Shown here: piece after piece, positions 1 through 64,000 of the stretch
How the letters are laid out: each line of letters starts with the position of its first letter
Position numbering within the stretch: position 1 is the first letter of the stretch
Notes under the pieces: generated by a model
What the model was told of the DNA's origin: nothing
Database searches by the model: none
The model's input: the letters and a program-made list of their open reading frames with translations, nothing else
Virus record (IMG/VR): IMGVR_UViG_638275430_000001
Span: 22,274-86,273 of that record
DNA length: 64,000 nucleotides
Origin: a virus
Lineage: Duplodnaviria > Heunggongvirae > Uroviricota > Caudoviricetes
Strand: one strand, 5' to 3'
Made by a program: the position numbers and the translations under genes

Positions 1-57
1 ACTCGCTATCTTTTTGCGTCCCAACATGCTTATCGCCTTCAATGATAAGTTTCATAT
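1..57 (-). CDS. Partial CDS, N-terminus only (MKLIIEGDKHVGTQKDSE...). It continues past the window start. Not in the ORF track because it is truncated
   Basis: ATG is the reverse complement of 55-57. SD aaggaaacaatATG. Early-type promoter TTGACT-N17-TATCAT upstream on the minus strand (about 66-100). Confidence 0.4.
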
Positions 58-124
58 TGTTTCCTTGTGAATAAGTATAGCCATGATACATCAAGATCAT
101 CAAGTAGTCAACATGTGCGCAGCA

Positions 125-235
125 CTTCGAGCGCAGCGAGACAAAACAAAATCTCTTATAGATCTTTAATGAGAATCTATTTTGTCTTCCTTAAGGTAAT
201 CAATGAGTTAGCTTCGCAGTGGCAAGCCACTACCA
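125..235. repeat. Copy 1 of a ~110-bp intergenic repeat (72-bp core 100% identical to 27291-27362, inverted orientation)
   Basis: Direct comparison: aaatctcttatagatctttaatgagaatctattttgtcttccttaaggtaatcaatgagttagcttcgcagt. Confidence 0.8.
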
Positions 236-240
236 TACGA

Positions 241-263
241 AAAAGCCACCCGAAGGTGGCTCA
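241..263 (-). terminator. Intrinsic terminator with C(UUCG)G tetraloop hairpin (gccacc-ttcg-ggtggc + U-run on the minus transcript)
   Basis: aaaagccacccgaaggtggc. T-run on the minus strand. Identical stem recurs at 3840 and 7122. Confidence 0.7.
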
Positions 264-824
264 AATGTCAAGCGTCTTAGCTTTGATGTATCCAGTTTGT
301 TCGATGTACTGTTCTAACTCTTCCTTCGTCCACCGCTCTTTGTCAAGAGAAAGCACTTCCTTGATCTTTTCCTGATACTTTGTTCCCATTGCGTCATAAT
401 CTTTACCGCATCGATTTTCATAACGCTGTCTGGCCAACGATTCATCAATAGGAAATTCTACCATAACGAAATCATATTTCAATCGCTTGTACTCAATAAC
501 AGGTTTGTGTCCGTCTAAAATAACGTATTCATACCCCATAGACTCAAGCTGTTGTAGTGAGTGCTGCAACGCGCTGTTAAATTGTACTGCCGGAGTAGTC
601 TCGAAACAATGGTATGTGTGATTTGAACTCCTACATTTCTTATTTCGATCATATGCCCCGATTGCGCAGATTTTATCATTAAACTTGGTATAACTAACTG
701 TTGTTCCTTTAGGAGAAGGACAATCAATTTTATTTCTTGCATCCGGATTGAATTTATCTACCAGCGAATACATATAGGTAGTTTTTCCTGCACCAGGAAT
801 ACCTAATAGCATTATTACTCTCAT
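261..824 (-). CDS. P-loop kinase / NTPase (Walker A GIPGAGKTT)
   Basis: 187 aa. N-terminal GxxGxGKT motif. SD aagaggtaatATG. Early-type promoter GTTTACT..ATAATT upstream (about 835-880). Confidence 0.6.
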   Translation of the reverse strand: MRVIMLLGIPGAGKTTYMYSLVDKFNPDARNKIDCPSPKGTTVSYTKFNDKICAIGAYDRNKKCRSSNHTYHCFETTPAVQFNSALQHSLQQLESMGYEYVILDGHKPVIEYKRLKYDFVMVEFPIDESLARQRYENRCGKDYDAMGTKYQEKIKEVLSLDKERWTKEELEQYIEQTGYIKAKTLDI

Positions 825-885
825 ATTACCTCTTTAGTTTTTCATAACCTAATTATGGCATACTTTATTTGCAAAGTAAACATAA

Positions 886-907
886 GGCTCCCGAAGGAGC
901 CTTTATT
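886..907 (-). terminator. Hairpin terminator (ggctcc-ttcg-ggagcc + U-rich) after the 964-aa fiber gene
   Basis: ggctcccgaaggagcc followed by ttatgttt on the minus strand. Confidence 0.55.
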
Positions 908-3800
908 ACGCAAGTTCTAATCTGTGAGGTAGATATTGCAGTGCAGGCGCTGCACCCGATATCAAGTTATTATCGGTTGTTGCTGTACCAGAAGCGAATC
1001 CAGTTGCCGATATCAACTTGGGCAATTCAACCGCACCAGCGGTTTGCCATGTGTTTGCTGTTGTGTAATATTTGATTCCGAATGATCCGGTTGCACCGGC
1101 AGCGGCACCATCAAGATAATAAACAGTAACAGGTACAAACCAGATATTACCAGCAGCATCTTTGCCTAATATCAATTTGTAATATTCGGTCGGCACGGTT
1201 GCTGCTGCGACTGGGTCAACGTCACCTTGTCCACCGGTATATATATTATTCACGATAAACCCAGCGTTATTCAACGTGCTTTGTTTATTAGTTTCAAACT
1301 GAACTCCAGCAAATGCACCATCAAAGAATGTATCATTATCCGTACCGCCCACAACAGCACCAAATTTCTGAATTAAAAACCAGAATCTAGCTCGTTTCTC
1401 TGGGTCAGTTGAACCACATCGCAACGCAATATCACTGGCTGGTAGTGTATTCACATACGATTGGAAATAGAAATCAACTACGTGCTTTGTAGGACTATAA
1501 ACGTTTGTTGTATCTCTTGTAACGAAGTTCTTTGGATCACCAACTCCGGTATTAACGACTTCTGTTACAACTTTAGAACTTCCAATCTGACGAATCATCG
1601 CATAACTTGAACCTAATGAGTTGTCATCGCCATAAATTGTATGTCCACCACCGGTATCATAAGTAACTCGAACTTTTACCTGCATATCAGCCGTAGGTGT
1701 TACAATTGATCTAGCGATGGACTGTGTGCTAAAGTTTTCCGTTGATGTTGCTGCAACTTTACCTCCATATGTACCCGGTAATCTGTTATTAGCAGAATCA
1801 ACCCAGGTATATGCAAATCGTCCATTTGCCCCAAGTGAAGTAAACACATCACAAACTAACTCATACGTCTTATTTGCTTTCAGAGTAAACACACCGTTAT
1901 TATTAACAACTTCTCCAATCGAAGTCACATTAAACGCAAATGGCAAATCAAATTGTGTGTTGGTACCAGCAGCAGAATATCCAGTTGTGAATCTAGCAAG
2001 CAAGAAATCAGTTCTGTCGCCTTCTAATATAACAGTAGATCTATTATCAACAATATTTGAACCGTCAATTTCTTCTACCAGAATCCAAGTATCACCGCCA
2101 TCATTAGAGTTCTCGCCTCCAGCAACAATATTATGATTCTGTCCGGAATAAGCACAACGAAGACTGATCATATTATTTTCTGTTGGAGTAATATATGCAA
2201 TTCCAACCGGAGTATTTGTGTATGCAGTAGATCCCCAGATACTAGCGTACATCTGATCCGCTGGCCAAGACGCAGTTGTATCATTAAACACACCCCATCT
2301 AGCCCAACTTGTTCCTAATCCAGAAGCAGATATGTTATAAGTGATCTTATATGTATATCCAGATCTCAATGCAATTTGTGTTCCATTGCCTCTTGCAATA
2401 TTATCGCCAACGCTTCTAACTGTCGTCAGTGATAATATCGAGTTTAATGTTTGTGCCAATGCGGTAGCAGATAATTTAGCAAACATATGTCCACGAGCTG
2501 TGCCAGTTGCAGATGATGAAGTTAATTTCCAGTATCTAGTAGCAAGCACAAACTGATAACTATTACCAATGGGTGAGGTATAAGTTGCATTGTTTGCTGG
2601 ATTACTTGGGAACGTGATTGTTTCCATTTTGCCATCATAATCTGCCCATGAGTTATCCGGACGATGTAATAGAACTTGATTCAAGTTCATATCAAAGTAA
2701 ATCTTAACTCCGAATGTTGGTACACTATACGAATTTGTCAATCTATAGCTTGTGTATGACTGATTCATATCGACTGTGCCAAGTCTTACCCATTCTTTTC
2801 CAGCATTGAATATTTGACCAGGCGACACGTTTTTGGTACAAATATAAACTGCTTCCGCTAGTCCATATCTGACTAGATCTCCAGTATAATATTGACGGTC
2901 GATTTCAAATCCAACAATATTCAATGGCTCAAGTTTAGATAGATAATTCTGTAGACCGAATGCTGGCACATTACCAACCAACGGCATCCATTTTGTCATA
3001 TCCAGTTTGATTGTGTTTGTTGAATTCAAAGTCTGAGTCGAAATAACATAGCACATATAAAGTGTAATATCAGAATCATTCAACGCAATAACATCACCGA
3101 ATGTATAGTTAGTATTAACAGCGGGAACAACTCCTCTCCACACTGGTTGATATCTACCACCATTCAGTACCGGTCTGAATGTCTGTGTGTTACCAGAACC
3201 CCACGCGAAATTCGTACCAGCGACGATGGCCGCGTTGGCCTGCGCAATGATACCCTGATAAGATACAATCGCATTAGCATCGTATGAAAGACTGGTACTG
3301 AACACTGGTGCAGTTTTAAAGCCAGTCAGTTTTGTGAAGTAATTCAGTTCCGTAATTGCTTTGCCAACGCTAGTAATACTCGCACGATACAGATCTGTCC
3401 TGTAATAGAACATATCACCCTTGGCAATAACACGATCTAGTAGCGGGTTAATTTCATCCCAATCCGGTACGTTAGTAATTTCTGCCGCTGTTGTTAACTC
3501 TTTCCAGTTAGTTGATAATGTACCAACTACGAATGGAGTATCATACGGCATATCACCATTTGCGCGATATACTTTATTATCACGGTAACATAGATCGTCT
3601 TTGATCCAACTTCTTTGTTGTTTCCAATCCGGTACGTTTGCTGTTAATGCGGCTTCTGGCAATTGTGATTCCAGAATCTTACCATCGCTATCTGTAATAA
3701 CGATATGAGTGGAAGAAGCATCAGCCCAACGTCCATCATTCCACACTTTCGGAATGTTATCTTTGATTGGCTGTGTAACTAATGGTATTCTTTCTGCCAT
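906..3800 (-). CDS. Tail fiber protein, paralog B (964 aa). N-terminal ~115 aa homologous to the 1069-aa neighbour
   Basis: G/S/T/N-rich beta-type composition. Shared N-terminus MAERIPLV..PKVW..G.WADA. Late-promoter-like CTAAATAAT 27 nt upstream. SD caagaggattgacaaaATG. Confidence 0.75.
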   Translation of the reverse strand: MAERIPLVTQPIKDNIPKVWNDGRWADASSTHIVITDSDGKILESQLPEAALTANVPDWKQQRSWIKDDLCYRDNKVYRANGDMPYDTPFVVGTLSTNWKELTTAAEITNVPDWDEINPLLDRVIAKGDMFYYRTDLYRASITSVGKAITELNYFTKLTGFKTAPVFSTSLSYDANAIVSYQGIIAQANAAIVAGTNFAWGSGNTQTFRPVLNGGRYQPVWRGVVPAVNTNYTFGDVIALNDSDITLYMCYVISTQTLNSTNTIKLDMTKWMPLVGNVPAFGLQNYLSKLEPLNIVGFEIDRQYYTGDLVRYGLAEAVYICTKNVSPGQIFNAGKEWVRLGTVDMNQSYTSYRLTNSYSVPTFGVKIYFDMNLNQVLLHRPDNSWADYDGKMETITFPSNPANNATYTSPIGNSYQFVLATRYWKLTSSSATGTARGHMFAKLSATALAQTLNSILSLTTVRSVGDNIARGNGTQIALRSGYTYKITYNISASGLGTSWARWGVFNDTTASWPADQMYASIWGSTAYTNTPVGIAYITPTENNMISLRCAYSGQNHNIVAGGENSNDGGDTWILVEEIDGSNIVDNRSTVILEGDRTDFLLARFTTGYSAAGTNTQFDLPFAFNVTSIGEVVNNNGVFTLKANKTYELVCDVFTSLGANGRFAYTWVDSANNRLPGTYGGKVAATSTENFSTQSIARSIVTPTADMQVKVRVTYDTGGGHTIYGDDNSLGSSYAMIRQIGSSKVVTEVVNTGVGDPKNFVTRDTTNVYSPTKHVVDFYFQSYVNTLPASDIALRCGSTDPEKRARFWFLIQKFGAVVGGTDNDTFFDGAFAGVQFETNKQSTLNNAGFIVNNIYTGGQGDVDPVAAATVPTEYYKLILGKDAAGNIWFVPVTVYYLDGAAAGATGSFGIKYYTTANTWQTAGAVELPKLISATGFASGTATTDNNLISGAAPALQYLPHRLELA

Positions 3801-3824
3801 TTTGTCAATCCTCTTGTTATATTG

Positions 3825-3833
3825 ATTATTTAG
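3825..3833 (-). promoter_or_regulatory. Putative late promoter CTAAATAAT (variant of T4 TATAAATA)
   Basis: Reverse complement of attatttag. Same motif and spacing upstream of the genes at 7073, 9764, 20887, 25315 and 37141. Confidence 0.45.
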
Positions 3834-3836
3834 AGA

Positions 3837-3860
3837 AAAGCCACCCGAAGGTGGCTTATT
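3837..3860 (-). terminator. C(UUCG)G hairpin terminator after the 1069-aa fiber gene
   Basis: aaaagccacccgaaggtggctt. Confidence 0.7.
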
Positions 3861-3863
3861 ATA

Positions 3864-6800
3864 TTATGACATTTTTGTGATTTTCCACCACATTCTATTA
3901 GATGATGGAGCGGCATTTGCTCCATTACCAACGGTAACATCAATTTTTAACTTGATGTCTCCTGCGGCTGTATTTGATACCAACGCACATCCAACAGAAG
4001 CGTCGCCATCTTTCCAAGATGATGATGTAGGCCAGAAACTAATAGTTTGTATGCCTCCAGTTAATGTGGCATTACTAACACTACCTAATGTTGAGTAGTA
4101 GTATCCATCTGCAATAGATCCATTTGACATTGCCCATTGCCATTCAAAAATATATTTCCCAGCGGGAAGAGTTAACGTTGATGTACCAACACCACTGACA
4201 CCAATTGAGTCTATCAATGAACTGAATATTGCTGAATATCCCGTGCTTGCGCCGGTGTTGGAGAATGTTCCCATTGCCATCTTCGGACTAACATACGCGG
4301 CAACCGCTCCGCTGTTTAGTGTAGTGACATCAAATCCAATTCCCCCTAATCCAAGCGTATTACCTCCCCCGACTGTTAGCGTCAACGGCAATGCAGGTAA
4401 AACTCCTATTTGAAGCCATACTAAGTTGTTAGTTGGTCCATTTGCAACGTAAGTTCCGGTAACGGATCCGGCTACCCAAACTCCGACATAATCTCCGATT
4501 TTAACTTGTGAACCGGGAGAAACGGAAGTAGTTCCACTCGCAAATGTTGTTGTGCTAACGAGATCAAACTTACCACCAGTGCTAAAAGAACTTTCGCCTA
4601 TTTGCGGACGCATAACAACAACTGCGCCAGATGATCCGTAATTGGGAATTCTAACAGTAGACAAAATACCGTCTACGTTTATTCTTGACTGACGATCAAG
4701 AAACACGTTTGGTCCACCCATAGTAGCATTTGGAGCTGGATTTTGTCCTTTAGTAACTACTCCCGTACTACTAGCAGCAGTCAACGGTTTCCATTCCCCA
4801 GATCCATAAAGAACATAGTCCTGTGTATTAAGTGGAGCGGCAGCAAGAGCACCAGCTTTACCTTGAACTGTTGCGGTAGATCCCTGGAATATTGGGAATG
4901 CGCCGGCTGTTCCGGATATCTGAACAACGGTCCACTGACTATAACCGTCGGATGTAGATGGATATGTTTTGTCGCGACTTCTAACTAACGCAATTTCCAA
5001 ATTTTTCGTGGGTGTATAAATGAAATTACCACCCTGTCCTCCGGTTGCTTGTGATGTACCGGATGCATCAGAAATTAACAACTCACCTGGATCAATATAT
5101 AATCCGTCCGTGATGTTTCTCCATCTAAACGCGGCATATTCGGCTCCCGATACGTGTATAGATGTGGTAATCATATAAGTTTGATTTGCTTTTAGTTGCA
5201 CTCTGTTGTTTGTGCATGTTATTCCGTAATTCTTCACGGAAACAATTGGCATCAAACTACCGGTAGTTTGAACGGTCTGAGCAACAGCAGAAATTGTACC
5301 ACTAACAAAAGGAATTTCGGAACTCAATAATTCGGCTGGATCTTTCCATTCTCCGTCACCAAACAGAATCTTTTTCTCGGCACCCGCAACAGGAGCAGCA
5401 ACTACACCCGGTTTACCAGGAGTCGTATTAGTTGCGCCTTGAAAAATAGGAAGACTACCATTAGATCCAGATATTTGCATCACGCTATATGAGCTAAACG
5501 GCTCATGCAATGCAACCGCACCTCCAGTTCGTTTCAGATAAATCGTTTCATTCACTGTTGGAGAATAAATGAATGTTGTACTAAGTGATCCAGCTTCATT
5601 TGCGGTATGTGTTACTGTTATTCCACTGAACGGAGCGGGGCCAATTAGTCCGGTTGTATTAACTGCATTATTATTTGACCATTGAAACGTTGCTGATCCT
5701 AGTGTCGATACAAGATAAACATTCGTGGAAATCAAGTATGTCTGATTTGCTTTTAAATTGATTCCGTTCGAAGTTATTGACATATCGCGTGATTGTGTTG
5801 CTGATAATGCGACAACTGTTCCGTTCGATACGTTCGCCGCTTGTGTTAGTCTGCCCTGAATATAAGGAACATCTGATAATACACTTCCACCTCCGCTTCC
5901 AACTTTCTTCCATGTTGCACCCGTTGTTCCTTCTACAAATACGGTATTTGCGGGAATAGCCGCATTCGAGATATACAACTCTCCGTTGTTTCTAACGAGC
6001 TGCAATGCGTTGTAGGCTTGATTCGCAACGAAGTCAGTAACAGCCCCACCTCCCAGTGCTTTCCATGTTGCACCAGTCGTTCCAACAGCCCATAACGTAT
6101 TCGCAGGGATATCAGCGTTTGCGATATAAGTGTTTCCGTCTGTGTAGACGACTACTGTATTCTTTTTATATGCGCTCGCAAATTTCCAAACGTTATAAGT
6201 TAGATCGTCTGCTTTGGAAAGATAATTATCCAGTATAATCGGAGTATCGTTAATCAAAGGTGCCCAATATGCTGGAAGCGGAGTTGTTTCTGTTCCGATA
6301 GGAGGAGCAGATGCAGCAACACAAACGTAAAGAATATTGGATCTGGGCGTAGGGGCGATTACATCACCATAAAAGAAACCCTGACCATTAGCAGTCATCA
6401 CACCTCTCCAAGCATACTGCAAATATCCGTTGAATAGAACTGGACGCCATGTAACTGCTTGACCACTCGCTCCCCACTCAAATGGAACATTACCACCAAT
6501 GTTTGTGTTTGGTGTTACATAATATCCTTGCCAGCGAATAAGTTCACCGGCGGTATATGATTTGGTATACACATAAGATGGCGGCAACGTAAATCCTGTC
6601 AACTTTTCAAAATGATTAGTAGATGTTATTTCATTTCCTACGTTATTCGCCCGAGATCTATACAGCGAACCGCTGTAATAATACATTTCTCCTTCTCGAA
6701 TAGCGCGATCTATTCCAGGATTATATGCTGTCCAACTCGGAACGTTTGAAATTTCTGCCGCAGATGTAACGAGTTGCCAAGTCGCACCACCAGTAGATAT

Positions 6801-7073
6801 TACAAATGGAGTATTCGCAGGTATATCAGTATTAGCGCGATATACCTGTCCGATATGATAAGCCAACGCTCCTGCTTTCCATGACTTAGATTGTGCCCAT
6901 GTTGGAGCATTAGCAACAATTACTTCCTCAGGAATAACAGAACTTGAAATTTTACCATCGGTTCCCTTGGTAACAATATCAGTTGTTGGCGCATCAGCCC
7001 ATGCTCCATTTAGCCACACTTTTGGTGTAGTTGTTTTCGGAGGCTGTAAGACTAATGGAATTCTTTCTGCCAT
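3864..7073 (-). CDS. Tail fiber protein, paralog A (1069 aa) with internal tandem repeats
   Basis: N-terminus homologous to the 964-aa ORF. Three ~40-aa repeats of AN.DIPANT..V..T.GATW..V. Two tandem ~175-aa domains (aa ~405-580 and ~590-765). CTAAATAC upstream. SD caagaggacaataaaaATG. Confidence 0.75.
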   Translation of the reverse strand: MAERIPLVLQPPKTTTPKVWLNGAWADAPTTDIVTKGTDGKISSSVIPEEVIVANAPTWAQSKSWKAGALAYHIGQVYRANTDIPANTPFVISTGGATWQLVTSAAEISNVPSWTAYNPGIDRAIREGEMYYYSGSLYRSRANNVGNEITSTNHFEKLTGFTLPPSYVYTKSYTAGELIRWQGYYVTPNTNIGGNVPFEWGASGQAVTWRPVLFNGYLQYAWRGVMTANGQGFFYGDVIAPTPRSNILYVCVAASAPPIGTETTPLPAYWAPLINDTPIILDNYLSKADDLTYNVWKFASAYKKNTVVVYTDGNTYIANADIPANTLWAVGTTGATWKALGGGAVTDFVANQAYNALQLVRNNGELYISNAAIPANTVFVEGTTGATWKKVGSGGGSVLSDVPYIQGRLTQAANVSNGTVVALSATQSRDMSITSNGINLKANQTYLISTNVYLVSTLGSATFQWSNNNAVNTTGLIGPAPFSGITVTHTANEAGSLSTTFIYSPTVNETIYLKRTGGAVALHEPFSSYSVMQISGSNGSLPIFQGATNTTPGKPGVVAAPVAGAEKKILFGDGEWKDPAELLSSEIPFVSGTISAVAQTVQTTGSLMPIVSVKNYGITCTNNRVQLKANQTYMITTSIHVSGAEYAAFRWRNITDGLYIDPGELLISDASGTSQATGGQGGNFIYTPTKNLEIALVRSRDKTYPSTSDGYSQWTVVQISGTAGAFPIFQGSTATVQGKAGALAAAPLNTQDYVLYGSGEWKPLTAASSTGVVTKGQNPAPNATMGGPNVFLDRQSRINVDGILSTVRIPNYGSSGAVVVMRPQIGESSFSTGGKFDLVSTTTFASGTTSVSPGSQVKIGDYVGVWVAGSVTGTYVANGPTNNLVWLQIGVLPALPLTLTVGGGNTLGLGGIGFDVTTLNSGAVAAYVSPKMAMGTFSNTGASTGYSAIFSSLIDSIGVSGVGTSTLTLPAGKYIFEWQWAMSNGSIADGYYYSTLGSVSNATLTGGIQTISFWPTSSSWKDGDASVGCALVSNTAAGDIKLKIDVTVGNGANAAPSSNRMWWKITKMS

Positions 7074-7098
7074 TTTTATTGTCCTCTTGTTATATTGA

Positions 7099-7106
7099 GT
7101 ATTTAG
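7099..7106 (-). promoter_or_regulatory. Putative late promoter CTAAATAC
   Basis: Reverse complement of gtatttag, about 27 nt upstream of the ATG at 7073. Confidence 0.4.
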
Positions 7107-7121
7107 TGTAAAAACAAAAAA

Positions 7122-7142
7122 GCCACCCGAAGGTGGCTAATT
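7122..7142 (-). terminator. C(UUCG)G hairpin terminator
   Basis: gccacccgaaggtggc directly after the stop of the 773-aa gene. Confidence 0.7.
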
Positions 7143-7144
7143 AA

Positions 7145-9466
7145 TTAAGGTGTAACGATTATTTCTTCCAGATAAGGAACACCTGCATCCATAATAAGCT
7201 TATATTTCTTGGCTGTAGCAGCATCGGTAATTACGTCAGACGCAACTTCCTCTTCTACCAACTTGTTACCAACAACAACACGACGTTTTCCGTCATTTGT
7301 CGCTGGCTTAGCAAGTGCACCAACCATATCTGCTGTATAATCACCGGCTTGTGGAACAACGTTACCAGTTCTTGTATTGAATCCAGTTACAGATGTTGCA
7401 ACAGAACCGCCGTAAGTCCAGTTCGCTTTGATGTTAGGCAATGCGAATGCGTCCAAATACCACTGATCTTGGGTGTCAATCTGAATCGCAATAGTGAATC
7501 TATTTGCAACAGGCAAAGACAATCTAGCAGTTTCATTTGCAACGCTTACACGACGCAGTGTATCGATAGGAGGCAATTGCTCTACAGATACCTTACCGTC
7601 TTCACCCAATTTCGCAGCACCGTTAGGCACACCGAGTTTTACAGCACCATCGTTCTCGGCACTAGCTGGACGAACGTAAAGTTCACCAGTCGCGCTTACC
7701 AGCGTGTTACGGCCAGGCATAACGATTCCAAGCTCGGTCGGTTTAGCAACGTTCGCTAGATTTCGTTCAAGATAGAATGTGTTTGGATCAACTAGATTCA
7801 GGAACGATTCATTCTCTCCGATGTTTCGCATAATAACGAGTTTGTCGCCCGCTTTAAATGCTAACCCACCATAGTTAATCTCACGATCCGATCTCCAGTA
7901 GTCGTTCTTTGTCGCGGGAACGAATTGAGTCAAGTCTCTAGTGAAATTGATATCACCGCGCATTGTACCAACTTTAAATGTATCAGCATCTTTCAATGCG
8001 TTAATACTCAGTCGATTTGCACCTTGTAGAGTCTCAAGCATTCTAGCAACATCTGCACCATCTTCTTTGTTGATAATATCAACGGCACGGAAACGCATCA
8101 AATCCACAACTCGCCATGGTTCAGTTGGAACGGTTGTACCACCATAACACTTAATTGGAGTACCATCCGGTTTTACAACACGAACGTTAAGAATATTACC
8201 GGGCTGAACAAACAAGTTTCCCTGATAGTTAATCAGTTCTTCCTGTCTATCTACTAATTCCGCATTCTTCACAGTCTGAGAATAAATTAGAGTCAGTCCA
8301 CCTTGTGACCATATTTGGAATTTAATATCACCGACGTAATTCTCCGCAGGCATAAGAGCCATTCTAAGAATAGCCATTCTCGCTGGATATGGACGAGTGA
8401 AATTATAATCCACGATTTGTCCATAATCGATATCACCGTTAAACGGAACTCTGTTCTCTCTTGCCTCAAATACAACCTCAGCAGCACCATAAATGCTTAG
8501 TCCGTCGTTTGATATACCTTGCCAAACTGGATAGAAGTTATCACCCGTGAACACATTTCGAAACGCCATATTCTCGTTGTTAGAAATGATTTTATGTCCA
8601 CCGATATCAATAACGTTTCTGTCTTCGGCATTTACACCGAATGGAATAGCTTTGAATCTCTGTGCTGGTGTCCATGAATGTTGATTGTCATTACTGAAAC
8701 GAACATATTCATGAATACCATCTTGGAAGAATGATGTCCACGGACCCAATTCGGATGCAGAATATTGAGCAATAAAACTCAATCCATCTTGAGCAACGAA
8801 TCTAAATGGAGCGTCAAAGGTTAATCCACTATTAATAGAGATTCTTCCCCATTGTCTGAGATCTTTATCAAACGTGGTAGACCAAGGACCAGTCTCAGTT
8901 TCTCCATATTGATACACGATAGTATCCGCACTGATTTTAAATCCAGCAGTATAATCGATTCCTTCATTTACACTCATTCGTGCGTATTTGTGAGTTGCTT
9001 GATCGAAAGTGTTCACCCAATCAGAAATACCATTAATTGAATACTGATACTTGACTTTATCAGCAACTAACTTGAATCCCTTTGACCAACTAACTTGATC
9101 GTCTCGACTGAATCGAATATATTTGCTATTATCATCGGGCACTCCAAACCAGCCAGCGTCTCCCGGAGGATTATCTGCGCTATATTGAATAGAAACATCG
9201 AATCCGTCTTTACCCGCGGCACCTACAGCACCAGTGATAACAGCCGTTATTTCTTTCCAAGACGTATCTGCTTTTTTGTATTGGAATAATTGATATGTTC
9301 CCGGAGCAGTTGTGATCAATACAATAAGATCATCGAGCAAGCGTCCTGGATTATTTGTGAAAAACGTATCTCTAGCGGCAGTGCTTGCGAATCTCAAGTC
9401 GTTAGGAACAACAAGAGAGCCACCGCCCGCTCCACCAGATCCACCGCCTAAAACTATAAATGGCAT
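7145..9466 (-). CDS. Virion structural protein (773 aa), tail-fiber/baseplate-associated, with 4 tandem ~45-aa repeats
   Basis: Gly-rich N-terminus (GGGSGGAGGGS). Repeats ..QYS....GPW...F......Y.R.S...G......FK. at aa ~90-275. SD ataaggagaatgaaATG. Confidence 0.6.
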   Translation of the reverse strand: MPFIVLGGGSGGAGGGSLVVPNDLRFASTAARDTFFTNNPGRLLDDLIVLITTAPGTYQLFQYKKADTSWKEITAVITGAVGAAGKDGFDVSIQYSADNPPGDAGWFGVPDDNSKYIRFSRDDQVSWSKGFKLVADKVKYQYSINGISDWVNTFDQATHKYARMSVNEGIDYTAGFKISADTIVYQYGETETGPWSTTFDKDLRQWGRISINSGLTFDAPFRFVAQDGLSFIAQYSASELGPWTSFFQDGIHEYVRFSNDNQHSWTPAQRFKAIPFGVNAEDRNVIDIGGHKIISNNENMAFRNVFTGDNFYPVWQGISNDGLSIYGAAEVVFEARENRVPFNGDIDYGQIVDYNFTRPYPARMAILRMALMPAENYVGDIKFQIWSQGGLTLIYSQTVKNAELVDRQEELINYQGNLFVQPGNILNVRVVKPDGTPIKCYGGTTVPTEPWRVVDLMRFRAVDIINKEDGADVARMLETLQGANRLSINALKDADTFKVGTMRGDINFTRDLTQFVPATKNDYWRSDREINYGGLAFKAGDKLVIMRNIGENESFLNLVDPNTFYLERNLANVAKPTELGIVMPGRNTLVSATGELYVRPASAENDGAVKLGVPNGAAKLGEDGKVSVEQLPPIDTLRRVSVANETARLSLPVANRFTIAIQIDTQDQWYLDAFALPNIKANWTYGGSVATSVTGFNTRTGNVVPQAGDYTADMVGALAKPATNDGKRRVVVGNKLVEEEVASDVITDAATAKKYKLIMDAGVPYLEEIIVTP

Positions 9467-9476
9467 TTCATTCTCC

Positions 9477-9764
9477 TTATAATTTCGATACGCTTAGTTC
9501 GATTGTAGCAACATCGCTTTCTGATCTACACCAAACTTCAAGACTTCCAGATGAAGCAATTACTTGTGATCCGAAATACATTCTACCGTTAAGCATATCT
9601 CCGTCTCTGCTAGACTCTAACGGTCTGGTGCCTTCTGCCAAAATACCAGCAACTCTAGGATTTAAGTTTTGAATTTTGAACTGAGTGCCGACTGGAATAT
9701 TTGCAGTCGCATTCAGAGAAACCCAAGACTTACCAACAGTTGCGTTTGGAATTGTCTGTGACAT
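9477..9764 (-). CDS. Small structural protein (95 aa)
   Basis: SD caggagaaATG. CTAAATAAT late-type motif upstream. Terminator upstream. Confidence 0.6.
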   Translation of the reverse strand: MSQTIPNATVGKSWVSLNATANIPVGTQFKIQNLNPRVAGILAEGTRPLESSRDGDMLNGRMYFGSQVIASSGSLEVWCRSESDVATIELSVSKL

Positions 9765-9793
9765 TCAAATTTCTCCTGTGATTGTTTTCTATT

Positions 9794-9802
9794 ATTTAGA
9801 TA
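9794..9802 (-). promoter_or_regulatory. Putative late promoter CTAAATAAT
   Basis: Reverse complement of attatttag, about 27 nt upstream of the ATG at 9764. Confidence 0.45.
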
Positions 9803-9810
9803 AACAAAAA

Positions 9811-9830
9811 GGGAGCCGAAGCTCCCTTTT
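9811..9830. terminator. Hairpin gggagc-cgaa-gctccc flanked by A-run and T-run (bidirectional)
   Basis: aaaaagggagccgaagctccctttt. Separates the early block from the late structural block. Confidence 0.7.
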
Positions 9831-9832
9831 AT

Positions 9833-10225
9833 TTAGATCGAACAGACTGGTGTCAGCGAAACTTCCTCAGATTGACTGGCCGCTTCTGGCTCGCTTTCCG
9901 TTACTTTCTGATACGCTTCCATTACTAGCTCGTCATAACGCTGTTTGGAGCTCATCCAGAGCGATTCCAGAACATCCTTAGCGATAGGTTTTTGTAGAGT
10001 CAGAACACGGAGCTTTTCGATTGCGTAGATATATCCGTCTTTGTTGCAAACATGAAGACATTCTTCCGCGTGAAGTCTCAGACGCTCAATCTCTTTCCGA
10101 TTCTTGGCAAGATATTTCTTACTCTTCTTTTCTACCATTGATTTAATCGCGGCTTGTTCACGCTCTTTCGCTTCTTCGATTTCGCGTTGATCTTCGGCAA
10201 TTACATCTTCAATACGTTCGTTCAT
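9833..10225 (-). CDS. Hypothetical protein (130 aa, Lys/Glu-rich)
   Basis: ORF follows the gp55 operon on the same strand. Confidence 0.5.
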   Translation of the reverse strand: MNERIEDVIAEDQREIEEAKEREQAAIKSMVEKKSKKYLAKNRKEIERLRLHAEECLHVCNKDGYIYAIEKLRVLTLQKPIAKDVLESLWMSSKQRYDELVMEAYQKVTESEPEAASQSEEVSLTPVCSI

Positions 10226-10467
10226 TTATTTTTCCATGTGTAAGTGAGAGTCAAACCATTATCTATAACAGACAATTCGCCATGCTTTAATACCATACGG
10301 TTAGAACGAATAGAAAGAGGATCAATAATCACCGGGATTCCAGATTCGAGCAATTTTAAATTTAGCATATAGGGAACTAAGTCAAGTTCATGATTGGACT
10401 CAATTAATAAGTCGATAGAATTTATGGATAATGAGATATTATTCGCTGTCATCTTCATCATCCTCAA
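10222..10467 (-). CDS. Hypothetical protein (81 aa)
   Basis: Start-stop overlap with neighbours. Confidence 0.45.
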   Translation of the reverse strand: MRMMKMTANNISLSINSIDLLIESNHELDLVPYMLNLKLLESGIPVIIDPLSIRSNRMVLKHGELSVIDNGLTLTYTWKNK

Positions 10468-10960
10468 GGAATGACAATCCGCCGAGCTGTTTGGGTTTCT
10501 TGGGCTTAATTTTTCTTTTCGCCTCGAAATCGTTAGCTTTAGTCATCATGTCATTATAGAAAGCAACATCCACTAGCTTGGCCATGTCTTCATCTTCACC
10601 ATCGTGAACATGTTCCAAGAAATATTTGTATTTTGCTGCTTCTTCCTGTTTCATGAATTTAATTCTATTGAAAAAGGCTCTGGCACAAATCATACTAATA
10701 TATGCGTGTGGATTACTATAACGCTGGGTATCAAAGTTCTTGCAATATCGCAAGCATACATCGATTGCCGCACCTACCATTGCTTCTTTCCATGTGTCGG
10801 TATAGCGATTAAATCGCCAATGGTGCGTGAATCCTTCCGCGATCTTCATAATCGCTCCCCCGATAAATTCGGGCATCCTCTCAGTTGGGTTTTCTTTCAA
10901 CTTCTCTTTCCAAGCGACGAATGCCTGGTAAAGTTCCTCGTTGTCAACATAATTTGCCAT
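10439..10960 (-). CDS. 55: Late-transcription sigma factor gp55
   Basis: Collinear similarity to T4 gp55, including the NPHAYI motif and I(M/L)(K/L)IAEG. 173 aa. Hairpin (gtatacttc...gaagtatac) immediately 5' of the ATG. Confidence 0.85.
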   Translation of the reverse strand: MANYVDNEELYQAFVAWKEKLKENPTERMPEFIGGAIMKIAEGFTHHWRFNRYTDTWKEAMVGAAIDVCLRYCKNFDTQRYSNPHAYISMICARAFFNRIKFMKQEEAAKYKYFLEHVHDGEDEDMAKLVDVAFYNDMMTKANDFEAKRKIKPKKPKQLGGLSFLEDDEDDSE

Positions 10961-11022
10961 AAAGGTATACTTCCCTCGTTTGTTTACAAGAGAAGTATAC
11001 TATGAAAATTTGATGTTATAAA

Positions 11023-12462
11023 CTAAGGTCGCACACTATCGACCCAGTCTCGCACCATTTTAACATGCTCTGGTTGTATAATGTCAAGCTTATAATCCAA
11101 CTTTCTGCACCAACGATAGAACTTTCCTTGTTCTTCTTTTGTCAACTCAAACATGGTGCCAAATGTGACTTTCTTCTTTCTAGGCGTAGTTTCTTTCTTA
11201 CGCTCTTTTCGTTCTGGACCACTCACCATATGTTCGGTATCAATCTTTGACTCAGGCAAATATCTAGATTTCAGATATTCAGCGGCTCGCAGATCTGGAA
11301 CGATTAGCGTCACTTTCCATTTCGAATGCTGATTTCGAATGTCAGTTCTCAAACAAAGCTGAAACACCGGCTCAAGGTATTTTGATACCAGATAAGCGTC
11401 GATCAGTTTGTTTGTGTCCATATTATGACAACTCGACAAGCATTTAAGCAACTCAATTTGCCATGGCATAGGGTTATAGCTGAATAACGCTACCGCAGTC
11501 GTATGGCTCATGTAACTGTTAAGTCCATGTGGATTATACGCTACCCTATGTCCTACTTTCAGTGCCGCTCTATAGCTGTTCGTTGTGTAGATGAAAGGGC
11601 TTATCCCAACTAAGTCGTAAACAACGTCCTTGACTTTGTTATAAACGCTTTCACCATTGACGTCCTTATCTGCCGCGTATCGAGACCATATACCGTCATA
11701 AACGGGAATAATTTCCACTCGATTTGAATTCGGATACTGAATGAAATCCAGCTTCTTCATCAGCGGACTCGTTTTAAACTTCCAGCCGCAAAAGTCTTTC
11801 AGCACAACGCCAGTAAACGTTTCTCTAAAGTTGGCACAAGCGATTGTGATCTTATCGAACTTGTTCCACTTCTGTGTTGTGCTGTCATCTATGAAATACA
11901 CCACATTGTCTTTGACTATAACAGGAATGCCTTGCAATAGAGATCTCGCTAATGAGAAAACAGCACTAGATACAACGTCATGTCCATATAAACCGTCTGT
12001 TGCTATCTTGTTCAGCTTGTCTCTGAAATCTTCATTCAGTGTCATTCTACCGTCTTCGATATTACAGTATTTTCCAATAAAGTCAAGGTTATCTGTGAAC
12101 TTTAATTGATTCAACTGCACGAAATCAGGTACTTCGTCAATATACAATTCGTGTCCATTCAGATCTTCATAATCCGGATAAGACAATAAAGCGGCATGAG
12201 TAATAAACAACACACGATAATTGCCAGCACTTTCTTTGATTACTTCTGCCACGCTCTTGCTTCTGCTAACGTGATCCGAGTCGATGATAATACTATCACT
12301 TTCTCCTCCCAAGTTATTATAGAAGTCATAGCTTTGTTGTGATAGCTGGCAACTAATTGATGCGATCACACACGGCTTTTTATTCTTTTTAACGTGAGTC
12401 AGAATTGCTTTTGTTTTACCAGCAGCCGGAACTGCCTGTAGAATCTCAACGTTTAATGCCAT
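11023..12462 (-). CDS. P-loop NTPase with Walker A (VPAAGKTKAI) and DEVP Walker B, putative helicase-like ATPase
   Basis: 479 aa. Motifs read directly from the translation. Confidence 0.55.
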   Translation of the reverse strand: MALNVEILQAVPAAGKTKAILTHVKKNKKPCVIASISCQLSQQSYDFYNNLGGESDSIIIDSDHVSRSKSVAEVIKESAGNYRVLFITHAALLSYPDYEDLNGHELYIDEVPDFVQLNQLKFTDNLDFIGKYCNIEDGRMTLNEDFRDKLNKIATDGLYGHDVVSSAVFSLARSLLQGIPVIVKDNVVYFIDDSTTQKWNKFDKITIACANFRETFTGVVLKDFCGWKFKTSPLMKKLDFIQYPNSNRVEIIPVYDGIWSRYAADKDVNGESVYNKVKDVVYDLVGISPFIYTTNSYRAALKVGHRVAYNPHGLNSYMSHTTAVALFSYNPMPWQIELLKCLSSCHNMDTNKLIDAYLVSKYLEPVFQLCLRTDIRNQHSKWKVTLIVPDLRAAEYLKSRYLPESKIDTEHMVSGPERKERKKETTPRKKKVTFGTMFELTKEEQGKFYRWCRKLDYKLDIIQPEHVKMVRDWVDSVRP

Positions 12463-12694
12463 TATCTACACCAAAAGCAATAGTATCGTACTCACGGAGA
12501 ATAAAAGCAACCAGATGTTCGCGGAGAGCTTTCTTCATCCATGGAGTATCTTCTACGACTTTGGTGATTGCTTCGTGCATCCACACTACCTGTTCATCTA
12601 GCCAAGCTGGGTCACAAGCGAAACCGGTTTTCTTGCGAGCTTCAACAGCCTCAACGATTCTTGTATTGCACACATTTCCAAAAACGACGTTCAT
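12446..12694 (-). CDS. Hypothetical protein (82 aa)
   Basis: Same-strand ORF. Promoter TTGACT.. after the hairpin terminator at 12738-12768. Confidence 0.45.
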   Translation of the reverse strand: MNVVFGNVCNTRIVEAVEARKKTGFACDPAWLDEQVVWMHEAITKVVEDTPWMKKALREHLVAFILREYDTIAFGVDNGIKR

Positions 12695-12737
12695 TTATTC
12701 ACCTCTCGTTACTGTATAAGCACTATTCTTGCATAGA

Positions 12738-12768
12738 ATAGGACTTTAGTCAACAAAAAAGGTTCTGA
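12738..12768 (-). terminator. Hairpin ggttctg..cagaacc + T6 on the minus strand
   Basis: aaaaaaggttctgacttacgccagaacctt. Confidence 0.5.
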
Positions 12769-12769
12769 C

Positions 12770-13270
12770 TTACGCCAGAACCTTGTTCCAATACTTATAG
12801 TTCATCTTTCGTGCTGTCTTGTAGCATTCAGCGGGATGTAACGGCTGCTTGTGCAAACGTTTCGCGCTCTTGACTACTTTAGCCCAGCCGTCCGGACGAA
12901 TGTAGATCAGCCCTGCCCATTTAGGAACGTCATCTGGCGAAATGAGTCCTTCGGGTACTGCATACCAGAAATAGTTTGACATATCTCCGGCTTCTAACGC
13001 TTCTCGTTTCGTCTTGCGAGTCATCTTATGCGTTCTATACAGTGTGGGTTTCTCTAATTTTTCGAATATACGAACAGACTTCTTGGCATCGGCTTTGAAA
13101 TCTGCTTTACTTACCTTGATTTCTATTTCATCACACAAGCCGCTTGGACGCAAGCAAAATAAATCTGCCTCGTTGTCGTAAAGTGTGTAGCAATTAGGGA
13201 CAATCAGATCATATCGTTTCTGAAATTCGGGTGTTCGTCCTATCGCTTTTTGTACATCAGATTCGGTCAT
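12770..13270 (-). CDS. Hypothetical protein (166 aa)
   Basis: Overlap-coupled with the upstream gene. Confidence 0.5.
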   Translation of the reverse strand: MTESDVQKAIGRTPEFQKRYDLIVPNCYTLYDNEADLFCLRPSGLCDEIEIKVSKADFKADAKKSVRIFEKLEKPTLYRTHKMTRKTKREALEAGDMSNYFWYAVPEGLISPDDVPKWAGLIYIRPDGWAKVVKSAKRLHKQPLHPAECYKTARKMNYKYWNKVLA

Positions 13271-13551
13271 ACCAACTCCCCATATTTTTCTTTAAATGTT
13301 TGAAAACTTCCTATCCACTTATCATCAACGAATATCTGTGGATATTGGCGGGGAGAAGTATCTTTACCAGCTCTAATTCGACATTCTTCTATTGCGGGTC
13401 TGTTATATGCAAACCCAAGTTGATTTGAATCCCTGATTATAACCGGAATAAACGTGTAATCGAGTGAGTATGATCGACAGAAATCAACGGCAGCAATACA
13501 TCCAGGACACTTAAAAAGTTCCTCCGGTACGCCGTAGATTTCTATTTTCAT
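13267..13551 (-). CDS. Glutaredoxin/thioredoxin-fold protein (CPGC active site)
   Basis: 94 aa. KCPGC motif at aa 14-18. ATGA overlap with the upstream gene. Confidence 0.6.
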   Translation of the reverse strand: MKIEIYGVPEELFKCPGCIAAVDFCRSYSLDYTFIPVIIRDSNQLGFAYNRPAIEECRIRAGKDTSPRQYPQIFVDDKWIGSFQTFKEKYGELV

Positions 13552-13820
13552 GCGTTGGCATCAACCCACATTTTGAGTTCTTCGAATCCACCGATATATT
13601 CACCATCGGCAAATACTTGCGGCATAGAAGTCACCACAACACCGTGTTCCTTAGCGCGACGGGTTAGATCTGCTTTATTAACTTTGTGTTCTTCTGTCTT
13701 GCTGATTTTAGCAATAGGCAGAAACACGTAATTTACGCCGCGAACATCAAGCAGACGTTTGGCATTCAGACAGGGTTTGCATTCTAATTCGAGAGGATCG
13801 AATCCATAAACTTCGAGCAT
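13548..13820 (-). CDS. nrdC: NrdC-like phage thioredoxin/glutaredoxin (CKPC)
   Basis: Similar to T4 NrdC: ..C..C.NAKRLL... MPQVFA.DG..IGGF. SD aaggaatttaaATG. Confidence 0.7.
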   Translation of the reverse strand: MLEVYGFDPLELECKPCLNAKRLLDVRGVNYVFLPIAKISKTEEHKVNKADLTRRAKEHGVVVTSMPQVFADGEYIGGFEELKMWVDANA

Positions 13821-13829
13821 TTAAATTCC

Positions 13830-14207
13830 TTACATGTGTTTGGTGAATGTGCGAGTCACAATATCTCGCTGTTGTTCTGGAGTCAGCGCATTAAAACGTA
13901 CCGCATAGCCAGAGATTCTAACTACCAGATTTGGGTAACGATTGGGGTCTTCAATAGCAAGCATCAAATGCTCCCGAGAAAGAACATTCACATTTAGATG
14001 TTGGCCGGCATGTTGTACCGATTCAATTTCAACGTCCCGTGTTTCTTGTTCCTCGATCTGAGTTTTGATTGCCTGATATTTCACGCTATTTTGTTTGAGG
14101 ATTTCATCCTCTTGATATCCCGGAGCAACTAAAATTCTAATTGCTTCTGGAGTATAAAGCATAATTGCACCTTTTAGATGCCCGCTCATTATCTGAATTG
14201 CTTTCAT
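13830..14207 (-). CDS. grcA: Autonomous glycyl-radical cofactor protein, GrcA/YfiD-like
   Basis: 125 aa. Near-collinear with E. coli GrcA: [12 protein letters not shown]...[29 protein letters not shown] (glycine-radical motif RISGY). ATGA-coupled to nrdG. Confidence 0.8.
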
Positions 14208-14683
14208 ACTTCTCCTAGATAGATTATACGTTGATTCTCCGAGCCTCGGAATTTCAGATCAACGTTTTTAAGTTCTTCAACGAATTTACCGTCAACAAGA
14301 ACATCAATCAGTGATGCAACTATAACATTCTTTTTAGGTTCAAGTAAACATTCTTCGCGAGTGTAACCTGTCCATAGCCAAACTGTTTTAGTTGGGAACT
14401 CAGCACGAAACCACTTTAGAAACTCAATTAGGCAGTCTAGGTTGCGGTCATACAACGGATCACCACCCAACAGCGATATACCTTCACGTTTGATGCGGGA
14501 ATCGTTCATATCGCGTTCCACGAGCTTCCGCAGTTGAATTTCTTCTTCTGTCTTTCCGTCCCACTTCCATGTGCTCTTGCTAAAACATCCTTTGCATTGG
14601 TGACTGCATCCAGCAAGCCAAATACTTGCGCGAGTTCCAGTTCCGTTTAATACGTCTAACGACTTGTAATCCAAGATCTTCAT
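14204..14683 (-). CDS. nrdG: Anaerobic ribonucleotide reductase activating protein NrdG (radical SAM)
   Basis: GCSHQCKGC (CxxxCxxC) cluster. 159 aa. Directly downstream of nrdD. Confidence 0.85.
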
Positions 14684-14700
14684 ATTATTTCCTATGAGAA

Positions 14701-14720
14701 AGGGCCCGAAGGCCCTTTAT
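14701..14720 (-). terminator. C(UUCG)G hairpin (agggcc-ttcg-ggccct) between nrdD and nrdG
   Basis: agggcccgaaggccctttat. Possibly an attenuator. Confidence 0.5.
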
Positions 14721-16834
14721 TAAAGATGTTTTACTCGTTTTTGGACTTCATCCTGCTTGCCGCGATTAAATGCGCGAGAACCAGGCGCACCGAGATAACC
14801 GCATACGCGACGAATAACGTTCATTTTGGTATCGTCATGATTACCACATTTAGGACATTCGTACCCTTTGGAAGTAGCAGTGAATTCACCGTGATAGCCA
14901 CATTCAAAGCAAACATCAACAGGAGTATTTGTTCCGTAATACGGTGTGTTCAGATAAGCATAATCCCAAACGTCTTCCAACGCTTTCAGATTATTTTTCA
15001 TATTCGGATATTCTCCGTATGAAATAAATCCACCTGAACTCAGAGGAATAAATTGCTTTTCAAAATCAATCTTGTCATAAGGATTGGTATTATGACGGAC
15101 GTCGAGGTGGAAGCTGTTTGTGTAATAATCTTTATCGAACACTTTATGAGTCGGATAAAGTTCGCTATCAATTTTAGCGAAACGATAGCACAGGCTTTCA
15201 GATGGAGTACCGTACAGGCTGAAAGCCAAACCAGTTTCAGCTTTCCAAGAATCGGTAATCTCTTTCATGTGTTTAAGAACAGACAGAGCGAACACTTGTT
15301 TGGTTTGATTCTCCATGATGTGTTCATCGATACCATACATCATGATTTCACTCAGTTCATGCAGGCCGATATAGCCGATACTGACAGAAGCGCGTCCATT
15401 TTCAAATGCTTTCATGATATCGTCATCTGGATTCAGACGTACACCGCAGGCGCCTTCGACGTAAAGAATCGGAGCCACGCTTGCCTTAACGCCACGCAGA
15501 CGATCAACACGTACCATTAGAGCTTGTTTAACTACTTCCATACGCTCTTCCAGAAGCTCCCAGAAACGCATATGATTGCCGTTTGCGTCGAGTGCGATAC
15601 GCGGCAGATTCAGAGTAACAACCCCTAGATTATTACGACCTTCGTGAACTTCATTGCCATTTTCGTCTTCCCAACGATGCAAGAAACTGCGGCATCCCAT
15701 AGGGAACTTAAAGCTGCCAGTTGTTTCAACAACTTTATCATAACTCAGAATATCTGGATACATACGCTTAGAAGCGCACTCCAGTGCCAGTTGCTTGATA
15801 CGATAAAGCGGGTCAGTTGGCTTCAAGTTGTGTCCGTCTTTCAGAGCAAACACCAGTTTCGGGAACACCGGAGTGATACCCTCTTTGCCAAGTCCAGCCA
15901 GTCGAACTTTCAAGATCGCTTCCTGAATCAGTTCAGCTTCCCAGCTTTCACCCAGACCAAAGCCGAATGTACAGAAGGGAGTTTGACCGTTCGCGGAGTG
16001 AAGAGTGTTCACCTCGTATTCGAGTCCCTGCATTGCATCATACACAGCTTTGTGAGTCTTTGCAATAGCGTATTCTTTCGCATCTGGAATTTTCCAATAA
16101 CGGGCTTCGTCCAAATGCTTTTCATGAGTCATCTTAACATACGGTGCCAGCACTTCGTCAATACGATTAATTGTGTTGCCGCCGTAAATGTGACTTGCTA
16201 CTTGCGCAATAATCTGAGCGACTACGGCAGCAGCGGTAGAAATGCTTTTCGGAGTTTCGATCTGTGCATTTCCCATACGGAACCCGCGATCTAACATGCC
16301 TTTGACATCTATCAACATGCAGTTAAACATTGGGAAGAATGGAGAATAGTCAAGATCATGGAAGTGCAGCCAGCCTTTTTCGTGTGCTTGCATAACTTCA
16401 ACAGGAAGATAATGCTTTGCAAAGTGCTTACTAACAATACCAGCAACCAGATCGCGTTGAGTAGGGATTACTTTAGCGTCTTTGTTAGCATTCTCATTCA
16501 TGATGCCTTCATCTTCCTGCTTCATCAGTCCCATGATACGCTTGGTCATGTCGCTGTTCAAGTCGCGAGCAACGTCACGATCATAGCGGTATTCGATGTA
16601 GGAGCGAGCCACAGCAGGATATCGAGATTTCATTAAAGTGTCTTCAACTACGTGTTGAATTTCTTCAATCGTTACCAGATTGCGGCCTATGAGCTTGCGA
16701 ACGACTGCCTCTGTGGCGTGGTGCGGGAAAGTTGGGTCGATAATATTGATCGACTGGAGGGAATTTGTGATTGCTGTTTCAATAAAAGATTGGTCAAAGT
16801 CAACTACTCGACCATCGCGTTTTTGTACTTGCAT
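14720..16834 (-). CDS. nrdD: Anaerobic ribonucleoside-triphosphate reductase NrdD (intron-less)
   Basis: 704 aa. C-terminal glycyl radical motif RRVCGYLG. Zn-ribbon CxxC...CxxC. Confidence 0.9.
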   Translation of the reverse strand: MQVQKRDGRVVDFDQSFIETAITNSLQSINIIDPTFPHHATEAVVRKLIGRNLVTIEEIQHVVEDTLMKSRYPAVARSYIEYRYDRDVARDLNSDMTKRIMGLMKQEDEGIMNENANKDAKVIPTQRDLVAGIVSKHFAKHYLPVEVMQAHEKGWLHFHDLDYSPFFPMFNCMLIDVKGMLDRGFRMGNAQIETPKSISTAAAVVAQIIAQVASHIYGGNTINRIDEVLAPYVKMTHEKHLDEARYWKIPDAKEYAIAKTHKAVYDAMQGLEYEVNTLHSANGQTPFCTFGFGLGESWEAELIQEAILKVRLAGLGKEGITPVFPKLVFALKDGHNLKPTDPLYRIKQLALECASKRMYPDILSYDKVVETTGSFKFPMGCRSFLHRWEDENGNEVHEGRNNLGVVTLNLPRIALDANGNHMRFWELLEERMEVVKQALMVRVDRLRGVKASVAPILYVEGACGVRLNPDDDIMKAFENGRASVSIGYIGLHELSEIMMYGIDEHIMENQTKQVFALSVLKHMKEITDSWKAETGLAFSLYGTPSESLCYRFAKIDSELYPTHKVFDKDYYTNSFHLDVRHNTNPYDKIDFEKQFIPLSSGGFISYGEYPNMKNNLKALEDVWDYAYLNTPYYGTNTPVDVCFECGYHGEFTATSKGYECPKCGNHDDTKMNVIRRVCGYLGAPGSRAFNRGKQDEVQKRVKHL

Positions 16835-16899
16835 TTTGTTTCCGTTGTAGGTGTGTAGGAAAAGAAAAACGAGTCTTTCGACTCGCTGATATTGTACTG

Positions 16900-17145
16900 C
16901 TATTTAGAACGAACATAAACATTTTCTCGCTTCACAATTCCACGAACTAGCTCCAATCGAGCTAACATTTGATTCGGATGTAACGGCGACGTGATATATA
17001 ACGCATCACTTTCCATATCAACGAGTTTTCGATACGCTTTCAGAGCGTTTTCGTGTTGAATATAGAGTTCTTCAACTGCGGCTTTATTGTAGCCGCAGAC
17101 TTCCCAACGATTTAGAGTTTCCGGTAAAATCACGATTAACCCCAC
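16900..17145 (-). CDS. Hypothetical protein (81 aa)
   Basis: Same-strand ORF overlapping the upstream gene by 10 nt. Confidence 0.45.
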   Translation of the reverse strand: MGLIVILPETLNRWEVCGYNKAAVEELYIQHENALKAYRKLVDMESDALYITSPLHPNQMLARLELVRGIVKRENVYVRSK

Positions 17146-17531
17146 AAAGTCAGAAGTTCGGTATCTTCTTTTTTCAAGCTGTCAACGATTGTTTTCAGCT
17201 CCGCATAACGAATCGAACAACGACCTTTGTTGACATCGATACCAGCAGCAGTCAGAACAGACAGTGGAACATGACGAACATTGCCGAATTGAACATCGTT
17301 TGTGTTCTTTTCTTTACCATAATCAACACCTAGTTCGATGTGAGTAATGTCAGCAAAGAATACCTTGTTACCTTTGTCAACGATTGCAATATGTTTCATC
17401 TTGGTAATGCGTTCGGCGGCACCGATAAAACCAATTGCTCGTTTCTCTTTCATCATCGTTTCAAAACTCAGACACTCGCCTTGACCGTCTTTATTACGAC
17501 TCGGGATTACTACGATGGTATCATGTTTCAT
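17136..17531 (-). CDS. Hypothetical protein (131 aa)
   Basis: Consensus early promoter/leader upstream (..agttgacg..gctgaggaataaatcATG). Confidence 0.6.
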   Translation of the reverse strand: MKHDTIVVIPSRNKDGQGECLSFETMMKEKRAIGFIGAAERITKMKHIAIVDKGNKVFFADITHIELGVDYGKEKNTNDVQFGNVRHVPLSVLTAAGIDVNKGRCSIRYAELKTIVDSLKKEDTELLTLWG

Positions 17532-17599
17532 GATTTATTCCTCAGCTTTGTTTCGATAGAGCCAATCTTAACATGATGGCTCTGGGCGTCAACTACTTT

Positions 17600-17686
17600 T
17601 TAGAAAATTGCTGGAGCAACAACGCTGAACAAAATTCCCAGGATTGCAACAACAACAATCAGTTCAATCAGAGTAAAGCCTTTCAT
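17600..17686 (-). CDS. 28-aa hydrophobic peptide with prepilin-like N-terminus (MKGFTLIELIVVVAILGILFSVVAPAIF). Not in the ORF track (<60 aa)
   Basis: ATG overlaps the upstream TGA (ATGA). GAGGA SD 7 nt upstream. Type IV pilin class III signal-like GFTLIEL motif. Confidence 0.45.
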   Translation of the reverse strand: MKGFTLIELIVVVAILGILFSVVAPAIF

Positions 17687-17946
17687 TTCAGATCCTCACA
17701 TTGAGTAATAAGTTTAAAACCTTTGTTTTGCAGTGCATGTCGGATACTTGCATATGCATCAAACTTGCTAACAGCTTGTACCATGTACTTGTCAGTTTCG
17801 AATTCAGATACATCCAACTCTGGGAAAACCTCAGAGAAACGACGCAATGCAACGGTACTTGCGTGTGCTGCCATACCGTCGATGTTAGCAGACACAAAGG
17901 CAATATTGCGCTTGTGATTAACAAAACTTCTGACTTGATGTTCCAT
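17683..17946 (-). CDS. Hypothetical protein (87 aa; start refined to MEHQVRS)
   Basis: Consensus leader cgagaggaatacaccATG. The track start at 17976 lies in the promoter region. Confidence 0.55.
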   Translation of the reverse strand: MEHQVRSFVNHKRNIAFVSANIDGMAAHASTVALRRFSEVFPELDVSEFETDKYMVQAVSKFDAYASIRHALQNKGFKLITQCEDLK

Positions 17947-18016
17947 GGTGTATTCCTCTCGTTTCGATGTGTCCATATTAGCAGATCAATACCATGTGTC
18001 AACTCTTTTGGAAAAT

Positions 18017-18040
18017 AAAAATCCGCCCGAAGGCGGATTC
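18017..18040 (-). terminator. C(UUCG)G hairpin terminator (atccgcc-ttcg-ggcggat) fused to the early promoter UP element
   Basis: aaaaatccgcccgaaggcggatt. Same stem at 31165. Confidence 0.65.
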
Positions 18041-18042
18041 TA

Positions 18043-19173
18043 TTAAACTTCTAATTCTTCAAAGAATGTTTCATCGAGAGTCGAATCAACTTGTCCGATC
18101 AGATAGCTAGACAACTCAGCCTCTTGGGCAGCGACTTGAACGGAATCGCTGTTAAGCCACTTGCGAATCCACGGCAGAGGGTGTTTCATACCGATGTTCA
18201 GTTCTTCTGGCGCGGGGAGACCAGCAGATCGCATACGGCTTACAGTCAGATAATCGATGTAATCCAACATACTGGACAGACTCAAGCCGGGAATAGTCAC
18301 ATTACCAAGCAAGTCTCTTGCCCATTCTTTCTCTTGTTCAGCAACTTCCAAGAAGATTTGCACCGCTTTATGTTCGAGGCGTTTGGCGATCTCGTACATT
18401 TCGGAATCATCTTCTGCATTCTGCCAAGCACGAATCAGATACTGGGTGCCTTTCAGGTGAAGCTGTTCATCCCGCGCAATCAGACGCATGATCTTAGCGT
18501 TGCCTTCCATGATACCACGCTCACCGAATGAGAACGTGCAAGCAAAGCTAACATAGAAACGAATCGCTTCCAAAGCGTTTACGGCGTGCATTGCGAGATA
18601 TAACGCTTCTTTTACTTTAGTCAGTTGTGCAACTCGCAACTCCGGAGAGAATACAGATTGAGTCAACAGATCATAAGTTTTCAGCTCTTTGATCAGATTG
18701 TCATAATACTGAGTTACAGAAGTGGCACGTGCCATAATCTTACTGTCAAGCAGAATCCTATCAAACACAGCAGACGGATCAACATAGAGATTCCGCATGA
18801 TGTGGGTATAAGAACGGCTATGAATTGTCTCACTGAAACTCCATGTGGTGATCCAAGTTTCAAGCGCGACATCAGATACGATTGGCAAGAATACCAAGTT
18901 AGGTGCGCGACCTTGTACCGAGTCAAGCAGACTTTGATATTTCAAGTTTTGAGTGAAAACATGTTGTTCGGCTTCACTCAGTTGATTATAGTCGATTGCA
19001 TCCTTAGACAAATCCACTTCTTCGGGACGCCAGAAAAATGAAAGTTGCTTTTCTGTAAGCTTATCAATTGCCGGATGTTTTACTGTTTCATATCGAGCCA
19101 ATCCCATTGCTTCGCCCAAGAACAGAGGCGCTTTCATATGATCAACTACATTTTTATTAAATACGGTATCCAT
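18043..19173 (-). CDS. nrdB: Ribonucleotide reductase class Ia beta subunit NrdB (intact, no intron)
   Basis: 376 aa. Di-iron ligand region and tyrosyl-radical region; E. coli-like length. Confidence 0.9.
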   Translation of the reverse strand: MDTVFNKNVVDHMKAPLFLGEAMGLARYETVKHPAIDKLTEKQLSFFWRPEEVDLSKDAIDYNQLSEAEQHVFTQNLKYQSLLDSVQGRAPNLVFLPIVSDVALETWITTWSFSETIHSRSYTHIMRNLYVDPSAVFDRILLDSKIMARATSVTQYYDNLIKELKTYDLLTQSVFSPELRVAQLTKVKEALYLAMHAVNALEAIRFYVSFACTFSFGERGIMEGNAKIMRLIARDEQLHLKGTQYLIRAWQNAEDDSEMYEIAKRLEHKAVQIFLEVAEQEKEWARDLLGNVTIPGLSLSSMLDYIDYLTVSRMRSAGLPAPEELNIGMKHPLPWIRKWLNSDSVQVAAQEAELSSYLIGQVDSTLDETFFEELEV

Positions 19174-19190
19174 TTTTATTCCTTGTTAAA

Positions 19191-19206
19191 AGGGGACGAA
19201 TCCCCT
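19191..19206 (-). terminator. Hairpin aggggat-tcg-tcccct + UUUU between nrdA-b and nrdB (terminator/attenuator)
   Basis: aaaaggggacgaatccccttatc. Confidence 0.45.
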
Positions 19207-19215
19207 TATCAGTTA

Positions 19216-20187
19216 TCAGACCTTACAAACATCACAAGAAGAATCTTGTTCTTCGGTACCATCGGCACCATCGCGAGTGTTCGAGTAATAAAGAGACTTA
19301 ACGCCGTGTTTCTGTGCTCTTGAAATATCTTTCAGAACAACTTTCATCGGGATCTTCTCACCCGGATACACAGCAGGATCATAATAAGTATTTGCACTAA
19401 TCATTTGATCCACAAACTTCTGCATGATAGCTACAATGTCCAAGTAACCCTTCATGCCGTGTTTGGTCATCTGCCAAGCTGTCTCATACTCGCTACCAAG
19501 CATGTCTACCTCAGGCACTAGCTGATTAAAGACACCATCTTTCGATTGCTTGGTGCTCACTAGGCCGCGCGGTGGCTCGATACCGTTTGTGCTGTTGGTG
19601 ATCTGTGAACTACTCTCACAAGGCATAAATGCGCTTAGAGTATCGTTTCGCAGGCCGTGCTGTTTGATCTCAGCTCGCAGCCATTCCCAATCCATTTTCA
19701 GATCATTCGGAACGATATTGTCAACGTTCTTATTGTACCAGTCAATCGGTAACAGTCCATCAGCCCATTTTGTCTTATGATGCCACTCGTTTGCACCGCG
19801 TTCTTTCGCCAGCTCCATAGACGCTACCAAGTTCGCAAACTGCATCATTTCCATGGTGCGGTGAACAAGCTTGTTTGCATTTCCGCTAGAGTAGTTAACA
19901 AAATTCTTCGCCAAGAAATAAGCAAAGTTTGTTACACCCATGCCGAGTGCGCGACGCTTCTTGGCTGCCAGTGCTTGAACGACGGGATAATCCTGATAGT
20001 CAAGCAAGTTATCGAGTGCGCGAACAGCAGCGCGAGCAACGTTTAGGAAGTCTTCATAACCCTCAATTGCGCCGAGATTATACGCCGCTAAAGTGCAAAG
20101 GCTTATTTCCGAAACATCTACCTCAATTTCTACCGTGGTATATTCTTCATCTTCGTATACTTCGTAAATTCTTTCATGTTCGATCAT
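19216..20187 (-). CDS. nrdA: Ribonucleotide reductase alpha subunit, C-terminal fragment (NrdA-b)
   Basis: 323 aa. Begins with a 26-aa extension, then EISLCTLAAYNLGA, collinear with E. coli NrdA from ~aa 455 to the C-terminal CxxC tail (SSCDVCKV). Confidence 0.85.
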   Translation of the reverse strand: MIEHERIYEVYEDEEYTTVEIEVDVSEISLCTLAAYNLGAIEGYEDFLNVARAAVRALDNLLDYQDYPVVQALAAKKRRALGMGVTNFAYFLAKNFVNYSSGNANKLVHRTMEMMQFANLVASMELAKERGANEWHHKTKWADGLLPIDWYNKNVDNIVPNDLKMDWEWLRAEIKQHGLRNDTLSAFMPCESSSQITNSTNGIEPPRGLVSTKQSKDGVFNQLVPEVDMLGSEYETAWQMTKHGMKGYLDIVAIMQKFVDQMISANTYYDPAVYPGEKIPMKVVLKDISRAQKHGVKSLYYSNTRDGADGTEEQDSSCDVCKV

Positions 20188-20887
20188 TTTCTCTAAATCT
20201 CCTATTGAGAATAAATCTGGAGATTCCGGTTTCTTTCATGGCAATGCCTATGCTTGGATATTCAATGCCGCCAATGACAATTTTTATACCGTTCGGTGCC
20301 GGCTTTCCTAAATTAGTTGCTCTTGACTTAGGCACATATTCTTTATTGTGTTCATCATCACCAAGCTTATAGAGTTTCCACCCATGGTGATTACTTCTTT
20401 TACCGCGACAAACTGCACTCATTGTACTGGGATTTAATCCGTGCTTCAAGCAGAAATCTTTTAACCCAGAAACAATGTGTTCTTCTCCCGTAGGAGACAC
20501 GAATCGCCATAGATAAGAAAGCTTTTCTCTTTGAACATCAGACATTGGCTTTCCTTTGTTCGGAGCAATACTTCCAGTTTTGACTTCGGATAAAGCCTTA
20601 GCGAGTTTGACACGATTTGATTCATGCATATATGCATAAACTCTACTATGTTCTTTATTTCCAACTCGCATCATGTTATAAGCGAATATCAGTTTGTTGC
20701 TTTTATAAATCTTAGTCAATAAATGATGAACAACATAGTGTGCTTTAGCAGTTAGATATACCAAATTGTCGTCACTATCATCACCTCCCATACATCTTGG
20801 GATAATATGATGTTTCTCTTTGTAACCGGAGATCTCCGAATTTTTAAATTTGTTGATAATTAAGTCGTGTATTCTCTTATAATTCAT
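20174..20887 (-). CDS. HNH homing endonuclease (MobE-like) inserted between the nrdA fragments
   Basis: HHIIPRCMGGDDSDDNLVYLTAKAHYVVH HNH motif. 237 aa. SD agagggtgcaaatATG. Confidence 0.8.
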   Translation of the reverse strand: MNYKRIHDLIINKFKNSEISGYKEKHHIIPRCMGGDDSDDNLVYLTAKAHYVVHHLLTKIYKSNKLIFAYNMMRVGNKEHSRVYAYMHESNRVKLAKALSEVKTGSIAPNKGKPMSDVQREKLSYLWRFVSPTGEEHIVSGLKDFCLKHGLNPSTMSAVCRGKRSNHHGWKLYKLGDDEHNKEYVPKSRATNLGKPAPNGIKIVIGGIEYPSIGIAMKETGISRFILNRRFRENDRT

Positions 20888-20931
20888 ATTTGCACCCTCT
20901 TAACGTACACGACTATTTAGAGGGTGCAAAT
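20888..20931 (-). promoter_or_regulatory. 13-bp perfect inverted repeat hairpin sequestering the HNH gene SD, with an embedded late-type promoter CTAAATAG in the loop
   Basis: atttgcaccctct ... agagggtgcaaat. The loop contains the reverse complement of ctatttag. Confidence 0.55.
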
Positions 20932-20933
20932 TT

Positions 20934-22355
20934 TTAGTATCTCAGAGACTTATATTGATCCGTCGCTACCATAAGTTTGAACTTATCAACTTCGGACTTT
21001 TTGACTTTAAACAACATCTTTTCTTTCTTTCCCATAGGGACTGTCGGCAGCGCGATTTCGATGCACAGATTACCCATACGAATAGGCTCTTTGTACGGAG
21101 TAGCCGAGTTAACGTTATCAACGAACATCGGATAAATGCGACCGGTGCCAGTTCTTTCTTGTGCGAACAGATTGAACAACTCGGAGGCTTTGATACGCTT
21201 CTTACGACACCAAGGCTCGTTTTCCAGCATTTCGTACAGCTCTTTGAACTTCACCGGATCTTTATAAAAGAGATCGTAAAGCTCGCCGTTTTGAACGTCT
21301 GGACTAAAGAGCGTGATATAGTCGTCATTTTTCAGACGCTCGAAAAACAGCTTGTTGATTTGGATACCGTAGTCAAGCTGGCGAATTCGATTTTCTTCCA
21401 CGCCCTTGTTGTTTTTCAGAACAAGGATTTTTTCAACTTCAAGATGCCACATTGGATAGTAAAGAGTAGCAGCGCCACCGCGTACACCACCCTGTGAGCA
21501 ACTTTTTACCGCAGTCTGGAAATATTTCCAGAACGGAATAATACCAGTGTGGCGAACTTCACCACTTCGAATGCGAGAACCTTCGGCACGAATAGCGCCA
21601 CCGTTGATACCGATACCAGCGCGTTTGCTAATATAGTCAACGATTGAACTTGCGGTAGCGTTAATGCTATCGAGTTCGTCGCCGCTTTCGATCTTCACGC
21701 ATGAGCTAAACTGGCGAGTCGGGGTTCGAACACCAGCAAGAATTGGCGTCGGTAGACTCAGTTTGCCCAACGATGTTACGTCATAAAAGTTTTTAACTTT
21801 AGCGATTCTATCTGTTTTTTCGTCTTGATGCAAGCACATTGCAACAAGCATATACAGAATTTGAGGTGTTTCGTAAATCTGATCGGTACTACGATCTTTC
21901 GCCAGGTACTTCTCTTTAAACTGCATTACGCCAGCATAAGCAAGATCAAAATCGCGATCATGCTTGATATAGGCATTCAGTTCATTGAATTCATCATCTG
22001 TCCATTTGATGGCAAGATCTTTATCATAGATGCCGTCTTGTACCAAGTCAAGTGTGTGTCGTTTCAGATGAATCGGGTCAAACTGATTGTAAACGTCTTT
22101 GCGAATCGCATACATTTGCAGACGAGCAGCGACGTATTGATAATCGGATTGTTCAATAGAGATACGATCTGCCGCAAATTTAATTGCCAGCTTCTGAATG
22201 TTCTTTGTGCTCATGCCGTCGGTGATAGAAGGCATAATACCGTTCAGGATTTCATTCGGATCGATTCGAGTTCCAGCAGTAGCGAATCCCAGAATTTTCA
22301 ACAGCTTTTTCGGCTCAAAATTCTCGGTTATCCCACTTGATTTTCTTACTAACAT
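20934..22355 (-). CDS. nrdA: Ribonucleotide reductase alpha subunit, N-terminal fragment (NrdA-a); ATP-cone plus catalytic core to ..CIEIALPT, then a 34-aa tail
   Basis: Collinear with NrdA aa 1 to ~440. Start MLVRKSSGITENFEP chosen (ATG 22353-22355). The track start 22397 has no SD and lies inside the promoter -10. Confidence 0.8.
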   Translation of the reverse strand: MLVRKSSGITENFEPKKLLKILGFATAGTRIDPNEILNGIMPSITDGMSTKNIQKLAIKFAADRISIEQSDYQYVAARLQMYAIRKDVYNQFDPIHLKRHTLDLVQDGIYDKDLAIKWTDDEFNELNAYIKHDRDFDLAYAGVMQFKEKYLAKDRSTDQIYETPQILYMLVAMCLHQDEKTDRIAKVKNFYDVTSLGKLSLPTPILAGVRTPTRQFSSCVKIESGDELDSINATASSIVDYISKRAGIGINGGAIRAEGSRIRSGEVRHTGIIPFWKYFQTAVKSCSQGGVRGGAATLYYPMWHLEVEKILVLKNNKGVEENRIRQLDYGIQINKLFFERLKNDDYITLFSPDVQNGELYDLFYKDPVKFKELYEMLENEPWCRKKRIKASELFNLFAQERTGTGRIYPMFVDNVNSATPYKEPIRMGNLCIEIALPTVPMGKKEKMLFKVKKSEVDKFKLMVATDQYKSLRY

Positions 22356-22397
22356 GTTACCCCGTTGTGTTATGTGTTGGAGAGTTTCATTATACAT

Positions 22398-22440
22398 CAG
22401 TCACAAAGAATGTAAACAACTTACATGTTTACAGAGTTAA
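22398..22440 (-). promoter_or_regulatory. T4-type early promoter for nrdA (GTTTACA-N16-TATAAT) with dyad tgtaaaca..tgtttaca over the -35
   Basis: Minus strand reads ctctGTAAACAtgtaagttGTTTACAttctttgtgactgatgTATAATgaaa. Confidence 0.5.
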
Positions 22441-22443
22441 AAA

Positions 22444-22461
22444 ATCCCGCATCAGCGGGAT
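22444..22461 (-). terminator. Hairpin atcccgc-tgat-gcgggat + U6 terminator
   Basis: aaaaaatcccgcatcagcgggatc. Confidence 0.7.
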
Positions 22462-22934
22462 CCCTTGTAAAGCAAAACATCTTGATAAATCGGAGTCAAA
22501 ATGCTCAACCAGTGATTGGCTAGTTCTATCCGAGCTTGATAATAAGCTACTTGATCTTCTTTATAGTAGCCATTTTTCTCACTATGATATTGATCGGTAC
22601 AATCTCCAGTGAGATAGTTTAGCTTAATTACATGTCCGAGATTACCGGACCAATATTTATAGTATTTCAAGAACTCGACATTTGCCATCTTCGTCCTGAT
22701 TTGAAAGCAAAGTCCACGGCGAATATGATCGCGATTGATCTTACATTCGATGATATCATTTAAAGTCTTGATATCGTTCGCGAGTTCTTTGATATCAGCA
22801 ACACCATTCCAGAAGATGATGGACTTTCGTTGACCACTGGAATATTTGGCATTCAGTCTCGCTTGAGTTGCCGCAAGTTCAGCCAGTCGCTTGGCTCGGT
22901 TCGGCATCAAAAAATCAATAATTGTTTTCAGCAT
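22452..22934 (-). CDS. Paralog family member A (160 aa); one copy of the novel ~100-aa 'RHW' domain (..INRDHIRRGLC..KYWSG..GH...YYQARIELANHWL)
   Basis: Tandem array of homologous genes. Shared motifs GRITR.EC..GLC, KYWSG, ARLELARHWL. Confidence 0.6.
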   Translation of the reverse strand: MLKTIIDFLMPNRAKRLAELAATQARLNAKYSSGQRKSIIFWNGVADIKELANDIKTLNDIIECKINRDHIRRGLCFQIRTKMANVEFLKYYKYWSGNLGHVIKLNYLTGDCTDQYHSEKNGYYKEDQVAYYQARIELANHWLSILTPIYQDVLLYKGSR

Positions 22935-22936
22935 GA

Positions 22937-23407
22937 TTACACATTTTGAGTGAAATGATTGTCAACGAAAGTCATTACATCAAGCCAGTGACGAGCCAGT
23001 TCCAAACGAGCTTCGTAAAACTTAACGTTCTTTTCGTAATAGCGTTCTTCGGCATATTGCATTTCGGGAGAATGGCCATCTTTGATGTCAATCAAAAACA
23101 GTTGTCCACACGTTTCTTTGTCCCAGTGACGATACATCGCCATAATTGGATCAGTCCGCAGAATACCAGCAACTTCGAACCCAACATGATAACAGACTCC
23201 ACAGGCAATTCTATTTCGCGCCAGTGTTCGATCTGTGATCTTATACAAAGTTTTCATTGCATCGGCGTATCGTTCTGGCTTTTCGATTCGCAATTTAAGA
23301 AGATCATAATACTTTGTCAAGTTAGCATCGTCCAGAAACTTGAGTTTCAGACGCTCGTTCTTGCTCATGAAAACGGATTTGATTTTTGCTCGCAGAACAG
23401 TAAACAT
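22937..23407 (-). CDS. Paralog family member B (156 aa, more divergent; ..YEARLELARHWL)
   Basis: C-terminal FYEARLELARHWLDV. Consensus early promoter/leader. Confidence 0.6.
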   Translation of the reverse strand: MFTVLRAKIKSVFMSKNERLKLKFLDDANLTKYYDLLKLRIEKPERYADAMKTLYKITDRTLARNRIACGVCYHVGFEVAGILRTDPIMAMYRHWDKETCGQLFLIDIKDGHSPEMQYAEERYYEKNVKFYEARLELARHWLDVMTFVDNHFTQNV

Positions 23408-23463
23408 GATATAACCCTCTCTATAAGATAATGCCAGTATACGCTACTGGCATTAGGTGTCAA

Positions 23464-24327
23464 TTAGTTTTTAGCGATAGCCATCACATTTTCAATGACT
23501 TTCAGCCAATGCCGAGCAAGTTCCAGACGCGCTTCATAGTATGCGGTATCATACTTCATCGAACAATAAACTTCGTCCTTGAATTGCTTGATTGCTTGGT
23601 TCCGCTTGTGATCTTCGATTGTGTAGTGTTTCGCACGAGGATCAGGCATAAAGTTCTTGACTTCATCGGTTTCAAGCAGGATGATGTAACCTTTCCAACC
23701 ACTCCAGAATTTGTAGTCTTTAAGGATATACTCGCCATTCAGCTTGACTTTAATCATTTCACACAGACCTTCTTTGAGCTGATCGCGTGTGATTTTACCG
23801 ATAATAACATCGCGCAGAATTTCGCGAGATTCTTCCCATTCAGAACGATTAAAAACACAATGCCGCACCAGATCATTCATATGAGCCTGACGTTCAACAG
23901 CATCGCAATACTCAGATTGCAGTTTCAGAATATAACGCAGCCAGTGACGAGCCAGTTCCAGACGAGCTTCCCAGTATTCATCATTACCTTCGGACTCTTC
24001 ATCTGCTTCTTGATGAAACTGTGCGATGGCTTCATTCAACGGATCGTCCATTTCATCGGGATTACCAATCAGAATGCTGTGACCTTCCCAGCCGCTCCAG
24101 AACTTGTATCCGTTCAAGATCTTTTCATTGCACAAATCTACACCACCGGCCTTTGAGCCGACAATACGACATATGCCAATCTTGCATTCTTCGCGGGTGA
24201 TACGTCCGTCGATGATATCATTCAGTTTCGCTTTGGATACGTCGAAACGTTCTTTGTTCTTGACGTAATATTTTACGTCTTCGGAAACAGTCGGGTCATT
24301 GATGATTCGGGTTTGCAGTTCGTTCAT
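23464..24327 (-). CDS. Paralog family member C (287 aa) with two tandem copies of the domain
   Basis: GRITREECKIGICRIV..YKFWSGWEGH..YWEARLELARHWL, then GKITRDQLKEGLCEMI..YKFWSGWKGY..YYEARLELARHWL. Confidence 0.65.
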   Translation of the reverse strand: MNELQTRIINDPTVSEDVKYYVKNKERFDVSKAKLNDIIDGRITREECKIGICRIVGSKAGGVDLCNEKILNGYKFWSGWEGHSILIGNPDEMDDPLNEAIAQFHQEADEESEGNDEYWEARLELARHWLRYILKLQSEYCDAVERQAHMNDLVRHCVFNRSEWEESREILRDVIIGKITRDQLKEGLCEMIKVKLNGEYILKDYKFWSGWKGYIILLETDEVKNFMPDPRAKHYTIEDHKRNQAIKQFKDEVYCSMKYDTAYYEARLELARHWLKVIENVMAIAKN

Positions 24328-24387
24328 GATTTATTCCTCAGTTGTTTGATGTGGACATCCTATCATGTCCACATTTGCTGTCAATCG

Positions 24388-24819
24388 TTATTGCAAAACA
24401 ATTTTAGTTTCGATGAAATTGATCCAGTGACGAGCAAGTTCCAGGCGAGCTTCCCAGTACGGATCATTGTCACCGTATTCAGACTCTTCCAAATCTTCTT
24501 CTTCATGAAACTGTTCGATTGCTTGAGGCAGATGATCGTGATACCGACGGGACTCTTCGGTAGTTTCACCGACATACACACAATAGCCTCGCATACCACT
24601 CCAATATTTGTAGCCTTCGAAGACGGAATGATCTGTCAACATATCGCAGTTAATCAGATTGCACAAGCCACCGCGGCACTCATATCGAGTAATGCGACCT
24701 TCTACAACATCTTTGAGGATGTAATACGCTTTCATAATATTTGCATTCATAAACATGATTATTTCCTTAGCAACTAGATACGATAAAGCCAGTCTACGCG
24801 AGACTGGCTTAGGTGTCAA
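24388..24819 (-). CDS. Paralog family member D (143 aa)
   Basis: GRITRYECRGGLCNLI..YKYWSGMRGY..YWEARLELARHWI. Confidence 0.6.
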   Translation of the reverse strand: MTPKPVSRRLALSYLVAKEIIMFMNANIMKAYYILKDVVEGRITRYECRGGLCNLINCDMLTDHSVFEGYKYWSGMRGYCVYVGETTEESRRYHDHLPQAIEQFHEEEDLEESEYGDNDPYWEARLELARHWINFIETKIVLQ

Positions 24820-24820
24820 A

Positions 24821-25315
24821 TCAATTATGAAGTTTTTTCATCTTTTTTGGCATTTCTTTGTTGAACACTGTGCAGAGTTCAGCCTTAGTCATGCCGTCAT
24901 TGTACGCGAAACCGTTTGATTGTAACTCAGCAATCATCGCCGGTTTATCTTGACGAGCGAAACGCTTTTTCAAATCTGGCAACAGTTTCGGGTGAATATC
25001 GTTTTCTTTGGTATCTTGTTCGAGATACACGATCAAAGTTTTTAGTTGTGTGATGTAATCGACGTTCCTAGACGCCAGACCGGAGCGCATAAACTCATGT
25101 CTAACCATACCTTCAAACTTGTTACAAAAGCAACATAGCAAACCGCGCACACGGCCAGCTTGCGGACCATTCAATTCGTGATCGTGATCAAGATGATTTT
25201 TGTTAATCTCTTTGTCAAGTTCGCGTTTGCATAGAGGGCAAATGCCATTTTGTGCATGGTACAGTTTTTCTTTTGCTGCATCATAGGTTTTGGGAGTCAA
25301 GATCATTAGAGTCAT
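24821..25315 (-). CDS. 49: Endonuclease VII (Holliday junction resolvase), gp49
   Basis: Collinear with T4 gp49: ..YDAQNG.C.LC.REL.....NHLDHDHELNGP.AG.VRGLLC..CN..EG...H.F.RSGL. 164 aa. Confidence 0.85.
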   Translation of the reverse strand: MTLMILTPKTYDAAKEKLYHAQNGICPLCKRELDKEINKNHLDHDHELNGPQAGRVRGLLCCFCNKFEGMVRHEFMRSGLASRNVDYITQLKTLIVYLEQDTKENDIHPKLLPDLKKRFARQDKPAMIAELQSNGFAYNDGMTKAELCTVFNKEMPKKMKKLHN

Positions 25316-25343
25316 TCCATTTTGATAGTATGACTCTATTTAG
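25307..25343 (-). promoter_or_regulatory. Hairpin (tagagtca-N15-tgactcta) occluding the gene 49 start codon, with late-type promoter CTAAATAG overlapping the 5' arm
   Basis: Minus strand reads aaCTAAATAGAGTCAtactatcaaaatggaATGACTCTAatg. Parallels T4 gene 49 early-hairpin/late-promoter control. Confidence 0.55.
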
Positions 25344-25346
25344 TTG

Positions 25347-25916
25347 TTATGCTTCCCACTTCAATTTTGCAGTAATATCAATGTGTGTTGCATCGATACG
25401 TTTCATCGAACCGTCATCATGTCTATACCAATCACCAGCATAGTTGTAGATGTAAACGCGACCAGTAGTGCCGACAAACATCATAGCATCAGACATCGCA
25501 TTGGATGCAAAACTGCTATATTGGAAATACCCGCCCGTAATTTGAGCGCCGGCGATAAAACCAACAAAGCGGACTGTTAGACGCTCGGGTTTCCCGTCTG
25601 TGCGCGATATGCGCAACGGGAATTGACGACCAATAGCGATCTCAGATGTGCTTTGTTTGCGACCGGTAACCCAGAGCTTATCGCATTGGATGAAAATGCC
25701 AGTGGATTCAACATATTGACCGTTAGCCCACTTATCACCCATAACGTGTTCATACTCGGCAATCAGTTTCAGATCGTTCATGAAAACATGAAATCTGGCG
25801 ATTTTAGTCTCTGGATTGAAATCAATCAGAGTCATGTCCCTGAATTTCAGTCGAACAACATCACCAGGATTAAGCTCTTTCTTTTCGGCTTTTTCTTTAC
25901 TTTCCAGAATAAACAT
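25347..25916 (-). CDS. Hypothetical protein (189 aa)
   Basis: TAATG overlap with the upstream gene. Confidence 0.5.
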   Translation of the reverse strand: MFILESKEKAEKKELNPGDVVRLKFRDMTLIDFNPETKIARFHVFMNDLKLIAEYEHVMGDKWANGQYVESTGIFIQCDKLWVTGRKQSTSEIAIGRQFPLRISRTDGKPERLTVRFVGFIAGAQITGGYFQYSSFASNAMSDAMMFVGTTGRVYIYNYAGDWYRHDDGSMKRIDATHIDITAKLKWEA

Positions 25917-26437
25917 TAGTCATATCTCCATGGCAGATCGTACAGTTGTTCGAATTGACCGAATGATGTAGTGTAGAGTTGAACGGCTTCATAATCACCA
26001 TCATCAACAGCGATAGCATAATGTGCCATGCCTTTGTTGTCAATCAAAATCAAACAAGGATCTTCTTCCGCGATGCCAATTCGCACACTCTCGACTTTAG
26101 AGCTGGTTCGATCCCACAACAGTGTGATTCCGGTTTCGGCAACAACTTTCATTTCATCAACGAAATCGCCAACATTAATCACACTGCGATTGGTATAGAA
26201 AAGCTCGCCGTTTTCGATTGTATAATCGGACATATTGATTAGATACATCGGACGACCAATCGGGTCTTTCGCATTGTGCCAGCGTCCATTTTCAAACACA
26301 AGTTCGGAATAAGCAATATCTCCGATTGTGAGTTTGATAGAGTTTGATGTTACCTCAGTCAAAACACCTTGCAATCCTTTCACTCGAACAACATTGTCGA
26401 TTTCAACTTTTTTCTTGTCTTCCGAATAACGAAACAT
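25916..26437 (-). CDS. Hypothetical protein (173 aa)
   Basis: SD cgaggttaatATG. Confidence 0.5.
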   Translation of the reverse strand: MFRYSEDKKKVEIDNVVRVKGLQGVLTEVTSNSIKLTIGDIAYSELVFENGRWHNAKDPIGRPMYLINMSDYTIENGELFYTNRSVINVGDFVDEMKVVAETGITLLWDRTSSKVESVRIGIAEEDPCLILIDNKGMAHYAIAVDDGDYEAVQLYTTSFGQFEQLYDLPWRYD

Positions 26438-26438
26438 A

Positions 26439-26996
26439 TTAACCTCGGTATTGATTGATCACACATATGTGGGTATCGTTGACGAACATACTACCATTTG
26501 AGTCCGGTTCCACAAAGTAAAGTGTTTGGCCGGTGCCTACAATAACGCGCTCTTTGCCGTCTTCGTTTTTCACCACAATAGCATTTTTCTCACAACGACT
26601 CGGGTTAAAAATAATCTGATCTTTGTTGATTACAAACGACCCCACGGCAACAACTACACCCTTGTAATAGGTAGACTCGACGCAATAATCAATCTCTTCA
26701 CCAGCAGCGATTGGCTGCTTTACACCGTAATCATACAGCATACCAAGACTCATGCCATAGCGAGAGTTCATACCGCTGCCGGTGATTGTGTATCCGCGAT
26801 CTGGGTTATAACAGCGATACCGATATGATTTGGAACTCAGTTGATAGAAATCGAGTTCAACCTTTGCGCCAGTGTCGGTATCAGTCAGGTAAACTTTCTT
26901 GCCGTCGATTTTCTCGATAGTCAGGAGTTCGCCGCGATTGAGATTGATAACACTACCAATACCGAGTCGAATCGGATTAACAATTTTACAAATCAT
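26439..26996 (-). CDS. Hypothetical protein (185 aa)
   Basis: Same-strand operon. Confidence 0.5.
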   Translation of the reverse strand: MICKIVNPIRLGIGSVINLNRGELLTIEKIDGKKVYLTDTDTGAKVELDFYQLSSKSYRYRCYNPDRGYTITGSGMNSRYGMSLGMLYDYGVKQPIAAGEEIDYCVESTYYKGVVVAVGSFVINKDQIIFNPSRCEKNAIVVKNEDGKERVIVGTGQTLYFVEPDSNGSMFVNDTHICVINQYRG

Positions 26997-27166
26997 TTAT
27001 TCATCCTCATTTCACGTTTAAGCCGTTCGATACGCTGATTAACAGCGATACCGTCAGGAGTACACACAGAAGCACCGGAAGCGGTATGGATCTGCATAGC
27101 ATAAGCATTGATTTTGATCATCGGCTTGTACTTCATACGATTCATAAGGCGTTTCAGGTAGTTCAT
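26993..27166 (-). CDS. Hypothetical small protein (57 aa; start refined to MNYLKRL)
   Basis: SD ggagaacaccATG. Promoter TTGACA-N16-TATACT upstream. Confidence 0.45.
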   Translation of the reverse strand: MNYLKRLMNRMKYKPMIKINAYAMQIHTASGASVCTPDGIAVNQRIERLKREMRMNK

Positions 27167-27254
27167 GGTGTTCTCCGTGGTTGATAGCAAGAGTATAGCG
27201 ATTGGATTCCTACTGTCAAACACTATTTTCGTTCGAATAGTAATCTACTCCAGA

Positions 27255-27365
27255 AAGTCGCGCCAGCGACTGCGAAGCTAACTCATTGATTACCTTAAGG
27301 AAGACAAAATAGATTCTCATTAAAGATCTATAAGAGATTTTATTTTGTCTTTGTTCGCTACGCTC
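27255..27365. repeat. Copy 2 of the ~110-bp intergenic repeat (reverse complement of copy 1), inside a 300-nt intergenic region
   Basis: See copy 1. Flanks about 80% identical with 6-nt indels. Confidence 0.8.
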
Positions 27366-27466
27366 ACAAGTGCTGGCGCACGTTACCCGCGATTCCATTG
27401 CGTTCTAATACATTCGTATCAGTATAACGTAGGAATCGCCGGTACGTTGATACCAGAGCTTTTGGC

Positions 27467-27928
27467 TTAATATCTGAGTGTGGTAGGTGATAGTCCAATT
27501 ATACCACGATTGAAATCCAGCTCGATTCTATACCAGTTACCACGCTCTGTTTTCATATGGCTATCTCTTGTGACATCACAGTTCGGACTAGCCCATTGCA
27601 AAGTGTTTTTGATACCATCTGGAGTTCGATCTGAACTCATAACAACGATAACCCGTTTGCCTTCATTGACAATGCAACCACTGCTAATGAAATCAGCATT
27701 GAATCGACTTTCGGTAACATTAAATGGAGTCTGCACAAAACGCGCTGGAACGATTACCAAGTCGTTCCCTAGATAAACTGATATGTCTCCACTGTCCACG
27801 TCAAGCATCGCGTCCAATTTCGTTCCACACACGTAGGCGTGATATAACTCGATTACTTGATTCGCAGTCATTTCTGGGCGTTCTTTGTGTGCCCTGAACA
27901 TAGACATATTAACAATTTGAACTTTCAT
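27467..27928 (-). CDS. Hypothetical protein (153 aa)
   Basis: SD aggagaaataaATG. UUCG terminator upstream. Confidence 0.55.
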   Translation of the reverse strand: MKVQIVNMSMFRAHKERPEMTANQVIELYHAYVCGTKLDAMLDVDSGDISVYLGNDLVIVPARFVQTPFNVTESRFNADFISSGCIVNEGKRVIVVMSSDRTPDGIKNTLQWASPNCDVTRDSHMKTERGNWYRIELDFNRGIIGLSPTTLRY

Positions 27929-27947
27929 TTATTTCTCCTATGAAAAA

Positions 27948-27966
27948 GGGCCCGAAGGCCCTTTGT
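27948..27966 (-). terminator. C(UUCG)G hairpin (gggcc-ttcg-ggccc) + U-run
   Basis: aaaaagggcccgaaggccctttg. Confidence 0.6.
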
Positions 27967-28209
27967 TTAGATTGAATGTAACTTGATATTTCGAGTGGTA
28001 CATAGATGCAAATCGCAAATAGCGTCTACTTTAGTGCCGTCACTCAACACGATATCAAAAGAGTTGTATACGTTGGCACAAATGATTGTTACGTGTTCAC
28101 CGTATACTTGCGCTTTCAACAGCTTACCGAACACTTCGGCACCGTAAGCGAATTCCCACTCGGATGCATCTACCATGTCCAGCTTGATGATTTTTGCTTT
28201 AACATCCAT
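27967..28209 (-). CDS. Hypothetical protein (80 aa)
   Basis: Consensus leader caactgaggaatacatcATG. Confidence 0.55.
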   Translation of the reverse strand: MDVKAKIIKLDMVDASEWEFAYGAEVFGKLLKAQVYGEHVTIICANVYNSFDIVLSDGTKVDAICDLHLCTTRNIKLHSI

Positions 28210-28263
28210 GATGTATTCCTCAGTTGTTTGGCTTCAATGTGGACATAATATCAGGTTCGAAAA

Positions 28264-28623
28264 TCAGTGCAAGCACTTTTTCATGAATTCATAATGTTTT
28301 TGTTTGTTGAAGGTATAGCGAAATTCAGGACGAGCCACGATACCTTCAAACAACACCGGAGATTTTGCAATCACGGTAACATCATATCCGACCAACTCAC
28401 GCTTGCAATGAACATTCGGTACCTTGATTTCGGATTCACGATTGATCGGAACGTACATCGGAACACCATAAACAACTTGCACAGCAAACACTTGCACCGT
28501 TTTCTTGATCATCGCCGGAATAGTGAAAATCTCTTTGATCTTCACGCCCTCGATATGGCCGTTTGCGATCATCTGCTGATATACTGCCATTGACGCTTTC
28601 ATGTCTTCTTTCTTGATAAACAT
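28264..28623 (-). CDS. Hypothetical protein (119 aa)
   Basis: Early promoter/leader upstream. Confidence 0.5.
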   Translation of the reverse strand: MFIKKEDMKASMAVYQQMIANGHIEGVKIKEIFTIPAMIKKTVQVFAVQVVYGVPMYVPINRESEIKVPNVHCKRELVGYDVTVIAKSPVLFEGIVARPEFRYTFNKQKHYEFMKKCLH

Positions 28624-28633
28624 AGTATTTTCC

Positions 28634-28861
28634 TTAAATCAGTTCGATGAATTTAGATGGGATATCTTCAAACAGAATACAGTTCAGCTCAAAGCTATAA
28701 CCGTTTTCTGTCTCTTCTATTTCAAACTCGGTCTTTTGTTCAGCATGATAGAAGAAAACATGGAGACCGTGAATACCAACAAGTTCATAGAGAAAATCAC
28801 TTTCATCGGATGAACAATAGGCATCAATAGCTATGCCGAAATCTTTGATACGTGCTTTCAT
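28634..28861 (-). CDS. Hypothetical protein (75 aa)
   Basis: Same-strand ORF. Confidence 0.45.
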   Translation of the reverse strand: MKARIKDFGIAIDAYCSSDESDFLYELVGIHGLHVFFYHAEQKTEFEIEETENGYSFELNCILFEDIPSKFIELI

Positions 28862-29244
28862 TAACGACCGTCCTTACAAGAAATGAAACCGAAGATACCG
28901 AGTTTAGAGCCCTGGGACATTGCATCTTGCCACTTGCTTACATGACCACGAACATACTTAGTAGCAGCTTTCCAACCGTTGGCTTTCAGAATCTCTCCGG
29001 TTTCCATGTTCACAAACCAAACAACACTACGGGTAGATTGATTCGCATAGTCGGCTCGGAAGATTCTGGCATTCTTTTTGCCGAACTCAATGCCGTACAC
29101 ATAGCGAGAAATATTACCGTCTACCAGACGCTGGGCATGGTCTTGCTCATAACGCTTGAAGAAATCTGGAACACTGATATCAAAATAAACGTGATCCGAA
29201 AACTCGTTCATTTCTTTTACCATTTGTTCGATTGCTGCTTTCAT
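28861..29244 (-). CDS. Hypothetical protein (127 aa)
   Basis: Consensus leader aactgaggaattcataATG. Confidence 0.55.
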   Translation of the reverse strand: MKAAIEQMVKEMNEFSDHVYFDISVPDFFKRYEQDHAQRLVDGNISRYVYGIEFGKKNARIFRADYANQSTRSVVWFVNMETGEILKANGWKAATKYVRGHVSKWQDAMSQGSKLGIFGFISCKDGR

Positions 29245-29314
29245 TATGAATTCCTCAGTTCTTGTTTCGATGTGGACATATTATCAGGTCCACACCCAGC
29301 GTCAAGCAATTTTC

Positions 29315-29914
29315 TTAATTATTTTCGTCTGTATTTTCGTACAGATGATTGATTTTAGAAACATCAAATTGGTGATCGATTTCATCAAACACTTTTTGTA
29401 CCATTTCTTTGATTTCGGCATTGTGAAGTGGACAAGTCCGATCAACTCGACGGAACGGATCTCCGCGACGGTGTTCCGGACAAGTGCAGTGTGGCAGATT
29501 GTATTTGTGGAAAGACGAATCGATATCAAAACCCCAGAGAGATTGCAATTCGTATTCGATGTCCTTTAGCCATGCAAGATGTTTGGCAATACGCTGTTTC
29601 TGTATCACATTACCAACAGTACCTGGACTATAAAGTTTCTCGTTTTGAAGTTGCTTTACATGGATATCCCGATAGTGTTGCAACTGATCGATCTTGAGAA
29701 TCGTTTCATCCGACAGATTTCGAGAGATAGCCAGATCCAGATTAACGGTAGTGTGACGCTGTTTGATAGCGCGTTCCCATTGTTCAGCCATAAAAGCAAT
29801 GATCTTTTGTGCATTCGGCCGGTCTTTTGCTTCGAACACGCCGAGAAGTTTCAGCGCGTCTTTCTGTGCCAGAAAGATACGGAGTTTATCCGCATCAGTT
29901 ATCAGTTTTTTCAT
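29315..29914 (-). CDS. Hypothetical protein (199 aa; start refined to MKKLITDAD). C-terminal Cys/His-rich (HCTCPEH..CPLH)
   Basis: SD tggagtttgtcaATG. Consensus promoter upstream. Confidence 0.5.
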   Translation of the reverse strand: MKKLITDADKLRIFLAQKDALKLLGVFEAKDRPNAQKIIAFMAEQWERAIKQRHTTVNLDLAISRNLSDETILKIDQLQHYRDIHVKQLQNEKLYSPGTVGNVIQKQRIAKHLAWLKDIEYELQSLWGFDIDSSFHKYNLPHCTCPEHRRGDPFRRVDRTCPLHNAEIKEMVQKVFDEIDHQFDVSKINHLYENTDENN

Positions 29915-30137
29915 TGACAAACTCCATAAATTCTTTTTCGTAGCCACGATTGATTGCGAACGATACCACATCTTCACCGCCAGCTATCATGTGACGACGA
30001 ACAGATTCCAAGAAGTAATCGAACTCACTGAAACCATGTGAACTTTGCATTTTCAGATGCCAGTTGATCTTTTGATCCAATTCTTTCAGATTGATTGAAT
30101 GATGTTTCCAATGAAAAACTCGACTTTGATTTTTCAT
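29895..30137 (-). CDS. Hypothetical protein (~80 aa; start MKNQSRV)
   Basis: SD acggagtcgttATG. Confidence 0.4.
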   Translation of the reverse strand: MKNQSRVFHWKHHSINLKELDQKINWHLKMQSSHGFSEFDYFLESVRRHMIAGGEDVVSFAINRGYEKEFMEFVNEKTDN

Positions 30138-30191
30138 AACGACTCCGTTTTGTATCTGGGACCAATATAACATGGTCCCAGATAGAGTCAA

Positions 30192-31073
30192 TCAATTTTT
30201 ACCAACATACCAAGCGAATACGCTATGAAATGCGGAGCTTGCACTCTTACCGCCACGAGCTTCGTATTCGGCAATGAATTTCACGCGATCACGGATACCT
30301 TCTTCCCACAGAACATTAGCCAGTTTGGACGGACGATGACGAACAATTTCACCACTTGGTGCAGCATAACGCTTTTTACCGTCTCCCGTATCAACTACTT
30401 GGGCAGCTACTTTCTTGCCAACGACTTTAGCCGGAACTTTGATCTCGACTTTGTTTTGTTTGACTTCTACCTTCTGGGTTACAACGGTAACAGTCGGAGC
30501 AGCTTCACCCTTGCGAGTCGGTACATAAGTCAGCATGGATTTATCTTGCGGGCCAACATAATCGAACGGCTTGATTGGGTGTTTGCCATTGCGAGTGCGA
30601 TAAACGTGGCCTTTCTGAATGTTATCATGAACTTTCTTGTTAACAACGACTTTCTGACCAGCAACACCGTAAACGTGTTGGTTGACAGGTACTTCCAGAT
30701 CGTGATAAGTCTTACCGCTACCACCCATCATTTTGTGAATATACTGCCAACGAGCGTCATGTCCACTTTTACCTCGTTGTACATAATCAACAATATGTGC
30801 AACTTCGTGACTTACGGTTTCGTCAAGCAGATGCCACCAAGCTTTCTCGCTCATGATCATCATGTTAACGTTGAAATTCAGCTCATACTTGCGATTGAAG
30901 CTATAGCCTTGCATCATTGCGCGACCAGCAGAGCGAGCGCGAAGAGTGAATTTTACTGCCAGATTCTTACCAATCACGAGGTCAACACCGAACAGTTCGT
31001 TGGCTTTTTTAACTTCGATTTCTACCCGGGCTTTGAGTGCTGCGATTGCTTGATCTTTCAGATTCAAAGTCAT
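30192..31073 (-). CDS. SprT-like zinc metallopeptidase-domain protein (HEVAH...H) with Lys/Val-rich C-terminal tail
   Basis: 293 aa. Motif TVSHEVAHIVDYVQRGKSGHDARW. Start refined to MTLNLKD using the conserved leader cactgaggaaaacatcATG. Confidence 0.6.
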   Translation of the reverse strand: MTLNLKDQAIAALKARVEIEVKKANELFGVDLVIGKNLAVKFTLRARSAGRAMMQGYSFNRKYELNFNVNMMIMSEKAWWHLLDETVSHEVAHIVDYVQRGKSGHDARWQYIHKMMGGSGKTYHDLEVPVNQHVYGVAGQKVVVNKKVHDNIQKGHVYRTRNGKHPIKPFDYVGPQDKSMLTYVPTRKGEAAPTVTVVTQKVEVKQNKVEIKVPAKVVGKKVAAQVVDTGDGKKRYAAPSGEIVRHRPSKLANVLWEEGIRDRVKFIAEYEARGGKSASSAFHSVFAWYVGKN

Positions 31074-31164
31074 GATGTTTTCCTCAGTGCATTTCATTGA
31101 TTGGTTTCGATGTGTCCATAATAACAGGCAGATCCCAAGCGTCAACAATTTTTTGGAAATAAAA

Positions 31165-31186
31165 ATCCGCCCGAAGGCGGATCATC
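31165..31186 (-). terminator. C(UUCG)G hairpin terminator fused to the downstream early promoter (PeSL-like)
   Basis: aaaaatccgcccgaaggcggatca. Confidence 0.65.
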
Positions 31187-31478
31187 ATTTCTTTGTTGCT
31201 AGTCTTAGCAAATGTCTGAGCTGGGCACTGTCAATATTCGTTTTGATTTGCTCGGCGAGATCTGCTGGATTTGAATCCGGTAGCGCATCAGCATAAGCTT
31301 GATAAACATCGTCAGCACTATCAAACCCACGATATCGCTTGATCCGATTTCTGGTGATTGACTGCACAAGATACGATTCAAACTGATCGCGATAGATGCC
31401 AGATTTCACCAACATTCGATCAATAAAAGCGGCAATGTGATAAAGAACATACAACAAGACAAATTGAACGTGTTTCAT
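31185..31478 (-). CDS. Small membrane protein (97 aa, N-terminal TM)
   Basis: SD aaggagaaatATG. Downstream of the SPFH gene. Confidence 0.5.
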   Translation of the reverse strand: MKHVQFVLLYVLYHIAAFIDRMLVKSGIYRDQFESYLVQSITRNRIKRYRGFDSADDVYQAYADALPDSNPADLAEQIKTNIDSAQLRHLLRLATKK

Positions 31479-31497
31479 ATTTCTCCTTAAAAGAAAA

Positions 31498-31517
31498 GAG
31501 GGCTTTCGCCCTCTCTT
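31498..31517 (-). terminator. Hairpin gagggc-gaaa-gccctc + U-run
   Basis: aaagagggctttcgccctctc. Confidence 0.55.
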
Positions 31518-31519
31518 GA

Positions 31520-32467
31520 TTACTGCATTTGTTTCAGAAACAGCGGAGCTTGTCCGTTGCCCATCATAGTGAAGTTAGCAGGTACTTGACCGTTCCAACC
31601 GGCACCAGCTTTCTTCATTTCAACTTCCAGACGCTTCAACTCGATGATCTGCGGAGTCAGAGAAGATGCCAGTTTCTGGTTACCAATCGCAGTTTGTTCA
31701 GCCATGTAACGATCTGCATCTGCTTTCTGTTTTACACCGTCAGCATAAGCTTTGGCTTGAACGAAAGTCTGGTAAGCAGCGGCTTCAAACTTCGCTTTGT
31801 CTGCGGCAGCTTGACCCTTAGCAGTTGCTTCGGTAGTCTGTGCGGCAGTGGTAGCGATTCGCAGCTGGGATTTCTCAGCTTCTTCCTTCTGGATTCGATC
31901 TTGAGTTTGCAGAATTTGATTCTGAATACGCGGATCGAAAGTTACATCTTGCACCAGAACTTCTTGCAGAGTGATACCAGTGCCGGTCAGTGCTTCTTGC
32001 AGACGACGCTTGGTATTCTCTTGCATCGCGGTTACATTGAAGCTATCAGCCAGACCACGGGAGTCGGCAATCTTACGGCCTTCGTCTTTGATAATGCTAG
32101 TCAGGAACTGAGACATCGCTTTATCAACAAACATTTCCATAGTACCGTAGTTCTTTTTGATGAACGGGGTCTTGGAGTTGTCTACACGATACAACACGGT
32201 AACGTTTGCGGTACTGTTGAAACGGTCTTTAGTCGGGATCAGCAAGTTTTCTTTAACAAACTTGTTGTTCCGGGTATCGAAAGTATCAAATCCCATGAAC
32301 GGGTTTACAAAGTGCAGACCTTCTTCCAGCGGACGATCTTGAACTTCACCCATCAGAGTACCGACTTTGGTAGTACCCGCATCGACGATGGTATAAGAGT
32401 TCATACCCACGATTGCAGCGAACAGAACACCAACAGCAACACCACCAAGTTTAAACATATCGTTCAT
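31520..32467 (-). CDS. SPFH/band-7 (HflK/C, prohibitin-like) membrane protein
   Basis: 315 aa. N-terminal TM, SPFH core, Ala/Gln/Lys-rich coiled-coil C-terminus. Confidence 0.65.
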   Translation of the reverse strand: MNDMFKLGGVAVGVLFAAIVGMNSYTIVDAGTTKVGTLMGEVQDRPLEEGLHFVNPFMGFDTFDTRNNKFVKENLLIPTKDRFNSTANVTVLYRVDNSKTPFIKKNYGTMEMFVDKAMSQFLTSIIKDEGRKIADSRGLADSFNVTAMQENTKRRLQEALTGTGITLQEVLVQDVTFDPRIQNQILQTQDRIQKEEAEKSQLRIATTAAQTTEATAKGQAAADKAKFEAAAYQTFVQAKAYADGVKQKADADRYMAEQTAIGNQKLASSLTPQIIELKRLEVEMKKAGAGWNGQVPANFTMMGNGQAPLFLKQMQ

Positions 32468-32811
32468 TAAACATTCCTTTTATATTCTCCCATAACATCT
32501 TGATAATTTTCGATGTTAAAAGCTGGGAGAGAGCAGCTTAGATTAGAATCACAGAAGTGATTCACCAGTTGATCGATAACACTGTCAGTAAGACGGAAGT
32601 TATCGGCTTCATAAGTTTCCCAGGCATCACGTATCATTTGTTCGGTGACTGAAAAACAGAAATTGTTAACGCCATACACTTTGATTTCGATTTCTTTGTT
32701 ATCGAACAGTGCAATCAGATTTTGCACATTCGGGCTAGTGACCATGTTTGCGCTAGTTGCGTTATAGATACCACGAGCATTAATAACAGCGTTTACAGTA
32801 ACAAAGTGCAT
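32467..32811 (-). CDS. Hypothetical protein (114 aa)
   Basis: Consensus leader caatgaggaaaacatcATG. Dyad hairpin promoter. Confidence 0.55.
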   Translation of the reverse strand: MHFVTVNAVINARGIYNATSANMVTSPNVQNLIALFDNKEIEIKVYGVNNFCFSVTEQMIRDAWETYEADNFRLTDSVIDQLVNHFCDSNLSCSLPAFNIENYQDVMGEYKRNV

Positions 32812-32881
32812 GATGTTTTCCTCATTGATTTGATAGAGCCATTATCGCATGGCTCTGGGCGATAGTCAACAACTTTTTTAA

Positions 32882-33319
32882 TTAACTGCGGTCATCATCG
32901 AGGCTCGGTTCGTCCCAGTAATCATCCATTTCAAGAGGATAATCCCAATTCAACGAATCAAACCTAGATTCGCGTGGTTTAAAGTCGATCATCAACTCTT
33001 TGCACATTTTCAGATAACGCTCAGCCGCTTTCCGTTTAAAGAACAGACGATGGCTATTATACCCGTTTTTGATACCCACGTTGCAGTCGATCAGACTGAA
33101 TTCGCTGTTATGATTGCCGATAGTACCATCACTGAATACATAGCCAGCGGGAACAAACAGAGAATCGCTTTCTCGCAGAGGTTTCGGAATATTCTTCCAG
33201 ATGTGAACTTGCGGACGACCACGAACAACGTACTTGGTAACAAACGAACTTTCGCCAAGCGCATGGACATAGTATACAGTTTTGCCAGCTTTGATATTCT
33301 TTTTGTTCATCTTTTTCAT
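32882..33319 (-). CDS. Hypothetical protein (145 aa)
   Basis: Consensus leader cgagaggaaataatcATG. Confidence 0.55.
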   Translation of the reverse strand: MKKMNKKNIKAGKTVYYVHALGESSFVTKYVVRGRPQVHIWKNIPKPLRESDSLFVPAGYVFSDGTIGNHNSEFSLIDCNVGIKNGYNSHRLFFKRKAAERYLKMCKELMIDFKPRESRFDSLNWDYPLEMDDYWDEPSLDDDRS

Positions 33320-33387
33320 GATTATTTCCTCTCGTTTCGATGTAGTTAGTTTAACAGGTCACACATTGTTGTCAACGACTTTTTGAG

Positions 33388-33642
33388 TTATTTTGCCCAA
33401 CCCGGTTTGTAGCATTCCCAAGTGATTTCGATACCACACTCATCGGCGATTTGTTGTGCCGTTTCATGTGCATCCACCAGACTATCTTCAAAATCTTCGA
33501 AAATCTCTTGTCCAAAAACTTCTTCGGCAGCACCAGTTGCTTTTACACCGTAATGCTCTTCCAGAACATCTTCATCGTTTTCATCTTGAGCCACAACAGC
33601 TTCGTAAGAATAGATGATAACTTGAGTGATTTCTTTGGACAT
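33388..33642 (-). CDS. Hypothetical acidic protein (84 aa)
   Basis: Consensus promoter upstream. Confidence 0.5.
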   Translation of the reverse strand: MSKEITQVIIYSYEAVVAQDENDEDVLEEHYGVKATGAAEEVFGQEIFEDFEDSLVDAHETAQQIADECGIEITWECYKPGWAK

Positions 33643-33706
33643 GATACTTTCTCTTTGTTGTCTTGATGTGGCCCATTATAACAGCAATGAGCCACACAGT
33701 CAAGCA

Positions 33707-34636
33707 CTAAGAAAAGAAATTTCGAACTTTTTTCTTAATGATCTTGCACCACAAATCCCTGATAATAGCGTTGATAACAGGCATCATCTGCTTGTAGATC
33801 TTCGCGCTTTCATCGGTAGTGCCGTGCGCACCCGCAATCCGCTTTTTGAAGTGGTCCACGGTGATACCAACTTGACAACCAGCACTTACCATAACTTTGT
33901 CGTCTTGAGTGAAAAACAGAACATTGCGACCACGCTTACCACAACCAGAAAGCAGGAAATGATCGCCGACATTCAGATTCGCATATGACGGCAGATTGAT
34001 CTTGAACAGCTTAACGCATTCGCCAATCTTGTTGCCTTCGTTGCAGTGGACAGCGCCCAGACTCGCGTATTGTTCGATTACGCTAAGATTGCAGATATGG
34101 GATTCGAAGATATCAACAGACCGTTTGATTTCGCAATGTTCACCAATCATGGAGTTTCGAACTTTAACGCCGTCCCACAGTTTAGCGTATTGACGAATTT
34201 CCGTTCCGGTTCCGATATTGCAAGATGAACTAATGCGAACATTATTTCGAATTCGGCAACGCTCATAGATAGTGGTATTATATCCGATTCTAACGCTTTC
34301 GCCAATTACGGTATCACGTTTAATCGTAACGTTATCGTCAATATCAACGTTATCCATGATAACAACATCGTCTCCGATTTGAGAACGAGTGCCGATGCGG
34401 CAGTTTTCTCCGATACAGCAACTACCGATTCTTCCGCTCACGAAACGCGAACTGAAAACTGTACCCTTTCCAACCCAGAATTTCTCAGTTGTCTTTGGCA
34501 TTTCCACGATGTTTTCGATTTTAGCGCCGATATCACCGTTGTTAATGAAAATATCCTTTCCCGCTGGGTTGTAAAACTTAAAATATGTCAATGCTTCAAT
34601 GTGACCATCGTCATTGATTTTCCAGAGTTCAGTCAT
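33707..34636 (-). CDS. Left-handed beta-helix (hexapeptide-repeat) protein, acyl/acetyltransferase-like
   Basis: 309 aa. Many [LIV]G..x..IG hexad repeats (IGSCCIGENCRIGTRSQIGDDVVIMDNVDIDDNVTI...). Confidence 0.55.
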   Translation of the reverse strand: MTELWKINDDGHIEALTYFKFYNPAGKDIFINNGDIGAKIENIVEMPKTTEKFWVGKGTVFSSRFVSGRIGSCCIGENCRIGTRSQIGDDVVIMDNVDIDDNVTIKRDTVIGESVRIGYNTTIYERCRIRNNVRISSSCNIGTGTEIRQYAKLWDGVKVRNSMIGEHCEIKRSVDIFESHICNLSVIEQYASLGAVHCNEGNKIGECVKLFKINLPSYANLNVGDHFLLSGCGKRGRNVLFFTQDDKVMVSAGCQVGITVDHFKKRIAGAHGTTDESAKIYKQMMPVINAIIRDLWCKIIKKKVRNFFS

Positions 34637-34638
34637 GA

Positions 34639-34779
34639 TTAGTTCACCATATTATGAAAAGCGTTAACACAAACAATCAGAGCGAACAGCGCCCGCATTT
34701 GATCCGGTTCAGCAAAGAATACACCATAAGCGCCAAGCAATGCAATGCAAATCATCACAATTTTATTTTTCTTGTTCAT
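34639..34779 (-). CDS. Small membrane protein (46 aa; MNKKNKIVMICIALLGAYGVFF...)
   Basis: ATGA overlap with the upstream gene stop. The longer track ORF 34639..34938 overlaps another gene. Confidence 0.4.
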   Translation of the reverse strand: MNKKNKIVMICIALLGAYGVFFAEPDQMRALFALIVCVNAFHNMVN

Positions 34780-35039
34780 AGATCTTTGTCCAGTTCGACT
34801 ATAGTTTTCATATGAGAGATAACGGATTTGATAGTCGTAAATCTCACATGGCGCTGACTGCAATTGTTTGTGATTGTGTACCCAAACAGATTTGGAGTAA
34901 CCCAGTATGACATGCATTCCAGATTCACAACGCAACAATCACGGTACCGCTCGAACTTGATACCTTCTTTTTTCAGAAGTTTAGCGACTTCACCAACACG
35001 GCGTGACATGATAGATCGCGTGATATCTTCGATTAACAC
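34776..35039 (-). CDS. Hypothetical protein (87 aa, GTG start)
   Basis: SD tggagatcgaaaaGTG. Confidence 0.4.
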   Translation of the reverse strand: MLIEDITRSIMSRRVGEVAKLLKKEGIKFERYRDCCVVNLECMSYWVTPNLFGYTITNNCSQRHVRFTTIKSVISHMKTIVELDKDL

Positions 35040-35347
35040 TTTTCGATCTCCACTCTGGAATTACCCCAAGTTTGAATCGCTCGGATCATTTCTTCTTCGT
35101 TTCCGAAGATAGTCGATACCTTATCACATATCCGCTTCTTATAGCTGGAAGTTGATGTGCAACGGAAGTTGGTCTGTTTTACAAAGATATCGGCAATTGC
35201 TTGTGATTGCGCGTGATTTGAAATCCACACTTCCAGTTGAAAACGAGTGCCAAACTGGGTAGAACTAACAACAACATTGTGATAACTGAAACCCAGCTTC
35301 TCCAGCATTTGCTTTACAACGATTTGCAATTCTTGCTTGATAGTCAT
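35033..35347 (-). CDS. Hypothetical protein (104 aa)
   Basis: SD ctggagactaacgtATG. Confidence 0.5.
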   Translation of the reverse strand: MTIKQELQIVVKQMLEKLGFSYHNVVVSSTQFGTRFQLEVWISNHAQSQAIADIFVKQTNFRCTSTSSYKKRICDKVSTIFGNEEEMIRAIQTWGNSRVEIEKC

Positions 35348-35517
35348 ACGTTAGTCTCCAGAACATAGATAGAATGCAAAATGCTTTCGATTTCTTGGTT
35401 CCAGATAGCGCGTTGATCCGCACCAGCGGGAGTCCACGTGCCTTCATAAGAGGCTTCGATCATATTTTGCAGATACTTGATTTGTTCTTTCAGAACTTCG
35501 ATGGCGATTTTGTTCAT
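35344..35517 (-). CDS. Hypothetical small protein (57 aa; start MNKIAIEV)
   Basis: Conserved leader cactgaggaaaatatcATG. Confidence 0.5.
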   Translation of the reverse strand: MNKIAIEVLKEQIKYLQNMIEASYEGTWTPAGADQRAIWNQEIESILHSIYVLETNV

Positions 35518-35598
35518 GATATTTTCCTCAGTGTTTGTGTTGCGTCTTGATGTAACCATAATAACAGGTCCGTACCAAGACGCAAGAACTTTTTTCAA

Positions 35599-35832
35599 TT
35601 AATCCAAATAAACTTTTGGACCATAGTGCTCGAAATCCTCACGGATCATGAACTCACATTCTTGTCCGTTTCGTTCTTCGTCATGGACATAGGTACAAAT
35701 CCACTCCCAAGCACCATCTTCACTCCGTACTGGCTTAGTCTTGCAAACAAAACGCGCAACATGAAAGCCGTATACTTCACAGAACGGAGTACCGACTTCC
35801 AGCTTCTTTACACAATCGTCAATCCTACTCAT
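35599..35832 (-). CDS. Hypothetical protein (77 aa)
   Basis: SD gaaggggtttttgaATG. Confidence 0.45.
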   Translation of the reverse strand: MSRIDDCVKKLEVGTPFCEVYGFHVARFVCKTKPVRSEDGAWEWICTYVHDEERNGQECEFMIREDFEHYGPKVYLD

Positions 35833-36064
35833 TCAAAAACCCCTTCTTGTCGAGTACCTTACAGGCTTCGCGAACAGCTTCCACGCTTTCGCTAATGCTT
35901 TCGTCGTGACCATACACGGCAACATGACGCATCACTTTGTCCATGCAACCCGGAAGATTGTTATTCCAGATAACAGACACTGGATCTACCAACGGACGTC
36001 CTTTCAAGAAAGTCGCCAGCATGACCTTGTTTACGTGATCTTTAGTTTCTTGCCAATAACTCAT
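35825..36064 (-). CDS. Hypothetical protein (80 aa; start MSYWQETK)
   Basis: TAATG overlap with the upstream gene. SD caggaattatctaATG. Confidence 0.4.
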   Translation of the reverse strand: MSYWQETKDHVNKVMLATFLKGRPLVDPVSVIWNNNLPGCMDKVMRHVAVYGHDESISESVEAVREACKVLDKKGFLNE

Positions 36065-36252
36065 TAGATAATTCCTGCAACAGTGAACAGATAATAAGAG
36101 ATACCGATAACCGGAGACATCAGAGCAAGAGTGACCGGCAATCTGATTTTCATACGATATTCTTCCCAGCATTCAATCCAATTGCTGGCCATGATGCCGT
36201 AAGTGATCATAACGAAAAACAGAACAACGTCAATTACTTCGATGCTTTCCAT
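36064..36252 (-). CDS. Small membrane protein (62 aa)
   Basis: Consensus promoter/leader gcgaggagataatcATG. Two TM-like segments. Confidence 0.5.
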   Translation of the reverse strand: MESIEVIDVVLFFVMITYGIMASNWIECWEEYRMKIRLPVTLALMSPVIGISYYLFTVAGII

Positions 36253-36322
36253 GATTATCTCCTCGCTTCAATATGGATATAATAACAGGCTGATTCCGGT
36301 TTGCAAGCACTAAAACGAAAAA

Positions 36323-36342
36323 AGCACCCGAAGGTGCTTTTA
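36323..36342 (-). terminator. C(UUCG)G hairpin terminator (agcacc-ttcg-ggtgct) + U-run
   Basis: aaaagcacccgaaggtgcttttatttt. Confidence 0.65.
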
Positions 36343-36900
36343 TTTTACGATAACAACATCAGTCAGACTTTCGCCCAACACGTTCTCGGCTTCTTCGATC
36401 CAATCAGCGGATTCAACGCTTTCATAAAAATCATCAACGCTTTCGAAAATAGCTTGTTTCTGTCCCATTTCGGTACGCTTCTTGGATTGAAATCCAGCAG
36501 TTCCCTTAGGGTAAACCGTAGCGATCTCAATCTGACGATTGCGAACACGCCCAGCAACGCTGATATCCATGCCCTTAGAGTGGAACATGAATTGACCATT
36601 TCGGATCTTTTGATCTTCAACGTAATGAGCAATCTTTCGATAGAATGCTTTCCAGTCTTCTGGACTAACATCGTTTCGGCGTTGTGCTGCTCGCGCTTGT
36701 GCATGAATCGAACTCATGAAATCATAGACCCCAACTTTCATTTTGGTAGCCAGTTTAGATCTCTTTGAGAGTTCGAACTCCTGTTCTTTAGTAAGCTCAA
36801 CAACTTGATTTTTGCTATAAACAGGTTTCTTTTGATCCTTCTCCAGTTGTTCATCGCCGGGCATATGAGACTCGGCTAGAAAATCAGCCAGTGATTTCAT
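36340..36900 (-). CDS. Hypothetical protein (186 aa; start MKSLADFL)
   Basis: SD agagggataaaaATG. Confidence 0.5.
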   Translation of the reverse strand: MKSLADFLAESHMPGDEQLEKDQKKPVYSKNQVVELTKEQEFELSKRSKLATKMKVGVYDFMSSIHAQARAAQRRNDVSPEDWKAFYRKIAHYVEDQKIRNGQFMFHSKGMDISVAGRVRNRQIEIATVYPKGTAGFQSKKRTEMGQKQAIFESVDDFYESVESADWIEEAENVLGESLTDVVIVK

Positions 36901-37141
36901 TTTTATCCCTCTTGATTTTTTGACGTAGAATGATATCCACGACAATAAGAACGACGATACCAGCGCCGAAATACATTGCAAATGGACCGTCACTCTCAAC
37001 GAAAGTATCGGTGATCCATGCCTGACCAGCAGCGAATGCCATAGATCCTAGCAGCAGTTGCCACAGAGTACAACACAGCTTTTGGAAAAACTTGATATCG
37101 AATCCAGCCAACACTTTTTTCAATTCTTCTTCATCAGTCAT
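36884..37141 (-). CDS. Membrane protein (86 aa; start MTDEEELKK)
   Basis: SD taggagaataaaaATG. CTAAATAT late-type motif 27 nt upstream. Confidence 0.5.
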   Translation of the reverse strand: MTDEEELKKVLAGFDIKFFQKLCCTLWQLLLGSMAFAAGQAWITDTFVESDGPFAMYFGAGIVVLIVVDIILRQKIKRDKNEITG

Positions 37142-37163
37142 TTTTATTCTCCTAAAACTATAT

Positions 37164-37385
37164 TTAGTTAGAAATGAACATAACCGACTTAGTACCGAAT
37201 TGAGCAAGCACAACTAGCCATACGAATGCAACAAAAAAGTAAAACGAGTTCTTACGCTTTTGTAATGTTTCACCGAACACGGCACCATGAAGCGAGATTA
37301 TGATAGAGATTGTGTAAGTCATGTTCAGCGCAAGAATACCAAGTCCAATCATTTTATCATCCCATTTGTGAGTAGATAGAAGCAT
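37164..37385 (-). CDS. Small membrane protein (73 aa or shorter)
   Basis: Hydrophobic ORF on the gene strand. Confidence 0.35.
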   Translation of the reverse strand: MLLSTHKWDDKMIGLGILALNMTYTISIIISLHGAVFGETLQKRKNSFYFFVAFVWLVVLAQFGTKSVMFISN

Positions 37386-37479
37386 ACACCGAAACCGATT
37401 ATGGCGCCGCGAGTTATGTTATTGCCAACTACAAGCAAAAACGCTGCCGCAGATAGCAACAAATTAGTTTCGATAAACA

Positions 37480-37764
37480 TCAGATTTCTCCGAGTTCAAT
37501 CAGTTCATAATCGTCGGCAGTCTTGCGCTTGATATCGTAGTTTGACAATTCCGGATTATCTGTGCCGGAGTTATACCAATCAACAACTTTCGTATGATTG
37601 ATTACGTTTTCGAAGATACCGCGATCACTTGAAATGAACGGAACAGAGCAAAGAAAATCAAACTCGGCAGTGATGCTGTTACAGAACTCCGCATCTTCGT
37701 GTGAGGATAAACTGATACCAAGCCAAAGATCTTTCTTCTCTTTATGACGCATTGCATAGAACAT
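37480..37764 (-). CDS. Hypothetical protein (94 aa; start MFYAMRHKEK)
   Basis: SD agaggaaattatcATG. Confidence 0.5.
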   Translation of the reverse strand: MFYAMRHKEKKDLWLGISLSSHEDAEFCNSITAEFDFLCSVPFISSDRGIFENVINHTKVVDWYNSGTDNPELSNYDIKRKTADDYELIELGEI

Positions 37765-37820
37765 GATAATTTCCTCTCTAAAAGATAGGCTCATTCTACA
37801 CGAACGAGCCTAGTTGTCAA

Positions 37821-38156
37821 TCAACTCAGACCAAGAATTTTCTTTTCTTCGTCACTCAGTTTAGCGAGCGCGGCAGCTTTCTTCTCGTTGTTGATTTTGG
37901 TTTCGTAGTCTTCGCGTTTGCGAATTACGGTAATCCGATCTTTAACGAGGAAGCTGAATTCTTCGCCGTCGATATCGAATGTCAGAACATCTTTTGCACC
38001 AGAGTAGCAGGCGCCATTGCCACCGTACCAACCCTTGCCCTTAGACAGTTCCAATCCCAGAGCCTCGCTGGTAGAGTAGCAGAACACAGCAGATCGGCGT
38101 TCGTCGGTAGATACGGTTATTTCGTATGCTTTTTCTTTTTTCAGTTGTACAGTCAT
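37821..38156 (-). CDS. Hypothetical protein (111 aa)
   Basis: SD tgtgaggttaatATG. Confidence 0.5.
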   Translation of the reverse strand: MTVQLKKEKAYEITVSTDERRSAVFCYSTSEALGLELSKGKGWYGGNGACYSGAKDVLTFDIDGEEFSFLVKDRITVIRKREDYETKINNEKKAAALAKLSDEEKKILGLS

Positions 38157-38163
38157 ATTAACC

Positions 38164-38352
38164 TCACAGATATTCAGTTGCGGATGCGATTTCGATATTG
38201 TTCAGCTTGATACTGATTTCCAGCGTTACATCGTTATAATAGCCATGGCGGCGATTCAGTGAAATATCGAGATTTGATTTCAGGTATTCTTCTACCTTGG
38301 CTTCGATCTTCTGTTCCAACTCTTCTTCGCTGATAGTAATCATTTTGCTCAT
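38164..38352 (-). CDS. Small acidic protein (62 aa), paralog of the upstream ORF
   Basis: SD gaaggacaactggcaATG. EISIKLNNIEIASATEY ~ EVEIQLDGEVIASDSEY. Confidence 0.5.
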   Translation of the reverse strand: MSKMITISEEELEQKIEAKVEEYLKSNLDISLNRRHGYYNDVTLEISIKLNNIEIASATEYL

Positions 38353-38603
38353 TGCCAGTTGTCCTTCTCACCTATGATATCGCAGATGTATTCTGAATCG
38401 CTGGCGATTACTTCGCCGTCAAGCTGAATTTCTACTTCGAGTTTACCATCGGTAGCACTCATTGAGACTTCCAGCTTTTCTTTCAGATACGCTTTAAGTT
38501 GTTCCAGTATATCTGGACTCAAACTGTTGTCAACTGATTTTTCCACAATTTTTGTGCTCTTTACATTGCGTTGTTGTGTAGCCGTCAAACACAGAACGAG
38601 CAC
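38349..38603 (-). CDS. Small acidic protein, paralog of 38164..38352 (start uncertain, possibly GTG at 38546)
   Basis: Overlaps the upstream gene. ATGA coupling at the 3' end. Confidence 0.35.
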   Translation of the reverse strand: MLVLCLTATQQRNVKSTKIVEKSVDNSLSPDILEQLKAYLKEKLEVSMSATDGKLEVEIQLDGEVIASDSEYICDIIGEKDNWQ

Positions 38604-39021
38604 GATAATAGTCCTTAGCTGTGAATCCGTTCACACTATCAACGTGGATAAAATGTTCTTTTTGTGACTCCAACATATCGTCGTCATCATCAACAATCAC
38701 ATAATTTTCACATTCTTGGTGTTTGTTCAGCCACTCTTGAATCAACTCGCCGCGATTCTCACCAACAAGATCTCTTGTCTTGAAATCCTCGTGCAGACAA
38801 TCAGGTGGGAATCCTGCCATCGCAAGTTGATCCTTCACCATCTGCGCATCGCAGCCAAGTCTCCAAGTGCTACTGTATACCACTTTCAAATTGTAGTCAA
38901 CGATAAGTTTGGATAAAAGCTTTACAGCTCCTATGTCTACCATTTGCCCGTATTTCAAGTAACTGCTATCGCTATGAAATACGCCGTCAACATCGAGAAA
39001 CATTACACGGCATTTTTTCAT
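38530..39021 (-). CDS. HAD-superfamily phosphatase (DxDGV motif I: FLDVDGV)
   Basis: 163 aa. N-terminal MFLDVDGVFHSD. ATGA-coupled to the methyltransferase. Confidence 0.55.
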   Translation of the reverse strand: MKKCRVMFLDVDGVFHSDSSYLKYGQMVDIGAVKLLSKLIVDYNLKVVYSSTWRLGCDAQMVKDQLAMAGFPPDCLHEDFKTRDLVGENRGELIQEWLNKHQECENYVIVDDDDDMLESQKEHFIHVDSVNGFTAKDYYRARSVFDGYTTTQCKEHKNCGKIS

Positions 39022-40265
39022 ATGTCAAGCGTCCACATCGTATCTTTCAGCCAATCTGGATACTTTCTACCGTCGCTGGTATCAGTCTCGTCTAGTGTGT
39101 TGCAATAAGCGATTTGACTTTCAATCCGAGTTCGGTATTCTTCTCCCAAAAGCTTCACCAATCGCTCTATGGCAGCGTTTCTATTGTCCAGCATATACTC
39201 ACAAGCGTATATACGAGAAACGATTGTACCAGCGTTCTGGCCTGCTTCCAGCATACGTTTCACGATGCCTTCTAGTATGTTACCGTCACCACACGACGGC
39301 TCAAAGAAAGTCGAACTAGAATTTGCGTCATCGATATCGGTATAATCCAACATCTGATTTACGAGTTCAATAGGAGTAAAGAACTCCGCAGTTTTCTTTT
39401 GGCGATCTCGCTCAATCTTGTCGGTAAACAATCGGGTGTCACCAACGACTTGCGTTTTGTGTCGCTTGCCGCCATAGTAATCTTCGATCACTTCCTGCAC
39501 TCTTGGTCTGATATCAAGCATATCGAATTTTTCGAATAACTCGTCATCAGTCCAACGCTTCGTCATGTCTACCCATGGGATTGCATGTAGCTCGCCACTG
39601 TCTAGGTGAACATTCATCTTATACAGAGAAAGCATAAATCTTGCAAAGTCCGTTTTCAGATAAGCAATAAAATTCTCTGCTTCTTCTAACGTTCTAAACG
39701 CAAAATTTTGACCGCGCTTTGGCATTTCAGTCGTCGGAACGTAATCAACTGGGAACATCGTAAAGAAGTCGCTATTAAAGCGTTTGCCAGCTTCTGGAGG
39801 ATGTCCTCTAACACTTGCTATAGTGACGTAGTGACTTGCTCCTATAACTTCGCCAGAGCATTTCATGTGCGCTACGCTCGGATATTTCATCTTGTCATAG
39901 ACATCAACACACCAATCTCCAATCATATTGATTTTGTTTAGCGGCAGTCTTGCGTCATAATAACCAGAAACGTTAATTAGACCGGATTTCATTGTTTTGT
40001 CAATAACGGTTATACTAAGCGGAGTAAGAAATCCAGCTTTGAAAACGGCGTTACCGTCAAACAAATGAACACTCGTTGTATATTCTTTCATATTGCCGAG
40101 TAGTTCAGCAACTCGCTTAGTTTGTCTAGTTGGCTTTCTGTTTACAAATGGTCCGGACGGATGCACCGCGACGGTGACATCACATTTCTTTACACCTAGA
40201 TTAACAAAGTCAACGTGCAAACCCGCACTATATGGCGGGTTTGCGATCATGTAATCAAAGTGCAT
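39018..40265 (-). CDS. DNA N6-adenine methyltransferase, beta-class (motif IV NPPY N-terminal; motifs X/I C-terminal)
   Basis: 415 aa. MIANPPYS near the N-terminus. TAEFFTPIELVNQML...FFEPSCGDGNIL near aa 300-330. Confidence 0.65.
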   Translation of the reverse strand: MHFDYMIANPPYSAGLHVDFVNLGVKKCDVTVAVHPSGPFVNRKPTRQTKRVAELLGNMKEYTTSVHLFDGNAVFKAGFLTPLSITVIDKTMKSGLINVSGYYDARLPLNKINMIGDWCVDVYDKMKYPSVAHMKCSGEVIGASHYVTIASVRGHPPEAGKRFNSDFFTMFPVDYVPTTEMPKRGQNFAFRTLEEAENFIAYLKTDFARFMLSLYKMNVHLDSGELHAIPWVDMTKRWTDDELFEKFDMLDIRPRVQEVIEDYYGGKRHKTQVVGDTRLFTDKIERDRQKKTAEFFTPIELVNQMLDYTDIDDANSSSTFFEPSCGDGNILEGIVKRMLEAGQNAGTIVSRIYACEYMLDNRNAAIERLVKLLGEEYRTRIESQIAYCNTLDETDTSDGRKYPDWLKDTMWTLDI

Positions 40266-40950
40266 GAGTGCTCAACCGTTCACCGTATTCGGTGCCCATG
40301 TTATACTCTTTCGCGATCTTCATAATAGCGATGTTCATTTGCACAAGCTTTTCGCGCTCGCGGGTATAGTCTGCCATCATTACCTCAAGTTCTATGGCAT
40401 GACGGCGCTTGATTTCTGCTTCCATTTGTTTAATTTGGAGACGCAGATCATCGGTAGAAACTTCTTTGATGTCTTTCTCCACTTTAGTAATGATCTCCGG
40501 TTTCTTTTTCTTCGGTTCTTTTACCAACAGATCGATTTTGCGTTCAGGAATACGAACTTTCATTTTGAAACCATAGTCGGTGCGAATTGCATTGAACGGA
40601 GAAAATTCTTTCATTCGATCAAAAATCGCATCGATAATTGATTGACTACCACGGCTGAATTCAAACTCAACCCAGTTCGCAACAATACCCTCGCCAATCT
40701 TTGTTACATTAAAACCTGCCAGCTCTGGAATGTGACCGTCAACGATGTAGGCACCGAATATCTCGTTTAAATGCGATTTATTGTAATAACGACTACCGAC
40801 CATATTACCGACGTATCGACGTATGTTTCCGCGAAATCGCACGGAGTCGATTGTGACTTTGGTGCCAGCTGGCTTAGTGTGAGTTTCGCAAGCAATATTC
40901 AGAAATTTGTACCACTGATTGCGAGCAACTAGCTTCCGTTTTTCGTTCAT
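40255..40950 (-). CDS. Hypothetical protein (231 aa; start MNEKRKLV), coiled-coil C-terminus
   Basis: SD taggagaaattATG. Adjacent to the methyltransferase. Confidence 0.5.
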   Translation of the reverse strand: MNEKRKLVARNQWYKFLNIACETHTKPAGTKVTIDSVRFRGNIRRYVGNMVGSRYYNKSHLNEIFGAYIVDGHIPELAGFNVTKIGEGIVANWVEFEFSRGSQSIIDAIFDRMKEFSPFNAIRTDYGFKMKVRIPERKIDLLVKEPKKKKPEIITKVEKDIKEVSTDDLRLQIKQMEAEIKRRHAIELEVMMADYTREREKLVQMNIAIMKIAKEYNMGTEYGERLSTHAL

Positions 40951-40979
40951 AATTTCTCCTATGAGAGGGCCCGAAGCCC

Positions 40980-41180
40980 TCAAATGTCAAACAGTGATGC
41001 AAGCCCAGGATGTTGTGGGAACTTCACCTGTTTTGTGTTTTTGTCAATAGCCAATCCGGTTTGTTTAACAAACGCATCGAATTTTTCTTTAGAAGCAAAA
41101 CGGACTTTGATCGTCCGTTTACCACTTTTCATTTTTTCGACAACGTGTTCCGGTGCGGCATCTGGGTTAACGTATGCCAT
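40980..41180 (-). CDS. Hypothetical protein (66 aa)
   Basis: TAATG-coupled. SD gaggaagaaTAATG. Confidence 0.45.
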   Translation of the reverse strand: MAYVNPDAAPEHVVEKMKSGKRTIKVRFASKEKFDAFVKQTGLAIDKNTKQVKFPQHPGLASLFDI

Positions 41181-42379
41181 TATTCTTCCTCGTCGTTAGC
41201 ATCTTGTTCGGACGCTTTGATGGATGTTAGCACCATTCCGTATTCATTGCAACCTTCTGGAATAACATTTTTCAGTTTCAGACGATTTGCGCGATACGGT
41301 GCGTAGTCTACCCAGTGATGCCAGCGACCATTCATCCACTGCAATCTGGCAACGTCTGGATGCATGTCCACGATCATTTGCGACTTAGGCAGAGTACCTT
41401 CTTTCGAATAGAAAGCTTCGGTGTTACCACCTGCCATTGCTTGAGTCACCAGCTTTCCAGTCAGATAAGCATTATATTGAATCGTGCAATGGCCGTCTTT
41501 CAGAACACGCAGACTCAAATCGGTATCTTCGTTATAGCGACCTCTCCAGCGATACGGGATATCGTTCAGAATGAGTAGGGTACTATAAATCCGACAGTTT
41601 TGAACGAATGGCGGCAAAGTCTCTTTTGGCACAGCAAAGAAGCGATAATGTGGACCAGCGATATACACGTTATCATAACGATCAACATGATCTTCCATTG
41701 CACGGAAGATAGCACCGCTATTAACGATTGTGCGCTTGTTACCGTCAAGACGGAAGAAGTGCTGTTGGTTATCGTCCATTACCCAGTGGCGCTTGAACCC
41801 CATTTTCATAGAGTGATCCCACGCAAAGTTACGAGCTGCACCGGGACCCTTGCTTCGAGTTGTACCGAGATCATCAAATGTGTCGTATTCATCCAAGAAT
41901 TTCTGATCCAGAATGATAACAGTCACGTATTCATGATCGACACGGCTATTATACTCTTCGAATTGAGATTCTTCTACCACGATGTAATGCTTGACTTTCA
42001 TTCGTACCAAGCTATCGGAAGTCAATCGCTTTTCCCAACGGGATTTTGATACGATGTAAATCGGATATTTCGGCTGATTCAGGTCGGTGTAATCTGAGAC
42101 ATAACGAATAACAGAGTAATCGTCTGGTCCCTTCTTAGGCCACCAAATGCTCTTTGTCTTGTCACTTAACGGCAAGTCTGCGAGCTTTGAAAACTCGGCA
42201 ACATCGTCGTTATTATCGAACTCGAATTCAATCTCGGCATAAGCGTCGATGATATCTTTCGGCTCATATCGTGGCATTTGCTGCCAGTGATCCCAGGGAT
42301 TATCTTCGTTGGCATATCGCTCATTGCGATAGATCAAATTACCATCTAAGTCTCTTGTTTTTTCTACTTGTTTGCGCAT
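41180..42379 (-). CDS. Hypothetical protein (399 aa), possible GT-A-like glycosyltransferase (DDN/DxD-like motif; weak)
   Basis: Large ORF in the methyltransferase neighbourhood. HWVMDDNQQHF and EDTD motifs. Confidence 0.45.
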   Translation of the reverse strand: MRKQVEKTRDLDGNLIYRNERYANEDNPWDHWQQMPRYEPKDIIDAYAEIEFEFDNNDDVAEFSKLADLPLSDKTKSIWWPKKGPDDYSVIRYVSDYTDLNQPKYPIYIVSKSRWEKRLTSDSLVRMKVKHYIVVEESQFEEYNSRVDHEYVTVIILDQKFLDEYDTFDDLGTTRSKGPGAARNFAWDHSMKMGFKRHWVMDDNQQHFFRLDGNKRTIVNSGAIFRAMEDHVDRYDNVYIAGPHYRFFAVPKETLPPFVQNCRIYSTLLILNDIPYRWRGRYNEDTDLSLRVLKDGHCTIQYNAYLTGKLVTQAMAGGNTEAFYSKEGTLPKSQMIVDMHPDVARLQWMNGRWHHWVDYAPYRANRLKLKNVIPEGCNEYGMVLTSIKASEQDANDEEE

Positions 42380-42441
42380 CTTCTTTCCAATAATGAAAAC
42401 AGTGATATAAGGATATCACCGTTTCCGTGTTTTGTAAACAA

Positions 42442-43221
42442 TTAGAATGTTAACAGGCCATCGCGAACTTTGTTGATTTCTTCGGTCAGTTCTTTTGCTT
42501 CTTTAACATACCGAGAACGTTCGTTTTGAAGTCTTGCGATTTCTTGATCCACATTTCGTTGCTTTTCAGTCAACAGTCGAATACGGTCAAACTTGTCGCC
42601 ATAGTTCAGTTCGAGGAAACGATTGACTTGAATCAAGTATTGACGTTTCATTTCGTTTTCGCTGACCGGTGGTCGAGCTGAGGTGATTGTTTGTTCTTGT
42701 TTCACAGTTTCTTCCTTCTTGAAGGGTTTCACCAGATCAGCGGCAATCAAAACTTTGTTTTCTTGCTTGAGATACGGCATCATTTTCAGCGGTTTCAGCG
42801 TCTTGAGATCCGTAGCCATAAAAATTTGGGCATCTAGTTGAAGAACGCCATTCACGACCTTGGCATAACCCAGCTTAACGAGGTTAGAGTCTGCCATTTT
42901 GTTCATCGTCTTAGCGCGTATCACCATTCGAACACAATGGAATGATGTAAACTGATTGATACCGCGAGTAACAGAAGCAGAGTCCCATACTACGGCTTCA
43001 TCGCCAACAGCAAGTTGAAACTTGTGTTTCATGTTCGTATCGTTGTGAAGACGATCGGCTTTCTTTACGTGTTCAGCGGTATAACTGTTGTACACGCGAG
43101 TTGTTTTTCCATTCACGGTAACGTTCTTGAAAAAGATGTGATTCAGAATCGCCCGGCAAGCATTATGCAGCTTGATATCGGCTTTCATCTTATTCCGATT
43201 AGATTTTACTTGACTACTCAT
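42442..43221 (-). CDS. Paralog pair member 1 (259 aa): N-terminal KilA-N/Bro-N-like domain (..KNVTVNGKTTRV..) plus C-terminal coiled coil
   Basis: TAATG-coupled. SD aaggaagcgtaATG. Confidence 0.5.
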   Translation of the reverse strand: MSSQVKSNRNKMKADIKLHNACRAILNHIFFKNVTVNGKTTRVYNSYTAEHVKKADRLHNDTNMKHKFQLAVGDEAVVWDSASVTRGINQFTSFHCVRMVIRAKTMNKMADSNLVKLGYAKVVNGVLQLDAQIFMATDLKTLKPLKMMPYLKQENKVLIAADLVKPFKKEETVKQEQTITSARPPVSENEMKRQYLIQVNRFLELNYGDKFDRIRLLTEKQRNVDQEIARLQNERSRYVKEAKELTEEINKVRDGLLTF

Positions 43222-44099
43222 TACGCTTCCTTAAAGCTATATTTGTCCAGAACTTGAGTCATGATAGTGATTTTCGGTTGCAAAGTCAACATCACCTCAT
43301 GGTATTCTGCATATGCTTGTTGTTGTTCGGCTACAGCCAGTTCAAGCTGTGCCTGTGCTTGTGCCAACAATTGCTTGCACTGCTTAACACTAACACTCTT
43401 GGTTTCAACAACACGCTCCAATTTTTGAAGTTGAGCGAAACCAGGCAGAACTTTTTCGAAATCGATATCAAAAACATCTTGACTTTCAACTTCTTTTTTG
43501 CTCATTTCTTCCAGAGTTTGAGCGTTTTCGTTCCTGGTATTCTTATAAATGATATCAAACCCGACTGATTTTTTATCAGTTCTCGGCAGATAATCTTCAC
43601 CGATTTTGCGCTCAGGAACAGTGATCACAACGCGGCTCTTGTATTGAGTTGGATCACAATGCCACACGCGCATACCGGTTTCGCCGTCTTTGAATCCCCA
43701 GTTCTCCATAGAGAAGTGTTTGCCGATGTTCGATTTCAGCAGCTTCTCTGGGACTTCGGATTTGAAATACAATGCGAGTTGTGTAGGAGAAATCACACGA
43801 TATTGCCAACCGCTCGTTTGAAGACTCGGCCAAATCGGACGCAGTTTCTCGTACTGATCATATTCTGCATTGATGTTGTTATATAACGGTTTGGTAAAGA
43901 AACTGTCGGTGCCGAACATCGCCACGAATGCGGATGCAATGTTAACCAGATTGGTGCTAGAAAACATATTGCCTTCTCGCAGGCGAGTAAGGGTTTTGCC
44001 GTCTACAGTCACGTTTTCGCAGAACAGATTTTGTTCCATACGGATAAGAAAGTTCTTGAATTTCTTATCCTTGAATACTACTTTACGAGCTTCTTTCAT
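43221..44099 (-). CDS. Paralog pair member 2 (292 aa): ..ENVTVDGKTLTRL.. N-terminal domain plus Gln/Ala coiled coil
   Basis: SD gatggaggcttaataATG. Confidence 0.5.
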   Translation of the reverse strand: MKEARKVVFKDKKFKNFLIRMEQNLFCENVTVDGKTLTRLREGNMFSSTNLVNIASAFVAMFGTDSFFTKPLYNNINAEYDQYEKLRPIWPSLQTSGWQYRVISPTQLALYFKSEVPEKLLKSNIGKHFSMENWGFKDGETGMRVWHCDPTQYKSRVVITVPERKIGEDYLPRTDKKSVGFDIIYKNTRNENAQTLEEMSKKEVESQDVFDIDFEKVLPGFAQLQKLERVVETKSVSVKQCKQLLAQAQAQLELAVAEQQQAYAEYHEVMLTLQPKITIMTQVLDKYSFKEA

Positions 44100-44101
44100 T
44101 A

Positions 44102-44356
44102 TTAAGCCTCCATCATCTTGATGTAGTTCAGGATATCCTCAAAGTTGAAGCTTTCGATGCCAACGCCAACAATATCTTGAATGACATAGCAATCGCGCTC
44201 AAAATCTTCGCTGTGGTACAGGCTGATTTCGTAGTAATGTTCCGCTTTGGTAAACACTACCAGAACTTCGTTACTTTCGGCATTGATATGATCAACACAT
44301 TCGAGATTAGAGAGTTGAGCCAACATGATAACTTCCTCTTGTTTTGATATGTCCAT
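44102..44356 (-). CDS. Hypothetical acidic protein (84 aa)
   Basis: Consensus leader caagaggaagttatcATG. Confidence 0.55.
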   Translation of the reverse strand: MDISKQEEVIMLAQLSNLECVDHINAESNEVLVVFTKAEHYYEISLYHSEDFERDCYVIQDIVGVGIESFNFEDILNYIKMMEA

Positions 44357-44365
44357 ATTATCACA

Positions 44366-44899
44366 CTAATATTCGGTGTCAAGCACTTTTCTAGCGTGAT
44401 CCACCTTTTTTACACATTGAATCAATTCGCTAATCTTGTCTTTCTTGATAACAAGCGTGGTAAACTCACCACCGCTGTTCATATCAAAGATAACATCTTG
44501 CTTAGACGTTCTAACACCAAGCCTAGAGTTCTTGATCTTCATTCTGCCAACCTGTATGTTAGCTGATTTGAATCTCGACTCGGTAACAATCGAATCAGAC
44601 CGTTCCATGAAACTAACGAATCGATCATGATCTACTCGATTCGGCAACTGAAACCAAACTTTCTTATTGAAATTCTCAGTTACCTCCATAACAGTCGTGT
44701 GATCTTTGATATAAAAAGAGATTGTGTAAAACTGATTTACACCTACACCGGAACAAGCAACAACTTCCTTATTACCGGCGTTTAGTCTTGAATAGAACTC
44801 TTGATCACTCACAATAGCAGCGTTGGCAGATGTTACTGCCAACGCGATTGCAAGATTACTCCAGAGATTCTTCACATTCTTCAGGCAGAACGGAATCAT
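44366..44899 (-). CDS. Secreted protein (signal peptide; start MIPFCLKNVKNLW...AVTSANAA)
   Basis: SD gaggaagaggtgctgtgtgATG. Signal-peptide-like N-terminus. Confidence 0.45.
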   Translation of the reverse strand: MIPFCLKNVKNLWSNLAIALAVTSANAAIVSDQEFYSRLNAGNKEVVACSGVGVNQFYTISFYIKDHTTVMEVTENFNKKVWFQLPNRVDHDRFVSFMERSDSIVTESRFKSANIQVGRMKIKNSRLGVRTSKQDVIFDMNSGGEFTTLVIKKDKISELIQCVKKVDHARKVLDTEY

Positions 44900-45182
44900 C
44901 ACACAGCACCTCTTCCTCGTTAGTACCATTTTCAACTTGCTGATCATTACCATTTTGCATAGCATTCATAAGCATCATGGTAGTTACTACGTTAGCGGCA
45001 GTGTTGGTATGAACGGCCGCATTGCTTACAGTAACAGGACGAGATACCGGAGCACTCACGGTCATTGGACGCGATACAGTCATCGGGCGGCTAATGGTCA
45101 TAGGACGACTCATACTGATAGCAGCGTGAGCAGTAGACATACCAAGAGCAAACAGAGCAATAGCGATAACAGACTTTTTCAT
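44856..45182 (-). CDS. Secreted protein with tandem hexapeptide repeats (SRPMT[IV])x4
   Basis: Signal peptide MKKSVIAIALFALGMSTAHA, then ISMSRPMTISRPMTVSRPMTVSAPVSRPVTVS. Confidence 0.5.
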   Translation of the reverse strand: MKKSVIAIALFALGMSTAHAAISMSRPMTISRPMTVSRPMTVSAPVSRPVTVSNAAVHTNTAANVVTTMMLMNAMQNGNDQQVENGTNEEEVLCDDSVLPEECEESLE

Positions 45183-45273
45183 TTGAACCCCATAAAGAAT
45201 AGACATAAAAACATGATAAACATTTGAACAAGTGTTTCCACTTTCTTAACCCTCTTGATAGAAGTCTAAGAAA

Positions 45274-45290
45274 GTGGGGACAAGCCCCAC
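45274..45290 (-). terminator. Hairpin gtgggg-cttgt-ccccac followed by U-rich tract
   Basis: gtggggacaagccccac. Confidence 0.4.
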
Positions 45291-45294
45291 GATT

Positions 45295-45558
45295 TTAATC
45301 TACTTTACGAATGCCGTATTGATAACCCAACATTTTAACTTTGTTTTCAAACTGGCAAGCTTTCTTGAAATCTTCGATTGTGATGTTGGCAGTATACGCT
45401 ATCACATGACCAACTTTAGAACGAACCGGAGTAACATTCATCACTTCCATCGCAATGCGGATTTTGAAATCGGCAGTGATATCGATGTAGCGATTAGCTG
45501 GAACATTAACAGTGAATACATATTTCATAACAAGCTCCTCATCAGAAAGTGGAGTCAT
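45295..45558 (-). CDS. Hypothetical protein (87 aa)
   Basis: SD ctgatgaggagcttgttATG. Consensus promoter. Confidence 0.55.
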   Translation of the reverse strand: MTPLSDEELVMKYVFTVNVPANRYIDITADFKIRIAMEVMNVTPVRSKVGHVIAYTANITIEDFKKACQFENKVKMLGYQYGIRKVD

Positions 45559-45592
45559 TATCTATGGATTACCAACAACAGTCAACAACTTT

Positions 45593-46135
45593 TTACCGAA
45601 AATCAGAAACTTTTGAATGATTCACGCTTTGATCTTGCTCCACGGCAGCGTTCATCTGAGAACAACCTTGCATCATTGCATACGGATTGGTATGCATCAG
45701 ATTAGAGCCAATCGCAACGCCTTCCTCAAAACCAGATTGCACTTTAGCGGAATCATAGTTCGGATTCTTCTTCGCTTCTTCAATCATTCGAGTGCGGAAC
45801 ACGTTATAATAGGCATCGTTGCTCATACGCGCTTGAGCACACTTACTGGTAACACCCAGACCGCGACCGATGTTATATGAGAATGCTTCGGCTTCTTGCT
45901 TGGCAATGTTGGCATCGATTCGCTTTTGATCTTCTACTGCCCAAGCTTTATATTCAGCTTCTTGCTTGTTGCGGATCTCGCGCTCTTGCATATTGATTGT
46001 CAGTTGCTTGTCTTGCTCTTCCAACTGCTTTAGATACGCTACCTGTTGGTGTTGAGCGTCGATATCGTACTGGTCAGACGGCATAGAAGCGCAACCAGTC
46101 AGCAGAAGTCCAGCGATAAGAATCAAACGTTTCAT
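45593..46135 (-). CDS. Lipoprotein (MKRLILIAGLLLTGC lipobox)
   Basis: Lipobox LTGC. ATGA-coupled. Confidence 0.6.
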   Translation of the reverse strand: MKRLILIAGLLLTGCASMPSDQYDIDAQHQQVAYLKQLEEQDKQLTINMQEREIRNKQEAEYKAWAVEDQKRIDANIAKQEAEAFSYNIGRGLGVTSKCAQARMSNDAYYNVFRTRMIEEAKKNPNYDSAKVQSGFEEGVAIGSNLMHTNPYAMMQGCSQMNAAVEQDQSVNHSKVSDFR

Positions 46136-46455
46136 TTTGCACCCACACAGTTGGCGAAACTACGGAAATTCACGTTATCAAGTTCTACCATAACGCGATC
46201 ATTTTTCAACACAACATCTTGACCAGATTTGCTCGCGATCTCTTCTTTGCTCATTTCAAAGAATACATGAGTCGGATCAACTGGATTAAACGGGTCAGTA
46301 CCGTAATCGGTAACAGCTACACCAGATTTTGCGCCAACAGTTGCATACGAAATCAGGGTACGGCTTTCTTTGTCGTGTTTAACGAAAGTCTGGCACTCGA
46401 TATGAGCAGCATTGGCACTCATAGAAAACAAAGCAAGGATAATCAATTTTTTCAT
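46132..46455 (-). CDS. Secreted protein (signal peptide MKKLIILALFSMSANA)
   Basis: Signal peptide. Start within a large stem-loop element. Confidence 0.5.
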   Translation of the reverse strand: MKKLIILALFSMSANAAHIECQTFVKHDKESRTLISYATVGAKSGVAVTDYGTDPFNPVDPTHVFFEMSKEEIASKSGQDVVLKNDRVMVELDNVNFRSFANCVGAK

Positions 46456-46462
46456 TTTGTTT

Positions 46463-46569
46463 CGCGACCCACTAACGATAGCTCTAAGAATGCCCCCATT
46501 CACCTAGCACAAACGTTTAATAAGTTAAAAGTTAGTGTAAGAAAAGAGCTACCGTTAGTGGGTCCCGCC
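46463..46569. other. Large imperfect inverted repeat (19-20 bp arms cccactaacgatagctc / gagctaccgttagtggg, ~63-nt loop) plus small hairpin tagtggg..cccacta
   Basis: Read directly. Spans the 5' region of gene 46132..46455. Confidence 0.6.
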
Positions 46570-46577
46570 TCCCACTA

Positions 46578-47111
46578 TTAGTTCAGATAAGTCGTTGCAG
46601 TTGATACACAATCAGCAACCATGGAACTCATGTCTTTGATATCAACAGCATAGCCACCGACCAAAGATGTATCGTCTTGAACACCAATGTAAACTTCTTT
46701 GGTAGCGTATTTTTCGACGCTTACAGTTACACCGTTGGAAGATTTGTATTCGTGCTGATAGAATTCATCATCTACGAGTTCAGCAACATCACCATCGGCA
46801 ACGAGTTTGATTTGACGCGCAAACTCAACGGCAGTATCTTTGCTCATCGCAGCGAACATTGGACCCATTGCTTGTTGACCTTCCAGCATGTAGCCGATCA
46901 TGACAACGGTGTTTGATTTCAGATTCACACCGACACCAATTTGTTCTGGACCAACTTCACCTTGAAAGTCGATGGTACAAACGTTGGCACTATGTTTTGC
47001 TGTCAGTTGTGCTTGAACTTCGTCCATAGTCAGTTGGGTGAAGTTTTCGGCGGGAGCGGCATTCGCGATTGCGGAGAAGCCGAACATCAGTGCAAGTAAA
47101 GTCTTTTTCAT
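46578..47111 (-). CDS. Secreted protein (signal peptide MKKTLLALMFGFSAIANA)
   Basis: SD aagagattaaatcATG. Confidence 0.6.
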   Translation of the reverse strand: MKKTLLALMFGFSAIANAAPAENFTQLTMDEVQAQLTAKHSANVCTIDFQGEVGPEQIGVGVNLKSNTVVMIGYMLEGQQAMGPMFAAMSKDTAVEFARQIKLVADGDVAELVDDEFYQHEYKSSNGVTVSVEKYATKEVYIGVQDDTSLVGGYAVDIKDMSSMVADCVSTATTYLN

Positions 47112-47134
47112 GATTTAATCTCTTTGTTGATTCA

Positions 47135-47455
47135 TTATGGAACTATGGTAATTTGTTTCGCGACTTCTGTCAACGTGTTTTTGAATGTTTTTGCTTGTTC
47201 TAGTTGAGATTCACCAAACACCTGAACGATCTGCCACTTATAGATGTTATCGAAATCGGAAGTCTCATGAGAATAAACACTTTGCAGAACTACCCAACAA
47301 TCGGTGTATGCATAATTCGGTGAACCCCAAGTAACGCCTTTGTACACTCGTTTAGTAGCGAATGCAACGGCATACGCACCGCGTGGAACTGGACCATCAA
47401 ACGTGCTATCATTCATTTCATAGTTTTCATTTCGGAAAACATACATCATAATCAT
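47135..47455 (-). CDS. Hypothetical protein (106 aa)
   Basis: Same-strand, overlap-coupled. Confidence 0.45.
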   Translation of the reverse strand: MIMMYVFRNENYEMNDSTFDGPVPRGAYAVAFATKRVYKGVTWGSPNYAYTDCWVVLQSVYSHETSDFDNIYKWQIVQVFGESQLEQAKTFKNTLTEVAKQITIVP

Positions 47456-47919
47456 TCCTCAAATGTCAGTAGCGTGATAACTCGGTCATCTTGGCGAATG
47501 ATCCGAACATCGTCGGGTGGATTTTTAACGTAGTTTCTGATTTCGTTTTGTAACTTATCAGTGAACATCCCATGACGATTCGCCCATCTGATCTTCATCA
47601 TATCGCTATCGGTGATAGGATACAAGCCGTATTCCAGTTTAATCTGTTCTTCGTCGAATCTGTAGTTTCGAATTCGCTCCATGTACCGAACAAGAAAATG
47701 ATCCGATAGATTCAAGCAACCAACTGTTCGCCATGTGTTATAACAAAAGTTGTCTTGAATTCTACCATTAGCCCAATCACCCGGCAAGACAGTTCGTTCC
47801 ACGCTGTTCAGAATGCGGTGGCTTTCTGCGATGCAATCATTAATTCGTTGAATTTCTTGATTGATTTTCAGAACTTTTGCCGGGCGCACTCTCCGAAGTC
47901 TACGCCCTTGCATACTCAT
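47452..47919 (-). CDS. Hypothetical protein (155 aa)
   Basis: SD ctggggaaATGagtATG. Confidence 0.5.
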   Translation of the reverse strand: MSMQGRRLRRVRPAKVLKINQEIQRINDCIAESHRILNSVERTVLPGDWANGRIQDNFCYNTWRTVGCLNLSDHFLVRYMERIRNYRFDEEQIKLEYGLYPITDSDMMKIRWANRHGMFTDKLQNEIRNYVKNPPDDVRIIRQDDRVITLLTFEE

Positions 47920-48503
47920 TTCCCCAGATAAAAATCAATTGCCTTGTGTGGGTCAACAAAGATTTTGATGCCTTTGTCCGATACATCACATTCATTGCCG
48001 TTGTCTGTTCTTTTGAAACTATGCCGAGTTTCGGTATGATCGCAATACCAAGTCTTATCGTCGATCTCTCGCGTTTCTCTAGTGTTGTTACTATACACTT
48101 TATGATCTCGGATTTCAATCGGCATTTGTCTGATTTCGTTATGATAGAACACCGCGTACTTTAGTTCTACATTCGAATCCATATGAAGCAAAACGGATTC
48201 ATACTTAGTCAACTCCATGTTATTGAGTCGATTCACATATGCCATCGCCTCATGTTCGGTGTTAAAAACGCGATTGACGTTATACGGCTCATAATGAGCT
48301 CCTTCCATCGTGACATTGAAATCACCATAGAATATCTCCCGAAATCTACCGGTGCCGGTCAGTTGAATAGTAGTCTTTCGGTCATGAATCGCAACAACTT
48401 TGCCAGACACACAAGACGCGGTCAATCGGTCATTCTGCCTCATTACAGAGACGACATACAATATCTTTTCATACTGAATTTGTGATTTCTTTGTAACTAA
48501 CAT
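47916..48503 (-). CDS. Hypothetical protein (195 aa; start MLVTKKSQ)
   Basis: Consensus leader caagaggaaatcatcATG. Confidence 0.55.
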   Translation of the reverse strand: MLVTKKSQIQYEKILYVVSVMRQNDRLTASCVSGKVVAIHDRKTTIQLTGTGRFREIFYGDFNVTMEGAHYEPYNVNRVFNTEHEAMAYVNRLNNMELTKYESVLLHMDSNVELKYAVFYHNEIRQMPIEIRDHKVYSNNTRETREIDDKTWYCDHTETRHSFKRTDNGNECDVSDKGIKIFVDPHKAIDFYLGK

Positions 48504-48560
48504 GATGATTTCCTCTTGTTTTTGACAATAGGCACTCACCAGAATGCCTATCAGCAACAC

Positions 48561-49100
48561 TTAGATCAGATCTTTCAGTTTAACGACAGTTGGAACATAT
48601 ACCTTGGCGCTGAACATTTCCTGTTCAATCATATGAGTTTTAAGCTCATTTTTTGACATTTCTACCTGTTTGCCATTGAAAATCAAAGTGTATTTGTCGG
48701 AAGAAACATCAATCGATTTGTTTTCTGTCTTAACAGAACCTAGGATTTCCGGATAAGGGAAGGATGGACGAGTTTCGATCATTTTAAACTTGTCCAAGTT
48801 TGGAATAGACATATCACTAATAGTACAAATGTCGAAGATCTCGGTGCAATTACTTTCCGCAACATGAACCAAACGACAGGAGCCAGATTTTGCTTTAACT
48901 CGCTGGTATTTTCCGTTATCATCCATATACCATGCTTCGATCTGATAACGGGAGTGGTATTTTACTTTTCCTTGATACACACTTTTGGAGTGATCTCGCT
49001 CTACAACTTTGCCAAAGATTCCCTCAAATGTGCCGCTAGTAGTGCCGATGATATCACCGATGGAAAACTTGTGTTCTGGCTTGATGTTTTGCATTTTCAT
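48561..49100 (-). CDS. Hypothetical protein (179 aa)
   Basis: Consensus promoter upstream. Confidence 0.55.
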   Translation of the reverse strand: MKMQNIKPEHKFSIGDIIGTTSGTFEGIFGKVVERDHSKSVYQGKVKYHSRYQIEAWYMDDNGKYQRVKAKSGSCRLVHVAESNCTEIFDICTISDMSIPNLDKFKMIETRPSFPYPEILGSVKTENKSIDVSSDKYTLIFNGKQVEMSKNELKTHMIEQEMFSAKVYVPTVVKLKDLI

Positions 49101-49210
49101 TCTCTCTTTTTCAGTTGATTTGATTGTTTCGATGTAGCTATATTAACAGGATGATTTTGTCTGTCAACGCTTTTCGACAATGGACACTAATTAAAGTGCC
49201 CATTAGCAAA

Positions 49211-49633
49211 TTACGCAGTAACGAAATCGGCGATGATACGCGGATTAGCAATGTGGCCACTCAGTTTCCACAGAGATACAGTTTCTGCCGGATTCTTGAT
49301 CTTGTGTTCACGCGCTACTTCCATAGCCTGCTTGTCAGTCATCGGGTTCATGAACACGCTTTGACCGTCTGCTTTGGTAATCTGAACAATAGAAGTCAGT
49401 TTGCCTTGTTTCACGCCAACACCAATATCACTCATGATCTTTTTGGCTTCGGTTTCGGTAATCTCGTCCAGGGACTTTACACTCAGATAAACACGCTTGC
49501 CGTCGATTCGCAGAACACCGGAACAAACACCGTCACGCCAGGTATAGTCTTCCATCTTGGCAACAGCGCCATGATGTTTGGATTTTTCGTTGTTAACACG
49601 TACCATACCACGATAAGATTGTTTTACAGCCAT
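49211..49633 (-). CDS. Hypothetical protein (140 aa)
   Basis: SD ctgaggtgaaaaATG. Confidence 0.55.
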   Translation of the reverse strand: MAVKQSYRGMVRVNNEKSKHHGAVAKMEDYTWRDGVCSGVLRIDGKRVYLSVKSLDEITETEAKKIMSDIGVGVKQGKLTSIVQITKADGQSVFMNPMTDKQAMEVAREHKIKNPAETVSLWKLSGHIANPRIIADFVTA

Positions 49634-49641
49634 TTTTCACC

Positions 49642-50202
49642 TCAGATAAATTTGAATGTTTGCAGTGCTTCCGGACTCAGATGCACTACCATGTCTTTTT
49701 CGATACACAATTTCGAATACAGGTCCAGTTTATCAGCTTTCACCAGTATGTCAATGATTTTATCGAACTTTTCTTTTGCTTCCCAATCGCCATCAGCAAC
49801 GATTGTAAATTCAGCAGTAGCAACAACGAACTCTCCTTCAATACCACGCGCTTTTGTCAAGCTGTAGGCATAGAAATCAAAGCTTTCGCGCTTTACGACT
49901 GCGGCATATTTTCGAACTTCCTCAATGTTGTGCATTACAGCATCAAGCGGGAACATGGTATTGAAATTGTATTTCCACTTGCCATGATAGTCGAATGCAC
50001 CACAATGACGTTGAAGATCAGTAAACAGGCTTTCATGTGAATCTTCGTACATCGGGCGATGTGCGCGATGATTCCAACCACAATGACTATGACCCATTTT
50101 ACCAGCTTGTCGGCAGTTCACACGCTCCAGATCATCTTGCATCGGTTTGCGTCCAGTGAACTTTTTAAACCGTTTGGCATCCATTTCAGTTTTAAGGCGC
50201 AT
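49642..50202 (-). CDS. Hypothetical protein (186 aa), Cys/His-rich N-terminal region
   Basis: SD tggaggacatgtaATG. TAATG-coupled. Confidence 0.5.
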   Translation of the reverse strand: MRLKTEMDAKRFKKFTGRKPMQDDLERVNCRQAGKMGHSHCGWNHRAHRPMYEDSHESLFTDLQRHCGAFDYHGKWKYNFNTMFPLDAVMHNIEEVRKYAAVVKRESFDFYAYSLTKARGIEGEFVVATAEFTIVADGDWEAKEKFDKIIDILVKADKLDLYSKLCIEKDMVVHLSPEALQTFKFI

Positions 50203-50465
50203 TACATGTCCTCCAGAATAACAATCTCACGATCTTTCGGGTTAGGTTCTATATCAAAGAACGACATAACACCGTCTTTGCGAACTGTGATATAACCAAG
50301 ATGGCGGTCGCATTGCTCGATTGTATATCCTTTGCTTTCAAGAAACATAATTGCTTCACTGCTTGCGTGAGTACGACCACAACCAGTCCAGTCAATCACA
50401 GCGGCTTTAGCACCAGCATTAGTAGAAACAAACAGAGCGTTGCGAATGTTATGCGGATTAAACAT
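50202..50465 (-). CDS. Hypothetical protein (87 aa)
   Basis: Consensus leader caagaggaaatcatcATG. Confidence 0.55.
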   Translation of the reverse strand: MFNPHNIRNALFVSTNAGAKAAVIDWTGCGRTHASSEAIMFLESKGYTIEQCDRHLGYITVRKDGVMSFFDIEPNPKDREIVILEDM

Positions 50466-50522
50466 GATGATTTCCTCTTGTTTTGATGTGACTCATTATA
50501 CAGTAACGAGCCACTCCGTCAA

Positions 50523-50867
50523 TCACTTTTTCAATACTTTTGGATCAAAATGCCAGTACCGATATGTCTTGCTACCATGAACAAAGCGTTGGAACACGAT
50601 ACCATGGGTTTTGCGCATATGCTCGATGTTTTCATCCGACTGATTGAACACAAAACGGACATCACGCTCCCAAGTCTCGCGCCAGCGAGTTTTAGACAAT
50701 TCGTTGGTCTTGTCGTCCTTACGATTATACATGTCCATGTGAGCGTTGAAATCGTCATTATCTCGCAGCAGATCAACAATATCATTATTGCTGAATTTCA
50801 CATACGGAACGGATTGCATCTGCGGAATACCAAACTTGATCACTGCCGCTTTGATACTCAGTTTCAT
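50523..50867 (-). CDS. Hypothetical protein (114 aa; start MKLSIKAAV)
   Basis: SD tggagaccgcaaaATG. ATGA overlap. Confidence 0.5.
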   Translation of the reverse strand: MKLSIKAAVIKFGIPQMQSVPYVKFSNNDIVDLLRDNDDFNAHMDMYNRKDDKTNELSKTRWRETWERDVRFVFNQSDENIEHMRKTHGIVFQRFVHGSKTYRYWHFDPKVLKK

Positions 50868-51367
50868 TTTGCGGTCTCCACCAGAACTTTCATACCAGCT
50901 GGGACAGTCACGACAAGACAATCGCGGAACATACGAGTAGTAAACTCGGGTTTCTTTTCTTGTGTCTTTTCAGGCAGATTACTTTCTGCTTTCTTCACTG
51001 CTTCCGCAAAGTCGTTCAGATCTTGCGGCTTCTCTTCGCGTTTGCTAACCCATGCTTTGCCGTCATGATGAATGTTATGGCGAGCATACATCTTGATCGC
51101 AATCGGGCTAGATGATTTCAGCAGATCGCGAATGATTGCATGCCAGCGTGGGCGCTTGTCTACTTGCTTGCCATTAGCACCGGTTGGAACTTGCAGCAGA
51201 GCACGATTGCGACGCAGGTAATCTACAAAAGATTTGTTCCGTTCGAGTTCATCGATCAGAATCTTCGGCGTAACAGCTCGATGTTGTACCATAGACAGAA
51301 ACACGATGTTGGCGAATTTCTTGATCTCGGTACGAACGATAGTCGGAATAGACGGATGTTTGCTCAT
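50864..51367 (-). CDS. Hypothetical protein (167 aa)
   Basis: SD agaggttaaaaATG. Confidence 0.5.
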   Translation of the reverse strand: MSKHPSIPTIVRTEIKKFANIVFLSMVQHRAVTPKILIDELERNKSFVDYLRRNRALLQVPTGANGKQVDKRPRWHAIIRDLLKSSSPIAIKMYARHNIHHDGKAWVSKREEKPQDLNDFAEAVKKAESNLPEKTQEKKPEFTTRMFRDCLVVTVPAGMKVLVETAK

Positions 51368-51377
51368 TTTTAACCTC

Positions 51378-51725
51378 TTAGTTAGAGTTCAGGTGTTCTT
51401 TCAAAACTCGGATGTGTTCAGGACTCAAGCCACGAAGTTGCTTTTTTGCCTCTTCCAACAGATTATAATCCCGATTATGGTGTTCGTCAACAACAACGCG
51501 ATAAGATTCACTAAAAGAAGATTTGGTGACTTTCACGCCTTTTGCTTCGTTCAAATGGTCAGCCCTCAGAACTTCAACCGGTTGAAAGTTATATCCGTAG
51601 TATGGATTCTTTCCCTGCAAAAGTAGGAGACTTACAATCTTTTTGATTTCACCAGAGTAAACACCAAGATGACGAATCGAGCGACCTTCACAATCGCCTT
51701 CAGTCGTTACGCTATAAGTTGCCAT
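51378..51725 (-). CDS. Hypothetical protein (115 aa)
   Basis: SD ctgaggcaaatcATG. Confidence 0.5.
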   Translation of the reverse strand: MATYSVTTEGDCEGRSIRHLGVYSGEIKKIVSLLLLQGKNPYYGYNFQPVEVLRADHLNEAKGVKVTKSSFSESYRVVVDEHHNRDYNLLEEAKKQLRGLSPEHIRVLKEHLNSN

Positions 51726-51733
51726 GATTTGCC

Positions 51734-51931
51734 TCAGATTTTGAATTTAACGATTTCGGACCCATGAACTACGATTACAGTTTGACGCTTGCGCCAGAAC
51801 TGATACCACTTTACCTTTACATACTCGGCCATCTGCATCACTTGTTCAACAGAAGCAGATGTAACGGAGATTTCGCCGTTCGGCAGAGTCATCATAACTT
51901 GGTCATTCACGATTTGCAGATTCATAATCAT
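51734..51931 (-). CDS. Hypothetical protein (65 aa)
   Basis: Leader ccctgaggaaatgattATG. Confidence 0.5.
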   Translation of the reverse strand: MIMNLQIVNDQVMMTLPNGEISVTSASVEQVMQMAEYVKVKWYQFWRKRQTVIVVHGSEIVKFKI

Positions 51932-52083
51932 TTCCTCAGGGTAGTTGATTCATCAAACTTGACAAAGCTTCGGCATACGCTAGGCCAAATCCCATCATCA
52001 TTATAAAGAATGCGATTTTCATTTCTTTATCCGGTTGTCTTGATGTGGACATCTTATCAGGATGTCCATACATGTCAATCAAA

Positions 52084-52812
52084 TTAGAAAATAACTTTTA
52101 GTTGTTCGATGTAAAGATCAAGTTCGTCAGTATCATGTTCGCCGTCAGTAGCACAGATAACAGTCGATTTGATGTGCGTTACCTGCTCTTCCCAAGTGAA
52201 CCGAGCTTCGGATTTAGAATTCTTGATCTTGTTCCGAGTCGTATTCAACAGTTGCAGATTGTTCGGAGTAAATGCAACCTGTTGATTGTCATATACACTG
52301 GTAGCGTGATCTACATCAAAATAAGTTCCGCCACACAATGAGTTGATACGCTTTGAAATTGCCCAGAAATCATAGTACCGGATTTGATCTCGTTTACAAA
52401 GCTTTCCAACATATTCTTTTTCTGCCATTTTTCGGCTGATTGTCTGCTTAGACAGACCGGAATAATCGTCTGGAGTTTCCTGTTCAACATCTAGCGCCTG
52501 ATCTTCTTCTACCTCAACTTCATCTTCCAAATCGGATTGATCTTTCAGATAAAATCGACGTATTCCGTCTTCTCCGACTTCAAGATCAACATGATTTTTG
52601 GAAGAAGGATAATTATGCAGTCGATCATATACATAATACACAAAGTTTCTGGCTTTCTCTTCGCTGCCCTGCTTCTTAACAGTTGCATCGAATGATTCTT
52701 GATTACTTTCAATCGCATAGTTAGCAATTTCAAGTCCAGTTGATCCATTTCCAACGGATTTTATTGCATCGACGATCAGATTTACGTTTGTCATTGCCAG
52801 AACTTTACGCAT
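52084..52812 (-). CDS. Hypothetical protein (242 aa) with acidic linker and possible C-terminal HNH-like motif (..DVDHATSVYDN...NLQLLNTTRNKIK)
   Basis: Consensus promoter with dyad. Motif reading is tentative. Confidence 0.45.
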   Translation of the reverse strand: MRKVLAMTNVNLIVDAIKSVGNGSTGLEIANYAIESNQESFDATVKKQGSEEKARNFVYYVYDRLHNYPSSKNHVDLEVGEDGIRRFYLKDQSDLEDEVEVEEDQALDVEQETPDDYSGLSKQTISRKMAEKEYVGKLCKRDQIRYYDFWAISKRINSLCGGTYFDVDHATSVYDNQQVAFTPNNLQLLNTTRNKIKNSKSEARFTWEEQVTHIKSTVICATDGEHDTDELDLYIEQLKVIF

Positions 52813-52891
52813 GATATTTTTCTCAATTTGTGTTTCGATGTGGTTATATTAACAGAACTAGATTTCGATGCAAGCACTTTCTGGAAAATAA

Positions 52892-52909
52892 AACCCGCCG
52901 AAGCGGGTT
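52892..52909 (-). terminator. C(UUCG)G hairpin (aacccgc-ttcg-gcgggtt) + U-run, fused to the promoter
   Basis: aaaacccgccgaagcgggttt. Confidence 0.6.
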
Positions 52910-53130
52910 TAGTCTTTCTTGGATGCCAACATTGCTGCCATCAGCATTTCGTGGCGCTTTTGTTCTTCTTTCTCTTTGCGCAGATTCGGCAGAATCAGCA
53001 ACAGAATGATGGAGAAAAGCGGAGTAAGGAAAATGGTGATGATTAACCAACCCAGAACAGAACGTCCGCGAGAGTTTGCCAGTACCAGTGTAACGATCAG
53101 AAACACTAGCCACCCGATTACGATTGTCAT
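52909..53130 (-). CDS. Small membrane protein (73 aa, 2 TM)
   Basis: Hydrophobic. SD ataaaggtaattaaATG. Confidence 0.45.
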   Translation of the reverse strand: MTIVIGWLVFLIVTLVLANSRGRSVLGWLIITIFLTPLFSIILLLILPNLRKEKEEQKRHEMLMAAMLASKKD

Positions 53131-53583
53131 TTAATTACCTTTATGATAGTTGATAGCGTATTCTTTCAGCTCTTGATAAAAAGCCTGATATTCGATTGTG
53201 CGAATAATGTCCTTAGGACCGATGCCCTTCAAACGTCGGATATCGCTATTGGTGCGCAAGTCGCTCATTTTGATGTAAACGGAACGAATATCCAGTTTAA
53301 CCCGAGCTTTGTAATCTTCTTTACTTTCACCCGGACGTTTACTCACGTTGTCAACGAGTTGAACAGCTTCGAGACTCATACCATTGGAGATCAACAGGTC
53401 TCGACCATTCTCGATATCTTCGATGATGTCGTGAGCCAGTGCAGCTTGTTTGGTAGCTTCATCGGCACATTCAGGAAGTCCTTTCAGAACTGCCAAACAA
53501 TGTTCAAAATACGGGTGACCGCCTTTGTCGTTTATATCAGCGAATGCGGTTGCTACCAGGGCATACAGTTTAGCTAAAGTCAT
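53131..53583 (-). CDS. HD-domain phosphohydrolase, SpoT/Mesh1-like small alarmone ((p)ppGpp) hydrolase candidate
   Basis: 150 aa. Motif H..H (HPYFEH) ... AALAHDIIEDI, as in the RelA/SpoT hydrolase HD fold. Confidence 0.55.
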   Translation of the reverse strand: MTLAKLYALVATAFADINDKGGHPYFEHCLAVLKGLPECADEATKQAALAHDIIEDIENGRDLLISNGMSLEAVQLVDNVSKRPGESKEDYKARVKLDIRSVYIKMSDLRTNSDIRRLKGIGPKDIIRTIEYQAFYQELKEYAINYHKGN

Positions 53584-53839
53584 GTTCTTTCTCCAATTGT
53601 TCTAGCTCTTGAGATAACATCATATCACGCTTGGCATGATAGTCAACCTTTTCTTTCGAATATTTGATCTCTTCTACCAAATGTTTTCGATAGTCTCGAA
53701 TCGCCGTACACAAGCTAGGACAATCCTTTGTCCCGTATGAGTGTTTGGCAAAGCCGTCAACACAGAATGTCCAGTTCAAACACGATATTGATTTGTCGGT
53801 ATCACAAATTGAATACCGACCGTTTTGATGGATTATCAT
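53570..53839 (-). CDS. Hypothetical Cys-rich protein (89 aa)
   Basis: Overlap-coupled between the UvdE and HD genes. Confidence 0.45.
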   Translation of the reverse strand: MIIHQNGRYSICDTDKSISCLNWTFCVDGFAKHSYGTKDCPSLCTAIRDYRKHLVEEIKYSKEKVDYHAKRDMMLSQELEQLEKEHDFS

Positions 53840-53842
53840 AGA

Positions 53843-54772
53843 TCACCAGTAAATTTGGCCAGCCAGTTTGGCAGCAGCCACGTTTTTGAACTTAGCCTCT
53901 ACCATGATATCCCAACTGCGAATATAGGTAGATAGAACTTCTTCGATTGCGTATTCGGTAATCATATCGCTATGAGCGCACAGATCACGGAAATTGTCGG
54001 TACCGCGAGATTGCGAAACATGCATCTTGGCGCGACACTTACGGCCAATCCAAGTACCAAGAATTCGATGTGCCAGCGGATCAGTACCACGCAGCAGAAT
54101 ACCGCCATCGGTCTTGTTGCAACGGTGATGATGAATATCAAACACCAATGGGAATCCGTATTTCTCACAGACTTCCAGTGTCCGAGTCAAAGTGCCAGTC
54201 TTTTCGTCGTTCTCGAAAGTCAGATAAGATTTCAGATGATCGCTCATACGTTCAACCGGAATAATATCAGTCTTGCCGTTAAGATGGATATTAATGATGC
54301 CTTCACCCATTGGAACAAGTAGATGTTTCAGGATGAAAGTATGCATTTCAAGATCAATCAAAGCAGCGTCAACAACTTCCGGCTTGTCACTGTTTACAAC
54401 AGTATACTGGGACGGATGCATGGACAACCGAATGCCATATCTTTGAGCAACATCACCGATCAGTGCCAGTTTGTATGTGATGCGTTTATTCAGATCCTCA
54501 TACAGCTTGCCATATTTCGGGTGGGTGAACAACGGCAACAGATCGGATGTAACACGCAACATACGACGATTTTGTGGCAGTTTTGCAACACGCAGAACAA
54601 GATTTTCCAGCGCCTGCAAATTATCATTGACTTTATCAGCCAGCTTTTTCTTTGCGGCGATCTCGTTCAGCTTGTCCATATCACATACGCGAACGGTACC
54701 GAACTTGGTATCTTTGAATTGCTTGAATTCGCCATTTATCACTTCACCCATTTGACACGCAAAACCGATCAT
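53843..54772 (-). CDS. uvdE: UV-damage endonuclease UvdE family protein
   Basis: 309 aa. Collinear with UvdE: RVTSDLLPLFTHP / GIRLSMHPSQYTVVNS / LTFENDEKT / VFDIHHH. Confidence 0.75.
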   Translation of the reverse strand: MIGFACQMGEVINGEFKQFKDTKFGTVRVCDMDKLNEIAAKKKLADKVNDNLQALENLVLRVAKLPQNRRMLRVTSDLLPLFTHPKYGKLYEDLNKRITYKLALIGDVAQRYGIRLSMHPSQYTVVNSDKPEVVDAALIDLEMHTFILKHLLVPMGEGIINIHLNGKTDIIPVERMSDHLKSYLTFENDEKTGTLTRTLEVCEKYGFPLVFDIHHHRCNKTDGGILLRGTDPLAHRILGTWIGRKCRAKMHVSQSRGTDNFRDLCAHSDMITEYAIEEVLSTYIRSWDIMVEAKFKNVAAAKLAGQIYW

Positions 54773-54836
54773 GATTTATTCCTCAATTGATTAAGTGCGA
54801 CCATTATAGATCGCACTGATTTGGATTACAAGCTTT

Positions 54837-55259
54837 TTAGAACTCCGGGTTCATTTTGCTGTGAGTACCAGCAACAAGAGCAAATGTCTTGAAGTACAAC
54901 CACTGACCGGTAAGCTTTTTGCGCCAGAACACGCGGCCGTCAGAAGTCTTGATAGTTTTCAGACTATCAGAGATTTTCACGATGGTGCCACACGGGTAGT
55001 AATCACCGTTGAAAGTCATGCTGACTTCATCACCGACTTTAGGCATTTCGATTACATCAAAGCGCGGGCTTACCCATTCGCCTTTGTCGATTGCCAGAAG
55101 ATTGCGACCTTCGAATTCATCGACAACAGCTTGAGCATTCTCCAGTGATTTGAAGTCCCAGCGAGAAACGATGTAGTGTGTACGGTCAGATTCGCGGGCA
55201 GCCATGGCTGTTTTGATGTCGGTGTAGATTTCTTTGGTGTTCAGGTTGAAGTGCAGCAT
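54837..55259 (-). CDS. Hypothetical protein (140 aa)
   Basis: Consensus leader ctctgaggaatacatcATG. Dyad hairpin promoter. Confidence 0.55.
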   Translation of the reverse strand: MLHFNLNTKEIYTDIKTAMAARESDRTHYIVSRWDFKSLENAQAVVDEFEGRNLLAIDKGEWVSPRFDVIEMPKVGDEVSMTFNGDYYPCGTIVKISDSLKTIKTSDGRVFWRKKLTGQWLYFKTFALVAGTHSKMNPEF

Positions 55260-55337
55260 GATGTATTCCTCAGAGTTTTAGTTGAGATTGTTTCGTCTTG
55301 ATGTGGCTATAGTATCAATAGCCACATCAGCGGTCAA

Positions 55338-55859
55338 CTACTTTTTACAGATAGAAACGAATTTTTTCATATCATCGGCAACAAAAACGTAATCGCGCAT
55401 AAAGATTGCAACCTTTACCATGTTGCCAGATTTGATTGAGTCAACTACCGTTTCCTTTGGATACGTTTCGTACATATAAACATCAAATGTACCAACTTGG
55501 AATTTAGTTGCCCTACGAGTAAGTAATTTCCCACCATCATATGATGAAACCGTAGCTTCTGCGACAGGAACAGGAGTCAGTGAATCTCCGTCATCCGCAT
55601 AATATTTTTGCAGAGGAGAGTCGGTAAAAATAGATGCGGCAACGCTATCATTTACCGAATTACAAACGAGCTTGATCTTGGCGGAATGAATAAAATCGTT
55701 ATTAACATGACTATAAAATGATTTTTCATATGAATAATCAGTTTCAGAATAAGCAGTTTTAATTACATCAATCCCACCGATACGCTCTTGTGTAACAGTA
55801 GCGCAACCGGTGGACAGAGCAGCAAGAGCGATAACAACAACTGACATAAACTTTTTCAT
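55338..55859 (-). CDS. Lipoprotein (MKKFMSVVVIALAALSTGC)
   Basis: Lipobox LSTGC. Start refined from the track M at 55904. Confidence 0.55.
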   Translation of the reverse strand: MKKFMSVVVIALAALSTGCATVTQERIGGIDVIKTAYSETDYSYEKSFYSHVNNDFIHSAKIKLVCNSVNDSVAASIFTDSPLQKYYADDGDSLTPVPVAEATVSSYDGGKLLTRRATKFQVGTFDVYMYETYPKETVVDSIKSGNMVKVAIFMRDYVFVADDMKKFVSICKK

Positions 55860-55873
55860 TTTTGTTTCCTTAA

Positions 55874-56245
55874 TTAATAATCTTTTTGATTCCGACCGGC
55901 ACATCTTACCATTTCTGTATAAACACGAATGCTTTTTTCATATGGGTCATCCACGTTTTCCATATCGCGATAGAAATCTTTATGATTTCGATTTTCGCGG
56001 ATATATCTCCCGAGATAGCAACTGATTCCGGTCAGATAAGTGCGCATGGATTGAGTGTTCAACATATCAGTCGGGATAGTCTGTAGGAGTTCCTTCAAAT
56101 CGTTGAAACGTTCTACCACTTTTTGGTATTGTTCGTCAAATTTATCAAACTCAGATAGACCGATCCGAAGTCGATTCATAATTCGAAGATCAAACGCAAG
56201 TTCGCGAGTTAGTACGCCAAACTTACTTGCAAAATCAGGATTCAT
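55874..56245 (-). CDS. Hypothetical protein (123 aa)
   Basis: SD aaagggagatcaaATG. Confidence 0.5.
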   Translation of the reverse strand: MNPDFASKFGVLTRELAFDLRIMNRLRIGLSEFDKFDEQYQKVVERFNDLKELLQTIPTDMLNTQSMRTYLTGISCYLGRYIRENRNHKDFYRDMENVDDPYEKSIRVYTEMVRCAGRNQKDY

Positions 56246-56522
56246 TTGATCTCCCTTTTATGATTTTCATTTCCATTTCCGCACAAGCAGCGTTATAAAA
56301 ATCGCGCTTGGCTTGTGCCACCTCAGGAACAACTACGTTCATTCGATGCATATACAGATCATCAAGTCGATTAAGAAGCTTGACACCATCGCGGGACAAC
56401 TTACCATTAACAGTTTGTGCCTGCTTCTCGATCTCGATTGCTCGAATACATTCCAACTGATAATCAGCCGACATTTGTCGTTCTTTCAGTCGCTTGTATA
56501 CTTCCATAATATCAATTTGCAT
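56235..56522 (-). CDS. Hypothetical protein (95 aa)
   Basis: Same strand, overlap-coupled. Confidence 0.45.
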   Translation of the reverse strand: MQIDIMEVYKRLKERQMSADYQLECIRAIEIEKQAQTVNGKLSRDGVKLLNRLDDLYMHRMNVVVPEVAQAKRDFYNAACAEMEMKIIKGRSNES

Positions 56523-56844
56523 TTTTCAATCCTATGTACCAGAGTTTACCGACACTGGTATGTTGATACTTTTCTTTGTCCCACATACGACGTCGAACGG
56601 CAGTTGTGTGTGCATTATCACCGCTCGTTTTATCTAGCCAGCGCATCATGATACGGAAACAAAGTCCCACGTCCAGTCTGAATTCACAAGCCATTTCGTC
56701 GTACAGCTTATCGTTGACATAAAGCCGACAATGATACTTGTTGTTGATCCTTGTCAGCTTAGTCTCGGTCTTTAGTTCGCTCAAATAAGACGCTCCCCAG
56801 TTACAACAGTCTTGCCACTTGAATAGTAGCCATACTGTTTCCAC
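56512..56844 (-). CDS. Hypothetical protein (110 aa)
   Basis: Same-strand ORF. Confidence 0.45.
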   Translation of the reverse strand: METVWLLFKWQDCCNWGASYLSELKTETKLTRINNKYHCRLYVNDKLYDEMACEFRLDVGLCFRIMMRWLDKTSGDNAHTTAVRRRMWDKEKYQHTSVGKLWYIGLKNAN

Positions 56845-56966
56845 TTTCTCATATTGCCAATCATGATGTTCTTTGCCGCTTGTTCCGCTTTCTCCGCAGT
56901 ATCATAAGAAACAGTATAATCAACACGGGAAACACCTACAGCAGATACGAACGGATAAAATTTCAT
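56781..56966 (-). CDS. Hypothetical protein (61 aa)
   Basis: SD tccgaggagctaatcATG. Confidence 0.45.
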   Translation of the reverse strand: MKFYPFVSAVGVSRVDYTVSYDTAEKAEQAAKNIMIGNMRKWKQYGYYSSGKTVVTGERLI

Positions 56967-57026
56967 GATTAGCTCCTCGGATTTGATAAAGTGATTGTAT
57001 CAGAGTCCATCGTCATCAAGCAAGCA

Positions 57027-57197
57027 TTATTTGATGATGAATTCGATTACCGGATTGGTGATGATCTGATAGACACCAACGGTTGACAGACTAAACAAAA
57101 ACATCTTAACGACGCAGTTCCCAAATCCGTTGGAGCTCCACATCAGAGTAAGAACACCAAGAACAAAAACACTCACAAGCATATAGATAGTCAACAT
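57027..57197 (-). CDS. Small membrane protein (56 aa; MLTIYMLVSVFVLGVLTLMW...). Not in the ORF track
   Basis: SD aaggaaatgaattATG. Full consensus promoter/leader (gttgacacc...gatgtagctatattatcagg) and UUCG terminator upstream. Confidence 0.5.
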   Translation of the reverse strand: MLTIYMLVSVFVLGVLTLMWSSNGFGNCVVKMFLFSLSTVGVYQIITNPVIEFIIK

Positions 57198-57265
57198 AAT
57201 TCATTTCCTTTAGTTAGTTTCGATGTAGCTATATTATCAGGTTCATATCCGGTGTCAACAAAAAA

Positions 57266-57286
57266 GGCACCCGAAGGTGCCTTTAT
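57266..57286 (-). terminator. C(UUCG)G hairpin (ggcacc-ttcg-ggtgcc) + U-run, PeSL-like with the promoter
   Basis: aaaaaggcacccgaaggtgcctttattttt. Identical stem at 63980. Confidence 0.65.
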
Positions 57287-57288
57287 TT

Positions 57289-58734
57289 TTACGCTTGTTC
57301 GTCGCTACGTGCGCGAGCTTCATCAAACAGTGCTTTGGTATAGCTATGAGAGCAAACACCGTCCATCAGATAGGTAACAAACTCGTTACTGTGCTCATAC
57401 TGGGCATATTGCGGGTCAAGAACGTTAACAGTCTTGTATTGACCGTCGATCTTGATCAGACGCATACGACCGGCTTTAGAAGCTTTCCATGCAGCGTCTT
57501 TCGGATTCTTACGAACACCACGCCATTTGCCGTTTACGCGAATCGCAGAGCATTTGTAAGCCCATTTCTGAGTGTCACGGTCGCATTTCTGCAACAGACC
57601 ACCACCCATACCGAAAGCTACGTTTTCAACACTATAACCCAGCTCTTTGATGAACTTCAAGCAGGCTTCGATATCCTTATCGGAACTCAGGCCGTCACCT
57701 TGGATTACGCGGTAGCTACCATGCAGAACTTTATAGCCTTTGCTGTTCACAGTGAAACCAACGTTTTTCGCGATAGTCTCCAGGGCATACCCGATATTAT
57801 CGAACATGTCACCAGAGTCAGGACGAATCACACAAGTACCGCCACGTGCCAGAATCTCTTTCTTGAACTCACCGGTAGTCAGACGATCAACGGCAGATTT
57901 GTAGTCGATAGAGTCGGCAACAATCGCATACACACCGTCACCCCATTGGCGAATGCTGTTCCAGAATGCTTCATCTTCCTGTTCAGGAGTCAGCAAACCT
58001 TCATCACCATAGCAAATGGTAGTGCTGTGCTCACGCGCTGGGATACTGATACCAACAGCGATATCATGAGCCAGATTGTAGATGTCTTGTGCCATAATCA
58101 GAGCTTCAACGGTATCAGTACCGATAAAGTTGATCAGATGCGCCAGACCACCCAGTTTTGCTGCTTGCTCACAAGTCGCACCACGAGCACCGAAGTCGTG
58201 CAGGCGAGTTTTCAGAACGAAATCAAAGTCGGCACCGGTCAGATCTGAGGTTTCTTTCAGATACTTTTTCACCAGCTTCTTGATTTTGAAACTCAGAGTA
58301 GCAACAGAACTCGGATACCAGTGACCACGCAACACGAAAGTTTCGAGGTGTCCACCAACACTGAATTCAGGGCCGAAAGTTTCAACAACCATAGTTGCAT
58401 TACGACCGGGGATAACTTGTCCGTCTTTTACACCGTACATATTAACCGGCAGCTTACCACCACGTTCAGTTGCAATTTTCATCCACATATCATAAGCGAA
58501 TACATCGCGTCCGAAGTGTGATTTGAAAAGCATGTTAGCGCGAGTTACGTCGGCGACGGTAATGCCCTGCTCCAGGACACGCGCAACAAAGTGAAGACCA
58601 GACAACATCACATCATCATCAACACGCGGCTCGGCATAGAAGCTTGCAGCGTCGGTGCCTTGCGGGAATTGCCAAGGATGGGTGATTTTGTAAGAGTCGG
58701 TGGATGCACACAGATTAGATTTAAATACGTTCAT
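57289..58734 (-). CDS. nadV: Nicotinamide phosphoribosyltransferase NadV (NAMPT)
   Basis: 481 aa from MNVFKSNL. TDSYKITH, HDFGARG and PRTase type II features. SD agggagccttcaaATG. Confidence 0.85.
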   Translation of the reverse strand: MNVFKSNLCASTDSYKITHPWQFPQGTDAASFYAEPRVDDDVMLSGLHFVARVLEQGITVADVTRANMLFKSHFGRDVFAYDMWMKIATERGGKLPVNMYGVKDGQVIPGRNATMVVETFGPEFSVGGHLETFVLRGHWYPSSVATLSFKIKKLVKKYLKETSDLTGADFDFVLKTRLHDFGARGATCEQAAKLGGLAHLINFIGTDTVEALIMAQDIYNLAHDIAVGISIPAREHSTTICYGDEGLLTPEQEDEAFWNSIRQWGDGVYAIVADSIDYKSAVDRLTTGEFKKEILARGGTCVIRPDSGDMFDNIGYALETIAKNVGFTVNSKGYKVLHGSYRVIQGDGLSSDKDIEACLKFIKELGYSVENVAFGMGGGLLQKCDRDTQKWAYKCSAIRVNGKWRGVRKNPKDAAWKASKAGRMRLIKIDGQYKTVNVLDPQYAQYEHSNEFVTYLMDGVCSHSYTKALFDEARARSDEQA

Positions 58735-58762
58735 TTGAAGGCTCCCTTCATTGATTGATTGT

Positions 58763-58866
58763 GTTTTGGTTTGTGATTTCTTATCACAAAAAGATTGTCT
58801 CATATCTTTAGACACAAAACAAGCTTTTTGTGAGGGGTATTTTCTACCCCTTCACGTTATCAGAAT
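58763..58866. promoter_or_regulatory. Three consecutive palindromes in the nadV 5' region: TTTGTGAT-N5-ATCACAAA (58777-58797), cacaaaa-N6-ttttgtg, and aggggta-N5-tacccct
   Basis: Read directly. Operator-like 8-bp arms. Confidence 0.5.
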
Positions 58867-59537
58867 ACCAGTGCAGCGCCCAGAACTGCGGAGTTATCAT
58901 AACCAACACCAGTGGTGACGGTATGACGCATCTTAACATAAGGCTGAATCATGTGACCGGTGAAAGTCAGGGCAACTTCATGCTCGTTTTCGGTAGCCAT
59001 ACCCAGATCGAAATCGGTACGCTCATGGAAACCCTTGCGAGTGTAGTTGTAACCAACGGTCATTTCGGGATGCAGATCATAACTAACGCCTGCTTTCACT
59101 TTGCTGTAGTCTTGACCTTCGTTCATGAAGCTATAACCGGCACCGGCGTAGGTATACAGTTGAGCGAACGGCATATATTCAACAATGCCCTGAACGTAGG
59201 TTTCGTGATCGGTGTTGTCGCCTTCGAAGATGCCGTATTCGACACTCGGAACAAAGGTGAAATCATCGGACACTTGCAGACTCTTACCCAGTACGCCAGC
59301 AGTGTGCTTGTTGGTTTCGTGCTTCACTTCCATGAAGTAGTCAGCAGGAAGAGCGATACCCATACCGTATTCAGTTACGTCGGTATTAGTATTGCGCTCG
59401 ATGTAGACTTTTTCAAGTTGTATCTGAGCCAGAGTTTCGGTCATTTCGGACGCTTCTACGCGCTGAGTACAGCCAAAAGCGGCAGCAGCCACAGCCAGAC
59501 CAACGATTACAGTGTGAATAAAGTTTTTAGACATCAA
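58860..59537 (-). CDS. Outer-membrane beta-barrel protein (signal peptide; C-terminal ..GAALVF), small porin-like
   Basis: 225 aa. Alternating amphipathic beta-strands. Terminal Phe. Next to nadV. Confidence 0.55.
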   Translation of the reverse strand: MMSKNFIHTVIVGLAVAAAAFGCTQRVEASEMTETLAQIQLEKVYIERNTNTDVTEYGMGIALPADYFMEVKHETNKHTAGVLGKSLQVSDDFTFVPSVEYGIFEGDNTDHETYVQGIVEYMPFAQLYTYAGAGYSFMNEGQDYSKVKAGVSYDLHPEMTVGYNYTRKGFHERTDFDLGMATENEHEVALTFTGHMIQPYVKMRHTVTTGVGYDNSAVLGAALVF

Positions 59538-59548
59538 GGTATTACCTC

Positions 59549-59767
59549 TTAGTTGATGGAGAATAAAGCACCAACAAGTATCAGCATTATGATTAAGATC
59601 TTGTTGTCGCCATGTTTACTTAACGTTTCCAGTATACGACGCTCGATTGCGACTGTCAACAACTTTTTTGCGATTGCTAACGGTATTACGAGAAACGTTA
59701 AGGCTAGGAACTTATGTTGATTATACATTAGCTCCAGAAGATTGCAAACACTATCGTACAAATCCAT
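59549..59767 (-). CDS. Small membrane protein (72 aa)
   Basis: Two hydrophobic segments. Confidence 0.4.
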   Translation of the reverse strand: MDLYDSVCNLLELMYNQHKFLALTFLVIPLAIAKKLLTVAIERRILETLSKHGDNKILIIMLILVGALFSIN

Positions 59768-59815
59768 ATCGTTACTATAGTTGATGGTCGATGAAGAAAA
59801 TCAAACCAATCGTCC

Positions 59816-60049
59816 TTACAGTAACTCCGTCATATAGCGGCTATACGCGATTGTATAGTCCGAGCCAAAGCCGGTGATATCTTCCCATTCTTGCTGCGGG
59901 TCTATCTTAATGATAAACCCATAGCCGAGAAACGGAATTTCGTGATTAGTTGCGACACCGACAACGGTACATTTAAACTTTTGAACGTTGCCGACTTTAC
60001 CAGAGACGAGTTCAACCTCAACCCGATCTCCATTTTCAAACGGATACAT
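59816..60049 (-). CDS. Hypothetical protein (77 aa)
   Basis: Same-strand ORF. Confidence 0.4.
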   Translation of the reverse strand: MYPFENGDRVEVELVSGKVGNVQKFKCTVVGVATNHEIPFLGYGFIIKIDPQQEWEDITGFGSDYTIAYSRYMTELL

Positions 60050-60275
60050 CGAATAATCCTTGTTGTTTTGCTTGCTCGAATAGCGGGTGATTGTCTGCTA
60101 TCGAGATATCTAGAGCTTTTATGATAAGACTAATGTCTTCCAGTGTCAACTCTTTTTTCACGATTTTATGTGTTTTCGGGATATAGATAGATCCTGTCAG
60201 ACTATTTCCACCACGATGGTACCAGTTTTCTCGTTGTTCGATCAATTCGTGTTGATGGAGTGCATCCTGACTCAT
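60036..60275 (-). CDS. Hypothetical protein (79 aa)
   Basis: Overlap-coupled downstream of the NTase gene. Confidence 0.4.
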   Translation of the reverse strand: MSQDALHQHELIEQRENWYHRGGNSLTGSIYIPKTHKIVKKELTLEDISLIIKALDISIADNHPLFEQAKQQGLFDVSV

Positions 60276-61225
60276 TTATTGATTTCCTCCACGTATACTT
60301 CGTAAAGGAAATTATCCCAGAATTCCTTGTCCACGAACTCGCGCATACCATTTTTCTTGGCAATAACGATTTCGGCTTCCACATCATTCATAAGCTGTTC
60401 AAGATACGGATTAACTTCGTCTACCAGACTACGCTTTCCTAGCTTGATGTCAAGAATAAATTCACGATGTTTCAGCGGGAATTCCAGATCGCCAGTTCGA
60501 TAGATTTCAAGCAGTTGCTCGCCACCACGGACGGCATGAGACAGTGCTTTCCAGTCAACGCCGACTTCCTCTTTGGCTTTCTTGGCACGATCACCGTATT
60601 CTTCCCAGATCTTGGTGATCTGTTGTTCAAACTCGGTGAACTTGATGCCATATAGATACTTGCGTCCCAGCACTTCATAGAAGCTAACAAGCTCGCCCGT
60701 TCGAGAGATCTCCGCACCGGGGAACGTGAATTCGTCGGTAGGAAGCCGTCCAACGAAGCTGGACAGACGGTAGCCACGTTCGTCTTGTGGTACTGCTTTG
60801 ACTACTGCCATAACTCGTTCCAGAGCGGCCAAGCGCGTACCTTTGACACCATACTTGGTAGCTTGTTTGCGGCAGTAACCCAAGAAAGCGTCCATTTTCG
60901 TAGTGTAGAACATCGAACGATTTTGCTGGATGTATTCCCAGTGTTTGGAAGTCATCAGCAGTTGGTTACTATGCAACATATCAATGCACATAGTTTCGCC
61001 TTTGCTGGCAAGACGTAGGAACTGACGCAAAGACATCATTTCGGTATCAACATCATCAACGGTATTTTTACCCTTGCCGCCAGTCGATTCGTTATAGACT
61101 TCACGCCCACCCAATACGATCTCGCGAGCAGTCGGGATAAAGATACCTTTATAATCTCGATCCGACGTCGGTGTACTCAGCCCGTATAAATGCGAGCCGA
61201 ACACGGTTTTCATTAGAGTTTTCAT
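60272..61225 (-). CDS. Pol-beta superfamily nucleotidyltransferase (GS..YG..(x)5SDxDxxG; RlaP/PF10127-like)
   Basis: 317 aa. N-terminal FGSHLYGLSTPTSDRDYKGIF. Confidence 0.6.
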   Translation of the reverse strand: MKTLMKTVFGSHLYGLSTPTSDRDYKGIFIPTAREIVLGGREVYNESTGGKGKNTVDDVDTEMMSLRQFLRLASKGETMCIDMLHSNQLLMTSKHWEYIQQNRSMFYTTKMDAFLGYCRKQATKYGVKGTRLAALERVMAVVKAVPQDERGYRLSSFVGRLPTDEFTFPGAEISRTGELVSFYEVLGRKYLYGIKFTEFEQQITKIWEEYGDRAKKAKEEVGVDWKALSHAVRGGEQLLEIYRTGDLEFPLKHREFILDIKLGKRSLVDEVNPYLEQLMNDVEAEIVIAKKNGMREFVDKEFWDNFLYEVYVEEINK

Positions 61226-61569
61226 TCAGTTTCCTTAAAGAAGTCAACAGATTTTGTGATGGTACTTGAATTTTCTTTGAAATAATCAACTACCATTTGC
61301 TCGTTTCTGCCAAGATAGTACATAAACGTTTTAGCCATACTAATGGTCATTGGTCCAGTAGTTCGATGCCATCCGATAAACACAAATTGTTTTCCTTGTT
61401 CCTGAATTTGAATTCCATACCGAAGTAGATTCTTGTTCAGAGTCGGCAGCTTACTCAAGAACTTGTCGTGATCTAACCAGGTCATGATCTTAACGTAGAT
61501 AACACGACACACGATCAAAAACACAAAAAGAATCACAACTTCTTTCACACCAATTTCAATAACGTCCAT
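61222..61569 (-). CDS. Membrane-anchored protein (115 aa, N-terminal TM)
   Basis: Hydrophobic N-terminus VVILFVFLIVCRVIYV. Confidence 0.45.
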   Translation of the reverse strand: MDVIEIGVKEVVILFVFLIVCRVIYVKIMTWLDHDKFLSKLPTLNKNLLRYGIQIQEQGKQFVFIGWHRTTGPMTISMAKTFMYYLGRNEQMVVDYFKENSSTITKSVDFFKETE

Positions 61570-61895
61570 TATTGCATCGCCTTTTGTTGATAGAGTTCAG
61601 CCAAATTTTTGTTCAGTCGTTCGATTGCTTGATCCAAAGTTTCGGCATTAGGATCATAGTTATCGGCAGTTGAATCGTAATGTGAGGTCGATTTGCCGTT
61701 AGATACATCCCAATGAGTGGAAGTAGTCTCTGGACAACGAGTTACATATAGATTTTGCTGTTTTTCCGACCGCATGTAAAACACTTTACAGCCAGCCAAT
61801 TCGCTAGGCATTTGATAGCCGCCGGTTGTTTCATAGGTTACAGTATCGCATCCCATCAGAGCGAATGCAAGAGCAATTGCAGCAAACTTTTTCAT
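61569..61895 (-). CDS. Lipoprotein (MKKFAAIALAFALMGC)
   Basis: Lipobox LMGC. ATG at 61895; the track GTG start is 61907. Confidence 0.5.
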   Translation of the reverse strand: MKKFAAIALAFALMGCDTVTYETTGGYQMPSELAGCKVFYMRSEKQQNLYVTRCPETTSTHWDVSNGKSTSHYDSTADNYDPNAETLDQAIERLNKNLAELYQQKAMQ

Positions 61896-62013
61896 ATTTC
61901 TAGCCACTCCAGTACAGGTAAAATTGCTTTAAATACCATGATCATGAAGTCATTGCTCCCGATCATGGCATATATTAACACGTTAAGCGAGATTAGCAAC
62001 CACCAGATTGCAT

Positions 62014-62268
62014 TTAATCCTTTCGCCACCATATGTCTTCGTCTCTCATGTCAATTGATGATTTAGAGTTTATCACAACGGAACGAGGAGTTACAAGTGG
62101 TTTATCCATTATTTTTGTTTCGATAGTCGCATAAACAGGGATATATTTCTCGCTGAAATCGTGTCCCTGTAACATCTTTTCGAAGTTACACAAAACGCCC
62201 TCCTTAGAGGGCGCACTAATGTCCTGATATCTACTTGACATTAAACTGCCTGTACAGATACTTGCCAA
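62014..62268 (-). CDS. Hypothetical protein (84 aa)
   Basis: Same-strand ORF. Confidence 0.4.
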   Translation of the reverse strand: MASICTGSLMSSRYQDISAPSKEGVLCNFEKMLQGHDFSEKYIPVYATIETKIMDKPLVTPRSVVINSKSSIDMRDEDIWWRKD

Positions 62269-62608
62269 AGATCAGTTTGTAAACATCTTTGGATTTCTCC
62301 GCTTGTTGTAGAATGTCGTAAAATACGGGAATACTCAGTACACGGGTTTGCTTTCCGTCTGAACTAACGAAATCATATCCGTGAGTGGTATCAGTCGGCA
62401 CTTTTGGAGTTCCGTAGTAATCATAGAGTCGAATGGTGATTCCCTTCTTTTGGAAAGCATCAACGATTTCATTGAAATGTTGTTTTATCCAAATGCGCTG
62501 ATTTTTTGCGTCATTCTTGCGACGTTTTTTGATTACGTCTATTGCCCAAATGATCAGGACTAAGATTGCAATAAAAATAGTGGTCATCATCGCAGCGGCA
62601 TAAGCCAT
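62231..62608 (-). CDS. Membrane-anchored protein (125 aa)
   Basis: SD gtgaggtaataaaATG. N-terminal TM. Confidence 0.5.
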   Translation of the reverse strand: MAYAAAMMTTIFIAILVLIIWAIDVIKKRRKNDAKNQRIWIKQHFNEIVDAFQKKGITIRLYDYYGTPKVPTDTTHGYDFVSSDGKQTRVLSIPVFYDILQQAEKSKDVYKLIFGKYLYRQFNVK

Positions 62609-62612
62609 TTTA

Positions 62613-62942
62613 TTACCTCACAGTGAATAGATCAGATATAACCGGTTTATCGGACAGAGAAACGGTGTGTTCCTCGAACTTTTCTCCGTATTCGCATTTT
62701 CGCCAGAACAGCATTACCTCAGACGGATAGAGATCTCGACTGATTCTTTCGCCATTGGTAAACACGAAACGGACTTTGTGTATCTTTTTGAGCTGAACTC
62801 CATGTTTCATAAGATTGTGTTGGATGATATCCCAACTCTTTCTGATACGACGATAGGAGACAAACTCAACGATAGCGCACATTAAGAGAGTTGCAGCAAG
62901 AATAACTGCCGCAACGATTCCCATGATATCGATTGAAGTCAT
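62613..62942 (-). CDS. Membrane-anchored protein (109 aa)
   Basis: SD ctagaggtataATG. N-terminal TM. Confidence 0.5.
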   Translation of the reverse strand: MTSIDIMGIVAAVILAATLLMCAIVEFVSYRRIRKSWDIIQHNLMKHGVQLKKIHKVRFVFTNGERISRDLYPSEVMLFWRKCEYGEKFEEHTVSLSDKPVISDLFTVR

Positions 62943-63295
62943 TATACCTCTAGTTTGTAACAGTCAATAAACGCCTGTGCATTTTTGTTAACAAAGTCCA
63001 CGATCTTGTCACAAGCCAACTCACGGGACTTTTGTTTCCGCAGAACCGGAAACTTAACACCAGATTTCCACTTGCAATCACCACAAAGAGATTCGAACTT
63101 GGTTTCACCAGCGTGGAGCATGAAATGAGCCCAACGATTGTTGAAAAACTCAAGATCAGAACAACCAATCTTCGCGCCAACCATGATCACTTCCATTGTC
63201 TCTTCGCCGAGAGATTTGCGAGACTTAACGCGCACATATTCTACCAGACGCGAGTCAATCTTGGACTTTACTTGTTCTACCAGTGCTTGATTCAT
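62942..63295 (-). CDS. Hypothetical protein (117 aa), Cys-containing
   Basis: SD gtaaggagaacaATG. Confidence 0.5.
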   Translation of the reverse strand: MNQALVEQVKSKIDSRLVEYVRVKSRKSLGEETMEVIMVGAKIGCSDLEFFNNRWAHFMLHAGETKFESLCGDCKWKSGVKFPVLRKQKSRELACDKIVDFVNKNAQAFIDCYKLEV

Positions 63296-63305
63296 GATGT
63301 TCTCC

Positions 63306-63533
63306 TTACGCTGCTTTCTTCGGGTTGTTGTAAACGTAGGTTTTGCGACGTTGTACTTTACCAGCGAACTGGGTTTCGAGTTTAGCAGCGACTTGATCGC
63401 GAATCATTTCCACAGTCTTGTCGATGTAACGACCAACAGTACGAGGAGAAACTTTCAGCTCGCGAGCTACCTGGGCTTTGGTTTTCTTAGCAGCAGTTAC
63501 GGCAAAGTAGGCTTTGATTTCGATGTTGTTCAT
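63306..63533 (-). CDS. Small HTH DNA-binding protein (75 aa; ..KAQVARELKVSPRTVGRYI..)
   Basis: Start from the conserved leader ctctgaggaaaacatcATG. Helix-turn-helix motif. Confidence 0.55.
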   Translation of the reverse strand: MNNIEIKAYFAVTAAKKTKAQVARELKVSPRTVGRYIDKTVEMIRDQVAAKLETQFAGKVQRRKTYVYNNPKKAA

Positions 63534-63604
63534 GATGTTTTCCTCAGAGTGATTGCTTCGTTTCAATGAGGCCATTATTACATGGCCTCCAGTTCATGTC
63601 AAAC

Positions 63605-63907
63605 TTATTTTTGAACTTTTTTCTGTTGCTTCTGGATTTCTTTCCAGACTTGCTTTTGCAGCTTTTCGCGGCAGCCATTCTTGTTCATCAGATAATCATT
63701 GGTAATTTTCTGTTGAGCGTGAAACCAATGTGCAACCGCTTCACTCAGAATAACACGCTGTTCAGCTTCCGACATCTGCTTGAACTTCTCGATTCCGAAG
63801 TATTTGATACGAGACACAACACCATTTGCCATACGTTCCAGCGCGTCGCGATTCACATTGAACTGTTTTGCGATTGCGTCGAACTGTGCTTGAATTGCCA
63901 TATCCAT
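63605..63907 (-). CDS. Hypothetical protein (100 aa; start MDMAIQAQ)
   Basis: Conserved leader cactgaggaaaacatcATG. Confidence 0.55.
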   Translation of the reverse strand: MDMAIQAQFDAIAKQFNVNRDALERMANGVVSRIKYFGIEKFKQMSEAEQRVILSEAVAHWFHAQQKITNDYLMNKNGCREKLQKQVWKEIQKQQKKVQK

Positions 63908-63979
63908 GATGTTTTCCTCAGTGTTTCGTTGTTTCGATGTGGACATCATAACAGGCTGATTTTTGATGTCAACAAAAAA

Positions 63980-64000
63980 GGCACCCGAAGGTGCCTTTTA
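63980..64000 (-). terminator. C(UUCG)G hairpin terminator (ggcacc-ttcg-ggtgcc) + U-run, PeSL-like
   Basis: aaaaaaggcacccgaaggtgcctttta. Confidence 0.6.

Follow-up and report, generated by a model that had tools for sequence, protein, structure and literature searches.

Why does a T4-like phage carry two adjacent large genes whose products begin alike and end differently, and what would such proteins attach to? The genes belong to a four-gene cluster of the Aeromonas phage Aeh1, lying between genes 47 and 55 in a variable part of the genome, at 906-9764 on the minus strand of the window (the entire 64,000-nucleotide stretch of DNA analyzed, to which all positions refer). All four genes have remained "hypothetical" since publication of the genome. 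A first-pass annotation had interpreted two of them as fibre genes sharing an N-terminal anchor. Our analysis supports fibre-type products that are made late and combine one N-terminal module with differing distal ends, but suggests another docking partner.

Gene order and domain layout

ORF calls place the two genes side by side as described, with Aeh1p027 (906-3800, minus strand) encoding 964 aa and Aeh1p028 (3864-7073, minus strand) encoding 1069 aa; they are candidate distal fibre subunits A and B, respectively. Next to them are Aeh1p029 (7145-9466, minus strand; 773 aa), a candidate proximal fibre subunit, and Aeh1p030 (9477-9764, minus strand), which encodes a small, β-rich protein of 95 aa matching phrog_4770. 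The latter two genes are separated by 10 nt without a terminator and are thus co-transcribed. The 95-aa gene is present only in T4-like versions of the cluster, and its product could be an adaptor or a chaperone. No Pfam family was found at E<=1 for the whole 964-aa and 1069-aa proteins, and PDB sequence searches gave no match.

Both distal proteins start with MAERIPLV, and a shared N-terminal domain indeed exists; its extent, however, is not ~115 aa as assumed but ~350 aa at 40% identity. In consecutive 30-aa blocks up to aa 360 the identity is 66, 46, 50, 46, 46, 36, 36, 50, 25, 32, 16 and 26%, and it then falls to 9% and 3%, which sets the end of the shared region at approximately aa 350-360. 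With a BLASTP E of 4e-72 the resemblance is well beyond chance, and it is not due to low-complexity bias. The region consists of a leader of ~57 aa (MAERIPLV…KVW.xGxW), followed by an array of ~45-aa CBM5/12-like modules. The leader, a proposed docking peptide, comprises aa 1-57 in both the 1069-aa protein (6903-7073, minus strand) and the 964-aa protein (3630-3800, minus strand), and its first 30 aa are 66% identical between the paralogues. Its consensus, M.(E/S)R(I/L).LV.QP.K...KVW.xGxW, was found in seven proteins, with the first 8 residues being nearly the same in both paralogues of each phage.

The three repeats noted earlier in the 1069-aa protein proved to be strong ~45-aa repeats (aa 59-112, 296-355 and 348-403). 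The first module (aa 59-103; 6765-6899, minus strand; pLDDT 83-89) matches Pfam CBM_5_12 over the full model length (E 0.003) and chitin-binding domains in Foldseek, and the modules at aa 296-343 and 348-395 (5889-6188, minus strand; pLDDT 81-89) share 61% identity over 33 aa. The best single Aeh1 module scores 17.9 bits against CBM_5_12 (PF02839; model positions 1-43 of 44), below the gathering threshold of 26.2 bits, while the relatives av625 (29.9 bits), sal613 (37.7), P0031 (40.2) and P0006 (118) are above it. The AF2 models of the two proteins are poor as a whole (mean pLDDT 45 and 48.5) and do not resolve the termini and distal domains, but the confidently modelled modules (pLDDT 77-89) are predicted to adopt the three-stranded β fold of chitin-binding domains. 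In Foldseek these modules match the Streptomyces ChiC ChBD 2d49 (TMt 0.64, rmsd 2.9 Å over 49 columns), Serratia ChiB, Vibrio deacetylase CBMs and chains of the baseplate receptor-binding complex of phage Milano. The shared N-terminal part is mostly a shaft of CBM5/12-like beads and as such more than an anchor.

Beyond this region the two proteins had been thought to diverge completely, yet a weak relationship is seen between the middle domains (BLASTP 24% identity, E 8e-6). A hidden Markov model built from the domain copies of the 1069-aa protein gives two matches in the 964-aa protein (aa 449-548 and 628-716; 1653-2456, minus strand), where aa 609-717 also match phrog_12269. Each distal protein contains two copies of one weakly conserved β-sandwich domain, and only the last 215-300 aa are unrelated. 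In the 1069-aa protein these copies are arranged in tandem (aa 400-577 and 585-762; 4788-5876, minus strand) and align with 8 further copies from relatives. The tandem duplication is thus real, but it is not the recent domain accretion it had been taken for, because the copies are only 31-40% identical and the two-copy arrangement is kept in the paralogue and in prophage relatives; judged by this divergence, the duplication is ancient. The order in Aeh1p027 is leader, CBM5/12-like array, two β-sandwich domains and a C-terminal domain ending in QYLPHRLELA, and in Aeh1p028 leader, CBM5/12-like array, tandem β-sandwich domains and a C-terminal region of ~300 aa unrelated to Aeh1p027. A hallmark of trimeric fibres is the intramolecular chaperone Peptidase_S74. 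Pfam searches show it to be absent from the C-terminus of both Aeh1 proteins; the leader-bearing relative P0096 carries it at its C-terminus (46.3 bits, E 5e-12).

Late-type junctions, relatives and cassette exchange

Each gene was described as having its own terminator and late-type promoter, and this is borne out by a GCCACCTTCGGGTGGC-type UUCG hairpin with a T-run after it and CTAAATA(A/C)T before it. CTAAATA is the published late-promoter consensus of Aeh1 (PMC1524935). On the minus strand, the junction upstream of the 964-aa gene (3827-3857) combines a UUCG hairpin at 3838-3857 with CTAAATA at 3827-3833. That upstream of the 1069-aa gene (7100-7138; UUCG hairpin 7121-7138, CTAAATA 7100-7106) includes the published predicted late promoter Pl:29404 (PMC1524935), and that upstream of the operon of the 95-aa and 773-aa genes (9793-9830; hairpin 9807-9830, CTAAATA 9793-9799) includes the published prediction Pl:32097. 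A further UUCG hairpin terminator without a CTAAATA motif closes the cluster (884-903, minus strand). The CTAAATA sites, two of them published predictions, indicate that the cluster genes are expressed late. From hairpin to ATG the two distal-gene junctions are 87% identical to each other, compared to 57% for codons 9-60, and the junction recurs in conserved form in avDM12, phiWae14 and chromosomal elements of Aeromonas.

A 773-aa homologue followed at once by one or more leader-bearing distal genes is present in Aeh1, in avDM12 and in two Aeromonas chromosomal elements. In both elements (L009 and L010) the 773-aa homologue and one leader-bearing distal gene are located directly after Dit and J-like genes, the latter encoding a J-like central tail fibre (phrog_31 J, E 2e-51). 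The distal ends of avDM12 differ from those of Aeh1. In phiAS5 and phiWae14 the 773-aa gene is missing and the distal gene is interrupted or truncated; the 964-aa protein shares 53% identity with its phiAS5 homologue. The phiAS5 frameshifts occur within a homopolymer and may reflect sequencing errors. Ah1, a phage of the same genus, lacks the cluster, of which a fused scar of the 95-aa and 773-aa genes is all that remains. Since a canonical gp34-37-type locus is present elsewhere in Aeh1 and Ah1 exists without the cluster, the module appears to be accessory.

Fibre cassette swapping is evident from comparison with related phage genomes, as in Aeh1 and avDM12 one N-terminal module occurs in combination with four or more different distal regions. 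Distally, the 964-aa protein shares 47-74% identity with the prophage and metagenomic relatives hyd849 and P0043, of which P0043 is a mosaic, 74% identical from aa 297 on and 30% before. For sal613, the C-terminal region (aa 330-613) shares 67% identity with its counterpart in av686. In line with a fibre character, P0003 is found in the fibre slot after Mu-like baseplate genes.

A two-part accessory fibre and its alternatives

The 773-aa protein is 74% identical to its homologue in avDM12 and 61% and 59% identical to those in the Aeromonas chromosomal elements. Its body is fused to a CBM array in P0002, P0010 and VP16C orf29C, metagenomic relatives among them. In P0002, aa 68-507 match aa 291-712 of the 773-aa protein (E 6e-37) and aa 511-1034 match aa 58-595 of the 1069-aa protein (E 3e-46), and P0010 has the same fusion junction. 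The fused forms lack precisely two stretches: the ~60 aa at the end of the 773-aa protein and the ~57 aa that begin the distal proteins. The C-terminal tail of the 773-aa protein (aa 711-773; 7148-7336, minus strand), which follows an FxxRxGxVxPxxGDY motif, is therefore proposed as the leader acceptor based on this length pattern: all four split-type proteins end 60-64 aa past GDY, whereas the fused ones run on for 179-637 aa, directly into a CBM-like module. Part of this tail is shaft instead of interface because a KRRVxxG..VEE segment is internal in ORF163w of 44RR2.8t. Covariation between leader and tail is limited to four genomes and confounded by phylogeny.

Based on these relationships we consider it on balance probable that the four genes represent a dispensable, late-expressed accessory tail-fibre module in which the 773-aa protein is the proximal segment and the 964-aa and 1069-aa proteins are alternative distal segments. 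The shared N-terminus would thus be a common docking module, as suggested earlier, but fusion and synteny indicate that its partner is probably the C-terminus of the upstream 773-aa protein and not the virion body. The 773-aa protein would form a stalk, on whose last ~60 aa the ~57-aa leader of either distal protein would dock non-covalently; past the leader would follow the shaft of CBM5/12-like beads, the two β-sandwich domains and a differing, putatively receptor-binding tip. With one stalk type and two alternative distal segments, presumably trimeric, virions would carry a mix of two tip specificities. The hairpin-terminator/late-promoter junctions would bound and subdivide the cassette, giving each gene its own late transcription and supplying short homologies for duplication, swapping and deletion. 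The stalk would attach to the Aeh1 tail; the N-terminus of the 773-aa protein is ~50% identical between the T4-like myovirus and the sipho-type elements, but a common attachment partner across both tail types was not found, and Aeh1-like phages contain nothing related to the J-like C-terminus.

Alternatively, the 964-aa and 1069-aa proteins might bind the same virion socket directly via their shared N-terminus, with the 773-aa protein being a separate third fibre. The conserved leader, including its nearly invariant first 8 residues within each phage, and the individual promoters and terminators would agree with three independent fibres. This arrangement is nevertheless unlikely, as the 773-aa body and the CBM array are continuous in fused relatives, with the junction exactly at the split point, the gene pair is conserved over two tail architectures without an obvious common socket, and neither of the two genomes lacking the 773-aa gene has intact distal genes. 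It is improbable that one paralogue is redundant or decaying, which would leave a single functional distal fibre on the particle. Locus decay is frequent in relatives, and the published promoter search made no call upstream of the 964-aa gene and scored the 1069-aa site low (4.4), but both Aeh1 reading frames are intact over ~1000 codons, leader, ribosome-binding site, CTAAATA and terminator are kept in both genes, avDM12 likewise has two intact distal genes, and distal sequences of the 964-aa protein are kept at 47-74% identity in other genomes.

Even less probable are head or neck fibres, with the 95-aa protein anchoring the 773-aa stalk on the capsid or collar. In 44RR2.8t a 95-aa ORF and a fibre-like ORF with the GDY motif are located between genes 23 and 24, in PWH3a-P1 a homologue of the 95-aa protein and a fibre-like protein come after head genes, and P0009 shows a weak Phage_cement_2 match. 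However, the 44RR ORF has no detectable homology to the Aeh1 95-aa protein, the P0009 match is below threshold, P0003 comes after baseplate genes, and the pair comes after the J-like tail-tip gene in the nearest relatives. Finally, late-made carbohydrate-binding proteins released at lysis, e.g. for chitin or host polysaccharide, are very improbable: secreted glycan-binding proteins have modules similar to the CBM5/12-like arrays and β-sandwich domains, but neither a catalytic domain nor a signal peptide is seen in the sequences, Pfam searches are empty, and the architecture, the synteny with tail genes and the Peptidase_S74 relative favour fibres.

A wider and quite unlikely extension of the two-part fibre is that the module is a self-contained, portable late-expression cassette working on two tail architectures, which moves between Aeh1-like T4-type myoviruses and the sipho-type element in Aeromonas chromosomes. 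In that element every tail-tip transcription unit has the hairpin and CTAAATA junction of Aeh1 late genes, and endonuclease VII and two small ORFs are shared with Aeh1; the element could therefore be wired to T4-type late transcription machinery. It could then depend on Aeh1-like phages as a satellite or parasite and swap host-range fibres with its helper. In addition, the CBM5/12 shaft might tether particles to chitin.

If the two-part fibre is correct, Aeh1 has an optional second, two-tip fibre system besides its long-tail-fibre locus with two distal genes, which bears on host-range prediction and on the engineering of Aeromonas phages for aquaculture, the conserved junction elements being natural swap points for new tips. 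Four hypothetical genes gain a testable function, with a docking hypothesis in which the ~57 aa at the start of Aeh1p027 and Aeh1p028 bind to the final ~60 aa of Aeh1p029.

Comparison with known systems

The junctions resemble the PeSL mobile regulatory cassettes of T4-type phages, which are composites of a stem-loop terminator and an early promoter (PMC2839356, PMC4122927). In both cases a stem-loop terminator and a promoter mark gene boundaries of a hyperplastic region at which insertions, deletions and shuffling between relatives occur, but the promoter part in Aeh1 is the late motif CTAAATA and not an early (sigma-70-type) one, and the Aeh1 junction is found in non-T4 chromosomal elements as well. 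The shaft modules share their size of ~45 aa, aromatic pattern and fold with CBM5/12 modules (PF02839) and with bead-like domains of phage Milano and 7-7-1 fibres; in contrast to typical CBM5/12 modules, the Aeh1 copies are below the Pfam threshold and serve as a repeated shaft element with putative glycan binding.

Lambda-type side tail fibres (stf/tfa downstream of J) occupy the same slot as the gene pair in the two Aeromonas chromosomal elements, though not in Aeh1 itself. Unlike these, the cluster shows no Stf-typical Pfam fibre families (E<=1) and no recognizable Tfa-type chaperone, and the fibre is split into two chains. The T4 long tail fibre (gp34 proximal, gp35/36 joints, gp37 distal) is, like the fibre proposed here, made of separately encoded segments with non-covalent joints and late expression. 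The Aeh1 cluster differs in its location in the variable region between genes 47 and 55 and its absence from Ah1, and BLASTP of the 95-, 773-, 964- and 1069-aa proteins against Aeh1p333-338 (gp34, connector, gp36/37-like) gave no match at E<=0.01. The Aeh1 long-tail-fibre locus itself contains two gp36/37-like genes with their first 52 aa in common.

Fibres with alternative distal receptor-binding proteins include LtfA/LtfB of the T5-like phage DT57C, the adaptor with two tailspikes of K1-5/SP6 and TSP1-4 of CBA120. These and the Aeh1 proteins have in common a conserved N-terminal attachment part, distal differences, adjacent genes swapped as cassettes and an expected broader host range. No sequence relationship between them was detected; in Aeh1 a short leader and a long CBM5/12-like shaft make up the shared part, docking is proposed to occur on the C-terminus of a separately encoded stalk protein of 773 aa, and the phage is a T4-like one which already has a full long-tail-fibre set. 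Interchangeable fibre ends are a familiar phage route to wider host recognition, and our result is a useful annotation and no surprise; because variable receptor-binding ends on a common N-terminus are already a well-known principle, Aeh1 adds a new family, not a new concept, to these systems.

Organisation of the gene cluster and architecture of the distal proteins

Megablast identified the window as part of Aeromonas phage Aeh1 (NC_005260; Straboviridae, Cinqassovirus), with window position 1 corresponding to approximately position 22,274 of the record. Both large open reading frames reported in the first-pass annotation, including their MAERIPLV starts, were confirmed: Aeh1p027 (906-3800, minus strand, 964 aa) and Aeh1p028 (3864-7073, minus strand, 1069 aa). 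Upstream of these two distal genes lie Aeh1p029 (7145-9466, minus strand, 773 aa) and Aeh1p030 (9477-9764, minus strand, 95 aa), and all four are annotated as hypothetical. The cluster is located in a variable part of the genome bordered by a-gt.4/gene 55 (late sigma factor) and by a P-loop ORF/gene 47; the surrounding genes are of the early and middle classes and have the same orientation. An ORF of 187 aa downstream of the cluster (261-824, minus strand) carries the RefSeq name "clamp loader of DNA polymerase"; its Pfam matches are weak P-loop kinase/AAA hits, all sub-threshold, and the name looks like an annotation carry-over.

The similarity between the N-termini of the two distal proteins is genuine, but it is about three times as long as the ~115 aa originally proposed. 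BLASTP aligns aa 1-363 at 40% identity (E 4e-72), with 66% identity in the first 30 aa, ~46-50% up to aa 150 and 25-50% up to aa 300, fading thereafter. Pfam CBM_5_12 is present in most homologues recovered with the 1069-aa query; the Aeh1 repeats match this model end to end at sub-threshold scores (best E 0.003, 17.9 bits), and its threshold is passed by three relatives that share the N-terminal leader (av625 of phage avDM12, sal613 of an A. salmonicida chromosomal element, and P0031). The AF2 model of the 1069-aa protein is of low overall confidence (mean pLDDT 45.0) and is confident only at aa 55-103, 165-210 and 295-392 (pLDDT 77-89). With these parts, Foldseek retrieved chitin-binding domains of Streptomyces ChiC (ChBD, TMt 0.64), Serratia ChiB and a Vibrio chitin-oligosaccharide deacetylase, and also chains of the baseplate receptor-binding complex of phage Milano and tail fibres of phage 7-7-1. 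The Milano short tail fibre is a trimer in which small bead-like domains are followed by a jelly-roll (PMC10811340). Taken together, the Pfam assignments of relatives, the confident AF2 parts and the Foldseek matches indicate that the N-terminal 350 aa consist of a leader of ~57 aa and a shaft of CBM5/12-like beads. Among 1.84 billion representative proteins, a profile built on aa 1-180 had 149 matches; the leader forms the protein's own N-terminus in only ~9 of these, the remainder matching the bead module alone, and all leader-bearing matches with a traceable source belong to Aeromonas phages or chromosomal elements. The N-terminal 360 aa found only two weak matches in a word-indexed homologue search.

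The internal repeats described for the 1069-aa protein are indeed present, as units of 45-55 aa at aa 59-112, 296-355 and 348-403, with a weaker unit at aa 165-212. Its tandem duplication (aa 400-577 and 585-762) also stands; the 31-40% identity of its copies and the occurrence of two copies in the paralogue and in prophage relatives speak against recent accretion. Nor are the distal regions of the two proteins wholly unrelated, as had been suggested: a second BLASTP segment links their middle domains (24% identity, E 8e-6), and ten copies of this ~150-aa, putatively β-sandwich domain from both proteins and their relatives could be consistently aligned. An HMM built from the copies of the 1069-aa protein and the one copy of the metagenomic protein P0002 matches two stretches of the 964-aa protein, aa 449-548 and aa 628-716, and each relative of the latter twice at equivalent positions, with low scores throughout; the domain profile matched no Pfam family and showed only a marginal PA14-type match (E 0.002). 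Similarity between the 964- and 1069-aa proteins is absent only in the last ~215 and ~300 aa, respectively.

Probable association of the 773-aa protein with the distal proteins

Three independent lines, namely fusions, synteny and co-loss, support that the upstream 773-aa gene belongs to the distal-fibre system. In P0002 (1142 aa), aa 68-507 align with aa 291-712 of the 773-aa protein (E 6e-37) and aa 511-1034 with aa 58-595 of the 1069-aa protein (E 3e-46); a second relative, P0010, has the same junction. The split form, known from Aeh1, avDM12 and two chromosomal elements, ends in all four cases 60-64 residues past the conserved motif FxxRxGxVxPxxGDY, and in the fused P0002 and P0010 the CBM-like module begins about ten residues or less after it. 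VP16C orf29C has a CBM-like stretch, spotted by visual inspection, ~45 residues past the motif; BLAST against the distal proteins did not find it. What is missing from the fused forms corresponds precisely to the 773-aa protein's tail plus the distal protein's leader, as expected for a non-covalent joint. The extended motif FxxRxGxVxPxxGDYxAxxV (aa ~690-725 of the 773-aa protein) was also found at 55-71% identity in distant bacteria, on contigs of Firmicutes metagenome-assembled genomes (L015-L020; Oscillospiraceae, Clostridia, Gastranaerophilales), and is apparently a widespread fibre motif.

Homologues of the 773-aa protein in A. hydrophila and A. salmonicida chromosomes (61% and 59% identical; N-terminus ~50% identical between Aeh1 and these sipho-type versions) are encoded directly downstream of Dit and J-like central tail fibre genes (phrog_31, E 2e-51), and immediately behind each lies a single distal gene that carries the leader, bacterial genes being not far beyond. 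The distal part of the A. hydrophila protein hyd849 is 47% identical to aa 284-964 of the 964-aa protein, and sal613 shares 67% identity over its C-terminal region (aa 330-613) with the corresponding region of the 686-aa protein of avDM12, a phage that keeps the 95-aa gene and a 768-aa gene together with two distal genes with other ends. A Collar-domain ending of av625 was confirmed neither by Pfam nor by BLAST against P0010. The C-terminus of the chromosomal J-like proteins resembles HK97/lambda J; a search for it in Aeh1-like phages, as a common docking partner, found none.

The intact pair is carried by only four genomes. Both the 95-aa and the 773-aa genes are absent from phiAS5 and phiWae14, whose distal genes are interrupted or truncated: phiWae14 retains a remnant of 102 aa and 108 aa, and in phiAS5 the 964-type gene is broken into four ORFs (L003 8895-11915), the first break, near codon 17, being one additional A in a CCAAAAAGT run; this may reflect a genuine pseudogene or a sequencing error in the homopolymer. 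Ah1, of the same genus as Aeh1, lacks both distal genes, and its sole cluster remnant is gp029 (L005 12044-12388; 114 aa), in which codons ~42-50 of the 95-aa gene run in frame into the final ~80 codons of a 773-aa gene of the avDM12 type. This ORF is a deletion scar. Since Ah1 does without the cluster, the latter is dispensable for a phage of this genus. Scans of IMG/VR and GTDB for further cluster copies yielded one truncated locus and six matches to the ubiquitous FxxRxGxVxPxxGDY motif only.

The 95-aa protein had no match in a profile search against PDB and has no Pfam relative. Members of its family (phrog_4770; window 9477-9764, minus strand; L012 6995-7270; L011 6995-7288) are encoded by ~35 phages of Aeromonas, Vibrio and Pseudoalteromonas with genomes of 100-140 kb. 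In PWH3a-P1 the homologue directly precedes a 657-aa fibre-like "tail protein" behind head genes, and in 44RR2.8t (L006 5640-6804) a 95-aa ORF and a fibre-like ORF of 288 aa are inserted in the head block between genes 23 and 24, the fibre-like ORF containing the motif GDYTADMV and having a C-terminus that resembles the P22 needle knob (phrog_1030, E 1e-37). Homology of 44RR ORF162w to the Aeh1 95-aa protein was unsupported on comparison.

Probable fibre nature and a possible dual-tip assembly

Pfam and PDB sequence searches with the 964-, 1069- and 773-aa proteins found nothing, and fold matches of the 773-aa protein (lambda gpJ, rmsd ~29 Å; TNF-like jelly rolls) were not relied on because of its low-confidence AF2 model (mean pLDDT 48.5). 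In one leader-bearing relative, P0096, the C-terminus is a Peptidase_S74 intramolecular chaperone, a domain characteristic of trimeric fibres and spikes, and the CBM-array protein P0003 is encoded between Mu-like baseplate genes and a muramidase. The canonical long-tail-fibre locus of Aeh1 lies at 209-226 kb, and its gp34, connector and two gp36/37-like genes show no resemblance to the cluster.

The first-pass reading of the two proteins as fibres with different tips is plausible and improves once the 773-aa gene is included. The 773-aa protein would serve as a stalk for whose C-terminal end the 964- and 1069-aa proteins might compete via their leaders, giving particles with a mixture of two tips; the tips and β-sandwich domains could then bind glycans or proteins on the A. 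hydrophila surface. The 95-aa protein, seen only in T4-like versions, is a candidate adaptor or chaperone. The cluster proteins are a new, uncharacterised family on a well-known design. The gp36/37-like genes (L013 12081-20603; record 217080-225602, outside the window), which encode 1358 and 1303 aa and are each followed by a small ORF, have products that are 69% identical over the first 52 aa and beyond that resemble each other only in short scattered segments, and thus represent a second case in one genome of a common N-terminus with different tips.

Junction elements and modular exchange

A promoter and UUCG terminator for each distal gene, as first annotated, could be located. UUCG-loop hairpins with T-runs end the a-gt.4, 773-, 1069- and 964-aa genes and the P-loop ORF, and the 64 kb contain three copies of CTAAATA(A/C)T, which precede the starts of the 95-, 1069- and 964-aa genes by 20-30 nt each. 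CTAAATA is the Aeh1-specific late-promoter consensus, and the 15 predicted Aeh1 late promoters include one upstream of the 1069-aa gene (Pl:29404) and one upstream of the 95-aa gene (Pl:32097) (Nolan et al. 2006; PMC1524935). Three putative late transcription units result: the 95- and 773-aa genes together, the 1069-aa gene alone and the 964-aa gene alone. An invertible-segment or diversity-generating mechanism was dropped, both distal genes being co-oriented with a promoter each.

Between the two distal genes, the stretch from hairpin to ATG is 87% identical and codons 1-8 are 92% identical, with only 57% for codons 9-60; P0043 is a mosaic with its breakpoint at the end of the module formed by leader and bead array. 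The same junction of hairpin, CTAAATA and ribosome-binding site precedes the distal genes of phiWae14 and the chromosomal elements, and the avDM12 motif is ATAAATA. The sipho-type chromosomal element (L009 4270-16110, A. hydrophila; L010 4280-15430, A. salmonicida) shows the syntax of Aeh1 late genes at four transcription units within or shortly behind its tail-tip module. The units for the Dit-to-J operon, the homologue of the 773-aa protein, the distal fibre and an ORF of 171 aa each have a G[GC]CACCTTCGGGTG[GC]C hairpin upstream, followed by CTAAATA, AGGAG and ATG. In the one element compared in this respect, L009, three genes are also shared with Aeh1: that for endonuclease VII (55% identity, gene 49 region) and ORFs of 73 and 121 aa. 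A prophage is one possible identity of the element; a satellite linked to T4-type late transcription is another. The Aeh1 junctions resemble PeSLs, terminator-promoter cassettes proposed for modular shuffling in T4-type phages (PMC2839356, PMC4122927), but differ from them in carrying a late promoter.

Follow-up and report, generated by a model that had tools for sequence, protein, structure and literature searches.

nrdA is split by a homing endonuclease gene in phage Aeh1

The DNA analysed here, a stretch of 64 kb (hereafter the window), matches Aeromonas phage Aeh1 (AY266303.2 / NC_005260), which is 100% identical to window bases 19000-22500 over their full length; window positions are obtained by subtracting 22273 from Aeh1 positions. 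Between positions 1 and 40000 the annotated genes lie exclusively on the minus strand. There, the gene for the large subunit of RNR is split by mobE into nrdA-A and nrdA-B, every one of them on the minus strand:

24821..25306, minus strand: gene 49 (endonuclease VII; GenBank; Pfam Endonuclease_7, E = 1.9e-16)
20934..22355, minus strand: nrdA-A, RNR large subunit N-terminal fragment (GenBank, Pfam)
20174..20887, minus strand: mobE, 'MobE homing endonuclease, H-N-H family' (GenBank; free-standing gene, 237 aa)
19216..20187, minus strand: nrdA-B, RNR large subunit C-terminal fragment, downstream of mobE (GenBank, Pfam)
18043..19173, minus strand: nrdB (GenBank)
20110..21040, minus strand: approximate extent of the insert relative to the intact nrdA of relatives (alignment with Ah1, avDM12-TAAL and PX29)

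nrdA-A and nrdA-B encode the two halves of the RNR barrel (Pfam). MobE matches PHROG 655 'homing endonuclease' (E = 2.7e-45) and is 45-48% identical to homing endonucleases of T4-like coliphages; its match to the Pfam HNH family is sub-threshold (17.2 bits versus a cutoff of 21.4), and an HH...N...H motif is seen at residues 26-54. The 3' end of mobE overlaps the start of nrdA-B by 14 nt (20174-20187, minus strand), an overlap of endonuclease and downstream gene that has also been described for endonuclease-fractured genes (Dassa et al., NAR 2009). Four adjoining hypothetical genes, Aeh1ORF046c-049c (22452-24756, minus strand), separate gene 49 from nrdA-A and form a tandem paralogue family with a common C-terminal motif, (Y/F)(Y/W)(E/Q)AR(L/I)ELA(R/N)HW, present twice in ORF048c.

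Alignment with Ah1, avDM12-TAAL and PX29, which have an intact nrdA and 83-91% nucleotide identity to Aeh1, delimits an insert of about 0.9 kb. It comprises a non-homologous C-terminal tail of NrdA-A (33 aa), the hairpin and promoter described below, mobE, and an N-terminal tail of NrdA-B that is likewise non-homologous; the hairpin and promoter module thus belongs to the insert. nrdA is also intact in the AsFcp phages, phiAS5 and phiWae14, making the insert a presence/absence polymorphism at a conserved gene. The insert boundaries agree with the report that the NrdA tails are needed for reassembly of the enzyme (Crona et al. 2010, PMC3045599), in which the origin of the tails is also discussed.

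A 13-bp hairpin is predicted to bury the mobE ribosome-binding site

Between the nrdA-A stop codon and the mobE start lies an RNA hairpin, and a late promoter motif overlaps it:

20919..20931, minus strand: hairpin 5' arm ATTTGCACCCTCT (RNA AUUUGCACCCUCU), present only on RNA begun upstream (early read-through)
20901..20918, minus strand: 18-nt loop AAATAGTCGTGTACGTTA (RNA AAAUAGUCGUGUACGUUA), holding 5 nt from the end of the promoter core and, at ~20908, the predicted late start
20888..20900, minus strand: hairpin 3' arm AGAGGGTGCAAAT (RNA AGAGGGUGCAAAU), which holds the Shine-Dalgarno sequence and adjoins the mobE AUG
20900-20893, minus strand: mobE Shine-Dalgarno-like sequence AAGAGGGUG (RNA AGAGGGUG), within the 3' arm
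20914..20920, minus strand: CTAAATA, core of an Aeh1-type late promoter, which stands 33 nt ahead of the mobE ATG and astride the border of 5' arm and loop

A first reading of this DNA, made from sequence only, had described a perfect 13-bp inverted repeat around an 18-nt loop, with the Shine-Dalgarno sequence in a 3' arm that adjoins the ATG, and this description is exact, on the minus strand. The GAGG of the Shine-Dalgarno sequence lies 8 nt from the mobE AUG (20887-20885). On the other side, the nrdA-A stop codon UAA (20936-20934) is followed by AA and then by the 5' arm from 20931, a gap of 2 nt.

When loops of 3-30 nt are allowed, every other perfect inverted repeat in the 64-kb window is shorter than the one at mobE. 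Among 100 dinucleotide-preserving shuffles of the window, 13 bp was reached in three, with a mean of 0.03 stems of at least 13 bp per shuffled window. A 55-nt RNA spanning the hairpin folds with -20.9 kcal/mol, compared with -6.3 +/- 2.1 kcal/mol for its shuffles (z = -6.9), and an 81-nt version gives z = -5.3. The hairpin is therefore real and improbable by chance, and the folding energy of the early transcript, which the sequence-only reading had named as a check, came out in its favour, with the Shine-Dalgarno sequence buried in read-through RNA. An Rfam search returned nothing at the gathering score, its sole match being RAGATH-25 in the mobE coding region (19.4 bits versus 49, E = 0.42).

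Other long perfect inverted repeats in the window are two of 12 bp, at 30153-30184 (in the gap between ORF061c and ORF062c) and at 55299-55329, and one of 11 bp at 23429-23455, which overlaps a strong sigma-70-like promoter (23463-23436) in the gap between ORF047c and ORF048c.

An Aeh1-type late promoter motif overlaps the hairpin

Ahead of its late genes Aeh1 has CTAAATA, starting at -12, in place of the T4 consensus TATAAATA (Nolan et al. 2006). We checked the 12 late promoters that could be extracted from the 15 predicted in that work, a list from which the mobE and gene 49 sites are absent. Each of the 12 contains CTAAATA. The sequence-only reading had placed in the mobE loop a motif that it also found ahead of the late structural genes, and this stands in part. 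The last 5 nt of CTAAATA do lie in the loop, but its C and T pair in the 5' arm; and the 7-mer CTAAATA is indeed common to both sets, but the 8-mer with a trailing G, CTAAATAG, is absent from the late-gene promoters, where the next base is A or C in 12 of 12. Because the base after the mobE motif is G, the mobE late promoter may be weak.

By count, CTAAATA is not enriched in the window (8 observed versus 8.2 by chance). All eight occurrences, however, lie on the coding strand, five are wholly intergenic although intergenic DNA makes up 5.7% of the sequence (P about 3e-5), and six stand 26-37 nt 5' of the next ATG; the spacing of 33 nt at mobE equals that at ORF025c and ORF026c. The motif is thus informative by strand and position only, not by count. 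With C20920 at -12, as in the consensus placement of Nolan et al., we infer that the exact late +1 of mobE would be at ~20908, inside the loop.

Aeh1ORF025c (906-3800) and ORF026c (3864-7073), both on the minus strand, are very large adjacent ORFs of 964 and 1069 aa. Their upstream terminators, CTAAATA promoters, leaders and first codons are nearly the same, and they look like a duplicated late-gene pair. Two further CTAAATA motifs (9830-9836 and 16901-16907, minus strand) share bases with the stop codons of two genes, a-gt.4 and ORF038c; an intrinsic terminator hairpin lies directly 3' of each motif. If active, these motifs would start transcripts just ahead of a terminator; they may be non-functional, born of a ...C TAA ATA... 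stop context.

Read-through and late RNAs are predicted to differ in access to the mobE start

Read-through RNA is expected from a promoter upstream of nrdA-A:

22389..22416, minus strand: strong sigma-70-like early promoter (TTTACA-16-TATAAT) just upstream of nrdA-A, from which read-through RNA with the entire hairpin would start

It coincides with the early promoter predicted by Nolan et al. at Aeh1 44655-44704, and an early promoter drives the nrdA operon (PMC3045599). Between nrdA-A and mobE, no terminator is called by our own scan or in the TransTerm list of Nolan et al. Because no early promoter of their own is predicted for nrdA-B and nrdB between Aeh1 40290 and 44655, both genes would need read-through. 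The TransTerm list (Nolan et al., supplement) does hold a 5-bp terminator between nrdA-B and nrdB (19192-19205, minus strand), nrdB being without a predicted promoter of its own; if this terminator is functional, nrdB expression would fall relative to nrdA.

On a 143-nt read-through RNA, the mobE Shine-Dalgarno sequence has a mean probability of being unpaired of 0.007, compared with 0.37-0.48 on RNAs begun at 20906-20910, from which the 5' arm is missing. The predicted late leader folds with only -3 to -4 kcal/mol, and in the thermodynamic model its Shine-Dalgarno sequence is still only about half open.

A crude genome-wide switch score, comparing Shine-Dalgarno accessibility on read-through and late RNA, was noisy and did not single out mobE, several true late genes scoring similarly. 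The largest contrast belonged to the leader of gene 20 (portal), which lies outside the window at ~4800-4855 of locus L009 (Aeh1 ~154800-154855): its accessibility was 0.08 on read-through RNA versus 0.68 on late RNA. In this model, the contrast suggests that gene 20, a true structural gene, may follow the same switch logic.

The layout recurs at gene 49 and at a metagenomic locus

A second instance, which the sequence-only reading had pointed out at gene 49 (25307-25343), has the layout claimed and gains support from comparison among phages:

25307..25343, minus strand: gene 49 layout, with CTAAATA at 25343-25337 overlapping the hairpin 5' arm and a predicted late +1 at ~25331

The hairpin (25338-25307) reads UAGAGUCAU-A-CUAU-CAAA-AUGG-A-AUGACUCUA, with 9+4 bp, and adjoins the annotated ATG at 25306; its folding energy is -13.6 kcal/mol (z = -5.6). 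Transcription from the predicted +1 at ~25331 would remove the 5' arm. Another ATG, at 25315, falls within an arm and is in frame in Aeh1, whereas the in-arm ATG of the relatives is out of frame; with the frame kept in Aeh1 alone, gene 49 is likely to start at 25306.

Besides Aeh1, seven Aeromonas T4-like phages and RB18, a phage of the T4 type, keep a late-promoter motif overlapping a hairpin at the gene 49 start. Across the nine phages, three unrelated stem sequences occupy the same position. A stem (A)UAGAGUCAU / AUGACUCUA(U) is common to six phages; that of Ahp1_CNU-2021 is wholly different (AAAUAAGGUCUCG / CGAGACCUUAUU), but still reaches into CTAAATA and stops 3 nt short of the ATG; and RB18 has a third, which overlaps a late-promoter-like sequence and adjoins the AUG. 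Each leader was folded separately and compared with its shuffles, and all z-scores lay between -3.7 and -6.6. Column-wise counting of pairs on a MAFFT alignment of the leaders was tried and rejected, since it put the two divergent stems out of structural register. BLAST homology to Aeh1 starts at the promoter motif in PX29, avDM12-TAAL, the AsFcp phages and Ah1, and the upstream neighbour genes differ.

The predicted switch layout at gene 49 is thus supported by comparison. Its retention through full replacement of the stem is good comparative support for the mechanism, and the leaders are a ready set of natural variants for testing it.

For mobE itself, megablast found the gene in Aeh1 only, and tblastn with MobE found nothing above 48% identity over the full length. 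Eleven IMG/VR and metagenome loci encode proteins 35-60% identical to MobE over the N-terminus, with heterogeneous leaders. No homologous mobE leader was found in the collections searched (megablast, tblastn, and IMG/VR and metagenome scans), which leaves the mobE stem without covariation support. A similar layout was present at one of the 11 loci, L022 (~775-823 of metagenome contig Ga0114958_10037366), where the mobE-like ORF is 55% identical to MobE over 73 aa: a T4-type late promoter motif, TATAAATA, is directly followed by a hairpin, CUCUGGC...GUCAGAG, over the Shine-Dalgarno region. As judged from its sequence, this locus appears to be an independent case of the promoter-plus-hairpin layout. 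Because the leaders are heterogeneous and that of L022 alone is similar, the design recurs but is not passed down together with the protein family.

A probable temporal translational switch for mobE

We conclude, with a probability of roughly 90%, that the hairpin and the late promoter form a temporal translational switch for mobE of Aeh1. Early in infection, the operon of nrdA-A, mobE, nrdA-B and nrdB would be transcribed from the promoter upstream of nrdA-A, and on this read-through RNA the 13-bp stem would form and hide the mobE Shine-Dalgarno sequence, leaving MobE untranslated or barely translated while the RNR genes are translated. Late in infection, RNA polymerase with the gp55 sigma factor would read CTAAATA at the junction of 5' arm and loop and begin transcription about 12 nt downstream, in the loop; the resulting RNA would lack the 5' arm, its Shine-Dalgarno sequence would be free, and MobE could be made. 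Three elements of an arrangement of the I-TevI type were found in silico: a stem containing the Shine-Dalgarno sequence, a late promoter that removes the 5' arm, and early read-through with no terminator. The likeness to I-TevI drawn by the sequence-only reading, a hairpin hiding the ribosome-binding site with a late start inside it, agrees with the folding and motif analyses and with published summaries.

This gene has been studied before. Gibb and Edgell's abstract of 2007 is said to name a late promoter specific to Aeh1, along with an RNase E-like internal site and a putative stem-loop, and their work of 2009 reportedly included enzymatic probing of the hairpin and a fusion with reduced beta-galactosidase activity. 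A promoter and RNA-structure arrangement similar to that of I-TevI is ascribed to Aeh1 mobE, and a late promoter is reported for it, in the review of Edgell, Gibb and Belfort (citing Gibb & Edgell 2007, 2009); Uzan & Miller state that initiation of translation was shown to be lowered by the structure; Dassa et al. (NAR 2009) state that the hairpin was shown to inhibit translation via sequestration of the ribosome binding site; and MobE expression is described as inhibited on the operon mRNA (Crona et al. 2010, PMC3045599). As far as these accounts go, the mobE mechanism is already published and has been addressed experimentally for the same locus (Gibb & Edgell, J Bacteriol 2007, 2009).

To this account our analysis contributes the sequence, the statistics of folding, the placement of the motif and the position of the module within the insert, and the late promoter and the inhibition of translation by the hairpin come from the literature as so summarized. 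Our additions are the chance statistics, the accessibility calculations and the insert boundaries drawn against newer relatives, together with a negative operator test, a caveat concerning ribosome termination (both below) and the comparative support from gene 49. The switch would allow a selfish endonuclease gene to be tolerated in an essential early operon by deferring its translation to late infection, a point made and tested by Gibb and Edgell according to those summaries, and nothing new follows from it for mobE. A validated regulatory design was recoverable by sequence-only reading.

Alternative readings of the hairpin

Ribosomes ending translation of nrdA-A could unwind the outer helix and briefly expose the mobE Shine-Dalgarno sequence, yielding low early MobE. 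The hairpin would then tune mobE rather than silence it, and such coupling, which we consider unlikely, would be an addition to the switch and no replacement for it. The geometry would permit it, with the nrdA-A UAA at 20936-20934 and the stem from 20931: when 9-11 nt past the stop codon were held single-stranded, the fold weakened from -20.9 to about -8 kcal/mol and the probability of the Shine-Dalgarno sequence being unpaired rose from 0.01 to 0.39-0.52. With 5-7 nt held open, however, the Shine-Dalgarno sequence remained fully paired, so that the effect hinges on how far the ribosome actually reaches. Moreover, the GC-rich core containing the Shine-Dalgarno sequence is the innermost part of the stem, and the description of MobE as inhibited on the operon mRNA (PMC3045599) also speaks against coupling. 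On this reading, early MobE would be a small fixed fraction of NrdA-A, and the position of the stop codon, which comes from the insertion-derived tail, would have been selected for regulation; we doubt both. In a related reading, to be judged jointly and likewise improbable, the promoter-in-hairpin would be an old Straboviridae device that has been rebuilt repeatedly, kept at gene 49 although the stem there was wholly replaced, and arisen independently at mobE.

Stable intercistronic hairpins often protect RNA or mark sites of processing, which counts for a reading of the mobE stem as a stability or processing element, serving mainly to guard the upstream nrdA-A RNA against 3' exonucleases or to flag where RNA is processed, its overlap with the Shine-Dalgarno sequence being incidental. 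Such an element would leave unexplained that the stem ends exactly at the AUG and covers the Shine-Dalgarno sequence, and that the late promoter sits precisely where it takes the 5' arm away. Both features of the switch also recur at gene 49 in many phages, and the RNase E-like site reported within the mobE transcript lies away from the hairpin, as the review of Edgell, Gibb and Belfort summarizes it. We regard this reading as very unlikely.

We give very little credence to a protein operator, in which MobE would repress its own late promoter by way of the palindrome, as I-TevI does. The palindrome does overlap the late promoter, but HNH homing endonucleases of the MobE type act as monomers on asymmetric sites and are not known to act on palindromes. 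Local alignment of the hairpin with the insertion region in the intact nrdA of three relatives scored 7-8, compared with a shuffled mean of 8.3-8.5; being no better than shuffles, the alignment reveals no likeness to the presumed homing site. The precedent is I-TevI autorepression at an operator akin to its homing site; by analogy the idea has been carried over to I-TevII and I-TevIII (Edgell, Gibb and Belfort review).

An intrinsic terminator, whether in sense between nrdA-A and mobE or antisense on the plus strand, has next to no chance of being the right reading, and a Rho-independent terminator at the hairpin was rejected: the 3' arm on the plus strand is followed by TTTTAG, but this TTTT faces a region devoid of plus-strand genes (the annotated genes at 1-40000 being all minus), the coding strand has AUAUGAAUUAUAAG and no U tract after the stem, a loop of 18 nt is unusual for a terminator, neither our scan nor TransTerm called a terminator, and nrdA-B and nrdB require read-through.

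Comparison with known systems

The temporal switch proposed for mobE has several counterparts. Like T4 I-TevI, I-TevII, I-TevIII and segB, mobE combines a late promoter with a structure that hides the ribosome-binding site. In I-TevI, the structure forms on early and middle transcripts only, the placement of the late promoter precluding it on late RNA (review, 'Mobile DNA elements in T4 and related phages'). As with I-TevI, the regulated homing endonuclease sits in an early nucleotide-metabolism operon. Unlike I-TevI, which resides in a group I intron, Aeh1 mobE is free-standing and splits a protein-coding gene; its promoter is CTAAATA rather than the T4 promoter TATAAATA; and it has no detectable operator resembling a homing site. 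The mobE gene of T4 itself lacks a dedicated promoter; its control comes instead from a weak terminator located within the coding region.

For endonuclease-fractured genes, hairpins directly upstream of endonuclease starts have been described, ten of them with a late-promoter element (Dassa et al., NAR 2009). Aeh1 mobE resembles these loci in having a hairpin at the endonuclease start within a split gene and an endonuclease that overlaps the downstream fragment; unlike Aeh1, they come from metagenomes, concern for the most part split inteins and endonucleases of other families, and are predicted only.

At gene 49, the leaders of Aeh1 and RB18 match the precedent of the T4 gene 49 leader (Barth et al., Genetics 1988), as far as that work is summarized. 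In RB18, AATAAATA overlaps the 5' arm of a hairpin that is stable, at -18 to -20 kcal/mol according to which segment is folded, and whose 3' arm holds the Shine-Dalgarno sequence, the same layout as in Aeh1 with unrelated stem sequences. Barth et al. 1988 is cited among T4 genes under sequestration of the ribosome-binding site in a review that, in the passage concerned, prints '39', its reference 60 being the gene 49 paper.

Finally, the mobE element of Aeh1 (Gibb & Edgell, J Bacteriol 2007, 189:4648; 2009, 191:2409) is the same element in the same genome as the one analysed here. The descriptions match and, at the level of detail in the published summaries, we see no difference of substance between that element and ours.

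What the first reader, a model, noticed from the sequence alone, without database searches (positions are those of the whole stretch)
22452..24819. Tandem array of five copies of a novel ~100-aa domain (GRITRxEC..GLC / KYWSG / YWEARLELARHWL) across four adjacent early genes
Four consecutive genes (160, 156, 287 and 143 aa) are paralogs. The 287-aa gene carries two domain copies, so the domain occurs five times in a row. Each copy has a conserved Cys pair (EC..GLC), a KY/FWSG.(E/K)G(H/Y) core and an almost invariant C-terminal (Y/W)(Y/W)EARLELARHWL helix. At the DNA level the C-terminal motif is encoded by a ~35-nt repeat (ccagtgacgagccagttccagacgagcttc), present five times, which could drive unequal recombination. 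I cannot match the motif to a characterised family. Rapidly duplicating early-gene families in T4-like hyperplastic regions are typical of host-takeover or anti-defence functions. The array sits directly upstream of endonuclease VII.
Basis: seen in the sequence. Interest (0 to 1): 0.8.

Follow-up and report, generated by a model that had tools for sequence, protein, structure and literature searches.

The report
Paralogous early-gene array in phage Aeh1
Four neighbouring early genes of Aeromonas phage Aeh1 encode five copies of a small, mostly helical protein domain of unknown function from a phage-only family that tends to expand in tandem; it is real and uncharacterised, but this kind of feature is ordinary in T4-like phage genomes.

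Summary

Several details need correcting:
- The fourth gene is 122 aa, not 143.
- The Cys pair is not conserved; only one Cys is invariant.
- The DNA repeat has three close copies, with exact runs of 20 nt or less.
- The duplications are old (22-37% identity) and orthologs are under purifying selection (dN/dS 0.10-0.18).

Copy number varies from 1 to 5 among relatives. Three of the four genes sit behind a sigma-70-like promoter plus hairpin, which resembles the known PeSL cassettes. The one rearrangement I could trace, a deletion in phage Ah1, used ATTGACA promoter microhomology rather than the coding repeat.

The family is probably a divergent branch of a wider phage-only superfamily. That superfamily forms arrays of about 19 genes in Shewanella phage Thanatos-1 and Pseudomonas phage PspYZU05, and sits at the early left end of some podophages.

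The function is untested. Most likely these are early accessory binding proteins for host takeover or anti-defence.

The parts
24388..24756 (-). Aeh1p053: 122 aa, one domain, acidic (pI 4.8). The mechanical ORF extends to a TTG at 24819, which is really a promoter -35 box.
   Evidence: (phrog_9486, E 1.2e-44). AlphaFold model pLDDT 83.8, pTM 0.79.
23464..24327 (-). Aeh1p052: 287 aa, a fusion of two domains (domain 1 about 23896-24327, domain 2 about 23464-23895), pI 5.4.
   Evidence: E 5e-152; two domains, iE 1e-50 and 3e-45; AlphaFold pLDDT 78.5, pTM 0.70. Two-domain orthologs exist in Ah1 and avDM12.
22937..23407 (-). Aeh1p051: 156 aa, one domain plus a basic N-terminal extension of about 45 aa (pI 8.9). 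Contains CGVC instead of C..GLC.
   Evidence: (E 9e-65). Orthologs at 81-82% identity in PX29 and avDM12.
22452..22934 (-). Aeh1p050: 160 aa, one domain plus a basic N-terminal extension (pI 9.4). Its start lies 2 nt after the p051 stop, so it is probably translationally coupled. This is the most divergent copy (YYQARIELANHW).
   Evidence: (E 1e-60). The only close relative is metagenomic P0020.
24786..24819 (-). Promoter plus hairpin (PeSL-like) upstream of p053: TTGACA, 17 nt, TAGACT, with a 10-bp stem overlapping the -10 box.
   Evidence: dG -17.1, z -4.2. The same element precedes an unrelated 57-aa ORF in Ah1.
24349..24384 (-). Promoter plus hairpin (PeSL-like) upstream of p052: TTGACA, 16 nt, TAGGAT, with a 10-bp stem.
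   Evidence: dG -14.9, z -4.7
23429..23463 (-). Promoter plus hairpin (PeSL-like) upstream of p051: TTGACA, 16 nt, TATACT, with an 11-bp stem. Its ATTGACA is one partner of the deletion junction seen in phage Ah1.
   Evidence: dG -15.6, z -4.6
23086..23092 (-). Internal ATTGACA within p051. This is the second partner of the Ah1 deletion junction.
22439..22464 (-). Intrinsic-terminator-like hairpin (GGGATCCCGC-TGAT-GCGGGAT followed by T6) that closes the array. The p050 stop codon lies in the loop. The nrdA-A promoter follows (TTTACA, 16 nt, TATAAT, 22416-22389).
   Evidence: dG -18.1, z -4.6
22985..23014 (+).
23941..23970 (+). The same motif DNA in p052 domain 1 (exact match).
24424..24453 (+). 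The same motif DNA in p053 (2 mismatches).
23506..23535 (+). More diverged motif DNA in p052 domain 2 (78-83% identical to the three close copies over the 36-nt motif).
22509..22538 (+). Weakly similar motif DNA in p050 (67-72% identical).

Best explanation
What it is (shown).
- The region is a block of four early genes of the T4-like Aeromonas phage Aeh1 (Aeh1p053, p052, p051, p050). Together they encode five copies of a soluble, mostly helical domain of about 120 aa that is found only in phages (PHROG 9486).
- Three of the four genes have their own sigma-70-like promoter with an embedded hairpin. The fourth is translationally coupled, and a terminator closes the block.
- The block arose by old duplications plus one gene fusion.
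- Relatives differ by gain and loss of whole cassettes, and carry 1 to 5 copies. The one event I could trace crossed over at promoter sequence, not at the coding repeat.
- The family is probably the Aeromonas-phage branch of a larger phage-only superfamily with motifs G[IL]C, [WY]xxSGxxxY and EYxxxRxEL. That superfamily forms arrays of about 19 genes in other T4-like phages.

How it most likely works (inferred).
- The invariant residues (L14, G30, C32, R104, L107, A108, W111 in p053 numbering) are mainly small or hydrophobic. They probably fix the packing of the long C-terminal helix against the G-L-C turn.
- The loop between the small hairpin and helix 76-87, the N-terminal extensions and the net charge all differ between paralogs.
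- I therefore read the domain as a conserved scaffold that presents variable surfaces. On this view the proteins are made early and act by stoichiometric binding to host macromolecules, or possibly phage ones, as dispensable host-takeover or anti-defence accessories.
- They possibly work as dimers, since one member is a covalent two-domain fusion and neighbouring genes are translationally coupled.
For: Identity and homology.

No known family or fold:
- Sequence libraries gave nothing.

Restricted to phages:
- The exhaustive HMM search of 1.84 billion representative proteins listed 15 hits; one is the repeat-rich artefact P0022, so I count 14 real clusters.
- All 14 phage records with a match are Aeromonas phages.
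- No relative was found in 185,579 bacterial and archaeal genomes.

Early expression signals: TTGACA-type promoters with stable hairpins (z -4.2 to -4.7) and a terminator. These match the description of PeSL elements in PMC2839356.

Dispensable and variable:
- Arrays of 1, 2 plus a remnant, 3 and 5 domains, always between gene 49 and nrdA.
- Ah1 retains an out-of-frame remnant, and the deletion junction lies in ATTGACA.
- The p053 slot is filled by an unrelated 57-aa ORF in relatives.

Functional proteins: ortholog dN/dS is 0.10-0.18.

Scaffold plus variable surface: only 7 columns are invariant across 25 sequences, and most are structural residues. There are acidic (pI 4.8-5.4) and basic (pI 8.9-9.4) subtypes.

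Wider superfamily:
- The Foldseek BFVD best hits outside the family are five PspYZU05 proteins.
- hhalign gives probability 73% and 70%, E 3e-5 and 4e-5, with all three motifs in register.
- phrog_8153 is the second-best PHROG for p053 (E 0.016).
- Reciprocal HMM rankings agree.
- 19 of 22 genes in one Thanatos-1 locus are members, as are 18 of 19 in PspYZU05 genes 188-206.
- The third gene from the left end of Xylella podophage Paz is a member, which supports an early role.
Against: - No experiment or annotated homolog supports any function.
- Promoter and terminator calls are consensus matches only.
- Strong purifying selection and old paralogs do not look like an arms-race family.
- An invariant Cys and Arg, plus nearly invariant R24, Y49, E86, E106 and H110 within the Aeromonas family, could equally mark an active site or a ligand pocket.
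- The link to the wider superfamily rests on about 70% profile-profile probability and weak Foldseek scores (E 0.03, TM 0.49). Matching the Foldseek hits to superfamily genes was done by protein length only.
- Dimerisation is inferred only from the fusion and the gene coupling. The two-domain model had alignment depth for domain 1 only.
Confidence: 0.45

Rival explanations
1. The domain is a small enzyme. One version is a HEPN-like, metal-independent RNase that uses the R104-x5-H110 pair on the last helix. Another is a thiol enzyme that uses the invariant Cys at a helix N-terminus together with the invariant Arg. In either case the two-domain fusion would mimic a catalytic dimer.
For: - R-x5-H is present in all five Aeh1 copies.
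- Cys32 and Arg104 are invariant in 25 sequences and persist in the PspYZU05 relatives.
- A two-domain fusion exists.
Against: - There is no Pfam or PDB sequence link.
- The residue after the Arg is hydrophobic, whereas my recollection of HEPN is that it is usually N, D or H.
- His is replaced by Tyr in the phiAS5 and phiWae14 basic copies and in P0018/P0019. It is absent from the superfamily consensus GEYGxLRxELLxF.
- E106 and R109 vary (P0017).
- Nineteen to 25 or more paralogs per genome would be unusual for an enzyme.
Confidence: 0.15
2. The proteins are accessory factors for nucleotide metabolism or ribonucleotide reductase, for example redox or assembly helpers. This would explain why they always lie next to nrdA.
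For: - The array lies between gene 49 and nrdA in all 9 arrays whose flanks are covered (7 isolates and 2 long metagenomic contigs).
- Two PspYZU05 relatives (genes 15 and 16) lie between nrdB and nrdA.
- There is an invariant Cys, and p051 has a CGVC motif.
Against: - A terminator and a separate promoter divide the array from nrdA.
- Copy number falls to 1 and the subtypes present differ between phages that have the same RNR genes.
- Most superfamily members lie elsewhere: between motA and rIIA in PspYZU05, and at the left end of podophages.
- The second Cys is not conserved.
- From my own knowledge of T4, the nrd region is a known hot spot for ORFan and homing-endonuclease insertion (nrdA.1, nrdA.2, mobE). 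mobE also splits nrdA in this window.
Confidence: 0.1
3. The genes are neutral or selfish ORFan cassettes. They persist only because promoter-hairpin elements shuffle them, and they give the phage no benefit.
For: The cassettes are flanked by PeSL-like elements and are gained, lost or replaced between relatives. PeSL-mediated shuffling is documented for RB49 and phi1 (PMC2839356).
Against: - dN/dS of 0.10-0.18 over dS of about 0.8-1.1 shows sustained protein-level constraint.
- Every related phage examined keeps at least one copy.
Confidence: 0.07
4. The important feature is the roughly 35-nt DNA repeat itself, acting as a recombination substrate or another DNA- or RNA-level signal.
For: Three copies match within 3 mismatches where 0 are expected by chance. 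One pair shares a 20-nt exact run.
Against: - Synonymous positions vary. The fraction of identical codons is 0.56 in the motif against 0.46 at other conserved residues.
- Exact runs are 5-20 nt, while T4-type recombination is said to need patches of up to about 50 bp (Singer 1982, as cited in PMC2839356).
- The documented Ah1 deletion did not use the repeat.
- There is no Rfam match.
Confidence: 0.03

Closest known systems
PeSL (promoter-early stem-loop) plus ORFan cassettes in the hyperplastic regions of T4-type phages RB49, phi1, nt-1 and PST (Arbiol et al. 2010, PMC2839356; Comeau et al. 2014, PMC4122927)
   Same: - Near-consensus TTGACA, 16-17 nt spacer, then a -10 box, with a stable stem-loop between or over the boxes.
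- Located in the intergenic space just upstream of a Shine-Dalgarno site and an ORFan.
- Gene content between such elements differs among close relatives.
- One deletion junction lies in the promoter element.
   Different: - Here the cassettes carry paralogs of one family rather than unrelated ORFans.
- The stem sequences differ from the G(n)-loop-C(n) type of RB49.
- Promoter and terminator activity, and mini-circle formation, were not tested.
- The Ah1 junction paired a promoter with an internal coding site, not two PeSLs.
Tandem arrays of PHROG 8153/28830/13228-type proteins in Shewanella phage Thanatos-1 (TH1_142-162) and Pseudomonas phage PspYZU05 (genes 01-04, 15-16, 188-206, 220). All are annotated as hypothetical.
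   Same: - The same three motifs occur in the same order (G-I/L-C; aromatic-x-x-S-G-x3-Y; E-Y-x3-R-x-E-L).
- Similar size, found only in phages, arranged in tandem, and in T4-like genomes.
- Profile-profile probability 70-73%, and these are the Foldseek best hits outside the family.
   Different: - The sequences are far more divergent (about 15-20% identity).
- The arrays are far larger (about 19 genes against 4).
- The motif reads YPVP in place of GY-I.
- There is no conserved His or Trp after the Arg.
- They sit at different genome locations.
- Homology is probable, not proven.
HEPN domain RNases (for example the HEPN-MNT toxin 7ae2, Csm6, Csx1)
   Different: There is no profile match. His is not conserved across the family or superfamily. 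No polar residue follows the Arg. The structural similarity is no better than to any four-helix bundle.
Paralogous early accessory genes of T4-like phages next to a parent gene (alt/alt.-1/alt.-2 and motB duplicates; Nolan et al. 2006, PMC1524935)
   Same: These are also local duplications of non-core early genes in T4-like genomes, including those compared together with Aeh1.
   Different: Those are copies of genes with a known function. This family has no characterised member and was not mentioned in that paper.

Membership tests
PHROG 9486 (phage protein family, function unknown) | Significant full-length match to the family HMM | tested here: met
   E values of 1e-60, 9e-65, 5e-152 and 1.2e-44 for the four genes. 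The 287-aa protein spans both halves of the 324-position profile.
Wider superfamily (PHROG 8153/28830/13228/12785) | Profile-level similarity with the three motifs in register | tested here: inconclusive
   - hhalign probability 73% and 70%, E 3e-5 and 4e-5.
- phrog_8153 is only the second-best hit, at E 0.016-3.1.
- The Aeromonas-family HMM scores PspYZU05_04 at 19.8 bits and psp204 at 21.4 bits.
This makes homology probable, but it falls below the usual 90-95% probability standard.
Wider superfamily (PHROG 8153/28830/13228/12785) | Shared fold | tested here: inconclusive
   Foldseek against BFVD found five PspYZU05 proteins as the best hits outside the family: E 0.03-1.6, probability 0.51-0.99, TM 0.45-0.59. 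I assigned them to superfamily genes by length only.
PeSL regulatory cassettes | Sigma-70-like -35 and -10 boxes with a 16-18 nt spacer in an intergenic region upstream of an ORFan | tested here: met
   Three sites match 10-11 of 12 positions, at 24819, 24384 and 23463. Each is followed by a Shine-Dalgarno site and an ATG.
PeSL regulatory cassettes | Stable stem-loop between or overlapping the promoter boxes | tested here: met
   Perfect stems of 10-11 bp. dG is -14.9 to -17.1 kcal/mol, z -4.2 to -4.7.
PeSL regulatory cassettes | Association with gene gain, loss or replacement between close relatives | tested here: met
   p053 is replaced by a 57-aa ORF behind the same element. The Ah1 deletion junction lies in the -35 box.
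PeSL regulatory cassettes | Demonstrated promoter and terminator activity | not testable with these tools
   This needs reporter fusions or transcript mapping.
HEPN RNase superfamily | Conserved Rx4-6H motif, usually with a polar residue after the Arg | tested here: not met
   R-x5-H is present in the Aeh1 copies. However, the next residue is L, I, V, Q or K. His is replaced by Tyr in several members and is absent from the superfamily consensus.
HEPN RNase superfamily | Sequence-profile or significant structural match to HEPN families | tested here: not met
All-alpha NTP pyrophosphohydrolase (MazG/HisE) | Significant fold match, plus the ExxE...ExxD metal-binding motifs (recalled from my own knowledge) | tested here: not met
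   The first Cys is missing in 3 of the 5 Aeh1 copies and in several homologs. Only the GxC Cys is invariant.

The most novel reading that the evidence does not exclude
The Aeh1 array is a small member of a large, entirely uncharacterised phage-only superfamily. The superfamily has a fold not yet represented in the PDB and has expanded to 19-25 or more tandem paralogs in some T4-like phages. It would serve as a diversified repertoire of early inhibitors, each neutralising a different host defence or host factor, so these arrays would be a catalogue of new anti-defence proteins built on one scaffold.
Probability: 0.25. Interest if true: 0.7.

Novelty: new member of a known kind. Interest (0 to 1): 0.4.

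Why it matters
If the inferred role is right, these genes are a compact set of five related early proteins with different surfaces. That makes them a convenient set for finding out which Aeromonas factors or defences a T4-like phage must neutralise.

The probable link to the very large arrays in Shewanella and Pseudomonas phages would make this a widespread multigene family. It has no Pfam entry, no solved structure and no known function.

The locus also gives a clean natural example of how such arrays change. Cassettes sit behind promoter-hairpin elements, there is one gene fusion, and one deletion can be traced to a 7-nt promoter microhomology.

As it stands, the feature is one more uncharacterised accessory family in a hyperplastic region, which specialists expect to find in these genomes.

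Tried and rejected
- Pfam, NCBIfam and PADLOC scans of all members, including at E up to 10, gave nothing recurrent.
- PDB sequence-profile searches with three alignments returned only noise: PLK4, tropomyosin and designed repeat proteins. A 13-bit match of the C-terminal helix to 9wiw 'Endoribonuclease' (E 0.48) aligns only an acidic helical stretch, with R and H out of register, so I judged it to be chance.
- Two further word-seeded homolog searches with broader alignments found fewer hits than the first.
- IMG/VR held only the known isolates. Bacterial genomes had no relative.
- I tested whether p055-p057, upstream of gene 49, are another paralog family. They are not.
- A late promoter was rejected. 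The single TATAAATA lies inside p050 and is within chance expectation.
- The region shows no RNA family match and no compositional anomaly.
- Literature searches found no description of this family, of phrog_9486, or of the Thanatos array.
- The antisense ORFs on the plus strand (241, 161 and 154 aa) were rejected as genes. All homology, and the codon-level constraint (dN/dS), were found in the minus-strand frames.
Full report
**Identity of the locus.** The window is Aeromonas phage Aeh1 (Straboviridae, Cinqassovirus); the region 22300-25400 matches NC_005260 at 100%. The finding covers Aeh1p050 (22452-22934), p051 (22937-23407), p052 (23464-24327) and p053, all on the minus strand. In the direction of transcription they lie downstream of gene 49 (endonuclease VII; Pfam Endonuclease_7, E 2e-16). 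They lie upstream of nrdA-A, the first half of an nrdA gene split by the mobE homing endonuclease. The annotated start is the ATG at 24756, preceded by AAGGAA, and gives 122 aa.

**Is the repeat real?** Yes.
- All four proteins hit one PHROG (phrog_9486, function unknown) at E 1e-44 to 5e-152.
- The 287-aa protein holds two complete domains.
- Blastp between copies gives 1e-24 to 9e-6.
- The five units align with 16 invariant columns.

Several details do not hold.
- Only the second Cys (GxC) is invariant. The first Cys is present in 2 of the 5 Aeh1 copies.
- p051 deviates from KYWSG.
- At the DNA level, the 30-nt motif has 3 copies within 3 mismatches, against 0 expected. A fourth copy is 78-83% identical to those three, and the p050 copy only 67-72% to the other four.
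- Exact shared runs are 5-20 nt. Identical codons at identical residues are hardly more frequent in the motif (0.56) than elsewhere (0.46). The DNA repeat is therefore a by-product of amino-acid conservation.

**What the proteins look like.**
- No Pfam, NCBIfam or PADLOC family matches, and no PDB sequence matches.
- AlphaFold2 with a 17-sequence alignment gives a confident model of p053 (pLDDT 83.8, pTM 0.79). It has an N-terminal helix, a region of short helices that begins at the G-L-C turn, a small hairpin at YWSG..GY, a helix carrying AIxQFxxE, and a helix of about 30 residues carrying YWEARLELARHW.
- Across 25 sequences only L14, G30, C32, R104, L107, A108 and W111 are invariant. R24, Y49, E86, E106 and H110 are nearly invariant.
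- The paralogs fall into an acidic type (p053 pI 4.8; p052 pI 5.4) and a basic type with an N-terminal extension of about 45 aa (p051 pI 8.9; p050 pI 9.4).

**Distribution and evolution.**
- An exhaustive HMM search of 1.84 billion representative proteins listed 15 hits; one (P0022) is a repeat-rich artefact, leaving 14 real clusters.
- tblastn finds the family only in 14 Aeromonas phage records.
- IMG/VR adds nothing beyond those isolates, and 185,579 bacterial and archaeal genomes hold no relative.
- In all nine arrays whose flanks are covered (seven isolates and two long metagenomic contigs) the array lies between gene 49 and nrdA. Two further arrays sit on short contigs without informative flanks.
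- Copy number differs: 1 in SRR14611556_340; 2 plus a remnant in Ah1; 3 in PX29, avDM12, phiAS5, phiWae14, Ahp1_CNU and SRR29999887_293; at least 3 on each of two short contigs; and 5 in Aeh1.
- Paralogs within Aeh1 are 22-37% identical, whereas orthologs in other phages are 73-84% identical.
- Ortholog dN/dS is 0.10-0.18, against 0.05-0.10 for gene 49.
- The duplications are therefore old and the proteins are under sustained constraint. This is not a rapidly duplicating or rapidly evolving family.

**How the array is organised and how it changes.**
- Each of the three intergenic spacers carries TTGACA, a 16-17 nt spacer and a -10 box, with a perfect 10-11 bp hairpin over the -10 region. The hairpins are stable, with z from -4.2 to -4.7.
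- p050 starts 2 nt after the p051 stop. A GC-rich hairpin followed by T6 then ends the block, and the nrdA promoter follows.
- Six such TTGACA-plus-hairpin composites occur in the 64-kb window, all on the minus strand, and three of them are in this array.
- They fit the published PeSL elements of T4-type phages. Those are strong early promoters combined with attenuating stem-loops that flank ORFans and mediate modular shuffling (PMC2839356; PMC4122927).
- Two natural rearrangements agree with this. First, in Ah1, PX29, avDM12 and a metagenomic relative, the slot of p053 holds an unrelated 56/57-aa ORF behind the same promoter-hairpin.
- Second, Ah1 has lost most of its p051 ortholog and keeps an out-of-frame C-terminal remnant. 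The junction lies in ATTGACA, which is shared by the -35 box and an internal site of p051.
- No rearrangement was found with a breakpoint in the coding repeat.

**A probable wider superfamily.** The best Foldseek matches outside the family in the viral structure library are five proteins of the T4-like Pseudomonas phage PspYZU05 (E 0.03-1.6). I followed this up.
- PspYZU05 genes 02-04 carry the same three motifs in the same order.
- hhalign of the Aeromonas alignment against them gives probability 73%, E 3e-5. Against a 26-sequence alignment it gives 70%, E 4e-5. In both cases G[IL]C, the SG hairpin and EY..R.EL are in register.
- phrog_8153, the family of those proteins, is the second-best PHROG for p053 (E 0.016) and for the PX29 148-aa copy (E 0.061).
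- An HMM built from the three PspYZU05 proteins ranks p053 first among 351 window ORFs (E 0.004).
- The Aeromonas HMM ranks superfamily members above non-members among PspYZU05 proteins.

This superfamily has no Pfam entry and all its PHROGs are 'unknown function'. It is widespread.
- tblastn with PspYZU05_02 hits 48 phage records. These include 14 places in PspYZU05, 19 in Shewanella phage Thanatos-1 and 12 in Thanatos-2.
- Other hits include single copies near the left (early) end of Autographiviridae infecting Xylella and Xanthomonas.
- In one 12.3-kb Thanatos-1 locus, 19 of 22 genes are members.
- In PspYZU05, 18 of the 19 genes numbered 188-206 are members.
- Its consensus motif is absent from the bacterial genome collection and present in 9 IMG/VR contigs.
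- I rate the homology as probable, about 75%, not proven.

**Function.** Nothing here tests function.

*Preferred reading.* I think the domain is a conserved scaffold. The invariant residues are mostly small or hydrophobic and fit a tight packing of the C-terminal helix against the G-L-C turn. The scaffold carries variable loops, extensions and charge. On this view the proteins are made early and act by binding host or phage macromolecules, as dispensable accessory factors for host takeover or anti-defence. The support for this reading is as follows:
- the early-promoter architecture;
- the variable copy number, including loss;
- the restriction to phages;
- the early-region position of the podophage relatives;
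- the very large paralog expansions elsewhere, which are more typical of binding repertoires than of enzymes.

The gene fusion and the translational coupling hint at dimers.

*Rivals.*
- An enzyme, either HEPN-like R-x5-H or Cys/Arg chemistry, is not excluded. It is weakened by the non-conserved His, the absence of any profile match and non-significant structural scores.
- A link to ribonucleotide reductase is suggested only by position and is weakened by the terminator and promoter between the array and nrdA.
- Neutral cassettes are contradicted by dN/dS.
- A DNA-level role for the repeat is contradicted by the codon data and by the Ah1 junction.

**Verdict.** The 'anti-defence' interpretation is plausible and untested. 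The 'rapid duplication' and 'recombinogenic repeat' ideas are not supported. The feature is a further example of a known kind of genome feature: accessory early-gene cassettes in a hyperplastic region of a T4-like phage. Its protein family is already catalogued but uncharacterised. The most interesting by-product is the probable membership in a large, unstudied, phage-only superfamily that forms giant tandem arrays.

Noticed in passing
window 20174-22355 (nrdA-A 20934-22355, mobE 20174-20887, both minus strand); L013 5098-8230: nrdA is split into two genes by the mobE HNH homing endonuclease. A PX29-like metagenomic contig (SRR29999887_293) has the same split, although PX29 itself has an intact nrdA. 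This suggests the endonuclease insertion moves between lineages.
   Followed up: partly
window 271, 52078 and 63602 (minus strand): Three further TTGACA-plus-perfect-hairpin composites (PeSL-like) lie outside the array. All six in the window are on the minus strand.
   Followed up: partly
L004 (Ah1) 3277-3447; L002 (PX29) 4542-4712; L003 (avDM12) 4429-4599; L013 3412-3582: An unrelated 56/57-aa ORF occupies the position of Aeh1p053 in related phages, behind the same promoter-hairpin element. This is a cassette replacement.
   Followed up: partly
L004 (Ah1) about 4345-4495: An out-of-frame remnant encodes the last 45 or so residues of a p051 ortholog (…YYDARIELARHWLNVMTF…). The annotated Ah1 two-domain gene reads through the deletion junction for 13 extra codons.
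   Followed up: yes
L019 (Shewanella phage Thanatos-1, MT457552 111280-123576); L020 25578-36516 and L017 243-1802, 8365-9650 (Pseudomonas phage PspYZU05): These are giant tandem arrays of a related, uncharacterised protein superfamily: 19 of 22 genes in the Thanatos-1 locus, and 18 of the 19 PspYZU05 genes numbered 188-206, plus other members. The Thanatos paper does not mention the array.
   Followed up: partly
L002 (PX29) 5292-6176; L013 1948-2832: A Mom-like DNA modification gene sits between gene 49 and the p055 homolog in PX29-type phages. It is absent at the same place in Aeh1.
   Followed up: no
L016 (ERZ14207112, 2046-nt contig): A short metagenomic contig carries at least three family members (P0019, P0012, P0020) plus a 56-aa ORF. 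It includes the only close relative of Aeh1p050, so p050-type copies exist in unsampled phages.
   Followed up: partly
window 22654-22661 (minus strand): The only TATAAATA (T4 late-promoter consensus) in the 64-kb window lies inside the p050 coding sequence (codons for YKYW). This is within chance expectation.
   Followed up: yes
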